Source: Eledone cirrhosa (lineage: Eukaryota). Taken from it: DNA of 64,000 nt. The notes beneath the pieces were generated by a model, which did no database searches, had not been told where the DNA came from, and saw nothing but the letters and a program-made list of their open reading frames with translations. This document shows positions 1 to 64,000 of this stretch, piece after piece. The stretch spans positions 354,082,001 to 354,146,000 of the forward strand of contig OZ024740.1 in NCBI GenBank assembly GCA_964016885.1, given 5' to 3'. The position numbers and the translations under genes were made by a program. How positions within the stretch are numbered: the stretch's first letter is position 1; every line of letters starts with the position of its first letter.

Positions 1-3816
<3,816 letters not shown>

Positions 3817-4016
3817 NNNNNNNNNNNNNNNNNNNNNNNNNNNNNNNNNNNNNNNNNNNNNNNNNNNNNNNNNNNNNNNNNNNNNNNNNNNNNNNNNNNN
3901 NNNNNNNNNNNNNNNNNNNNNNNNNNNNNNNNNNNNNNNNNNNNNNNNNNNNNNNNNNNNNNNNNNNNNNNNNNNNNNNNNNNNNNNNNNNNNNNNNNNN
4001 NNNNNNNNNNNNNNNN
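3817..4016. other. Assembly gap (200 N)
   Basis: Run of N. Confidence 1.
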
Positions 4017-4114
4017 AACCTCATTTACAGTTAGTGCTGGATATATATATATATGTATATATATATATATGTATATATATGTATATATATATATATGTAT
4101 ATATATATATGTAT

Positions 4115-7037
4115 AGCTATAAGCTATTCTGGGTAGGTAAAGATGATGGGTTAGGGGGAGTAGGCATTTTCCTGGCTGAGAAATGGATCAATAAGACAAT
4201 AGAGGTAGTTCGAGTTAGTAATCGAATAATTAAGCTTAGATTAGTTGTAGGTTGGAGACTACTGACAATCATCTCGGTCTATGCTCCCCAAGCAGGCCTA
4301 GGCAAAGATGAGAAAGACTGCTTTTATGAGCAACTTTTGCAAACAACCACAATGACAGAGGACGGAGACATCGTTATGCTAGCAGGAGACTTCAATGGTC
4401 ATGTTGGACAGCTCGAGGATGGTTACACTGGGGTACATGGTGGGCACGGTTACGGTTCAAGAAATGAAGAAGGAGTGAGACTTCTTGAATTTTGTGATGG
4501 AAGTACATTGACTATTTGCAACACAAACTTCCAGAAACCTGCCAATCACCTAATAACCTACAAATCTGGTGAGCACATAAGCCAGATTGACTTCCTGCTA
4601 GTTAGGCAGCGGGACAGGCAGATAGTGTCTAATACCAAGGCATACCCTGGGGAAGAATGTACCCCACAGCATAGGTTAGTTGTTAGTGATATCTCAGTAA
4701 GCAAGAGATGGAATGAGACATATAGGAAGGTGTGGAGAAGAAAGGTCTGGAAGCTAAAAGACCTTTCACTAAAATTCAAATTTAGGAAAGCCCTTCAAGA
4801 TGTATATGACGAAAAAGAAGACGATTTAGAGACGTATGACATAGATAATAACTGGAAGTTCTTACGTGACAACTTGCTGCAGGCTACTGATGAAACCTGT
4901 GGCTGGAGCAGAGCTCCAACCAGACAGAGAGTGACCTGGTGGTGGAACAGCAGTGTAGTTAAGGCTATTAGAGACAAAAGACTAGCATGGAAGGCTTGGA
5001 AAAGGGGTGGGAGTAGGGAAGAATATACAGCCACTAAGAGAGAAGCTAGACGTCAGGTGTACTTAGCACGCAGGGAGGCAGAGAGTAGGAGGTTTGCCAA
5101 TGTTCTGCGACGGGAAGATCAGAGGCGTGCGGTGTTCCACATTGCAAGGCAGTGTGTCAATGCAAATCAGGATGTTGTTGGTGATAAATGTGTCCGGGAT
5201 GATGCCGGTGTACTTAGTGTCACGAATGACCAGAAAAAGGAGGCCTGGAAATGTCATTATGAGAGACTGATGAATGTGGAGAACGAATGGGAGAGAGAGA
5301 AATTACCCTTGGTAGATCCGACAGAGGGACCAGCTATTGAGATTGATGAATATAGGGTCCAAGAGGCGATTAGGGAAATGAAAAATGGTAAGGCGGCCGG
5401 ACCATCGGGAATAGTTGCTGAGATGCTGAAGGCATCAGGGGACGTAGGCACTAAACTGGTTGCACGCATAATCAATCAGGCTATATATGGTGGTGTCGTA
5501 CCCAAAGACTGGTGCAGCAGTATTCTCATAAATTGCTACAAAGGCAAAGGGGATGCTTTGGAGAGGAGCAATTATAGGGGTATAAAACTGATAGATCAGG
5601 TTATGAAAGTGGCAGAAAGGATTTTAGCACAACTAATTAGAGAAAGGGTCAAACTAGATGAGATGCAGTTTGGTTTTGTGCCTGGGAAGAGTACAACAGA
5701 TGCCCTCTTCTTGGTGAGACAAATGCAAGAGAGGTTCTTAGAGAAGAATAAGCCACTATACTTAGCCTTTGTTGACCTAGAGAAGGCCTTTGATAGGGTA
5801 CCCCGATCTGTCATCTGGTGGTCCCTAAGGAAGCTGGGTGTTGAGGAATGGCTTGTAAGGACAGTGCAAACTTTGTACAGAGGTACTCTCAGTAAAGTCA
5901 GGGTAGGAATGGAGTTTAGTGAGGAATTCCAGATACAAGTAGGAGTACATCAGGGTTCGGTCCTCAGCCCGCTCTTGTTCATTATAGTCCTCCAAGCCAT
6001 AACAGAGGAGTTTAAGACTGGCTGTCCATGGGAACTTCTCTATGCTGACGATCTGGCTCTTATGGCAGAATCAGTAGAGGAGCTAGAGAATAAATTCCGG
6101 CTATGGAAACAGCAGTTGGAAGCAAGAGGACTGAGAGTAAATCTAGCTAAGACAAAAGTGTTGATGAGTAGAAAAGAGGACAAAACCCTGATTCCGTCAG
6201 GGAAATGGCCATGTTCGATATGCAGAAAAGGAACTGGCATAAATTCTATAAAATGCACACAATGTAGGTCCTGGATACACAAGAGATGTAGCGGGATAGC
6301 AGGCAAACTAACAGGTAGGGAGAAATATGTATGCAGTAGATGTACAGGGAAATTAGACAGTAGAAGTCGCACTGATAGACACATTTTTCAAATGCGAGAG
6401 GGCGCTATAGAAGTGGTGGATAGCTTCCGGTACCTAGGAGATCAGATTAGCATGGGAGGAGGGTGTTCCGAGGCCATAGTATCTAGAATAAGGACGGGTT
6501 GGAAGAAGTTTAGGGAGCTGCTTCCTCTGTTGACGAAGAAGGGTTTCTCCCTGCGTACGAAAGGCCGGTTGTATGATGCCTGTGTGAGGAGCGCGATGCT
6601 GCATGGTAGTGAGACATGGGCAGCAACCGCAGAAGATATGCGACGGCTGGAGAGAAATGAGGCAAGCATGCTCTGTTGGATGTGCAGTGTAAATGTGCGT
6701 GAACGACCCAGCATAAATGTGTTGAGAGAGAAACTGTGTCTGAGAGGGATAGAATGTAGTGTACGGGAGAGGAGACTGAGGTGGTATGGACATGTGATGC
6801 GCATGGAGGATGACCGATGGGTGAAGAAGTGCCAGGAAATGCCAGTTGAAGGAAGACGTGGTAGAGGTAGACCACGAAAAACATGGGCGGAGGTGGTGAG
6901 AACAGACCTCAGATCATTGAAGCTCACGGTGGAGATGACGAGGGACCGTGACGAGTGGAGAGATGCTGTGCTGAATAAGACCCGTCCCACCCTTGCAAGC
7001 AGGGAAAAGCGGACGTAAAATGATGATGATGATGATG
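4115..7037 (+). mobile_element. RTE-clade non-LTR retrotransposon, 5'-truncated, ORF otherwise uninterrupted (APE + RT + PHD-like finger)
   Basis: Open frame from SYKLFWVG to stop at 7018. APE motifs SVYAPQ, GDFNGHVG, SQIDFLL, QHRLVV. RT motifs NYRGIKL, QFGF, DLEKAFD, GVHQGSVLSPLLF, YADD (6041), FRYLG. RTE C-terminus [19 protein letters not shown]. (TGA)n tail at 7021-7037. Confidence 0.95.
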
Positions 7038-7046
7038 ATATATATG

Positions 7047-7077
<31 letters not shown>

Positions 7078-7248
7078 GTATATATATATATGTATATATA
7101 TATATGTATATATATATATGTATATGTATATATATATGTATATATATATATGTATATATATATATGTATATATATATATGTATATATATATATGTATATA
7201 TATATATGTATATATATATATGTATATATATATATGTATATATATATG

Positions 7249-7281
<33 letters not shown>

Positions 7282-7292
7282 GTATATATATA
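7038..7292. repeat. (TA)n/GTATAT microsatellite between two tail-to-tail RTE copies
   Basis: Seen directly. Confidence 0.95.
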
Positions 7293-9133
<1,841 letters not shown>

Positions 9134-9564
9134 TGTGTTTGAACAATAAAAACAGAAGTCAGGTGAATGTAGAGAGTTAGTTCATTGTTTTACAATCATT
9201 TCAGAGGGTCAATTGATCAATGGAGATCGATGTATTCACTAGCATGGTAGTGGTTAAATTACTACCTATATCTTGTCTCGAAAAACACTGTTCAATCGGA
9301 AGTCCTCGTCAGAAACATATATATATATATATATGTATGTGTATTTATATATGTATATATAAATATAGATACATATATATGTGTATATAACTTTATAGGT
9401 TTTTGTAGTACAGCTATGATCAATGGAAGACATGTTGGAACCACTGTGTGACTTTCTATGGGTCGTATTTTGAAGGAGATATCTTGTAATTTCATGTACA
9501 TCTAATGTACATTTAAATAAAACATTAGTACTCTTACTTTTGGGACAAACCTCATATATATATA

Positions 9565-9567
<3 letters not shown>

Positions 9568-9654
<87 letters not shown>
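9568..9654. repeat. (CT)n microsatellite
   Basis: Seen directly. Confidence 0.98.
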
Positions 9655-9657
<3 letters not shown>

Positions 9658-10084
9658 GCACTCCCAATTATGGGTTGAAGGGATTGGACTAAAAAAATGT
9701 ATGTTTTTGCTTTGGTTGTCTGCTCCCTTTTAACTTTAGATATTAGAAGGGAGCAGACAACCAAACAAAAGCATACATTATTTTTTGTCAGGTCCATTCC
9801 ACCCATAATTGCCTTGGAAATGTTACCTTTTACTCAATTTTGCTGTCTGAAGAAATCACGATATCTATCGTCATGGTAATATGTATAATGGCTCAATCAA
9901 TAAAAGACTCTAACACCTACAACTTCACATTTTCCTCTTTATATATATGTGTGTGTGTGTTAGGTAATTCCAAAAGAAAAGCAAATGAAGAAAGAGTGCT
10001 CTATGTGTAGAACAGAGCTGATGACTGATCCAGACATATATTAATATTGTCTAGGATCCAGAAACCTTTGGTAATGGAGTAGTT

Positions 10085-10840
10085 ATATTTTGTATATATG
10101 AAAGTGACAGAAAGATAGTGCAGCTAATTAGGGAAGAGTCAAATTGGATAAGATGCAATTTGGTTTCATGGCTGGGAAAAGTACTACTATTTCCTTCTTT
10201 TTAGTGAGACAAGAAAAGTTCCTAGCCAAGAATAAACTGTTATATTTAGCTTTTGCTGATCTAGAAAAGGCCTTTGACAGAGTACCTTGATCTATTATCT
10301 GGTGGTCCTACGGAAATTCAGTGTAGAAGTATTCCATAATCTTCCTCTTCGTTCTAGTTGGAACTCCCTTGCACATCTCTCTTGCACGCTACATCTGATT
10401 CTTGTTATGTTCAGCTTTTCTATGCCTCTGATAAGTTTAGCTTATCTATGCCTCATTGTTCATGCACATTATCATTACACATGCTATGTAGCTTGCTCAC
10501 ATTATTTTTGTTAACATTCTCACATCCTCTGCAGTCAATGCCTGTTTCTCACTACCATGCAACATTACACTTTGCATTCAGGAGCAGTAAACAGCAAGCA
10601 CTCACACAAAATCAACACTACCAAATACTCTGCTAGTTCCTTAGAAATGGTTGACAGCCTTTGTTACCTAGGTGATTTAATAAGCAGCAGGGGTGGGTGT
10701 TACAAAAGTACTATAGTTAGAATGAATACTGGGGGAAAAGTTCAGGGAGTTACTACCTCTGTTAGCCACAAGAGGTTACAATCTTCATCATCATCATCAT
10801 TCTACATCTACTTTTCCATGGTGGCATGGTTTGGTCAGGT
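10085..10840. mobile_element. Degenerate, internally rearranged RTE fragments
   Basis: + strand RT piece (QLIR..MQFGF..DLEKAFDRVP, ~10100-10330), - strand C-terminal piece (~10335-10570), + strand EMVDSLCYLGD piece (~10640-10780), then reverse 3' tail. Confidence 0.7.
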
Positions 10841-11489
10841 CATTCATTCATATGTTCCAGTGTTGGCATGGTTTCTATGGCTTGACAACTTCCCTAATGC
10901 CAATCACTTTACAAAGTGTACTAGGTGTATTTTATTGTGGCACCAGTTGAAAGGTTGTCATGACTAAAGAGTCCTCTCAACGTTTTTTAAATGGTTTCTC
11001 TGACTGGATGTCCTTCCTAACTCCAATCACTTTACAGAATATACTCGGTGCCTTTTATCATGGTGCCAACACAAGTGATTGTCAGGTCATTGACCTTTCT
11101 GAAGTATCCTCCCTACTCTGTGGTGTCACCAGTTGAATGTCAACTGCTTCACAGAGTGTACCGAGTGCATTTTATAGTGTCACCAACACTAGGGAAGTTG
11201 TCTTGTTCCAAAGCAAACTTGTTCAAGAGTAACAATAGAAAAAATGGTGAGGATTAAGATGGAGCAGAATATATGACAAGTGTGGTGAGGTGAAACAAGG
11301 GTGTGGAACAAGAGGGAGTAATGTGGGAGGAAGTTGAGGAATGCAGTGATGATGAGAATAACAATGAAGAGTGATAGTGTAGGGATTGGGTATGGATGGA
11401 GCAAATGTTACATCCTGCTAATTGGGTATGACACAAGATAGGTGAGGGATTAAGGAATTAAGGAGTATAAGCGTATAGTGGATAATACT

Positions 11490-13010
11490 GTAGGAATGGA
11501 GTGGCCAGGTCATTTCTACATCATAATGTCATAAGGTTTAGTTTCCTGAGGTCAGTTTTTACCACTTCACTCCATATCTTCCTGGGTCTAACAGGTGACA
11601 TCCACTGTGATTGCCCTACACTTTTTGTTTTACAACTGTCATCGTCCATATATGTTAAATGTTTGTACCAGTGCAGTCTTCACTTTTGTAGATTACATCT
11701 CATTTCTCTTATACCTAGTTTTCTTTCACTCAGAACACTTATTTTACATCATTCATGCACATAATAATTACATATCCACCAGAGCATACTTGCTCCATTT
11801 CTTTCTGGTCTTTGAAAATCTACAGTCAAGGCCTAATTCTCATTGCCATTTAGCAACACAGTCCACATGCAAGCAGCATGTAGTCTATCTTTCAGTGGGA
11901 GAAGCCCTTTGTTGCTAGCAGAGATGATAGTTTTTTTAACTTCTTCCAGTCAGTTCTTATTCTAGCAACTATTTTTTGGCACAGCCACCTTCTCTGTAAA
12001 TTAAGTCACTTAGGTAACAAAAAATGTTGATAACTTCTAGGAAGCCACTTGAACAATTATGAGAATTCATTTCATGTTAACTCTTAGTGCCTATTTCTCC
12101 TGTACCTCTGCTACATATAAAGTCTACTCTCATTAATCTGCCTCTGATGCCACTACATCTCTCGTGTGTCCATAAATAACAATGCATGTACCTTGTACAA
12201 TTTCTACCCCACTCCTTTTCTGCATATCAAGCCAGACCATTTCCCTGATAGTATCAGGTCCCTGATGGTATCAGGTCCCTGATTAGCCTTTGCTAAGTTT
12301 ACTTTCCAGCTTTTCAACCTTAAGTTTTGCTTCTAACTCTTTCATAGATTCAACTGTAATGACTCGGCTATCAGTATATAGGAGTCTCCATAAGTAGCCA
12401 AACTTAAACAACTTTATGGCCTGGAGGACAATTATAAACAATAGGGTTTGGAAGATTGAGCTCTGGTGTACACCTACTTGCATACTTGTCACTGTAATCA
12501 TTACCAACTCTTACCTTGCTGGTAGCACCTTTATACATGGCTTGCACAGATCTCACAAACCATTTGTTTACACCTGGATTCTTCATTACCCACCAGATTA
12601 CAGAATGAGGAACCCTGTCAAATGCTATCTATACAATAATAAATGATAGATACAGAGGCTTACGCTTAGCTATGTATTTATCCTGTAGTTGTTCTCAGAG
12701 TAGAAAGCATCAATAGTACCTCTTCTTGGCATAAAGCCAAACTGCATCACATCTAGCTTAATTCTGTCACTAATCAGTTGTGCTATATGTTGTTTAGTAA
12801 TTTTTATGACTTGATCCATCAACATGAAGCCTCTGTAGTTCTTTCTTGTGTATCTACTTTGCTCTTGTCGCAGTTTATGAGGATACTGCTATGCCAATCA
12901 TTAGGTGTGACACCATTCTGTACTACTTGATTGTTTATGTATGTGATTAGCATGTAACCTACCATGCTGGATATTTTTAGCAACTATACCAGCTGTTTTC
13001 CCTACCTTAA
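11490..13010 (-). mobile_element. Degenerate RTE LINE fragment
   Basis: Frameshifted remnants VGVHQ..LLFIIVLQAI..LLYTD and WFVRSVQAMYKG..SKVRVG, collinear with the 4115 element. Confidence 0.8.
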
Positions 13011-13430
13011 TTATTGATGTCTGTCTCCAATTCCCTTTATACCATATGTATTTATGGATGTTTTTATGCTGGATGAAGGTATTTATAATGGAGAAACCAT
13101 TACTTGAGCAGAAGTTAAACAAGATGCCTCTGATTCTATGAAACAAAATCACCCATTTCAAAGGGTTCTCACATAAATTAAAGCCTTCCAACATAATTTA
13201 TACGAAGATTTTGTTATGTTTCATATGTCATTAATAAAATTATAATTTTAGAAAACCCTTTCTAAATTTTTCATTAAATAAAATAAAGTATTTTTAATGA
13301 AATACAATAATAAAAAGATTAAATGAATCAAAAGGTTAAATGGAAATATTACCCTATTATAAAGAGGAAATAGAACCTCTAAGATATAATCTCTCAGACT
13401 AACACATTTGTCCCCCCCCCCCCCTTCTCA

Positions 13431-13709
13431 CATTCCTTTTTTTATTTAAATATGATTCTATTTAATTTTCTTGTTTTTCATTTGATTGACTTTACACAAC
13501 TGCAATAATAATTGTTTCTACGTTAGGCACAAGGCCAGCAATTACTCAGTGTATTACTGGTACTTTATTTTATCGAGTACCAGTAATACACTGGGTAATT
13601 GCTGGCCTTGTGCCTAACGTAGAAACAGTTATTATTGCAGTTGTGTAAAGTCAATCAAGAGAAAAACAAGAAAATTAAATAGAATCATATTTAAATAAAA
13701 AAAGGAATG
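13431..13709. repeat. Near-perfect inverted repeat, 134-bp arms, 11-nt spacer
   Basis: 13431-13564 is the reverse complement of 13576-13709 with about 4 mismatches. Confidence 0.95.
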
Positions 13710-14328
13710 CAATAATAATGATTTCTAAAACACAAGTCTACATATTCTGGAAGAAGAAACACTTGATTAGATTGAACTCCAGTATTTAACTGGTTTGATA
13801 TTTTAATGACTCTAGGGAGTTGAAGAGCGAAGTTGAACCCAGTATTTGTGTGTAACTTTACTGATCCTGCCTATTATTTCCACTCAAAAGGTAATAATAA
13901 TAATTGTTTCTACTTTAGGCACAAGCCAGCAATTACCCAGTGCATTACTGGTACTTTATTTTATCGACCCCGTAAGGATGAAAGGCAAAGTCAACCTCGG
14001 CGGAATTTGAACTCAGAATAATAATAATAATGATTTAGGCACAATTTTTAGGAAGTCAAATAATGTTGACCCCAGTGCATTACTGGTGCTTTATTTTATC
14101 GATCCTGTGAGGGCAGAATTTGAACTCAGAATGTAAGGGGTTGTAACTCTGTGCCACAAAGCATATTGTCCAATGTTCTACCGATACTGCCAGTCAATAA
14201 TTTCTAACGTAGGCACAAGTCTGGAGTCGATGGTTATACCTATACTATATCCTGGGGTTGATTTAATCATCTACAATCCACCCCTAATGTGTGGCTTTAC
14301 ACCTATGCTAGAAATTATTATTATTGGA

Positions 14329-14511
14329 TTGGCAGTATCAGTAGAGGGCCGGATGCCATGCTTTGACGCATAGAGTTACGGCCCTTGCCATTCTGAGTTC
14401 AAATCTTGCCGAGGTTAACTTTGCCTTTCATACTTATGGGGTCAATAAAATAAAGTACCAGTAATGCACTGGGTAATTGCTAGCCTTGTGTCAAAAGTAG
14501 AAACAATTATT
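14329..14511 (+). mobile_element. SINE family B copy
   Basis: TTGGCAGTATC(G)GTAGAG head, GAGTTCAAATC B-box-like motif, body CTTTGCCTTTCAT..AAAGTACCAG..GGCCTTGTG..AGAAAC, ATT tail. Related copies at ~13900-14017(-), 20100-20315(-), 23318-23509(-), 30870-31051(+), 51391-51570(+), 55685-55890(-), 61934-62048(-), 63635-63830(-). Confidence 0.85.
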
Positions 14512-15289
14512 AATACTTAATCTCTACTGTATCCCTGGTCTTTAGAATAGGTACCCTTACATGTAACAAGAAGCAAATAAAAGGTGGCATATGGAAGGGC
14601 ATATAGCTATGAATAATTGTCTCTAAATGGTCCCATTCAACCAACACCAGCATGGAAAAGTGAGTGTAGAATCGATGGTGATGATGGTTGATTTTCTCTT
14701 TCTCATTCATACACTCCCTTTCATTCTCTTTTCAACTACATGTAGTGGTGCTGGTGCCATTATAAAAGCACCCTATACATTCTGTAAAGCAGTTGGTATT
14801 ATTTGGGCATCCAGCCACAGAAACCCTGCTAATATATTGAACATATGTGAAGAACATTGTTCCCTGGCCAGTCAAATCCTGGACCATGACAACCTGCCTA
14901 AACCTTGCCAATCTAGAAAGCGAATATAAAAGAAATGATGATGATGATTATAGGAAGATTGATTTATTTTTTCTTGATTAATTTTAACATCACATCAAGT
15001 ATTCTCAATGCAAACAACAACAACAACAACTAATAATAATAATTTCTAATTTAGGTAAAAACTAACAATTTGTGAGGAGGGAGGGAAAAGTTGATTACAT
15101 AAACCCAAATATGTGACGGTACTTCCACACCCGTAAAGTTTATCTCAAACTGGCAACGCTCCCCATTAGCACTGCCTGGCCTGGGATTTTGGGAAGTTAT
15201 TCATTGACCCTGGACTGAAAGTCCTCTGGAAGATAATAGCTAGTTGACTTTCGTTGACACCCAGAGTTAAAGAAAATAAAATAAAAATG

Positions 15290-15510
15290 ACTACAACAAT
15301 CTCAAATATGAAGTTCTGAAAGTATGGAGGGGTGAAGTAAATAAGGTAATATTGGTACCAATAGTTATAAGAGCCCTGGGATGTGTAACAGACAACCTTA
15401 CAAACAATTTGCAACAAATTGGATTTGATCTTGGTAGAGAACCTGTACAAAAAACATACCTACTTGGCTCTGCCAGAATAATCAGAAAAGTGACAGATAC
15501 CACCTAGAAG
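15290..15510 (+). mobile_element. Degenerate C-terminus of an R4/Dong-like (REL endonuclease) non-LTR element
   Basis: Translates VILVPIVIRALG...VQKTYLLGSARIIRKV, resembling the P(I/V)(V/I)IGALG..LQK..LLGTARI end of this clade (from recall). Confidence 0.6.
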
Positions 15511-15683
15511 AGTAAAAAGTAAATCCTATAATCTTAAGCTCTGAGATCAAAAATAAGAAGAAAAATACTGTGCAATGATGCAGATGATAATAATAATAAT
15601 TTTTTTTTTTCCTTGGAGTCTGTCATTGATGTTATTTAACTGGAAAGTTTGTTCAAATGAACATCAAGCTGCTTCTTGCAGCC

Positions 15684-15790
15684 TCATATATTCAGGACGT
15701 ATTGGAGGGTTCTTGCTGTTCCCAGCAAGCATGCCTTTTGAAGTGTTCCAAAAAGGGGGCTGGACTGATGTTCTTTAACCATCCTTAAAA
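15684..15790 (-). mobile_element. Second R4/Dong-like C-terminal fragment, opposite orientation
   Basis: GTLQKACLLGTARTLQYVLNI-stop. Confidence 0.55.
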
Positions 15791-16149
15791 ACTGTTTGAG
15801 ATAGTACCTAGTACTCCTATGACAATCGGGACGACCTATTATTACTTTGATATGTAATATTATGTAACTTGCTTGCCTATTTGGAGCATACACCTAATAT
15901 GACTGAATCTCAAAGGAAAAGGTAAGTGATGGGAAATGTCCATTATACCCTGAAATATCCAGACTGAATGAACAGCCTTTTGCTTCGACAGAGAAAACAA
16001 TATAAAGTTAAAAATAAATTTGATGCATTAAAAATTGTTTCTATCTTTTAAACTATGTGCGACTCTATATTTTTCTCTTTGTTTTTGTTTTTTTAATTTT
16101 TTTAGTCTCTCTATTTTTCTTTTTTGAAATGTAAAAAATTACATGGATA

Positions 16150-16815
16150 ATACAACATAATTGACTATCTACTATTCTATTGCTCTATAATGACAATGTA
16201 CAATATACAGAAAGAGGCTTGTCCATGAATATGAAAACAACACTCCAGCTGATTTATGAATTCCTAATTCTTCTGATTCCAGACAAATTTAGAAAATGAA
16301 TTACTTTTTAACTAAATGATGTAATATGCTTTAGGTATCAAGCCTTGAAGATGTTTCCTGTGAGGCTGATATATATTTTATGTGTCCTGTCAACATCAGG
16401 AATATCGGTTTTTGTACCCCAGCTCCTTCTAAAGGCAACTGTAGAATCACTTATCCCAGTGAATCTACAGTTGCAGAAGTGTTGGTGGGGTTTATTATTT
16501 GAACTTCTTTATGGTTTCTAAAGATTTGCAATCCTTTATTACTTAGGCAGTTATAGCTAACTTCTACTAGGTTTATATTAACGATGTTATGATATCTTTG
16601 AATTGTAATGAAATGGACATCTATTAGGGTTAAAAAGAGTGTTGCTATATTAGTGGCAACATACATGTTTAACAGTAGATTAAACCACTGAACTTTTCAG
16701 CATGATTTAATCGTGTGCCACTTTTGGTTGGGGTGTGTCTGTGACACTGAAATTGTTGTCAGCTGTTGTTTTACTGTGTTGGACATTGCTTGAGTTATGA
16801 TAAACTTATTAGGAT
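16150..16815 (-). mobile_element. Degenerate Penelope-like element (post-RT/GIY-YIG region)
   Basis: KVQWFN..VATNIATLFLTLIDVHF..VSYNCLSN, and further 3' KIYISLTGNIFK, resemble PLE WFNPP..TN..FL.L.D.HF..SYSC and YIG.T..FK motifs; many stops and frameshifts. Confidence 0.6.
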
Positions 16816-16834
16816 TTATTATAGATTATAAATA

Positions 16835-17024
16835 GGGCGGTGAATTGGCAGTATCGGTAGAGGGTTGGACGCCATGCTTTCTAGCATAGTTACGTCCCTT
16901 TACAGTCTGAGTTCAAATCCCGCCGAGGTTAACTTTGCCTTTCATCCTTACGGGGTCGATAAAATAAAGTACCAGTAATGTACTGGGTATTTGCTGGCCT
17001 TGTGCCTAAAGTAGAAACAATTAT
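16835..17024 (+). mobile_element. SINE family B, full-length with 14-bp target-site duplication
   Basis: ATTATAGATTATAA at 16818-16831 and 17020-17033 flanks the element. Confidence 0.9.
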
Positions 17025-17447
17025 AGATTATAAGTTTGCTGGAACTTCAGCAATTTTTGCAATTCAACTAAAGAAAAATTATAATTGTTTTTTTTCTCCT
17101 TAAATCGCTAACTAAGCAGCACTAAAGCATTAAAACAAAGTTTTAATGTTTCAGTACCCAACTAGAACCATTAACCTCCCATACAGACCAGGGGCTACAT
17201 CACGCTTTTACATACATTCCCTATCTCTACAGAGTGTAGTGGATGTGTTTTATCATGACACCAGCAATATGGAGTTTATCAAATCCTTGACACAACTAAA
17301 AAATCTTCTCTACTCTTTGGCAAGATTTCTATGGCAGGACGCCCTTTCTATCACCAACCACTTTACAAAGTATACTGGGTGGTTTGCAAGAAACTGCCAT
17401 CATTGTTTATAATTTCTATCTCATTGGCTTTCCATTTATCTTCTCAG

Positions 17448-17516
17448 CATCCCGTTCTAAGAAAAACATTCAGGAAGCTATTGATGACATCAAAAAAGAA
17501 CAAACAGATGCAATTG
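17448..17516 (+). CDS. DHRSX: DHRSX-like SDR, internal exon (69 nt)
   Basis: ttctcAG acceptor, GTaagt donor, phase 1/1; (A)SRSKKNIQEAIDDIKKEQTDAI; joins in frame to the next exon. Confidence 0.85.
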
Positions 17517-17979
17517 GTAAGTAGATCTGTCACTTTCTGTTGCAGAGAAATACACATGAATCAGTGTGTTAGTTGAATGTTGACTTACATAATCTTCTTC
17601 TTCTCCCCTCCTCCTCCCACTTTTTTTTCCACCATAAGGGGACTGTCCATAATGTAAGAGTTGTTGTCGTTGGTTACTATCTAACATTGCATCTTGCTCA
17701 ATCCTCATTAACCCATTTGTTATTAGATTCTAAATGAAATATATTGTATTTATATTAATATAGAATTTGAAGGGAATTATTAAAATTATTATTTTATTAC
17801 TAAGATGCCATTGGTAATATAACTTAACTAAAGCTTATTGTATCAAATTATGTTGGAAGATATTAATTCAAGTAGTCACCCTTTAAAATGAGTGGTTTGG
17901 AGCAGGTTAGTATTGAAAGTGTTAGTGTGAGAAATGAATAACTTTCACAAAGCTCTTTCTAATATTATAAGACACTGTG

Positions 17980-18200
17980 GGTGGTGAATTGGCAGCATTG
18001 GTAGAGCGTTTGGCACTATGATTTGCGGTATAGGGTTATGGCCCTTTACACTCTGATTTCAAATCCCGTCAAGGTTAGTTTTGCCTTTCATCCTTACGGG
18101 GTCAATAAATTATAATACTAGTAATGTACTGGGGTCAATTTAATCGACTTTCTCCTCACACTCCAAAATAATTGCTAGCCTTGTGCCTAAATCAGAAACC
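17980..18200 (+). mobile_element. SINE family B with 18-bp TSD
   Basis: AATATTATAAGACACTGT at 17961-17978 and 18201-18218. Confidence 0.88.
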
Positions 18201-19232
18201 AATATTATAAGACACTGTAGTTATTTTTGTGATACAAAATCACCAACACCACAATATGTAAAGAGACACAGTGTGTAATTGAAGCAAACTAATCAGTATG
18301 TACCTAGTATTGACCTCATACTCTCTCATGGGCAAATTTGGCAATAGAGATTAGCCTTTTTATCATTGAACATAGCCATCTCATAATTCTTAAAACATTC
18401 TGTAATGATTTAACAGAAAATATCTGAAATCAGGTTTGTTAATTCAAATGTTTATAGTATCTTTAATAGTGAACAGATTATGAAAATTTGCAGCATTAAG
18501 GCAAATGCTTTAATTTTTTATGTGGTGCAGTCATGGTGCGGTATTATTTTTCACTTTTTGAGAATGTCTTACTAATGTGGTTTCATGTGGTTAAGGACAT
18601 TAAGAATTAATTTTGTGGTAGTTAGGCTAAACTCCAGTGCAGCTAACTTACCGTTAAAACATACCTGCCTAAAGCAGTTGACATATACAAGAATGCATGA
18701 GGAAAGATCCTGTTCAAATTTGTTGTAGGTAAATTTCACCTTAACCCTTTAGCATTTAAAACGGCCATATCCGGCCAGAATTCTCTCATCTCTTTCTGTT
18801 CAAACTGGCCATAACTGGCCACTTATACTGATGTTAAGGTATTGTTCTCAAAATAAATAACATCATAATCTTATAGATTCGATATTATGTGAGATAAAGC
18901 CTTTACCATGAAAATATAATAGTAAATATAGAATAATGTAAAAGTCAAAAGGTTCATACACCAAACCCCTGATCCACAGGAATATTCCAGTTATTCATAA
19001 GTTATAAATAAATTCCATTATTAACTATAGATCTCTGTCATAGTCAACTGGGGCATTGCATTATTAACACATAATCAAATGTTTTGTTAGCATTAGTATT
19101 CAGTACTGCAAGTTAATGAAACACTTGATTATGAAGAATTCAATGACAACTCTCTACACTGTAGGCTTGCTCTATTATCTAGTAGATTTAGGGACTAAGC
19201 ATTTTCATCATCACTATTATTATATTCATAAT

Positions 19233-19568
19233 GGAGGCACATGGCTTAGTGGTTAGAGCATTGGCCTTGCAATCGAAAGGTTGTGAGTCCAATTATCAGA
19301 CCGGGTGATGTGTTGTTTCCTTGAGCAAGACACTTTATTTCACATTGCTCCAGTTTACTCACCTGTAGAAATGAGATGATAGGGACTGGGGTCCATATCA
19401 TTCCACTGCAAATTGGTCGTGGAGGTGCCACGGCAAAAAAGCACCCAGCACTCACTGTAAATGAGGTTGGTGTTAGGAAGGGCATCCAGCTGTAGAAATC
19501 AAGCCAGAATCAGTTCCCGTCCCACCCTTGCAAGCAGGGAAAAGTGGATGTAAAATGATGATGATGAT
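19233..19568 (+). mobile_element. SINE family A: tRNA-like head, core, RTE-derived 3' tail
   Basis: A-box TGGCTTAGTGG and degenerate B-box; ends in CCGTCCCACCCTTGCAAGCAGGGAAAAG..GTAAAA(TGA)n, almost identical to 6982-7037. Copies at 38285-38600(+), 44380-44730(-), 45745-46124(-); tail-only copies at 20520-20620(-) and 25557-25610(+). Confidence 0.88.
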
Positions 19569-19708
19569 ATATTTTTAAATAGTTTTTTTCAAAGAATCTC
19601 AGTTCCCTAAAAAAGTCCACCAACCAATGACCTCTACCCATTCTAAAAATCACCACCTTCCCCGCCCACCAGTAAACATATAAATACTACTGCATTATAA
19701 CACAAGTC

Positions 19709-19760
19709 GGCTTTCCTGATGATTTCCTTCGAATGAAAAAGTTCTAGTCCTGTAGAAGCC
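19709..19760 (+). ncRNA. Candidate type I hammerhead ribozyme motif (imperfect)
   Basis: GGCTTTC-CTGATGA-T(TTC cttc GAA)T-GAAA-AAG ttctagtc CTGTA-GAAGCC. Core boxes and GUA site present; helix I bulged; one helix III mismatch. Confidence 0.45.
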
Positions 19761-19904
19761 ATTTCTATATTAAATTTTGTATATTTTCTATTAATATATT
19801 GAGTACCTTATTTACTGTGGTTACCCCGGGACTCACATATATTTGTATTGTATTTCTTTCTAGAATTAAATGCTTTCCATTTTCTTTTCATTTTCTTTTC
19901 ATAG

Positions 19905-20006
19905 TTGAAGGATTTGAAGTTAATCTTGGTTCAATGAAGTCTGTGCATAAATTTGCTTTCGAATTCAAATCACGCAGACTTCCTCTCCACATACTAATTA
20001 ACAATG
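19905..20006 (+). CDS. DHRSX: DHRSX-like SDR exon (102 nt)
   Basis: Polypyrimidine tract + AG, GTacgt donor, phase 1/1; (V)EGFEVNLGSMKSVHKFAFEFKSRRLPLHILINN(A), the SDR NNAG motif split across the intron. Confidence 0.92.
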
Positions 20007-20440
20007 GTACGTCTAAAACTGATTTTGTTTCCTTCACATCTCTTTTTTATAATGTAATTTTATATATTTATTTTATTTTACTTATTTTTTTGTTTTAAAA
20101 TAATTCTAACATTCGCACAAGGCCAGTAATTTGTCGAGAGGGGAAAAAGTCAATTATATAGACCCTAGTACTTAACTGGTACCTTATTTTATCGACTCTG
20201 GAAGGATGAAAGGAAAAGTTGATCACAGCAGGATTTGGACTCAGAATTTAGAAAGTCATAACTTAATACTGCAAAGTATTTTGTCCTCCACCATACTAAT
20301 TGTGACAATCCACCACCCTTTTTTTACTTTATAATAATTATCCTAGTCTTTAACATGTTTTACTTTGAACCTCTTATGGTTGTGAATGATTTTGCTGTCC
20401 ATTTGTTGCTTCAGCTTCATAACTTTTCACCATGAAATAT

Positions 20441-20811
20441 TTAACCCTTTCGATACTAAATCACCTGAAACCAACCCTTTTTTCATAGTACAAAACTTTT
20501 TAGAAGTGCTAATCATTTCATTTCATCATCATCATTTCATTTTACGTCCGCTTTTTCCCTGCTTGCAAGGGTGAGACGGGAACTGATTTTTGGCTTGATT
20601 TCTACAGCTGGATGCCCTAATATTCATTTTAAAAAAACTTTCCATCATAATTCTATGTAAGAACTTTTGTTACAGTATATTCCAAGCACCATCTTAATAA
20701 TGGCAACATGACTTCTTCTACCAAATCCTTCTAAATTCTTGATTATTTTCAAAATTATTCCAAAATCATAGGCTGGGTCTTCCATTAGAAATATGGTAAT
20801 GAAAGGATTAA
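20441..20811. mobile_element. TTAA-flanked piggyBac-type MITE (family 2) with inserted SINE tail
   Basis: TTAACCCTTTCGATAC ... GTAATGAAAGGATTAA. Related copies at 22785-23071 and from 63854 onward. Confidence 0.6.
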
Positions 20812-22043
20812 ATGAAGCATTCAAGATTCATAGCTGGACAAATCAGTATGATGTCAGATGTGAGCCTATAAGTGGAAAGCTTCATAGTCCATACCTTATC
20901 ATCAGTGGTCTAACTCTCCATGACCACCTTCTTAAATGTGGAGATACAGTTCACTGCTTCAAGCATTGAGAGTATTATGTGACTGACTTCTGTATTATTG
21001 ACTTCAGTACAAATATATTCTTATGGCTAGTTGGTATGGCTGTGTGATTAAGGGTTTTACTTTGTAACAACATGGTCTGGATTTGATCCCAGTTTGGGGC
21101 CCTTTAGACAAGCATCTTCAACCATAGCCTTCTCAAGTTGACACCTGAGTCAAATTTGTTAGGTAGAAATTGTGCTGAAGCCCATGCATTCATTTATAGA
21201 TGAGAGTGTGCATGTGTGTATATTTATATCAGTGTGGGGTAAATACTGGTATATTTGAACAGGAATACCTTGCAATATTCATGTCCAATTGAGTTATATT
21301 CCCTATACTAATGTCCACTTTGAATTTCATATATTATGAGAATGAAATAATTACCAAACAAAGCATTGGGGCCAATATAATCAACTAAAACTTTGTATGG
21401 TCTCAATCCAATGTCTGAATCCAATAAAAGAAGAATGGGTGAAATTCTGTAAGAGACTGGTGGATTATCCATTAGGAAAAATATGTCAGTTATTTAACTC
21501 TTAACATCCTGTACTGCATAAAACTTCATTAGCAAGGCATTCTTGAAATGTACAAAGAAGTACTATGGCTGCATCACATTAGTTTATATATGTATATATA
21601 GAGTCACAGTCCTGTGTCATCCCCTTAGAGAGGTGTACTTTGCTCAATTACACCTCACTAAGGCGATGACATAGGACCTCTGGCGCTATGAAGTATTACA
21701 GACGACCCACCCTCTATTATTCTCAGGCTGAGGCATATATCTAGTAGGCAACGCCATTCCCTACCATCTCCCCTCCCATAAACCTCCCTTATATCTACGT
21801 CGCCAATTTCCCAAAGCCCCCCCCCCCCAGTTTCCAACCTCCCCCATAAAATGATCTACCCTGGAGCCATGACAAACAGAAAATAGATTGGTTTGTTTTT
21901 AGCTAAGAACTTCTGATGCTGCAATAGACATATTGTAACTGTGGTTCTTTAATAATTCCAAACTGCATTTCATCCAAGCTAACCTATCTGGAACTACTTT
22001 TGCTAAAGCCCTCCCTGCTATTTTAAAAATTTAGTCTATTAGT

Positions 22044-22262
22044 TTAACCCTTTAGCATTTACATTAATCTATATTTACTATTGTATTTTTGTGGTAAAGG
22101 CTTTATCTTACATAATTATCTCACATAATATCGAATCTATAAGATTTTTATGTTATTTATTTTGAGAACAATACTTTAACGTCAGTATGAGTGGTCAGTT
22201 TAAGATGAAAGAGGTGAGACAATTCTGATCGGATATGGCTGGTTTAAATGCTAATGGGTTAA
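22044..22262. mobile_element. piggyBac-type MITE (family 1)
   Basis: TTAA-CCCTTTAGCATTTA ... TAAATGCTAATGGG-TTAA terminal inverted repeats. Copies at 28617-28819, 50774-50958 and a partial one from 18741. Confidence 0.8.
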
Positions 22263-23645
22263 GGCTTCTGTCATTGTTCTCCAATGAATCTCCTTTACCC
22301 TTATAGCAGTTGAAGAGGATACTAGTTTGCCATTTACTGAGGTTACTACTGTCCTACACTACCTGGTGTACTTAGAATATAACCTACATAGCCTGATGCT
22401 TTCAACATCTTAGCAACTATTCCTGTGAGACAAGTTTTCACTGTTTCCATCTCCTTGATAGATTTATTGGTTACACACAGCTCCTGCTGATATTACTGTG
22501 TAGCACTGATGAAACAAACATATCACATGTAGAAATAGCTGAATGACTAAGTGTGTTCTCTCTTGCTCCTGATATTACCATGTCTCTGCCTAGTTGAACA
22601 CTATACTACACATTCTGACATGCACTGGTTAATCATATGTAGCAGTTTGGGCACATATTTTCTTTTGGTGGTTCCATTTTCCTCATTCAATGACCTTGCA
22701 GAATAGAACATTTATACATCTTTTTTCTTCCTCTATCTATGAGGTCAAGTGCATCTGTCTTATTGCAACCACACCCACCTGAAATTAACCTTTTAGATAC
22801 CGACCCACCGAAAATTGCTTCTGATTCTATGAAATAAAGCCACCCACCCATCTTAAAGGGATCCTACTTAAATTAAAATGTAACATAATTTGATATAACC
22901 TTTTGTTAAGTTATGTTATAAATACTATCTTAATATTGAAATAATTAATCATTTTAGTAAATCCCTCAAAATATTTCAATAATTCAAATACGGTGCTTGC
23001 GTGGAAAACTAGACGTTTAATGGTGATGATGATGACGCTTCTCATTAGAAATATGTTAATGAAAGGGTTAACATCCAGATCAAGCTTTATTAAATTATGA
23101 CAATATCTTTTGTCTATTGCTCTATCCATTAGCTGCTGTACAGAAACCTGGTTGCCTGTATAACATAGATATATGTAACAGGAGAAAAGGTTTTATGACT
23201 TCATATTTTACTGACCGGCCTCTGTATGGGGAGAGATTCCCATCTGGCTTACTTATTTGGTTATGATCTCCTTTAACCAAAACATCAGATTGTGTTATTT
23301 TTCTCACTATACTAAAATAATTGTTTCTACTTTTGGCACAAGGCCAACAATTATCCCAGTGTATTACTGGTACTTTATTTTATCGACTCCGTAAGGATGA
23401 AAGGCAAAGTTAACCTCGGCGGGATTTGAACTCAGTCCGTAAAGGGACGTAACTGTGCTGCAAAGCATGGCGTCCGACCCTCTACCAATACTGCCAATCC
23501 ACCGCCCTCTATAAACTAAAATAATGTAAGATAAGTGGCTTTGTCCAAAATTCATCAATGTACAATCTTGTGCAAAGTTGGAACTTATAAATCAATCAAT
23601 TAAACTATTAATAACTCAGTTTATCTCTAACATTGACTTCTTACA

Positions 23646-23842
23646 TATGAGGGTCGACTGAAAAGTCCATAGGCTGACTATAAAGAAGTGATGCTAGAGC
23701 TGTGAAATCTTGCAGGCGTCAATTTCAACTCTTATTAATAATTGCCTTGTTTCTTTCCAGGGGCTATGTTGAAAAATAAACTGCATTTAATTATTCCATG
23801 AATATCTTGGTCAACCAATGAATTTTTCAGCCGACCCTTGTA
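23646..23842. mobile_element. Tc1/mariner-type MITE
   Basis: TA-TGAGGGTCGACTGAAAAGTCCATAGGCTGAC ... GTCAACCAATGAATTTTTCAGCCGACCCTTG-TA: ~30-bp imperfect TIRs with TA flanks. Confidence 0.7.
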
Positions 23843-24454
23843 GCTACAAAGCAGTCAAATTTATAAAATGGCATTACATTCATGCTTTTCCCCAGAGGGT
23901 AAATTTAAATGTGGGGAAATGGTTTGAACCAAATGTCCAAATAGGTTTAGGAATCAGGTTGATACCTACTTTGTCTTTTTGACCCTGTCTTTACTAATTT
24001 CTAATGAAATACATTGCCAGTGTGTTTCAATCAATTTTGAAAATAATCAAATATTTGGAGGAATTTAAACTGACTCTTGCATTAGTAAGTTGATATTTAG
24101 AACATTAATTAACAAAAATGTCTTAAATAAAATTGTGACTGAAGGATATAATATAAGTATGAACGTTTTATGTCATAAATCCAGGATGGTTTCATGTGGT
24201 TTGGTATTAAAAGGGTTAATATTACTGCAACATGTGGCATGTTAGCAAGAACGTTAGAATATTTTGCAGGATTTAGTTTCATCCTTCTACATTTTAACTT
24301 CAAACTTTACTGGTACTAACCTTGCCTTTTATTCATCTAGGTTTAATTTTTTCAGCTAAATTTCTACTGTACAATTATTGGGAAATGGCCCTTTGCTTCA
24401 TCTAAAGAAATCAATATTTATTATTGCTACAGATTATTGTTTATTATTTTGCAG

Positions 24455-24662
24455 CTGGTATCATGTTTGGACCTTACAAAAAAACTGAAGATGGTATAGA
24501 GTCACACATTGCTGTGAACTACATGGGACACCTCCTGCTCACTATCTTGCTACTTCCTGTTCTAAACATGTCAGGAACAAATCAGTTATTTGCCAGGATT
24601 GTAAATGTTTCATCTTCAACACACTATGTTGGAAATATAGACTTGGCAACCTTCACATCAAA
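24455..24662 (+). CDS. DHRSX: DHRSX-like SDR exon (208 nt)
   Basis: ttttgcAG / GTaagt, phase 1/2; AGIMFGPYKKTEDGIESHIAVNYMGHLLLTILLLP..ARIVNVSSSTHYV. Confidence 0.95.
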
Positions 24663-25009
24663 GTAAGTTGTTACCTTAATTTTATTGCTGTTTTCAATCT
24701 GTCTGTTTCTGGTTTAGTATAGGAATATTGTATCCCTGTGTGTCATAAGAGGCAACTAAAATGATTGGTATTGGGAAGAAGATCCAGATGTAAAATATTG
24801 CCTCAAAAAGGACCTCATTTCACCTGCAAGGTTAACTTTGCTTTAGTAAGGAAAATGGCCTAAAAAGTTTGTAGTGTTTCTGAAAATTTATTTCTAAGTT
24901 TTAACTCTTCTGGTTCCCATAGACTACTCATATGGTGTTTATTCCAGTAAATATTTAAATATTTAGCTCTTAATAATTGAAAGTTAGTTTATTTTTCAGC
25001 TAAATATGA

Positions 25010-25330
25010 TGTGGTAGGTGGATTAGGCATACTGTTAGCTGAGAATTGGATAGATAATGTCATTGAGGTTGCCAAAGTATACAATATAATTAACAAGCTT
25101 AAACAAGCCATAGGTAGTGCAACAGCAGCTTATGCACCACAATCACAACTGATAAATGAGCAAAAGTACCATTTCTATGATTGTGGACCACTTCAATAAC
25201 AAGTGATAGCAACTTCATTATCATGGATTGTAGCTTTCAGGGACATGTTGAGCAGCACCAGGACTATTTGGTACATGGTGGCTATAGGTATGGCTTAAGA
25301 AATGATGAGAGATCAAGTCCCTTAGAGATA
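25010..25330 (+). mobile_element. Degenerate RTE endonuclease fragment
   Basis: GGLGILLAENWID..AYAPQ..GHVEQ..VHGGYRYG, collinear with 4150-4500. Confidence 0.7.
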
Positions 25331-25517
25331 TATACTGCAATAGTTACTTCAGGATACCAAGCAGCCACTTCGTCAGGTTTTCCAGTCTGTTGCACAAAAT
25401 GGCATTACAAATGCAATACCACCTTAATGCATGAAATTGCTTGTCAGACAAGTGACTGACAAGGTAGCAATGTAGTTGTCTTCATGTAACAGTTTTTTCT
25501 GTATGCATTTGCTGATA

Positions 25518-25551
<34 letters not shown>

Positions 25552-26209
25552 ATTACCCATCCCACCCTTGCAAGCAGGGAAAAGTGGGCGTAAAAAAAAA
25601 TGATGATGATATGCATATAGTTATAGTTATAAATTAATAAAACATAGCCAGGATTAAATTACATTATATCATATGGTTGTGTTATCAACTCATCTAAACT
25701 ATTTTATATATAGAGAGGGATATATAAATAGATATATATATACACAACAGGGCATGCTATTTCTCAATAAACAAAGAAATAAGTCAGGTTGACTTCAGTT
25801 CCATCAGAAAATGGAATAGACATATGGTTGTAATTACATTTTCCTTGATGAAGGAGAATGTAGCATCCAAAACAGACTAGTTACTAGTAACATTAGAGTT
25901 AGATCTGGATGGACTCAGAGACATAGAACAATATGGAGAAGGAGGTGTTCTAAACTAAATGATCCTTATGTATACATACATACCTACATACAGACATATA
26001 TATGCATACATACATATGTACATACAAACATATGCAAGGAAGCATGCATACATACATACACAAACACATGGACACACACACACACACACATACATATGCA
26101 TACATACGTATGTATGCAAGGAAACATGTATACATACACAAAGACACACACACAACATGCATATGTATGTATGTGTGTACATGTGTCTATATTTTTGTTT
26201 TTCTTTCAG

Positions 26210-26429
26210 AGGAGCTAAACCCTCACGTTACTCTCCATATGCTTCATATGCCCAATCAAAGCTGGCAATAATTATGGCTACCTATGAGCTGTCTCGGAGA
26301 CTAAAAGCTGCAAAATGCTTTCGTGTTACTGTGAATGTTCTTCACCCTGGTCTTGTTGATTCTACTTTGCACTCAAATGCGATATTTCCTGTGCCGTTAA
26401 TTCGCTACCTTCTAGGGCGTTTTTATTTG
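26210..26429 (+). CDS. DHRSX: DHRSX-like SDR exon (220 nt) with catalytic YxxxK
   Basis: ttctttcAG / GTaagt, phase 2/0; YSPYASYAQSKLA (YAQSK at 26247-26261), VTVNVLHPGLV. Confidence 0.95.
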
Positions 26430-26501
26430 GTAAGTAAATTATTTGTCTTATTTAGCATTGTAACATTTTCATCCCATAAACTTGTCGAATAAATATAGTC
26501 A

Positions 26502-26775
26502 ACTGCTGTCTCAGCATTATCAGATTTGAGTTATAGCTGCTTTATCAACATTATCTGATATGGGTTGTAGCTGCTTTATCAACATTATCAAATCTGAGTT
26601 ATAGCTGCTTTATCAACATTATCAGATATGAATTATAGTTGCTTTATCAACATTATCAGATCTGAATTATAGCTGCTTTATCAACATTATCAGATATAGG
26701 TTGTAGCTGCTTTCTTTACATTATCAGATCTGAGTTGTCACTGTTTTATCTATATAACCAAAGCTGCTTTCTCTA
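26502..26775. repeat. 34-bp minisatellite, ~7-8 copies
   Basis: Unit approximately GCTGCTTTATCAACATTATCAGATATGAGTTATA; starts at 26536, 26570, etc. Confidence 0.9.
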
Positions 26776-28168
26776 CATGGTGATCAGGTTCTCCTGATAT
26801 TTTCCTTGAAAATATGATTCTTATTCCTGACATTAGTGAATTAGAAATACAACAAAATGCCTGCAGCAGATTTGAATTCAGTGCCCATAAGTTAGTAGTA
26901 TATCATACTAGCTTGGTTATTTTTACCTCTACAATAGTAACATACTTTTGTACATGTAATGTATGAGAATTCATGTAATCTGCTAATAATCTACATAGTA
27001 AAATGATTCTAATTTCTTTTAACTATCACCATAGTAACTACACAGAAATTAAATAACATATCTACTACAGCAGGTGAAAGTATTCATAAAAACTTAAAAA
27101 ATTATAGCATTAATCCTCATTCTAATATTTAATTACATCCATTTGCTAATTGTGGAATATCGATTTACCTCCCATTAAGTTGTTTGAAGATTGCCAACCA
27201 TTGGTTTAAGAATTCATTTATCATCATCCTTGCTACACTTAACTCTAGTTAGCTCCACATGTCATCATCATCATTGTCACCATTTTATATCTATTTTCTA
27301 TGCTTGCATGGGTTAGATAGGTTGTCACGTTCTGAGAGGCCAGACAAGTTAGATAACTGTGTCTTGCTCATACATTCCATTCCAGTATGGAAGCCATACC
27401 ATCATGGAAAAAAATGGACATTAAATGGTGATGATGATGATGATGACTGAGTGCCCTTTCTAATGCCAATCACTTCACAGTATGTACCAGATGTGTTTTT
27501 ATTATAGCATCACCACTGCCACCTGACAGTAGTATGTGCTGGATGCATTTTATTGTGGCACCAGCACTACCACTTTGCAATGTGAACTGGATGCATTTCA
27601 TTGTGGCATTACCACTTTATAGTGTGATTTGATAAATAGGTTTCATAAAATGAAAATCTCTAATGTAAGAATCACAAGTATTTTGAAATTAAGGTGTTTT
27701 GTTAGCTTCTTCAAACTGTCTTCTTCAATCATTGTTGGATCTAGAGCCTGGTTCTAATTAGGGGCTATGTGTGATAGTTGGTCTGTCAACAGTCTTTTAG
27801 CATCAAACACAAACACTCATAACTATGAGCCAATGATTGAGCCTCTATATAGTTATTCAGTCTGCTATAAGTAGCAGCTAAATCTCCCTCATCACATCTC
27901 ACTGACTTAAACAGGAGAAAGACACATTAAATAATGTAGTCTTAGATCCCCTTAAAAAAAAGGAGTATCATGGCTGGAATATTTTTGATTGCAGATCTGC
28001 TTGATCAGAGCTGACTTGAGACAACCACAGTAACAACACCCATGACTAGCTAAATGTTTTACTCAAACACGAGGGATTCCATAATGATGTGAGAATTCTC
28101 TTAATGCTAATATAATATGCCAGAAGTCTTCTTTATCCCCAATCTCTCTATGTATTATGATCTTTCAG

Positions 28169-28351
28169 ACACCTGAAGAGGGTGCAGATACAGTATTACA
28201 TGTGGCCTTATCTCCAGATCTTGAGAAGCAAAGTGGAGGTTACTATGAAAATTGTGATAAAATTAAATCCAGTAAGCTGTCATATTCTATGCAAGTTCAA
28301 CAAGCTATCTGGCACACAACCTGTTCAGTTTTGGGGATTGATCCACAGTAA
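28169..28351 (+). CDS. DHRSX: DHRSX-like SDR terminal coding exon
   Basis: tctttcAG acceptor, phase 0; TPEEGADTVLHVALSPDLEKQSGGYYEN..QQAIWHTTCSVLGIDPQ-stop. The joined peptide and exon sizes 69/102/208 match my recollection of human DHRSX. Confidence 0.93.
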   Translation, partial: TPEEGADTVLHVALSPDLEKQSGGYYENCDKIKSSKLSYSMQVQQAIWHTTCSVLGIDPQ

Positions 28352-28440
28352 GTTTGAACAAACATTTTGTTAATCATTTTGTGTGTATGTGAGTTGCTGC
28401 TGCTATTTTTCTCATTTGTAAAGAGGAAAGAAGATGCATG

Positions 28441-28446
28441 AATAAA
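28441..28446 (+). promoter_or_regulatory. Candidate polyadenylation signal for DHRSX
   Basis: AATAAA 90 nt after the stop codon. Confidence 0.55.
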
Positions 28447-31400
28447 GATAACCTTTTATATTAAAAGTTGCAAACATCGTATCATTGTCTTGGTCAAAAT
28501 AGGTACAAATGTAAAAGAAACAACATAGCTGCTAAATATTTTTTTATTCCATCCACATTTTGATCAAGACAGTTTTCAATGTCTTCAAAAAAGTTTTAAT
28601 TGAAGTTAAAAGTAGCTTAACCCATTAGTATTTACATTACTCTATATTTACTATTATATTTTCAAGATAAAGACTTTAGCTCACATAATTATTTCACATA
28701 ATATCGAATCTATGAGATTTTGATATTATTTATTTTGAGAACAATACCTTAACATCAGTATTAGTGGCTAGTGAGAGAATTCTGGCCTGATACAGCTGGT
28801 TTAAATGCTAAAGGGTTAAAGGCAGTTAACAAACATTGTTGCTAACCACAAGATAAAAATGAAACAAAAGACCTAATCAGAGCTTATGTCAATGTTAATA
28901 ATCATCATCATCATCATTTTGTTTCTGCTTTTCATTCTGATATGAGTTGAACAAGTCATCATGGTCTAAATCAGAAATACTGCCTTCCTAGATGAGCTAG
29001 GGACCATATCTCACTCATACATTCCATTTGGGGCGTAATTTCTGGATAACCTTCCTAAGATCTAGCATTTACAGAGGATACTTTGTGTATTTTATCAGGG
29101 CACCAGCATCGAAGAGGATGCCATGTCTACAGCATGTCTAAATGATCCTCTCAACCCATTAGCATTTACATTCATTTTATAAACCACTTTATAGAATGCA
29201 CTAGGTGCATTTTATCATGGCACCAATACTAGTGAGGGTGCCTTGTACTTCATAAGACTAAAGTCTCCTCACTGCTGCATGTTGTCTTTGTTCAAAACAT
29301 GACCAAGTAGGTGAATAGAAAAGAGAACAAAAACAGAAGAGGGTGAAAGAAGAGTGTATGGTGAGAAAAAGTGTGGGCAGTAGGAAGTGAGATTAATGAC
29401 AGCTACATGTTTGCTGGGAAGAAAGAGAAATAGAGATGTGCATTGGTAGGAAAGAGCGATGAATGTCAAGTAAGAGTGAATGACAGATAGCTTTCCATGT
29501 GGCCAAGGAGGAAGGGAATTCAAGGATAAATTGGCAGAGCGAGTTGTAGAGGAAGAGGGGCAAAGTTGAGCATTGGGAGAGAAGAGTAAGCAAGCAGCTC
29601 CTGGTAATACACTGAAGGTGCATCTGCCTTTGTGTAGGAGTCAGAGATGTGTCGGGGGTGAGAGAGGAAAACCAGATGAAGGAAATAACTAGTGAGGAGG
29701 AGGAGTGATGGAAAGGGCACTTTATATAAAAAGGAACACATAGTGTATTTCATTAGAAATACAGTAATGAAAGAGTTAGTATCATTTGGCATTACCAGAT
29801 TTTTATCGAAGGAAAGTCCTTCTTGATAAAAGAAATTGTTGTGTTGTTGATGTTCCAACATTAGCAGTGGAAAGAACAATGTTATTAAAATATGCAAAGT
29901 AGTGTAATTAAAACAGTGGAGTATTTAAAGTCACCAGATAATTGATGGCATAGTGAAAGGGATAAGGAAGGAAAATAATAAAGTTTAAATCATGTTCAGG
30001 CCTATCATTCTACTAATGTCAGTAAAATAAAGTACCAGTCAAATACTGGGACTGATTTAATATTCCTATAAAACATCTGACATGTCAATGGGAATATATT
30101 AGATTTTTAGGGAATGTTAGAGGTCACTGATAGTGTATTTGAAGTGTAACCTCAACACATTCCTACCAAGTATGCAAATACAACTATAATTAATCCAAAG
30201 TAAAGAGATTATAAAAAATGTTATAGAATAGTATTAGCTTGGAATATGCTGTTGTGTGAATAACATCAAAACAAAATGTGTATAATTTTTTGGAAAGATT
30301 ATCCCAGATTAATCGACAGTCTTTCTGAATAGAAATGTCATTATTTCAAGTACTTCAGAAATAATCTATTTCACAATTATTTTTAGACTGTTTTGTCCTT
30401 TCCCCTCCTTCTTTATTTACATTTTTCTTTAATCCTCTCAACTGGTCTAACAAACTATAATATTAGTTAGAAATGAGAATTTTCAGCTGTATATAATATA
30501 ATCATATAATATTTAAACCAAGAAATCATAGTGGAAACATTGTGAATAATCTAGCTAAATCATAAAAATGATAGTATTTATATAATGGCTTTTTAAATAA
30601 GCTGAAGATTACAAATTTGGGGAGATGAGATCAGTTGGGTCAGTTGATTAAATTGACCCCAGTACTCCAGTATTTAACTAGTTCATCATCGATTGTATTT
30701 ACAATTTGAAGCAGTCATATTTTTTCTTTTGTAAAGGTAAAGTTAAGCTACATATTAAACCATAATTGTTATACTTGTCGTGTTCACCTTTTCTTTCACA
30801 ACAAATAGGCTTCGCTTCAAATCTGCTTCTCTTCCAAAACTCAGCTTAATAATAATAATAATTATTATTTTGGCAGTATCGGTAGAGGGTCGGACGCCAT
30901 GCTTTGACGCATAGAGTTACGGCCCTTGCCATTCTGAGTTCAAATCCCGCCGAGGTTAACTTTGCCTTTCATCCTTATGGGGTTGATAAAATAAAGTACC
31001 AGTAGTACACTGGGTAATTGCTGGCCTTGTGCCAAAAGTAGAAACAATTATTACTATTTTTGTTGTTGTTGGAGAAGGAAAATTACTAGAGCATCATACA
31101 AATATTTTGTGGTATTTGTTCTAACTCTCCACATTCTGAGTTCATATATCAGCAAGGTCAACTTTGCTTTCCATCCTTCAGGATTTGATAAAATAAGTAC
31201 TATAACAGTGAATCCTTGCCTAATGTGCCATGCAAAGTGATTGAACCCAACACCCTGTGGTTGTAATGTGAACTTCATCACACAACTATGCTTCTGCCAA
31301 ATATATATTAACATCGTCATCATCATCATTTAAGATCCCCTCATCCATGCTGGCAAGGGTTGGACAGATCATGACAGACCAAGTTAATACTTAATCAGAG

Positions 31401-32739
31401 TTACTGTCATTACAGATAGGTTGGGAGCTGCCATATTTGCTTACATACATTCCAGTTGAAGCTTTGTTTCTATAGCTGAATGCCCTTCCTATCACCAACT
31501 ACTTAATAGAGTGAGCTAAATGCATTTTATCATGGCATCGACATTAGAGAGATTGTCATGTCCTTAGAACAACTGAAGAGTTCTCTCAACTCTTTGTTTG
31601 GCAGGTTTTCTATGGCTGTCCTTCCTAACATCAGCCATTTTACAGAGGCACTGGGTGCATTTTATCCTGGCAAGTACACTAAGTCATTGTCTTGACTGAC
31701 GAGCATTCTCTACCCTATGGGGTGAGGGTGTCTTGTCCTAAGGCATGAGTCTTTAGACTGTGAGAATAAAAGGTGGTATGAAGAATGACAAGTATGAGGT
31801 CATGCATGTACAACAAGTATGTTGAGATTTATGAGAGTGATATGATGGAAGAAAGATGTGAGAATGTGTGAATCCATGGGTGTATAACAAGCATGGTGGG
31901 ATTTAACAGGGTTATGTGTATGTGTGTGAGTATATATATATGGGTGTGTATGTATGCTAGTTGATGCAAACACCATATCGACACTGTTCATAAAACTCAG
32001 CAGTGATATTATGCCCCTCCCCACTCGTAAACAATATTTCCTGCAACACAACAGTTCAACAATGGTTTAGTAGTATATACCATGCTTGGAAAATTATGTA
32101 TGGCCTAACATTAGTAAGGGAATCTGACCATAGAAAACATACCTCAAAATGTCTGGTCCCGACACTACTACTGTTAGCATTGTGAATGTAAAAATTAAAT
32201 ATATAAATACCTCAGAAGCCCTGAGAGACGTTTAAGGATTGATGCTAAGGTTTAATTTTAGGGAGTGGTAGAGAATGAGAGTAAGATGCTAATTTATTGT
32301 GTGTAGCCTTACCAGGTGATCACATACTTATTCCCATCAGGTAGGTAAATTGAAGCATGTAGAATAAAGTTCTGTTGAGAAACATAACATGTGTGCAATG
32401 GATTTGAATTTACAACCTATGAAAAGGTAATTCAATGGATTACCCATTCATTTATTTTCACCTGTACTTTAGTGTTATGAATGCAAGAAAGTTTAGCAAA
32501 CTCAGCTAACAGTGCTACCCTGGAACTATTACAACAAACATTTTAATATTAATTCAGAGGATACACTGCTGAATTAGACTCCACGTAAGAAAAAAACTGA
32601 ATTATTATGCTCCAGCATGGCTTCAGCCAGATGGCTGGAACAAGTAAAAGAGTAAGCAAAGTTAAGCTTAAAGTCTTAAAATGTCTTCAGTTGATCTCAC
32701 AGCAACAGATTTCCATGTTTTTATCTACTCAATCAATTA

Positions 32740-33345
32740 CTTGGTGCACCTTATGATGTTGTCTTAGTTGTAACTTAAATTGTTTTCATAACCTCTTGAT
32801 AATATTTTCTAATCTACCTGATCATGTGATGTACAATGGACTGTAAATACACCTCATACCACACCTGAACACCTGGTTTTATTATTTCTTCTTTTGATGA
32901 ACAATTGGAACTGAATATACCTTATATCACTCCTCATCACTTGTACCAGATACCTGTCCTGTTTTCATATATAATTGACAATGAATGAACTTTATGTTAC
33001 ACATCATTTATTATCTGAACTGCTTGTTCTCATGCTGCACAACTGATAATGGATGTACCTTACATTACATATCACTCCTTACATGAACTACTTGCTTTCA
33101 TGCTGCACAGCTAACACTTCATGTACCTTATGTCACACTTCAGTGATTATCTAATCTATCTGCTTTTTTGATGCACAACTATTGATGATGATGAACTGTC
33201 TAAATATTGTCACACCTCAATGGTTACCTGATTTACCAGCCCTTTTTATGCACAGTTGACTGTAAATATATTTCATGTCACACAGTGATTACCTGAATTA
33301 CCTCTCCATATGATGTACAACTGAAAACACACAAAATACCTCTGT
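32740..33345. repeat. Decayed tandem repeat, period ~68 bp, ~8 units
   Basis: Recurring (G/T)CACAACTGA..TACCTTATGTCACAC..TACCTG motifs near 32830, 32898, 32970, 33037, 33105, 33173, 33250, 33315. Confidence 0.6.
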
Positions 33346-33640
33346 AGTTACCTATCATTGTGATACCCTATGTCATCCTCCACATTGTAACCTAACAATT
33401 GCTTTGGCACACAAGCTATAGTGGACATATTCTAAATAACATATGTAATATCAGTGAATAACAGCTTCTAGATATTACCTCGCTGCAGACCAGCACTTGT
33501 TTCAAAGACTGAATATTTAGTTTGCACTTTCCAGAATTCTACCTGCTCAATACTTTATCATCTTTAAGACAATGTTTTATAGGGTAGACAAAAGAGTCTT
33601 ACCTATTTTCTGTTAACACAACTTTACCTGTGTATTTCAG

Positions 33641-36600
33641 TGACCTTCCAACCAGTAGAAGTCACGATATGAGTGGCAACAATGCTGGTATGCCATTTTC
33701 CTGGCATGATGATTACATGAACAGTCCATACCAATTTAGCACTAGCCCATCACTTAGTAATGAAATGGGAATTTCCTGCATCACAGGACCCCAGAACACT
33801 ATTACAACTTTTGGCTTAATTAATAAAAGTAAACCTGTTCTTGACAACTTTGTTGTTGATTTTGATCAAGATGGAAGTCCTTTTCCATTGCATATCCCAA
33901 AACTTGAAACTACTCCTAGTGAAGCAACAATACAAATTACAAAAGATCCCAAAACACAACAAATGGAAATTTTTATGAATTTAGCTCAAGAATCAAAATC
34001 CATTATTACAAGTCCAATTTCTACTAGTGGTGTTTCTTTACCTGATACAAAATCAATTTCTTGTGATGAAGTAGTTGACATGGACTTAATTAATAAAATT
34101 CACCATGAGGATTCTGTTCCTGATATATTTGTATCACATTATGTTTCAAAAGATAATCTTGACAATATACCTGAAGAAGAAAATGAGAATGATTTCCAAA
34201 ACTTCATGAGTACACCTACTATTGGACCTCAATGCACACTTCCACTTGGCACTACTCTATATAATAATGATCATCTTTCAGAACATGCTGATGCATCTCA
34301 ATTACAAGCTGTGGTTTGTGGAAATGATATTATTTATTTAGCAAACACTATTGAAGATGTTGAAGCTGGTTTAGCAAAGAGCAGTCCCCAATCTACTTCA
34401 ACCTTTGTGAAGACCTCATCAAATGCTAGTGGTTCATATAATTCAGTGATAGAAGGACTTAACAGCAACAAATTAATGCCAAGTTATTCAAAGGATATGC
34501 TGAGCTCAATATCTGGAAATTCTTCCCCGTCTGTTTCTCTTCCATATATTACTCTAAATGAAAGTATGCTGGCAAGTCTAAACTATGAATCAGATAGTCT
34601 AAGTGAAATTGAAACTAATGATAATCAGCAATATCAAATAGAAAATTTAGATTTTGAGACTGTTGATGAAACATCTCCAAACTGTAGAAGAAAGAAATCA
34701 AAGAGTGCTGGAAACTCTCCACAGTATGAATTGAATAAAATAAAAACCATGTGCAAAAATATTGCTAACAGTGCCCCAGAACTAAACAGTCAGTTTAGAA
34801 AAGAAGAGCTATTTAAATTCATAGGACTGATTTCCAAAACAGAAAATGCTAAAGAAAATAATAAAGAAAATCAAACCAAATCTGAAGATTTGAGTGTTTT
34901 TCCTAATATATTACAAAAAGACAACACAAAGGATGAAATTCTTAATGAGGATGAATATGAATATGATTCAAGTAGCAGTGCTGAAGATTCTACTACCTCT
35001 GAAGAATCAGAAAATATGAAATATCCATTAGGATATTGTAGTCGAAGTACATATAACCAGTCGCCCTCTATAAGTGATGATGATGATAACGTTATTTCTG
35101 TTTCAAGAGACAGAGGACGTTCTATGGTTCGACGCTGCTCCCAGATTTCTCAAAATAATCTCCAATTAGATGATTCGGATGATGCCGATGCAGATATTTC
35201 ACTAGATTCTGTAACACTAAAAGATATTACAATAAAACTTACTGAAAATGAAAATAATACATCTCCAGAATGTTCTCCACGTGGCATATGTAAATATCAA
35301 GATGATCAGATTCTAAAGTTTGTCAATGATATAATCACTGAATCAATAAAATTATCTGCAGAAGACCATGAATTACAGAATTTTTTGGACAGAATCACAA
35401 ATGAAAGTCCTTGTGATATTGATAAAATATTTACTGAATCAAAACAGATGTCTTCTGAAAATTATAAGCTGTCAAGCACTTTGGTTGAAAACCTTAAAGA
35501 AAAATGTAGCCCTACAAATGCTAAAGATTCAACAAAAACTTCTCCCAAAGATAGTGAAGTGTCAAATAATTCAAATGAAGATTTTAAAGAATATAGTGCT
35601 ACAATTATTAGTGAAGCATCAGAGAATTCAGTCAAAGATTTCAAAGAAAGTTCTATCCATGTTAATGAAGAAGTAAAAGTATCTACTGAGGAAATGCTAA
35701 TACTTAACTCTGGTTCTGATTTTGAACCTGTCTCCAAACAGTATGGCAATATTCCATCTGCTGTTGAAAATGAAGACAGTGAAATAGAGAATATATTTTT
35801 GGACTCAATTAGCAGTGAAATCAAAACCTTCATTGCAGAAAAGGGTGCAAATATTCCTAAAAACATTCCTGAAAATCAGGAAGATAGTAAAATGAATTCT
35901 GAATTCAAATTTGGTGCATTTTCTCAAAAGGGGTGGGACAGATTACCATATAATGCTACTGTGGCAGAAATGAAAGCCTTCAGGGAACATGCTGCATTTA
36001 ATGAATCTCTTAAGCGAACAGGGAGAGTAACACCAATTCCTCATCAGTTAGATACTGTTTTAGAAGAAGTTGTCACTGAAAACATATTTAATGCAGATGC
36101 CCCTAGAAAACCAAGACAACATTCACAAGAAATTGAACCAAATATAATTAAAGATTGTGCGCTTTTTGCTGATGCTTTTCTGGCAGATGACAACTATTTA
36201 ATACCTCAACAAACAGATGACATGAACAAACCAAAGGAATCTCCTGTCCGAACAATAACGAAACAAGATACAATTCAATCATCTGGACGACAATCTCCAC
36301 TCTGTCCCCAAAACAGTCCTGAATCTTCATCTCGAGCTTCCTCCCCTCATCTGCAATTTTTTTCCCCATCAAATTCAATGACAGAATCTTCATTTGAAGA
36401 AGAAGAAGAAGAAATCCAAGCAAATCGAGTTATCTTTTCTCCACTAAGTTCCCCTGTTAAAAGAATCGATGAAGATGTTGATAGTATGGGATTTCTGTTT
36501 CTGATTCCACAAAAAAAATATCCTAAAGCGAAAATAGCTGAAATTTCTGAAAACATTGACTCTAATCTTGAGGTTATTAAAGGTGTGCCAATTGATGAAA

Positions 36601-37721
36601 ATATATATAGTGCTTCTTCAACATTGCCTTCCTCACCATGTAGAGATTTCAGAAATGAAGCATCCCAGAATGTATCAACTAATGATACAGAAAGCCTAGA
36701 TGTCACACAGTCAGAAGTCCCTGAAAATGAAAGCCTAGGTGTCGCACTGTCAGAAGTCCCTGAAAATGAAAGCGTAGGTGTCACACTGTCAGAAGTCCTT
36801 GAAAATGAAAGTGATAATCAGGGTGTTTCTGAGATAGAACAGTATAAGTTTACTGAACATGACCTTAATCAAGGGTTGTCACCAAAAATGGAACATGCTT
36901 CGATAACAAAATGTGAAACTCACAATGATATGATCCAAACAAAAGAATATATAGCAACCCATGAAGATATCCAGGATATTACACAATCTGATCCATTACC
37001 ACCCACAGAAACTGAAAGCTGTGAAGCAGTCAATGCATCTAGTACCAATATATACAATCCAAATCAGAATGTAACAGAAAATAATCCACCTGAACAGAGA
37101 AAGTCTTCTTTAAAACATTGCCTAAGTGGAGAAGAATGCCTTGATAATAGCCTGTCTCAAACAGACCAACATATCATTCAAAGTGAAAATATTGAAAAAT
37201 TAGATAATGAGAGTAATCCACACAGTGATGGATCCAGTGATACATTGGTTGACATACCTCTAGGAGACAAATGTTGTTTAGACAACCAGCCTTTGAATCA
37301 GGAGACCTCAAAAGATGTAGAATCTGAGGTATTGGCAAGCACATACGAAGATGAACAGGTGACCTCTATTAATTCTGAAACTGGTGCCAATACAGAATTA
37401 ACAGACAATAGTGAAGTAAGTTCAGCATCATACTATTCACCAACTAGATCCAGTACTGACAGTGAAGATTCCTGGTTTGATAGTAAATCTTTAAGCTTAG
37501 ATTTTGAACTTAATAAAAACGATACAGGCTATGCTAAGATATTAGCTTCATATTATGCAGCTTCCAAGGAGGAGTGCAAAGATGGGTCACAAGATAATGA
37601 CACAGCAAGCACTACAGTATCAGCTCCTGGAAGTATAGGTGTAGAAGAATGTACTGAAGCCAATACAGATAAACCTCTATCAACTAATGCTAATGTGGCA
37701 GAGAAAGACACTGAATGTTGA
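33641..37721 (+). CDS. Large single exon encoding an uncharacterised acidic S/E/N/D-rich, probably disordered protein (~1350 aa)
   Basis: 4.1-kb stop-free frame in AT-rich DNA, free of repeats. tgtatttcAG acceptor at 33640; first ATG at 33669; AATAAA at ~37873 and ~37949. No family recognised. Confidence 0.85.
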
Positions 37722-38688
37722 ATCATAAAAAAGTTAGTTCAGTTTGGAAAGTCATTCTAAAGATCTGTCTTGATACATCTGGTGGATGATGTCTTACAAT
37801 GTTTGGAATAGACCACATAACTAAACTTTCACTTATCTATTTTGCCAGGTTATTCTGTTAATATGAATAACCAATAAACAAGCAATCATTAAATGTTCTA
37901 ACTGCAATTATGTGGTTGTTACTGATAACTCTAACAATTTTCCAAAAGAATAAACGTTAATAACAATTATAATAATTTGTTACATAAGCATAATGTTATA
38001 AAAGAAATAATGTTATTTCATTAAATATATCACCCTCATTTTTTTTATTAGTATCCTCTTAGCATCACTACAGAAGTTTCCATCAAATTAAATGGGAATC
38101 ATTATCTTGTTTCTGTTGGTATTTCTGGCCTGTGTTCACAAGACTGTTGGTTTATTATTTATACTTATTTTGTGTGTATATATATATATTCAAATAGCTC
38201 TCTACTATACATAGATCACCCTTCTTCCTTTACCTTTTCTACGGAAATACTTAACATATATATACTTAACATATATATATATATGGAGGCACATGGCTTA
38301 GTGGTTAGAGTATTGGCCTTGCAATCGAAAGGTTGCGAGTTCAATTCTCAGACCGGGTGATGTGTTGTGTCCTTGAGCAAGGCACTTTATTTCACATTGC
38401 TCCAGTTTACTCAGCTGTAGATGATAGGGACTGGGGTCCATATCATTCCACTGCAAAGTGGTCGTGGAGGTGCCACGGCACCCAGCACTCACTGTAAATG
38501 AGGTTGGTGTTAGGAAGAGCATCCAGCTGTAGAAATCAAGCTAGAATCAGTTCCCGTCCCACCCTTGCAAGCAGAGAAAAGCAGACGTAAAATGAAAATG
38601 AATATATAAGTAGATTCCAGGTGATTGGGAGGTGACTACAAGAAGATACTCAATATGTTGGTAGAGTATAAGCATCTTTATTTTATAT

Positions 38689-39065
38689 AATAATAATAAT
38701 AAAATTATTGTGTAAAGTGCTCAGGTGCACTACAACTCGTCAAAGGTGCATGTATAGTACATAGAATAATATACAAATGTCAGGGAAGTGAATAGTGTAT
38801 GAGTCATGATATACATGTGTGTATGTGTATGGAGAGGGAACATTAGGTGTAGTGTTGGCAAGTCTCGGGAAGCATGGAGGTTTTAAAGGATGCAGTGTCT
38901 CGACAGCTAACAACTGATGCAGGTAGTTTGTTCCATGCTTCAAAAAGGTTTCCGAAAGTCATGAGATCTGTGCTGTTTTCTGACTTTGTGGGCATGCCCA
39001 CGTGGGTTAGACACATGGAAATCAAAAAGGTACTCAGGGTTGTTGTTGGCAAGATGGTTAATGAT
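38689..39065 (-). mobile_element. CR1-type LINE, short 3' fragment
   Basis: ..RGHAHKVRKQH..EAWNKLPASVVSCRDTASFKTSML, then 3' UTR and (ATT)n tail; same family as 52100-53535. Confidence 0.88.
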
Positions 39066-39667
39066 AGAAATGGATTGTACAGGACTAAAACTGTTTCATT
39101 CATATGATATCATATGGAATATCCTAATGACTTCACATGAATGAAAAAGTTCTAGTCTTGTAGAAGTAATTTCTATATAAAGTAAAGATATATATATATA
39201 ATTTATTTATTTATATATAGAAATTATATATCTATAGAAATTTCTACAAGACTAGAACTGTTTCATTTGTATGAAATCATCAGGTATATATATAATAAAC
39301 CAAAAGGCAGAGAGATGAGTGAATACTGTGTTGTATTGGAAGGTGATAAATCATTGTAATGAAACAAGTTGGAAAATGTGTGTGTGTGCATATATATATG
39401 CATGTGCGTGTATATATATGTGTGTGTGTATATTATATATATATACATATATATATCCATACATGATTATATATATAATTTTTTTCATAATCTTTTGAAA
39501 AATTATAATAAAACAATACCAAAACTGTTGTTGTGTAATGTTTCTTTACTGGAAAACAAAACTGGAGATTATTCCTATTATGAAAACTATTGATGACTTG
39601 TGTAAGCTATGTATTTATTTACAATGTTATAGTTGTTTGTTATATATATATATACAATTTCATTCAG

Positions 39668-39710
39668 ACCGAGCTGAAGATCCGCATAAGGCGAAACATT
39701 TGTTCTCGGT
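39668..39710 (+). ncRNA. Minimal type I hammerhead ribozyme motif
   Basis: Helix I ACCGAG/CTCGGT (6 bp perfect), CTGAAGA core, stem II T-CC-gcataa-GG-C, GAAA, helix III ACA-tt-TGT, NUH site GTT (cut predicted 3' of 39704). Confidence 0.7.
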
Positions 39711-41361
39711 ATGGTGCATTAACTGTTGTGAAACTACTTTTATATATATATATATATTATCGGTGCCAAATTGAGTAGTCAGGGCATTACAATAAATGCC
39801 TCTGTATTTGTTTGATCCTGTTCATTGTGCTGTCAATTCAAATGCAGCCAACTTACTAGTTATGCTTTTGATAATCAAGTGTCAATATAGGGTTGGTGGA
39901 CTGTGGAATTGTTAAAAAGTTAGATAGGATGCTTTGCAATATCTGATTTGATCTGACTATGTGAATTCTGAGTGCAAATCCTGCCTCTTTCGACCAGGAA
40001 TTATAACTGGCAGATAGTATCAGCATTGGAAAGGCCAATGGAAGCATTGTTTCCATGTTCTGATTTAACAACCAGCCCCTTTCCTTTTTTGTTTTATATA
40101 CATAGTCTGAGAGTAAAGATTGAAGACATCCTGTGTATGTATACACATACACTGCTGTTAAATGAGATGATTGCTACGATCATCTTTTTGAGGATGATAA
40201 AAAGAAGCAGCAGTTAAGTCCTGGTTTCAATTCTTCCTCTGTATCTTTTTCTTCCTTGCTCTCTCCCTCTCCTTTGCTCTCTCCCTCTCCTTTTCTGGAA
40301 GAAATCAGCTGTGTTTAGACTTGAACAAAGATGGGCTCCACCAGGTTTTAAATGCCCAAGACATGCTGTGCTGCTACAACTTATGAGTTATGGGTCCATA
40401 CATAAATAGTTTCCTCCGATATTTTTACTCTCATCATCTTTGTATTGATGCTAGCATGAAAGAGTTGGGTTTACAATTCAGCAGCTGTCCATGAATTTCA
40501 ATTTTGATGTTTGAAATGTAGTTGTTACAATGTAAATGACCATAATAATAGTAGAGAAAATCAAGTAAATACCCCTGGAGATGGAAAAAGTGGACAGAAC
40601 CACCATCTGTCCCTTTTTTTTTCTGTCTCCAGGGTCATTTACCCAAGTTTCTTAACTATTATTTACAGTGATCTACAATTATCAACAAACAATAATTGCA
40701 TTGGGATGACCATGTTTCAAATTGTTGAAATTTTATTTCTGTATATTCAGATGGATTTCTTAATGACAGCCAGGTAATATTCACACCTGACACCACTTCC
40801 AGTATTAATAAATTAATTTATATAATCATATATTGATAAAATTGGTGTTAATTCACTGTTTTGCATGTAACATTTGAAAATGAAATTTACTGCTCGCACC
40901 TACATTGGTTCAGCTGGCTTCCCATAGGAAGTTTCTTTGGTGTTTTAATGACAGGGGCCCTAGACAATGTGAAATGAAACATCTTACACAAGAACACAAC
41001 ACACTTCTAGGAATCAAACCCATAACCTTATGATCATGAGTCCAACATCCTAACCACTTGGCCATGTGTCTTCAGCATATTTCATTAGACTGGGGTTTTA
41101 AAACAGAACTTTCCAATTGTAAACACATGAAAATACTGTTATCATTTTTATCACATATATTTCAATGTTGAAACCAAATAAACTCTAAGTTTATCGGCTT
41201 CATAATTAATAGCAAAATCTTGTAAATCAACATACTTTCCAATGAAGAGATAAAAAAATATCAACAAACAATAATTTCTTTGTTTGAAATTTCTATATTT
41301 TGGCTGTGAAAGAAATATATAATCCAAAGAACAAGTCCATAATAGCTACTACTTTAAATAT

Positions 41362-41579
41362 TTATAGAGAAAATATGATTCTGCGTTTTCTTTGCTCAGT
41401 GAGGTAATCTTGTAGTTTTTCATATCCTGTTTCAGGTGGTGGGTAGTAGTGTTTTGGTGGGGACCCTTCTCTTAAGCGTACATAGAAATTGCAATATTTG
41501 TAGTGCACTGTGCCATATCGGGGGCCTTTGTGTTTCCGCAAACCTTTCACAACAACACCTTTTGAACTTAGTGCATCAG
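41362..41579 (-). CDS. MRPL22: Mitochondrial ribosomal protein L22, terminal coding exon
   Basis: tttaatttcAG acceptor, phase 1; ADALSSKGVVVKGLRKHKGPRYGTVHYKYCNFYVRLREGSPP..LQDYLTEQRKRRIIFSL-stop resembles the MRPL22 C-terminus. Confidence 0.9.
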
Positions 41580-43665
41580 CTGAAATTAAACAAAAATAAA
41601 CCAGTTACCAAAAATTATTTAAATATTATTTACATAGGCTTTCATCCTTACGGGATCAATGAAATAAAACACGTAATGTACTAGGGTTGATTTGTCTTTC
41701 CCCTCCCTAAAATTGTTGGCCTTGTGCCTAAATCAGAAACCACTTTACGTAGGCCCTCATCAATCAATTAATCGGGTTCCTGCATCTAGTGCAGTCTGTC
41801 ATTGGGGGCCATTCTAAACATTTGATTGTGTGTCCAAGATATTTCGGTAAGCCTTAGAAATGCTTGGCAGTGCCCATCTCCTCTCCAAGCATTCAGTCCC
41901 TTACTAAGTTAGCCTGCCAAAAGAAGCAGGTGAAAACTAGTGTACCTATCCATCCATGAGAATGCCACTGTCAGACATCAATTTTGAGATAATGTTTCTT
42001 TAAATTCTGGATAACGGTACATCCAGTATTACAAAAACATTTCTTCAAATGACTTCACTTTTATTTGAAATAACATTTCTTTAAATTATTTCACTCAACT
42101 TTCAAAGAGACGGTGGGTAACAATACATCCAATTTTGAAATAACAATTCTTCAAACCCTGGATAAGTAATACGCTTATATAAATTACTCAGTGAAATTTT
42201 TGTACTGAAAATATTGGTTTGATTTCAGCTATAGGATAACAGGTCAGTCATGTCCTAGAAAGCAAATTATTTACCCTTTATTCTATCTACTACATAAATA
42301 ATTCATGCTTAATTTCACTTGTTATGAAGCTGACACCCTTTTTCAATACTTTCATTATAAACAAAAAGAATTAAAGTGAAAACTCACAACTAATGGTAGA
42401 AAGATGAAGTTAATAGAGTACAAAATATATATTATTTTAGTAAATCTCAGAAATGTAACTAGATTTGGGTTTTACAAAATTTATGCTGATGTCCTCATTT
42501 TTTATATCTATTCATTTAGCAACAAGTATAGAATTAACAGTCATTAGAGCATCAAATAAAATGCCTTAGTATATATTCCAACTGTCTGTGCTTTGAGTTG
42601 AAATCCCACCGAAGCCAGCTTTGCCTATCATCTATTTGAGTTTAGGAGCAGTGGTTTGGCTGAATTCTTAAAGAGTCTGATGTGATGCTTTGTAGTATCT
42701 GATCTGGCTCTATGCATTCTGAATTCAAATCCTGCTTCTTTCTGCCAGGAGTTGCAATCAGAAGATAGTATCAAAAATGAAAAGGTCCTATCTAACAATT
42801 ATATTAATGTAGGAGAGACCAATCCTGATCCTAAAATAGATTCAGTAGGGATATTGCATACGCATGACACTAAAATATATAACAAAATGGTATTGCTTAT
42901 GTTTTGATTCTTTATAAATCATTGAAAACTCAGCTAAATGAAACAATGACAGTAATATAGGTGAGTAACTGCTTAATTTTCCAATTCTTATACAAAGAGA
43001 ATCAGTGTTATATTCATTCTGTTTTCAGTGAGATGTCCTGCTCAGCAATCAGTAATGATGATCATGGTAATGTCCGAGAACTTGAGCCAGAGGAAAAGCC
43101 ACATCAAAATTAATGTGAAATTGAAATTCCCAAAATATGTTCTCTATTAATCCCAAACTTCTCTTTACCACTCATCTCAATAACATTTGAACGCAAGTTA
43201 GTTTTCTTTCTTTGTCTTTTTCACGTGCAGACACAATATAAATATATTTAAATAACAAGCCAGTTTATAACAACAATGATTATTCAATCAATGAGATAAA
43301 GCTAAATACTAATCTGCTGTGGTAATTCCAGTAATCCTAGTGTCATTATGGAAGGAAGTTATTAGCAATGTCAGACAGTAGTAGACTATTGAATAAGTAG
43401 TATTGAGAGAGATAATATAAAGCAGTTTTTGCTGGTAATTTGTATTAGTGCCAACAGTTGTTATAGATGACAAACAATTGACTGAATAATACTTAGAGAA
43501 AGGGATGGTAGTAGAGTTGTTAAAATGCCATACAACAGATTCCCTTGACTGAGTTCAAATCATATCAAAAGAAGTGTTGTGTTTGGACAGTTTTTTTTTT
43601 TTTTTAAGCATATTTGTTATAACTATCTCTGAGAAGGAGCACAAGAATGATTTCTTGTTGCTGGA

Positions 43666-43796
43666 CAGACTGGTGTCCTGTCTTGGCTTAACACAAATGA
43701 AACTGGGATAAACTCTGGTCTGATGTGTAATCAGACTAACGTCCTGTCTTGGCTTAATATTAATGAAACTCAAATAAACTCTGGTCTGATGTGTAC
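43666..43796. repeat. 66-bp tandem duplication
   Basis: CAGACT..GTCCTGTCTTGGCTTAA..ATGAAACT..ATAAACTCTGGTCTGATGTGTA occurs twice. Confidence 0.85.
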
Positions 43797-44301
43797 AAGT
43801 CCAGCGGGTTGGATTTGCAAACTTCTCAGAGGATGAGATTAAATGTCTTGCAGTTTGTGTTCTGAGTTCAAATCCCATCGTCTCCTACCAGGACACGAAC
43901 TGGATGATAGATTTAATCCATTGCTCAGTTTAATACCAGTATCTGGCCCTTAGGTGCCTTTATCAGTCAGTTGCAAACATTTGGGGCAGACATTATCCCT
44001 CCCATTGCACACACACCTTATGAGTTTCTAAGATTTCCAAAGCATTCCATTCAATATACTTTTCTGTTATTGTTAACCAACATTTTTCATCGTTAGCGTA
44101 TTCATTATAGAATGGTTGTTGACTATCCCTACAGGTGGGTGTAAAATTAACAGAGTAATTGGAGCATAAAATTAAATACTTGGCAGTATTTGTTCCAACT
44201 TCCTACACTTCAAATCCGGCTGTTAACTTTGTCTTTCATCCTTACAGAGTCAATAGGATAAAGTACTGGTCCAGGGGGTTGGATTTGCAAACTTCTTAGA
44301 G

Positions 44302-44779
44302 CAGAGGTTCTCAAACTTTTTGGGCAACTGCCCCCCTCAAGGCCTTGTAATACCCTCAGCACCCCCCACCCCTATTTCAGGCTGTCCTGTTGTGGGCAGT
44401 GTCCAGTCGGCTGTCCTGTTGTGGGCAGTGTCCAGTCGGCTGACCTTGTCTTGCTCATGCGGGATGCCCTTCCTAACACCAACGTCATTTACAGTGAGTG
44501 CTGGGTGCTTTTTTGCCATGGCACCTCTACATCCACTTTACAGTGTGGGCTGGGTTCTTTTTTGCCGTGGCACCTCCACAATCACTTTGCATCTCATTTC
44601 TACAGCTGAGTAAACTGGAGCAATGTGAAATAAAGTGTCTTGCTCAAGGAAACAACATATCACCCGGTCCGAGAAGTGAACTCAACCGTTCGATTGCAAG
44701 CCCAATGCTCTAACCACTAAGCCATGTGCCTTATATATATGTATGATTTGATATTTAATATAGTATTATATCATCTCTA

Positions 44780-44810
<31 letters not shown>

Positions 44811-44881
44811 CACGCACACACACTGCCCCCTTAGTCTCCAGCACCCCCCTGGACATTCTCAATGCCCCCTTTGAGAACCTG
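44302..44881. mobile_element. hAT-type MITE with 8-bp TSD and a nested family A SINE
   Basis: TCTTAGAG at 44294-44301 and 44882-44889; ends CAGAGGTTCTCAAA ... TTTGAGAACCTG; SINE inside at 44380-44730(-). Confidence 0.8.
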
Positions 44882-47019
44882 TCTTAGAGAATGAGATTAG
44901 ATGCCTTGCAGTATTTGTTCAAGCTGTTTGTGTTCTGAGTTTAAATCCTATCAGTACCTGGTCCTTGAGGCACTTTAACAGGGTCCCCTCTATTGCAAAC
45001 ATTTGGACCAGGTCTTTGATTTTTAGATAGTTTTCTCCCTCCCCCTTAGTCTCAGAACCCTGAAAAGGTGCATGGTCATTGCCCTTCCCTCCTTGACTAA
45101 ATGGTAACCTCCACACCACACCACCACCAAAACAAATATACAAAATCCCTATATACAATCAACAATGCAATATCATCTCCTATATAAACTGCTCTTTTAA
45201 ACTAGCCAACTTTTCTCTCCTTAAAATAAGCTGATGCATCTACTTTTCTCTTTCTGAGCCTCCCATACAACCTCTTGCTCCATAAGATCTGAATGATATA
45301 CACTTCTAAATGTACATATCTACACATGTGTATCTCACAAAGAGAGACACAGTCACAGGTACATATACATACACATATGAACCCATGCAAATACATAATG
45401 CATATATATGAATTTAAACACACACACACACATACATTTACCACAGAAAGGGAAACAGGTTCATAGCTACTAATGCAAACACTTGTATATATAAATTTAG
45501 ACACATAGAAACACAGAATTAATATATATGCATTCAGACACATACAAAAATATGGGTATATGTTACATGTTTTTATATACTATATATAATTGTATATGTC
45601 ACACTTTTTAGCAATAAAAATACATTGTTTAAACACCAGCTTGCAGTTAATCTACTAGATCTACAAAAGCTCATTTCTAAATATATGCTACATTGTAATA
45701 TTTTATGTAAAATATTTGTGTGGTGTGGCTTATATGAGTATATACATCATCATTTTACGTCCGCTTTTCCCTGCTTGCAAGGGTGGGACGGGAACAGATT
45801 CTGGCTTGATTTCTACAGCTGGATGCCCTTCCTAACACCAACCTCATTTACAGTGAGTGCTGGGTGCTTTTTTGCCGTGGTACCTCCACATCCACTTTAC
45901 AGTGTGGGCTGGGTGCTTTTTTGCTGTGGCACCTCCACGACCACTTTGCAGTGGAATGATAGGGACCCCAGTCCTTATCATCTCATTTCTACAGCTGAGT
46001 AAACTAGAGCAATGTGAAATAAAGTGTCTTGCTCAAGGAAACAACATATCACCCGGTCTGAGAATTGAACTCACAACCTTTCGATCGCAAGGCCAATGCT
46101 ATAACCACTAAGCCATGTGCCTCCATACAATGCCTATATATATATTTTTCCTTGAATATCTCTTTATTTCTATTATTGTTTGATTTTTACTATTTCCTTT
46201 CCAATTTTCCATGTATTCTTTTCTCCTTTTCTATCCACCCATTCTCCTGACGCCCCACCCACCAATGTGGAATTTTTTTTGTATTCTAGACCACCTGTGA
46301 CCTGTTGGGTCACGTTCAATTAAAAGTATTTAAAAATCATGTTCACTTAAAAATAATTTTTAAATAATTAAAATATACAGACATGTATATAATGTAAAAT
46401 GAAATTGGAAGGCCTATATATATATACATATATATATGTGTGTATATAATGTCATTCAACAACACCACTAGCTCTCTCTCTTCGATTTTCCTTGTCTCCT
46501 CCTCTCTCTCTTTCAATCTAGTCTCTCACAACCACTATCTCTTTCTTTATTAATGAAGGTACCCAGAAAAAACCCGTATCTCAGGAACCTATACTCCAAT
46601 TTATGCAAAACTTGTTTTATTCCATTTGTATTCACATTTCAAGGTATTTCCCCATTATGCACCATTTTGGCTGTATTAAATTACAGACAAGCACACAATC
46701 ACAGAGTTTTAGTAGTATATAGATAAGGTAGTTATGTTGGTGACATGATAAAAAGTACCCGGTCTACTCTGTAAGGTGGCCATGCTAGTGACATGATGAA
46801 AAAGTACCCAGTCCAACTTGTCAGTTGGTCATTTTGGTGCCACAATAAAAAAGCACCTAGTCCATGCTGTAAATGTGGAAAGGCATCCAACCATAGAAAC
46901 CAAATCAGAAACAGTTCCGTATGAGCAAGACACAGTTACCTGATCTGACTTGTCTCACAACAGGACAACTTGTCTTACCCATGTTAGTGTGGAAAAAGGA
47001 TAAGCGACAGTGACCTCAT

Positions 47020-47950
47020 AATCATTGCGAGTGACTTTAATGGGCATGTCGGGCAACACTTTGATGGGATTCACAGGGGGTTATGGGTTTGGTGCTAGAA
47101 ACAAAGAAGATTTCAGGCTCCTGGAATTTTGCGATGCTAATGACCTATTTATCTGTAACACAAACTTCAAAAACCTAGACAACCATTTAATCACCTATAG
47201 ATCAGGTGAGCACGCCAGCCAGATAGATTTTATTCTTACCAGAAGACAAGACAGAGTGACAGTTGTGAACACAGAGTCCCTCTCCCAACATAACTTAGTA
47301 GTTAGCGACCTTATAGTTAGGGCTAGAAGAATATGGAAGTTAAAAGACCAATCAAACAGTAACAAATTTAGAAGTATGTTGATTGACGCTTTCGACAGTA
47401 AGGAAAAGCAAATAGAGAAATATGATATAGAGGGGCACTGGGAGTTCCTGAAAGATAACCTACTGAAGGAGACAAATGAAACCTGCGGTTGGAGTAGATT
47501 TCTCAGAAGGAGAGTGACTTGATGGTGGAACAGTAAGGTAGATGAGACAATTAAGGTGAGTATGAAGGATGACAGCTGTATAAAGAGGTGTAGAGTGCTC
47601 AAAGTTGGAAGCTGCTATGGAGTGGGAAAAATTGGGATGAGGTGATAAAAGTTGACCTTGCACAATTGCACTTCTCAAAAGCGATGACAGAACCACGATC
47701 TCTGGCACAATGCAGTAATACAGAAGACCCGCCTTGACATGCTGGGGCTGAGGCATACATCTAGTATGCGACACCTTCCCTCCTATGTTGTAATCATCCC
47801 ACCCACCCAGTAGATCTACCTCCTCCACCTAAGTCCCCAATCCACACTATAAAGTGGTCATCTTGGTGCCACGATAATGAGCACCCAGTCCACACTGTAA
47901 AGTGGTCGTGTAGGTATCACAACAAAAAGCACCTAGTACTTACTGTAAAT
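47020..47950 (+). mobile_element. Internally deleted RTE copy
   Basis: APE region (DFNGHVG, SQIDFIL, RRVT-WWNS) fused at ~47555 directly to the C-terminal MKDDSCIKRC region and 3' UTR cassettes. Confidence 0.8.
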
Positions 47951-48149
47951 GTATGCTGAGAGCCAGAACAAACATTGAAATATTTAATTCAAGACTCTAA
48001 CAATTCTGCCAGTCTACCTGTTAGAAAGATCAATGAATGATCACTCTAACCTACAAATAAATGGGCACATGCTGCAATTATTTTTATAAACTCTATCAGC
48101 CTAGAAACTGATGTAAATAAAAATATTGGTAATAAACAATAATTCTCAC

Positions 48150-48219
48150 CTATCCATAGATTAGATTTGAATTCCACTCCATGCTGAAGGAGAGCCATTT
48201 CTTGAGCTTCTAAAAGGAC
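48150..48219 (-). CDS. MRPL22: MRPL22 exon (70 nt)
   Basis: ctgcAG / GTgaga, phase 0/1; VLLEAQEMALLQHGVEFKSNLWI. Confidence 0.93.
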
Positions 48220-48399
48220 CTGCAGAAGGAAATAAGTGGAAATACCATAAATAAAAAGAATAAATAACTCCTGATGGGACTTGTAGGGGTTCCATTCTGA
48301 TATATATGTCTTGAACAATTAAAACCTAACAGAGTCCAGCCCTCCCCAGGTTGGAACACAAGACTATTTCTTCTAGAGAATGAAAGTAAGAGGAAGAAT

Positions 48400-49250
48400 C
48401 ACCCCTTTACAAGCTATCTTAGAGTGATACAGTTGATATTCAGTTTGGATAAAATAGTCTATGAGATAGCAATGCCCAAAACCTTTGCAGATTCTCCACT
48501 GATGTTAAGTTTGAAGATCCATAGGTCAGTGTCTCAAAGTAAAAACATTAATGGGCAAAGAATTCCAGATAGCTGCAGTTGTGAGAAAAATAAGGATTGC
48601 AAAAAAATTTTAATGCAGGAGCTGAAAGAGACAGAGTAGATGTGATAGGATGGAAACTGGTGTACTGAGTAGGCCTGGAATTTCAGAGGAGCAAATGCAT
48701 TATAGAGGTTTTGAGAAGAAACAGCATTTGTTATATAGCAATTGGAGTGTATAGGTAAGAGAATCTTTGCCAATTAGCTGAATGGCTCTTGCATACAAAC
48801 TAGAATGCTATGCTTTTGTAAGAGCAGCACTATACCAGATAATTGAGCAGTATACCAATGTAATTTATACATTGGGGTTTTGGAGTTAACAACTAATCAC
48901 AGTTAAAGTATTTACTGCACTTGAAGAGGTAACCTAGTATTTGAGATGTAGTTTTTGTAATGAGATAACCCATGAGATATCTTGGTAAGATTGAGATGTG
49001 AAGTATTAATAGAAAATTTGGGAGTGTTAATTGTTGGATACTTATGTGTAGAGTGTGATAGATGACTGTTTCCTTCATATGTGCAGTGATTGTTTCTTTG
49101 TGGTGTTTAAAAAGGGACTAAGTTGTTATGTCTTTAATAGATGTTTTTGAAATTTCTGTTCATAGAAGCCATGCAATGTTTCTAGTTTACATGTAGTTGA
49201 TATCTGTGTGCAGGGATATTATCTGTATCAGAAATAGTGGTTTTATTAGT
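48400..49250 (-). mobile_element. Highly decayed CR1/L2-like RT C-terminal remnant
   Basis: Patchy motifs ILGYLFKCSKYF and YCSIIWYSAA only; boundaries approximate. Confidence 0.3.
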
Positions 49251-49349
49251 GAGGGCACATGTATTATATTAATGCATACTAAGACAAACTGTAAAAAAAA
49301 TATAATTAACAAGCTAAAGAAGGTAAAATTAGCTTTAAAAAAAACTTAC

Positions 49350-49427
49350 TTCTTTTGCAGCTTTAGAACCTTTTCTTTTATAAAATGAGAGCTGTTTCAG
49401 AGCTTCATCAATGGACATTCCTCGGAT
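49350..49427 (-). CDS. MRPL22: MRPL22 exon (78 nt)
   Basis: ttgttAG / GTaagt, phase 0/0; IRGMSIDEALKQLSFYKRKGSKAAKE (uL22 IRGM..A..QL motif). Confidence 0.94.
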
Positions 49428-51618
49428 CTAACAAATAAGAAGAGGATAAATGAAGAGGGGGGAAAAAGGTAACAAGATGGTAGGAGAGAGAGATGGGCAA
49501 TGGTGGTAGTTAAATGCTGCTTGTTGGTAAGAGGTAGATAGAGAAATATAAGTGTCATGGTAGGAGAAAGCAAGTATTTGAATAGCAGCTGAGAAGTGTG
49601 ATGGTGAGAGTGGTGGGTAACAAAGAGTCTCATGGGAAGAAAATGAGAATATCAATATGAGTGTGAAATATGTTAAGAATAAATAAAGCCATGTCATTTA
49701 ATACAATTGTCGACTCAAATCACATACACTGTGTGCATAGAAAAAGGAACTAGTATTTGAGGATGGCAAATGCCAAAAATGAAGGAACAGTAAGCAAAAG
49801 TTGGAGTTTATGCTAATATTTTTAGTGAGTAAGAAATGCTAAAAGAAAATCATGAGAATAATGGCAAATTCTGAATCAAATATTAAAATGATTGAGGGAG
49901 CCTCCATGCAACTACTCGATCTGCTAGAAATAGCAACAAAATCTCCCCCAAACCACACTTCATCATAAAAAATGATGAACATTGACCTCTCAAATGGGCC
50001 TGAAGATGTGAGGTGCATCTTACTGACATTTCTGTACTCTACAGGGTTCAATATCAAAATAATAATTCAATACAAGTTCAGTAATATGTAAATATCAAAA
50101 CTGTCATGCTAGCTTTAGAAAATTAATGTAAAATAGAAATATATGAGTAACAACGAAAATGGGCAAATAACTGTATTGTTTCCAAACTAAACTGGCTAAT
50201 TGGAATCCAAATACCACGACTTGACTGAATGATTCTTTTCATATTGATTGCCACAGAGCCCCTCTGGTGTCCTCAATCCCTGAACTTCCGTTTTCCTCTG
50301 CAAAATTGGGAGGAGTGCTTCCCGCCTGAGAATGAAACCCCATGAGGTGGAGTAGCTGATGTAGCAGGTATTGCTAGCTGTTCTCTGTAGCAAAGCTTTC
50401 CCCACCATGTCCACATGGTGCAGCTGAGATATACCACCTAGACAGCGACTGAGTCTGCTTCTCCTTTCCCTTGCTTACTTTCTTTTCTTCTTTCTTCCAG
50501 TTTATCATGTGAAATATTTATGCTAATAAATTTACAAAATGTAGAAAAAAATTTTTTTTTTAAATATGTTTCAGCTGATGGAAGGGAGATCATTGACAAA
50601 AACAGAGATCAATCAGAAGTTTGCAACAAATCAATTTTATCGAGTTTGGACATCAGCTTTCTTGTCACCACAGTGCAGATTGGTTCCTAGGCACAACACC
50701 TTGAACAATGTCATGAGAAGGAGCTTTGACTATGGTGATAGTAAGCACTCAGACTGGATGACCGTTTTCATGCTTAACCCTTATACTATTGTATTTTTGT
50801 GGTTAAGACTTTATCTCACATAATATTGAAGCTATGAGATTTTGTTGCTATTTATTTTGAGAACAATACCTTAACATCAGTATGAGAGACCAGGTTTGAA
50901 CAGAAAGAGGTGAGAGATTTCTGGCCAGATACAGCCGGTTTAAATGCAAAAGGGTTAATGGGAAAGGGCTATATCACTACATACGTTTTTCAGTTCCAAC
51001 CTCATCACTTTTGCCACAAACTAAGGCACCACTGCCTATAATACAGAGATGGGAGATAACCAAAAACTGGGATTTGACCGACCATTTCCTTTTTTACCAG
51101 TTGTCATCGAGACCTCCGGTGTCCACTGTTCCTGAACTGACATTTTCCTCCACAAAATCAGGACAAGTGCATACCACCTGAAGAAGCAGCATCATGTGGA
51201 ATGGCTGATGCAGCTGGTTTGCTGGTTATTTTCTACGGCAATGCTTTCGCTATCTTGTCCACAGGGCACAGCTGAAATATATCACCCAGCCAAGGGTGTA
51301 ATGTTTTTCCCCTTCCCCATTTTTAAATATTTAATATTTCTTTCTCTTCCTCTTTGTTATCTTAATAATTTTTTTACAAAACTACTTTCATGGCAGTATC
51401 GGTAGAGGGTCGGACGCCATGCTTTCCAGCATAGTTACGTCCCTTTACGATCTGAGTTCAAATCCCGCCGAGGTTGACTTTGCCTTTCATCCTTACGGGG
51501 TCGATAAAATAAAGTACCAGTAATGAACTGGATAATTGCTGGCCTTGTGCCTAAAGTAGAAACAATTATTGAATACTTCTTTTCATCAATAAATGTAATC
51601 AATTAAAATATAACTCAC

Positions 51619-51684
51619 CATACAAGCGATATACCACATCTTTAGTGGACTGTATTTAATATTTTCTCGAGAATGGGTTATTTC
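51619..51684 (-). CDS. MRPL22: MRPL22 exon (66 nt)
   Basis: tttacAG / GTgagt, phase 0/0; EITHSRENIKYSPLKMWYIACM. Confidence 0.93.
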
Positions 51685-52099
51685 CTGTAAAGAGATGTAT
51701 ATTTTAATACCAAACAAAATAGAATCATATAGATTAGCAATACAAAACAGAAAATTACCTATCTTTTTATTGTGATTCACAATTCCAAATACATAAATTA
51801 CTGCATTCTACCAAAATCAAAATTAGTATCTTTTTTAAGGAACCAAAATTTGTTGGTATTAATTGGCAACCTAGCAAGAGTTTGAGTAATCCTTGAGTTA
51901 ATGGTGCCACTTTCAGTTAGACAAAGTAAAAGTCTCATCTTACATTCAAGGATCACTGACATCTAAACCTAAGTACTATTATATAATAAACAAGTAGTCA
52001 GATGAGTGTATCTTGTTTATATGTTCCATTTTGGCAAATTTTCTAAGTTTGGATGCCCTTTCCCAATTCTGTCTGAACAACAGTGCTACTCCAGAACAG

Positions 52100-53535
52100 T
52101 GGAATTCCTCTGTTCAAAAAGGGTGACCGCACATCACCTGTGAACTATCGTCCAGTCAGTCTTACTAGTTGCATCGCCAAACTGATGGAATCCTGTGTCA
52201 GAGAAACACTTTGGAACTTCTGGAGCTCTCACAGTCTTATCCGGCCCTCGCAATTTGGATTTATCCCCAACTCCAGCTGCTGTGATCAACTTATAGAGTT
52301 TCTTGAGGACATCACCCAGATCACTGATGGCGGCTCATGGGTGGATGTTGTTTACCTTGACTTTGCGAAGGCCTTCAATTCTGTGCCACACAAAAGGCTT
52401 ATGGCAAAACTCTCTGCAATGGGTGTGAAGGATGATCTTTTTAACTGGTTGAAGTCCTTCATTCTCAGTCGAAGAGAGGTAGTCACGGTTCTGGGACAGC
52501 ATTCCTCACCATATGAGATGTCATCTGGTGTATCACAGGGATCTGTTCTTGGCCCCCTTTTGTTTGTGGCATATATTAATGACATAGATGCCAACTTAAG
52601 GAATGCCACAGTACTAAAGTACGCAGACGACATCAAGCTGTACCTTGAGATAAAAAGGACAGATCCTGAACACTATAGATCTTGCTTGCAGTCTGACCTG
52701 GACGCAGTGCAGCAATGGATCACGGGCTGGCGACTCAGGCTGGTTGTGGACAAGTGCACCACCATGCATTTTGGGAGTAAAAACCCAGCGTCCACATGCT
52801 CCCTCCGCAGCACTGGTATCAGGAGGTCTTCCTGTGAACGTGACCTGGGCATTGTGGTCGGCGGCGATTTGCGTTGGACGAGGCACGTCTCTAAGATTGT
52901 CAAGAGGGCCGAGGGTGTCTAGGCATCGCTCGGCGAGACCTTTGTCGGCTGCTCTCCAGATATCTATTTGAGGCTGTATACAGCTGTGGTGCGACCACAC
53001 TTGGAATTTGCATCACCAGTCTGGAGCCCCTGTCTTGCTCAGGACATTGACCGCCTGGAAACTGTTCAGAGACGTGCAGCCGGACGAGTGCCCTCCATCA
53101 GGCATCTACCATGCTCTGAGCGCCTTGCTTCCCTGGGCGTGGATTCATTGAGGCTCCGACGCCTGGCAACTGACTTGGTAGACACCCACAGAATTGTTGA
53201 CCATGTTGCCAACAACAGCCCTGAGTACCTTTTTGATTTCCATGTGTCTAGCACTCGTGGACATGCCCACAAAGTAGGAAAACGGCACAGTTCCCATGAC
53301 TTTCGGAAACATTTTTTCACGCTCAGAGTTGCTGAAGCGTGGAACAAACTACCTGCATCGGTTGTTAGCTGTCGAGACGCTGCATCCTTTGGGGCCTCCA
53401 TGCTTCCCGAGATCCGCCAACACTACAGCTAACACATACACACATGTACTTCCCTGACATTTGTGTATTATTCTATGTACTATATTGACGAGTTGTAGTG
53501 CACCTGAGCACTTTACACAATAATTTCATTATTAT
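52100..53535 (+). mobile_element. 5'-truncated CR1-clade LINE (RT and C-terminus), A-to-G hypermutated
   Basis: NYRPVSLTS, QFGF, DVVYLDFAKAF, QGSVLGPLLF, YADD, ERDLG, RPHLEF, TRGH, WNKLP. One in-frame stop at 52920-52922; ORF ends at 53432; ATT-rich tail. Lies antisense within an MRPL22 intron. Confidence 0.93.
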
Positions 53536-55129
53536 TTTATAAATGCCAAACAATTCACAGCATGTAATGGGTTCATTTTCTCATGGTGCCACCACTACCA
53601 CATGACAGGGTGGACTGGGTGCTTTTTTTTTTTCATGGTACTAGCACTACCACTTTAGTGTGGACTGGGTGTTTTTGTTTTTTTTAAGGACCAGCACTAC
53701 TATTTACAGTGTGCAAATTGAAAGAAATAAAATATGAAAACAGTAACAAAAACTTCAACTGGAGTTTTTTTATCATATCATGAAAAAAGGTTACACACTG
53801 CTGTGAGCATTAATAGTAAAAGCTGTTTTGCTATTGCCACAAATAGAGATTAAAACCTTTGTAGTGTTAATTATTTCTACACTTTCTAACTAGTATGTTC
53901 CTATACCTTCTAGCATCGACAATCTATTAAGAGAAACCTACAACTGGCTACACAGATCAGCACTGTGAAGAGAGTCTTATGTGGAAATATATAAATGAAT
54001 TAACAATGGTGTAGAACCATTGAAAATGATTTCACTTTCGGTTACAGAAGGGTTACTGTATTAAGAAATCTTAGTGAGTGGGATACATTAAAATTACATT
54101 TTGAAATGGCACCTTCTAGTTGGAACAAGTATTATGCTATGTACTCAGACGCAACTAATTATTTCACTTTTATAAGACCTGTGTCGAGTGATACAGGGAA
54201 CGGGAGAGAAAACAGCAGCACATACAGTGCAGCAACAGTTGAACCTGGATTATCAGTATGTCACTAAGCAATGTATTTTCAAGATTAACTTTCTCCAAAC
54301 CTAACTAAGAAACAGGATTGGCTTCGGTTTTCTTTCATTACTTTTAAGACAAAAAATAAAACTTGGAAAACACATTTGCTGTTTATGATTTTGCCTTGCT
54401 GAAGTAGAACTGAAGCATCTACAAAAATGAGGAAGAAATTAATGAAGAGGATGAAATGCATTAAAATTATATTTAAGCATAACAATCCAACTGAATAATG
54501 TAGAACTGACCTACAGACAATATATTTGAATTAATAAACATGTTTTTAGATATTTTTTGCTAAATTATTGCAAGATATTAAGAATTAAATATACTCTAGT
54601 CCCACTTGTAACTTGATAAAATCAAATCAGTTTTTATGTAATAGATGCAGAAACGGTAGTGTGGTTAAGGAGTTCACTTCATAACCATGTAGTTTCAGGT
54701 TCAGTCTCACTGCGTGGCACCTTGGGAAAGAGTCTGTTAATATAGACTTGGGTTGACAAATGCCTTAATGAGATTTGGTCGATGGAAACTGTGTGGAAGC
54801 CTATCAAGTATATCATCATCATCAACATTTAACGTCTGCTTTCCCTACTAGTAATGGTTGGATGGGCCTACATAAACCAAACCAGTACTGAAGCAAGGCT
54901 ACTGACCTTCCAGACAGGCCGAGGGGTCTGTATCCCTCTTATGTATGGTCATATTGAGTGCAGAGAAGTTGTCGTGTCTTTTGGCACAAACTGAAGGGCC
55001 CTCCTAACCCCTTGTTTGGCAAGCTTTCTATGCTTAGATGCCCTTCCTAACACAAACCAATTTACAGCATGTACTGGGCGCTTTTATTATGTAGATCACC
55101 AGCAGTAGGGATCAGAGCTGCTACTATCA

Positions 55130-55682
55130 ATTTTGGAATAGTGAAAGGAAGATCATGTGAGGTTGTAGAAGTGTTAAAGTGAAGGCAAGTGGATGTGTGT
55201 TGCATACAAGAGACTATGTGGAGAGGAGCATCAGCTAGACTCATTATTGGCAAGAAACTGCTACAAGTTCTTCTGGATAAGTAACAATCTTGCATTGGGA
55301 GGTGTAGTTATCCTGTTAGCAGATAATTGATGTAACTAGGATGAATGATAGAGTCATTAAGCTTAGACTGGTCCTAGATAAGATGACTACAACAATTATC
55401 TCTGCATATGCACAACAATCAGGACTAACAGAACACTCTTATGAGACCCTTATTCAAACGACCACTTTAACAAATGAGGGTGACATTATTATCACAGCTG
55501 GCAATTTCAATGATCATGTTGAGCATCACTGTAAGGTATTCCCTGGTGTCTACATAGGCTTTGGATTTGGTACAAGAAATGAGGAGGGAGTGATGCTCCT
55601 AGAGTTTTGTGATGTTAATGGTCTGACTATCTGCAACCGAAACTTCAAAAATTCAGCTAGACACCTGATCACCTACATGTCA
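55130..55682 (+). mobile_element. Degenerate RTE endonuclease fragment
   Basis: CCIQET..RVIKLRLV..ISAYAQQ..GNFNDHV..RNEEGVMLLEFCD. Confidence 0.8.
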
Positions 55683-55953
55683 AAATAATAATAGTTTCTT
55701 ATATAGGCACAAGGCCATGGGAGGAGAAAGTCGATTAAATCGACCCCAGTACGTGACTGGTACTTTATTTTATCGACCCCGTAAGGATGAAAGGCAAAGT
55801 TAACCTCGACGGGATTTGAACTTAGAATGGCAAGGGCCGTAACTCTATGCGTCAAAGCATGGTGTCCGACCGTCTACCGATACTGCCAAATAACAATAAT
55901 AATAATTAAGCATGATCTACTACAAAATAGTGTTCATTTAATGTTTTACTTAC

Positions 55954-56125
55954 AGCTGGCCGTTCTTCCTCTCCAGGTTTAGTTGGAGGATATACAGTTG
56001 TGTTATACTTGTCCCACTTATAGCCATAGTTTAGTGTTGTGGTATGTAGAGACTGGGTTTGGACAGGCAATGGCTTCAAGATAGTTTTTACAAGTGGCAC
56101 ACAAATTTGCTTTTCCACACAAAGC
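55954..56125 (-). CDS. MRPL22: MRPL22 exon (172 nt)
   Basis: ttcttcAG / GTaagt, phase 2/0; ..SLHTTTLNYGYKWDKYNTTVYPPTKPGEEERPA, matching the W..N..VYPP..PGE..RPA motif. Confidence 0.9.
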
Positions 56126-56297
56126 CTGAAGAATAAAAAATTTCAGAGTTGAACTTGACTGACAAGTAATTAGATCAAAGTGTATTGAAAATAAAACAAT
56201 TATGGTGTGGAAGTTATTTTAGATTTGAAAACACAAAAACTGTTAATTTGACTTTATATATATATATACATACATACATATATACATACATACATAC

Positions 56298-56363
56298 ATG
56301 ATGGCTGCCCCCTCGTTATCGAGTATGGCCATTGCACGAGGAGAAAAAATAAATAAATAAAAA

Positions 56364-56394
<31 letters not shown>

Positions 56395-59300
56395 CATACA
56401 CACACACACACATTAATAACAATAATAATAATAATAATAACAAAAATAATAATAACGACAACAACAATAATCATATACATATATATATACACATACACGC
56501 ACGCACATAAGCATATCTATACACACACACACGATAGCAACTAACAGCGCTGCGATTGAATGTGGCTTTTTAGACCAGCCAATGATCTAAAATGTCTTGC
56601 ACAGAGTCGGCAACCAAAACATTCACTGGGAATAGTCGGCTGTGGTTGGAGTTTGTGTACTTTTGCATGTCGCTTGAGCCCTCCTGATGATTTACATTCT
56701 CTACCACATGTTTGGCAAGCATGATGAGTAGCATATCCAACAGCAGCCTGGTAGTCAACCACTGGTCTTACTTTATGACTGCGAAGATGACTTTCGAGTC
56801 CAGCTTTGCTTAGGCAGAGTCTCGCACAGATGCTGCATGTCAGCACCATAGGAGGACCCTCGCCGTCTGGAAGTGCAACAGCAATGCCCTTCCTCACATC
56901 CTGCTTTACTTTCTCGTATGCGATTCGAGATGCCTCAAAGGCAACTTTTCCCTCATATACAGTCTTTCTCCATTTATTACGATCAGCAGCAATATTTTCC
57001 CATGTATCAGCAGAGATGTTAACGTCTTTCAGAGAGGCTTTCAAGGAATCCGTATACCTCTTTTTTGGTTTATGTGGCGGTCATTTTCCTTTAACCAACT
57101 CTCCATAAAAGAGTTGTTTTGGTATTCTAGAATCCTTCATCCTGGCAAGGTGACCACTCCAACGGAGTCGTTGCTTAAGCACAAGAGCTTCTATACTGTC
57201 ACACATAGAGCTTTCCAAAATCTCGACATCACTGATGTGGTCCCTCCAGTGAACGCCATGGATCCGTCTGAGACACATCTGATGGAAACGCTCCAATTGC
57301 TTAAGGTCGTGTCGATATGTGACTCAGGTCTCGCAGGCATAAAGAAGACAAGAGAGCACATATGCCCTGTACACCTTTACCTTTGTCCTCCTGCATATGT
57401 CTCGCCGACCCCAGAGTCGCCTTTCTAGCTTTCCGAAAGCATCATTTGCTTTCCTAATCCTAAGTGAGATTTCACTATCAAGGTTGCTGTATCGATTGAC
57501 AGTGGTTCCCAGGTAGACAAACTGATCAACCACTCCAAGTCGTTTGCCATACACATAGATGTTTGGTTCAGTGTACTGCTTACCAGGGGCAGGTTGGTAC
57601 ATGACGACGGTTTTCTTGAGACTGACAGTCAATCCTAGGGCAGTGCAAGCGTCAGAAAATGCATTCAAAATATGCTGCATATCACTCTCTGTGTGCGCTA
57701 CAGGATCGCAATCATCTGCATACAAGAGGTCTCTTATGATTGATGTAAATACTTTTGTCTTCGCAGCAAAGCGCCTGATGTTAAATATGCTGCCTGAGGT
57801 TCGATATCGGATGTAAACACCATGCTCGCAATTCCTGAATGCAATACAGAAAACCATTGCAAAATATATGGCAAACAGGGTCGGTGCTGGAATATCCCCC
57901 TGTTTCACTCCATTTTTTACTGAGATAGGCTCCGACATGTTACCTCCAACATTAACCCAAGCCTTCATGTCGTCATGGAAAGACCTAACTAAAGCAAGGA
58001 ACTTATCAGGGCAACCAAGTTTCTGGAGAACCTTCCATAATGCATCTCTGTTAACAGTATCGAAAGCTTTTGTCAGATCGACAAAAACCTGATACAGATC
58101 CAAGCCTTGTTCCATGCACTTCTCCTGGAGCTGTCTAGCTGAGAAGATCATATCAGTAGTGCCGTGTCCAGCACGAAAACCAGATTGACTTTCAGGAAGA
58201 ACACAATCTGCAATGTGTGTCAGCAGACGGTCCAGAAGCACCCTACATAAAACTTTCCCTACGACAGAAAGCAATGATATACCTCTGTAGTTCCCACAAT
58301 CATTCCTGTTACCCTTTCCCTTGTACAAGACCACCATTACTGCATCTCTCCAGTCCTCAGGCACGGATTCATTAGCCCACATCCTGCCAAACAAAGAGTG
58401 AAGATGTTGCAGGAGTCTCTCACCACCATATTGTAGGAGCTCAGCATGTATGCCATCCATACCTGGAGATCTTCCACTGTTCAGCTTCGAAATAGCCACT
58501 GCAACCTCCACAAGCGTCGGAGGTTCTGCGAGAGCTACTTTCACAGGACTTTCTGGAATGAGATTGAGGAAATCTTCACTGACGACAGACGGCTGATTCA
58601 AAAGATCATCAAAGTGCTCTCGCCACCTTCGTAGAATTCCTTGTGAGTTACGAAGAAGTTCTTTGCCATCCTTGCTGCGAAGCGGTGTCACCAAAGAAGA
58701 AGACGGTCCATAAACCTCGCGCAAGAGGCTGCACAACAGCTTTGTGTCATTGGAATCTGACGCAGTTTGTATCTCACCAGCCTTCTCACTCCACCACTGA
58801 TCCTTCATCTGAGAAAGACTCCGCCTAACACGTGATTTTACATCCCTGAGTTCCTCATGCAACGTATTCCTCTCCTGTGGTTTTGCCGTCAAGTAGCGTG
58901 ACAGAGCACGCCTCTTATCAGCCAACAAGTCTTCTATATGTACATCATTCTCATTAAACTAGTCCTGATGTTTTCTCTGCACCAATCCCAGAACACGTCT
59001 GCCTACATCATAAACCGACTTTTTAAGGGTCGGCCAATCCTCACCAAGATCTGCAGCCTGCATCTCTTCTTCCAATGTCCTCTTCACATTTTTATCCTTA
59101 AGACGAGCAACATTCAATCTTTTGGGCAGGGCAACACCAGGAGCCCGGATTTTACGTTTAGTGATTAGTTTCACTTTTGCGCATACCAGGCGGTGGTCCG
59201 TCCAGCACTCAGCTCCACGAAGAGCACGAACACACTGCACATCCTGTCTGTCATGCATCCTGACTAGGACGTAGTCCAAAAGATGCCATTCCTTAGATGC

Positions 59301-60448
59301 AGGATGCATCCATGTGGTCTTGAATTTGTTCTTTTGTTGGAACATGGTGTTGGTAACACACAGATCCAGCTCCTCACACATCTGCAGCAGGAGCATACCA
59401 TTGTTGTTACACTTTCCCACCCCATGCCTTCCGATTACATTCCATGTGTTAAAATCCCGACCCACTCTAGCATTAAAGTCACCAAGCACGATGACTTTGT
59501 CTGCCTGAGGGATATTTCTTAAAACACTTTTCAAGGCATGGTAAAAGGACACTTTTTCTTCATCGACAGAATTCATAGTTGGAGTGTACACACTCACCAG
59601 GGTAGCATATCTTCCTTTGTCCAGCAGAACTCTCATGGACATAAGATGCTCACTAATCCCTACTGGGAATTCTTCTAATTTATTCACAAGTACAGTCTTA
59701 ACAGCAAATCCTACCCCAGCCTCTCTTCTGGTTCCTTCATCTCTTCCTTTCCAGAAGAATGTATATTCTCCACAAAATTCCGTAAGATGACCATCTCCAG
59801 CTAACCTCGTCTCAGATAAAGCCACGATGTCAAGATTGTAACGTCGAAGCTCCTTTGCAACAAGAGCAGTCCTTCGTTCAAGACGCTCCAAGGAATCCCT
59901 ATCAAGCAGCGTCCGTACGTTCCAGCAGCCAAGACTAAATGCCTTGTTTGGCTCTATTACAATGGCACAATGACGAGCGGGCCCAGGCTGTGATAACCTG
60001 GGGCCCCTGCCCTTATTGCCAATTATCTTTTTTGTTCCAGAACCTAAATTGCCAATTATCTCTTTTATATTGTTCTGGAACATCATTGAATTGGGAAAAA
60101 AAAAAAAAAAAAAGTAATAATAATAGTAATAATAATAATAATAGTACACTATTAATAATTATTAATGCACTCGTGCAATGCCTGTGCGTGACGAATATTT
60201 TTAAAGTGAGGAAAGACTGTGCACTGAGCCAATCCCACTCTCTGAGCGACAGTAGCTATAACCCGAAAAGAAGAAAAGATCAACATCATCGGTAACTACT
60301 GAGCCGCAGGTTTTATGTCGGAGTTAACCCAGTTTCCTGAGATGCCTTCTCCTAGAAGAATGCCCTGACAAGGGCTAGGGGTTCTTCACTCCCAGTGGTT
60401 TAACTGCGCGATCGGGCATCCAGCCCGATTATTTCAATGTCCCCGCGC
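56298..60448 (-). mobile_element. Essentially full-length RTE/BovB-type LINE with C-terminal C2H2 fingers, inactivated by three nonsense changes
   Basis: APE (WNVRTLLDR, ERRTALVAKEL, ALSETR, GDFNARVG, TDHRLV) and RT (NYRGISLLS, DLTKAFD, GVKQG, YADD, FVYLG), LRWSGH. The track ORFs 58959-60149, 57324-58928, 57081-57296 and 56541-57044 are all one frame. GC-rich 5' UTR to ~60448; 3' terminal motif at ~56298-56343. Same strand as MRPL22, probably intronic. Confidence 0.92.
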
Positions 60449-60595
60449 AAAAAAAAAAAAAAAAAACTCACTTATTGACACTTATACGTACGACATACAC
60501 ACACGCGCATACATATGCGCGCGCACAGACGCATACATACGTGCGCACACAGCAACACTCATACATACAAACAAACACACACACGCTACTCACTT

Positions 60596-60631
<36 letters not shown>

Positions 60632-60770
60632 TACCGTCATGATACAAGATTACAAGATTATGTCAACTGTTGACTTTCAAGAGTTTGTATAGTTGAAGCC
60701 GTTCGTATTACAGTCCAGTATTATTATAATTGCTTTACAGCACAGAGTTATGGCTCTCCACGCTCTGAGC

Positions 60771-60817
<47 letters not shown>

Positions 60818-62886
60818 CATACATACATTTTTCCTTAGTGTGCAAATTTTCTTCTCACTGCCTGCAACCAGGCAGGTCACTGTTATAGTTTCAATGTAAC
60901 TTGCAGATAGTGCATGAAAATTTTAATACTAAGAAATAAATTATATATATAGACTAAAGGATTGTTTCATTTAGTTGAAATATTCAAAAAATCTGAAATC
61001 AGAATAAAATTGTAAACAATAAGATTATTTAAAAAGCCAATGAAATATATTTCCCATCATCATTTGACAACTTTGTTGGGGATCAAGGCAGTACTTAACA
61101 GGAGCTACCTAGAAGAGTCAGGGGATCATGTCCTTCTCAGATATGTTCAATTTTAGCAGAGTTTCTACAGCTGAATGCTCTTCCTAATGCTAACCATTTT
61201 ACAGTGTACTGGGTGCATTTTATTGTGGCACCAGCATTAAAGAGGTTGTCTTGTCCTTGATACAACCAAGGAGTCCTCTCTACCCTCTTCATCATTTGTT
61301 TAGACATCATAAATCTAAACTTTTTGACATCTAAGAAATTACTGATTTTCTGATCTTAAGTACAAGGCATTAGATTTATAGGACAAGAAAGTGAGAAAAC
61401 TATGTCATCAATATCTTTCTTAAATACAGCAGAAATGTAAAAAAGACAAAGGACTGTAATGAAGAATTGAAAGTAAATTGTAAATTCAGAGAGTGTATGT
61501 GTACTACAAAGTCACATGTAAAAAATGAAGTTCCTTATACATTAGAAGTACAATCTGGATGCTGCACATACAGATCAGGGAACACATTACAATGGGAGCT
61601 TCATCTATCAAAAGACATTGAGGTCACCATAGAGGCGAGTGAAAGGAATGTGGGTAATTTAAGAATAAATAATATAAGATAAAATAATTTAAGATAAATA
61701 ATATATTGGAAATGCACAAAGCAGATTGGCAACTATAATGACTCTATGCATGCATATTTCAGACACGTACACCAGTTAAAGAAGAACACATCAATCATTT
61801 GTTTTTGTTTTGAACTGTTTCCGTTTCATATTTAAATATCAAGTTGAAATATACTGGGTAAAACATTACTTTATTTTGTTTTATTTATCATTTGCCCTTT
61901 ATATATTTCTACTGCATTGAACTGGCTTTTTGAAATAATTGTTTCTACTTTAGGCACAAGGCCAGCAATTACCCAGTACATTACTGGTACTTTATTTTAT
62001 CGACCCCGTAAGGATGAAAGGCAAAGTTAACCTCGGCGGGATTTGAAATGATCAGTCATTTATTACATATCTCACAATGCTTCATATTAACTATACTACA
62101 ATAAATTCAGATTATATAACATTTAGTATAATACAAATTTATAGGAGAGAAAGATATGGTTGTAGGCCTTTCTCAAGTGTTAAAGAAATATGATTAGATT
62201 TCATTCCGAAAAGAAACTAGATTTACTCTTATAACATTCCCCGAAGATCTTACATAATATTGATGTCTCGCTTTGACATAAAGTTAATGTTTCTAAAGAA
62301 AAGGGATATAGTTGATAGAATCGATTTCAGTATATTACTGATCTTTAGTTTATTGATCCATGATGGGATGAAAGACAAAAATCTACCTCGATCATATTTC
62401 AACTCAGAATATAGTGAACTAAAACTAAACACTACTAGATACTTAAGACAACATGGCAGTCTAGCATTTCTGCCACATTAGACAGTTTACAGTAGCAACA
62501 ATGCTCTATAAAATGCACACAAGTCAGGCACATCAAATCTTAGAGTAATCTGGTCATTGCCGTATGAAAGATGCTCTTTTATGAGGATTAGTATATTCTT
62601 ATCTGTACACAAGCACTTAAAATTTGATGCCAAGAACCACATTAGACAGAAACTTTCTACATTTGACTCTCAAAATAAGGAACAAACTTCCAGAAGCCAT
62701 TTCAGCAAAAAGGATAAGACTTTCAAATCCCTTGTTACTCTCATCGTTAAAAATGCAGTGAAGTTGCGATTGGTTTATTTGAAACTTATTTCAACGAAAA
62801 TATTCACCAAATACTATTGTTCACAAATGCATGTAATATAAAAAAAAATACCTGAAAGAAATAATAATTCTTTCAAATATTGGCAC

Positions 62887-63632
62887 TCATCATCATCACC
62901 GTTTTACGTCCGTTCTTCCACGCTAGCATGGGTTAGACGGGTTGTCCTGTTGTGGGCAGTGTCTGGTCGGCTGACCATGCCTTGCTCATACAGGAACTGA
63001 TTTGGCTTGATTTCTACAGCTGGATGCCCTTCCTAACACCAACCTCATTTACAGTGTGGGCTGGGTGCTTTTTCGTGGCGCCTACACGTCCACTTTACAG
63101 TGTGGGCTGGGTGCTTTTTTGCCGTGGCACCTCCACGACCACCTTGCGGTGGGGGGTGTGGGGGCATACTGTCTATATGCTTCAGCTTGTACCCATGGGA
63201 GGTCGGGTACTCTGTATTACTGCGTGACGCCAGAGGTCACAGTCGTGTGTCATTGCCTTTAAGAGGTGTAATTGGGTAAGGTCGGCTTTTATCACCTCAT
63301 CCCAGGTCATCTTGGGTCTCCCCACTCCGCGGTTTCCATCGACTTCTAGTGCTCTGCACCTTTTTATGCAGCTGTCATCCTTTATACGCATTACATGTCC
63401 ATACCAGCGCAGCCGCCTCTCCTGCACACAGCATTTGATTCCTCTTATGCTCAGTCTCTCTCTCAATTCATTTATGCTTTGTCGTTCACGTATATTACTG
63501 TTACACATCCATCGGAGCATGCAGGCTTCGTTTCTCTCTAATCTACGTAAGTCTTCCACCTTCAGCGCCCAGGTCTCACTACCATGCAACATTGCTGTTC
63601 GGATACATGCATCATACAGTCTGCCTTTCATT
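62887..63632 (-). mobile_element. 3' fragment of RTE (second subfamily) with long 3' UTR
   Basis: [29 protein letters not shown]; UTR with tandem cassettes and (TGA)n end; same layout as 7293-8556. Confidence 0.9.
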
Positions 63633-64000
63633 CTGGCACTAGGCCAGCAATTTGAGGGAAGAGGAAAGTCAATTACATCGACCCCAGTACTTAACAGGTA
63701 CTTTATCATAGATCCTAGAAGAATGAAAGGCAAAGCAGACCTCGGTGAGATTTGAACTTAGAACATAAAGATCTAGAACAAATACTGTTAAGCATTTGTC
63801 CGACATTTTAACGACTCTGCCAATCCACCGCACTCCTTAAAGAAATAATAATATTAACCCTTTTGATAATCAACCCGCCCCAAACCATCTCTGGTTTTAT
63901 GAAATGTAAATTCATCCATTTTAAAGGTTTTCTATTTAAGTTAAAATCTTCCTACATAATTTTATATAAAAACCATGTTAAGTCACTATCTTAGTAATGA

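Follow-up and report, generated by a model that had tools for sequence, protein, structure and literature searches.

A 5'-truncated LINE copy in the genome of the octopus Eledone cirrhosa carries 48 sense-strand A-to-G (A>G) changes that are all confined to one internal tract. This pattern is most probably the product of a partly double-stranded LINE RNA that was hyperedited by ADAR and then reverse-transcribed into the germline. The copy is located in a 64,000-nucleotide stretch of contig OZ024740.1, the largest contig of a 3.0-Gb genome, hereafter termed the window, and the features discussed below are as follows.

52063..53537, + strand: 5'-truncated copy of a young, likely CR1-like LINE (the match to 29 siblings begins at 52063; RVT_1 E=1e-35)
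52063..52703, + strand: 5' part without editing (0/166 family A read G)
52704..53392, + strand: A>G hypermutated tract (48/191 family A read G; 0/166 T read C)
52920..52922, + strand: premature stop in the ORF2 frame, due to a T>A change adjoining an A>G change (differences at 52921 and 52922)
53393..53537, + strand: 3' end without editing, comprising the ORF2 stop at 53430, the 3' UTR and the ATT tail (0/38 A changed)
38686..39061, - strand: 3' fragment of an older subfamily, not hypermutated, covering the equivalent of 53197-53540 only
53338..53402, + strand: 61-bp LINE unit found in tandem arrays at other genomic loci (period 61; 98% identity between units)

The focal copy represents approximately 1.47 kb of a 5.0-kb element and retains the 3' part of ORF2 (reverse transcriptase and C-terminus), the 3' UTR and a short ATT tail. 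Between 52104 and 52105, the copy lacks 14 nt that the family has (reference positions 43-56), and no other copy examined shares this deletion. There is no clear target-site duplication, the best candidates being 5-7 nt long. Full-length members of the family are about 5.0 kb, and one of them (L139) encodes a 442-aa ORF1 without a Pfam match and a 945-aa ORF2 that matches endonuclease (PF03372/PF14529) and reverse transcriptase (PF00078) families and no other. The 5' ends of the copies are scattered, and the siblings inspected end in ATT repeats; elements of the CR1 clade are commonly 5'-truncated and carry a short-repeat 3' tail instead of poly(A). The named proteins that best match the reverse transcriptase are from birds, whose LINEs are almost all CR1, and from turtles (33-40% identity). 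Judged by these sequence characteristics, the element is likely CR1-like. The family is young, since several siblings match the majority at every fixed column.

Some copies and surroundings have peculiarities of their own. Internal tandem duplications and rearranged pieces are present in several young copies (L155, L171, L035 and L036). Other copies are regularly spaced, at 50-60 kb and 32 kb (G000:C1:143.32-143.77 Mb and 149.86-149.92 Mb), and are probably carried in tandem segmental duplications; L061 and L062 share an identical substitution spectrum. Within the window, several multi-copy families of short interspersed repeats occur (for example 51391-51575 and 50784-50965), and positions 1-4016 have a very low GC content (6-9%), a strong skew and a 200-base gap at 3817-4016, which probably reflects simple repeats at a scaffold join.

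Changes in the focal copy were polarised by the column majority of its 29 best siblings, which were aligned after the best 40 of 4,899 first-look candidates from a family search had been scored. There are 60 differences from this majority, consisting of 48 A>G, 5 C>T, 3 G>A, 3 T>A and 1 A>T, and neither T>C nor A>C occurs. Over the fixed columns, the 29 siblings total 19 A>G and 11 T>C, with no more than four A>G in any one of them. The A>G excess that the initial annotation had noticed is thus borne out and becomes stronger (48 A>G versus 0 T>C). At the background rate of the family, the probability of finding at least 47 changes among 393 adenosines is 7e-54. The changes also have sharp limits, since all of them fall within 52704-53392. 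If the rate of the tract had applied outside it, the absence of any A>G would have a chance of 1e-21 upstream (52063-52703) and 2e-5 downstream (53393-53530). A weaker effect in the 5' part had been suspected, which was the right direction but an understatement, given that A>G is wholly absent there.

At 47 of the changed sites, A is present in 28 or 29 of the 29 siblings. The exception is 53379, where seven siblings have G and the nearest ones have A, and therefore we count 47 changes as secure and one as likely. A new CpG is created by 16 of the 48 changes and none by the other 32, such that the excess persists outside CpG. Among 14 A/G sites reported initially, 10 are true changes, whereas 53196, 53393, 53394 and 53465 are G in the family majority; these four were misjudged because the comparator used at that time (38686-39061) belongs to an older subfamily. 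Given that 53393 and 53394 are family G, the TTTGGGGCC tract (53391-53394) contains two changes and not four. This same tetranucleotide is AAAA in older copies, AAGG in the young subfamily and AAAG in L111, and this subfamily change is itself an A>G in a favoured context.

At the protein level, the changes in the tract touch 44 codons, 34 of them non-synonymously. Four of five ancestral protein states that had been proposed from recall match the sibling L019, and the fifth proved to be ITVSSD rather than IIVSSD. Seven changes in the tract that are not A>G (52722, 52744, 52855, 52921, 52950, 53084 and 53255) are located 1-4 nt from A>G sites. No APOBEC-type cluster of G>A is evident on the sense strand, where such changes account for just 3 of the 60 differences.

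The neighbours of the changed adenosines are far from random. Sorted by 5' neighbour, the changed fraction in the tract is 13/27 after T, 18/51 after A, 16/74 after C and 1/39 after G, and the sparing of A after G is pronounced (Fisher p=6e-5). None of the 14 sites reported initially had been seen to follow G; the depletion holds statistically, yet one of the 48 changes (52726) does follow G. On the 3' side, G is favoured (17/44, p=0.03). ADAR enzymes across metazoans favour 5' U and A and avoid 5' G, according to the available portions of PMC9989829 and PMC5625713, and the order T > A > C >> G in the focal tract agrees with this preference. These same portions differ regarding the preferred 3' neighbour, which is G in PMC9989829 and, for invertebrates, A in PMC5625713. 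The host genome contains 12 matches to the A_deamin profile at four loci. One of these loci has an exon 95% identical to Octopus vulgaris ADAR2; a retrocopy origin of this C6 locus was rejected on the basis of an intron.

Further copies with the same signature were sought with probes to three windows of 33-35 bases that required G at two or more of the favoured A sites. The first probe (52800-52832) matched the focal copy alone, so no descendants or duplicates of the edited copy were recovered. The second matched L102, L104 and L105 in addition to the focal copy, and the third matched L102, L179 and L180. When each is polarised against the nine copies closest to it, the counts of A>G and T>C are 15 and 0 in L102, 12 and 0 in L104, and 18 and 1 in L179; after removal of the sites forced by the probes, 8, 10 and 14 A>G, respectively, are left. 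These three copies, spread over two further chromosomes, extend to other loci the signature first seen in the focal copy. They differ from each other in flanks, 5' ends and subfamily states, and therefore represent separate events. A shared origin was considered specifically for L102 and L179 and rejected, given that their flanks and truncation points differ and that four of their six common changes are probe-forced. Several other candidates were not counted: L105, a probe match in a tandem array, is not hypermutated, L180 has just three clustered A>G in 300 nt, and the milder candidates L197, L213, L081, L079, L051 and L060 have scattered, partly shared variants.

Tract lengths in the four hypermutated copies are about 690 nt (focal), 310, 160 and 65-130 nt. 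Taken together, these copies favour a 3' purine (48/162 versus 30/182, p=0.004). The depletion of 5' G in the three additional copies, pooled and with probe-forced sites removed, is not significant (4/32 versus 27/125, p=0.18); in L179, 3/8 of the G-preceded adenosines are changed.

Hypermutated copies are rare. None of 148 other loci, some of which may be duplicates and about one third of which were chosen by likeness to the focal copy, shows an excess of A>G over T>C at p<0.01. An A-free anchor recovered 919 copies, and none of the approximately 70 examined among the first 100 listed is hypermutated. At the third probed site, 2 of 1,909 matching copies are hypermutated; because just three windows were probed, this rate of about 0.1% is a lower bound. 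On the sense strand of the 148 ordinary copies, A>G is mildly more frequent than T>C (208/55,026 versus 138/52,649), an excess that consists partly of shared variants and has no 5'-G depletion.

LINEs insert through reverse transcription of their own sense RNA, and therefore an edit in that RNA would be seen as a sense-strand A>G in the new copy. The route that we consider most probable would begin with a transcript of an active CR1-like LINE that is double-stranded over part of its length (approximately 690 nt for the focal copy). The second strand would most likely be an antisense RNA transcribed from a different copy, or else an inverted copy included in a read-through transcript. Judging from the signature, ADAR would have converted about one quarter of the adenosines in this duplex to inosine. 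ORF2 protein would then have engaged the RNA via its unedited 3' end and begun reverse transcription at a genomic nick. Inosine would have been copied as G, leaving a truncated copy in germline DNA; the insertion and its G alleles are observed, and the path leading to them is our reconstruction. Inosine is mostly read as G, as stated in the accessible text of PMC10877575. The same event would have occurred independently at least three more times in the family, with its own tract each time. On this view, RNA edits escape into genomic DNA on rare occasions, and the copies do not demonstrate a defence.

The partner strand was sought at several levels. No inverted partner covering the focal tract is present in the window or in 40 kb downstream, nor does one flank L037, a full-length copy with the same haplotype, over about 8 kb upstream or 17 kb downstream. 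A source element was sought among 20 long copies, 19 of which could be aligned (L260 gave no alignment), and none of them has the focal haplotype. An intramolecular fold as the ADAR substrate is unsupported, given that the family RNA by itself is not unusually structured (z=-1.6) and that edited adenosines are not paired more often in the predicted fold. The differing tract lengths fit different partner RNAs better than one fixed fold. Inverted pairs of family members, 0.4-9 kb apart, do exist elsewhere, both head-to-head (L069, L075 and L144) and tail-to-tail (L145/L146 and L147), and of the four pairs of neighbours no more than 13 kb apart in the first 100 anchor matches listed, three are inverted. 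Such pairs are possible sources of fold-back RNA.

Another candidate partner is suggested by the 61-bp unit in the 3' coding end of the LINE, which has given rise to a LINE-derived minisatellite (L112 1495-3035 at G000:C1:1.78 Mb, and also L035, L105, L230 and L257). Its motif has 18,377 matches, and among those listed most are in arrays. In L104, 11 of 18 adenosines in 53336-53402 are changed, compared with 1/90 upstream and 0/39 downstream. Given that the probe that recovered L104 lies inside the unit, the overlap is informative only insofar as both borders match. Edits so near the ends of a duplex are not typical of ADAR. With these caveats in mind, antisense RNA of the 61-bp arrays is a candidate duplex partner for L104. 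A broader proposal, in which ADAR to LINE to genome is a recurring germline mutational route and antisense debris of the family, such as the 61-bp arrays, guides which stretch is edited, is tentative, and we lean somewhat against it.

Several other explanations for the tract deserve consideration. The changes could have been made after insertion, either because a reverse-transcribed edited transcript converted a patch of the resident copy or because a DNA:RNA hybrid at the locus served as a substrate for ADAR. Sharp borders such as those of the tract also fit conversion patches. However, the haplotype of the focal copy, which is also present in L037, L073 and L149, runs across both borders, and therefore a single template fits better than a later patch. 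Editing through host transcripts further predicts hypermutation on either LINE strand, whereas two mirror T>C probes gave seven matches at six loci and no T>C-hypermutated copy. This strand tally is 3 to 0 when the focal copy is set aside (p=0.125 if the probes have equal power, not significant alone), and to that extent leaves room for a post-insertion origin. The neighbouring SINE (51391-51575) is not hypermutated, having just 2 A>G among 4 differences, which also argues against an agent acting on the locus. On balance, we judge changes after insertion to be unlikely.

An error-prone polymerase, either the LINE reverse transcriptase working from an imbalanced dNTP pool or an enzyme resembling pol eta, would place C opposite template A without any inosine, and this seems more improbable still. 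The preference for 5' A or T over C (p=0.02) does resemble the WA motif favoured by pol eta, but this motif does not predict that C-preceded adenosines are changed far more often than G-preceded ones (16/74 versus 1/39, p=0.006). Pol eta would also yield many A>T and A>C changes, whereas 48 of the 49 changes at A go to G, and a biased pool leaves unexplained the 640 clean bases copied after the tract. The closeness of the seven other changes to A>G sites (p=8e-4, post hoc) could point to low-fidelity synthesis, but it weakens under another polarisation (p=0.047) and is not repeated in the other hypermutated copies. Clusters of inosine can themselves lower the fidelity of reverse transcription, but the accessible part of PMC10877575 places this effect at the inosine itself. 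Likewise, the mild A>G excess of ordinary copies (p=8e-4) might be taken as the trace of a general polymerase bias, but it is not accompanied by the 5'-G depletion of the focal tract.

An artefact of assembly or polishing with edited RNA reads was addressed with three genome-like sequencing runs from one sample, which is possibly the assembly's own and for which the library type is not on record. The runs contain 35-43% of the sampled words of the focal copy, and because unedited words shared with the family, together with the flank, account for about 40%, this share proves nothing by itself. Small shares of the words are present in the further runs X1-X16. The run contigs are more telling, given that those at 53052-53119 (depth 7.3) and 53093-53190 (16.6 and 17.7) carry the focal G alleles and no other letters. 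Depth is 7-10 in the unique flanks, 7-18 at the G alleles and at both junctions, and 1e4-1e5 for the family, which looks like the profile of whole-genome DNA. Contigs cross the 3' junction and also the 5' junction, where they extend 30 bases inside, one short of the rule for bridging. No empty-site joint is found among the contigs listed for the three runs, which, along with the junction contigs, suggests that the insertion is germline and possibly homozygous. With G alleles at approximately flank depth, and the same pattern at four separate loci, an artefact is very improbable. It should be noted that no listed contig spans the whole tract, that a RAD run from another sample has no coverage of the locus or its flanks, and that the three runs, which may share the assembly's sample, do not amount to a second individual.

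Finally, normal divergence between subfamilies, decay of CpG sites in the comparator or drift biased towards GC explains the four discarded sites of the initial 14 and might be suspected for the 16 changes that create CpG, but the sibling alignment rules out subfamily and CpG explanations for 47 of the 48 sites, T>C changes are absent, and a probe asking for any 2 of 5 focal G alleles matched the focal copy alone, so that these causes can be dismissed with near certainty.

The proposal that ADAR-hyperedited RNA had been written into genomic DNA was originally accompanied by three outcomes that would count against it, namely a family that carries G, a strand-symmetric T>C excess, and DNA reads with A. 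The siblings carry A at the changed sites, there is no T>C counterpart, and contigs of the genome-like runs carry the G alleles, and thus the proposal has survived all three. An additional suggestion, that ADAR serves to restrict LINEs in this manner, is unsupported, because hypermutated copies are rare, the edited RNAs were inserted nonetheless, and the focal copy is truncated and would be dead regardless of its edits.

Clustered A>G changes in retroelements have been ascribed before to ADAR editing of RNA prior to reverse transcription. ADAR-linked A-to-G hypermutation was described for the avian retroviruses RAV-1 (Felder 1994) and avian leukosis virus (Hajjar and Linial 1995), as summarised in the available portion of PMC8586724. 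Those are infectious elements in infected cells, as represented there, whereas the present case involves an endogenous non-LTR element in an invertebrate germline at several independent loci.

A second parallel is provided by the APOBEC 'DNA editing' footprints of endogenous retroelements, which, in the accessible text of PMC4866542 and PMC2873906, are likewise strand-biased, clustered and context-dependent marks of a host deaminase that were fixed by retrotransposition. These differ in being G>A changes from cytosine deamination of cDNA in vertebrate LTR elements, rather than A>G changes in an octopus LINE. Within the portion of PMC4866542 available to us, a screen of LTR elements for such footprints found other mismatch types to be very rare and 19 invertebrate genomes to be at noise level. 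The focal copy is an A>G counterpart of the APOBEC footprints and not a member of that class.

Hyper-edited repeat RNAs of metazoans also exhibit dense A>G clusters with 5'-G depletion. The available parts of the studies concerned (PMC5625713, PMC9989829 and PMC9068888) place octopus among the most hyper-edited species and give sense-antisense pairing as a source of double-stranded RNA. In those reports, as far as the same parts extend, RNA is altered against an unchanged genome, whereas here the pattern is in the DNA.

Human L1 offers a further comparison, given that ADAR there also encounters LINE RNA before it is inserted. Both ADAR1 and ADAR2 bound L1 RNA in assays with human cells, in which editing was undetected (PMC5224506 and PMC8677026, in the text accessible), and restriction of L1 by these enzymes is largely editing-independent (PMC5224506, PMC8677026 and PMC8535693, likewise). 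According to these portions, about half of the L1 RNA was checked without editing being detected, and the authors left rare editing open. By analogy, the octopus copies look like the rare L1-editing events that these authors allowed for. In a literature search that excluded supplements and most subscription journals, no publication came up that describes ADAR-type A>G tracts in LINE copies of the germline, and the accessible portions of PMC5974252, PMC4189041 and bioRxiv 10.64898/2026.06.26.734816 contain nothing of this kind.

RNA editing is usually regarded as non-heritable. The copies described herein suggest a specific way in which A-to-I edits could pass into germline DNA, and they come from the group of animals in which editing is most extensive. 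The accessible part of PMC9068888 suggests that defence against transposable elements may be a major function of cephalopod editing that has yet to be explored. The low rate of hypermutated copies argues that hypermutation is not the main check on this family. These copies are genomic scars from which assemblies alone can reveal how frequently, in which lineages and with what sequence preference LINE RNA is edited prior to insertion, and whether edited RNAs are depleted among insertions. If the recurring, guided route proposed above is true, then such scars would preserve, in a form that can be dated, the past activity and specificity of ADAR in the germline, and edited copies could seed new subfamily variants.
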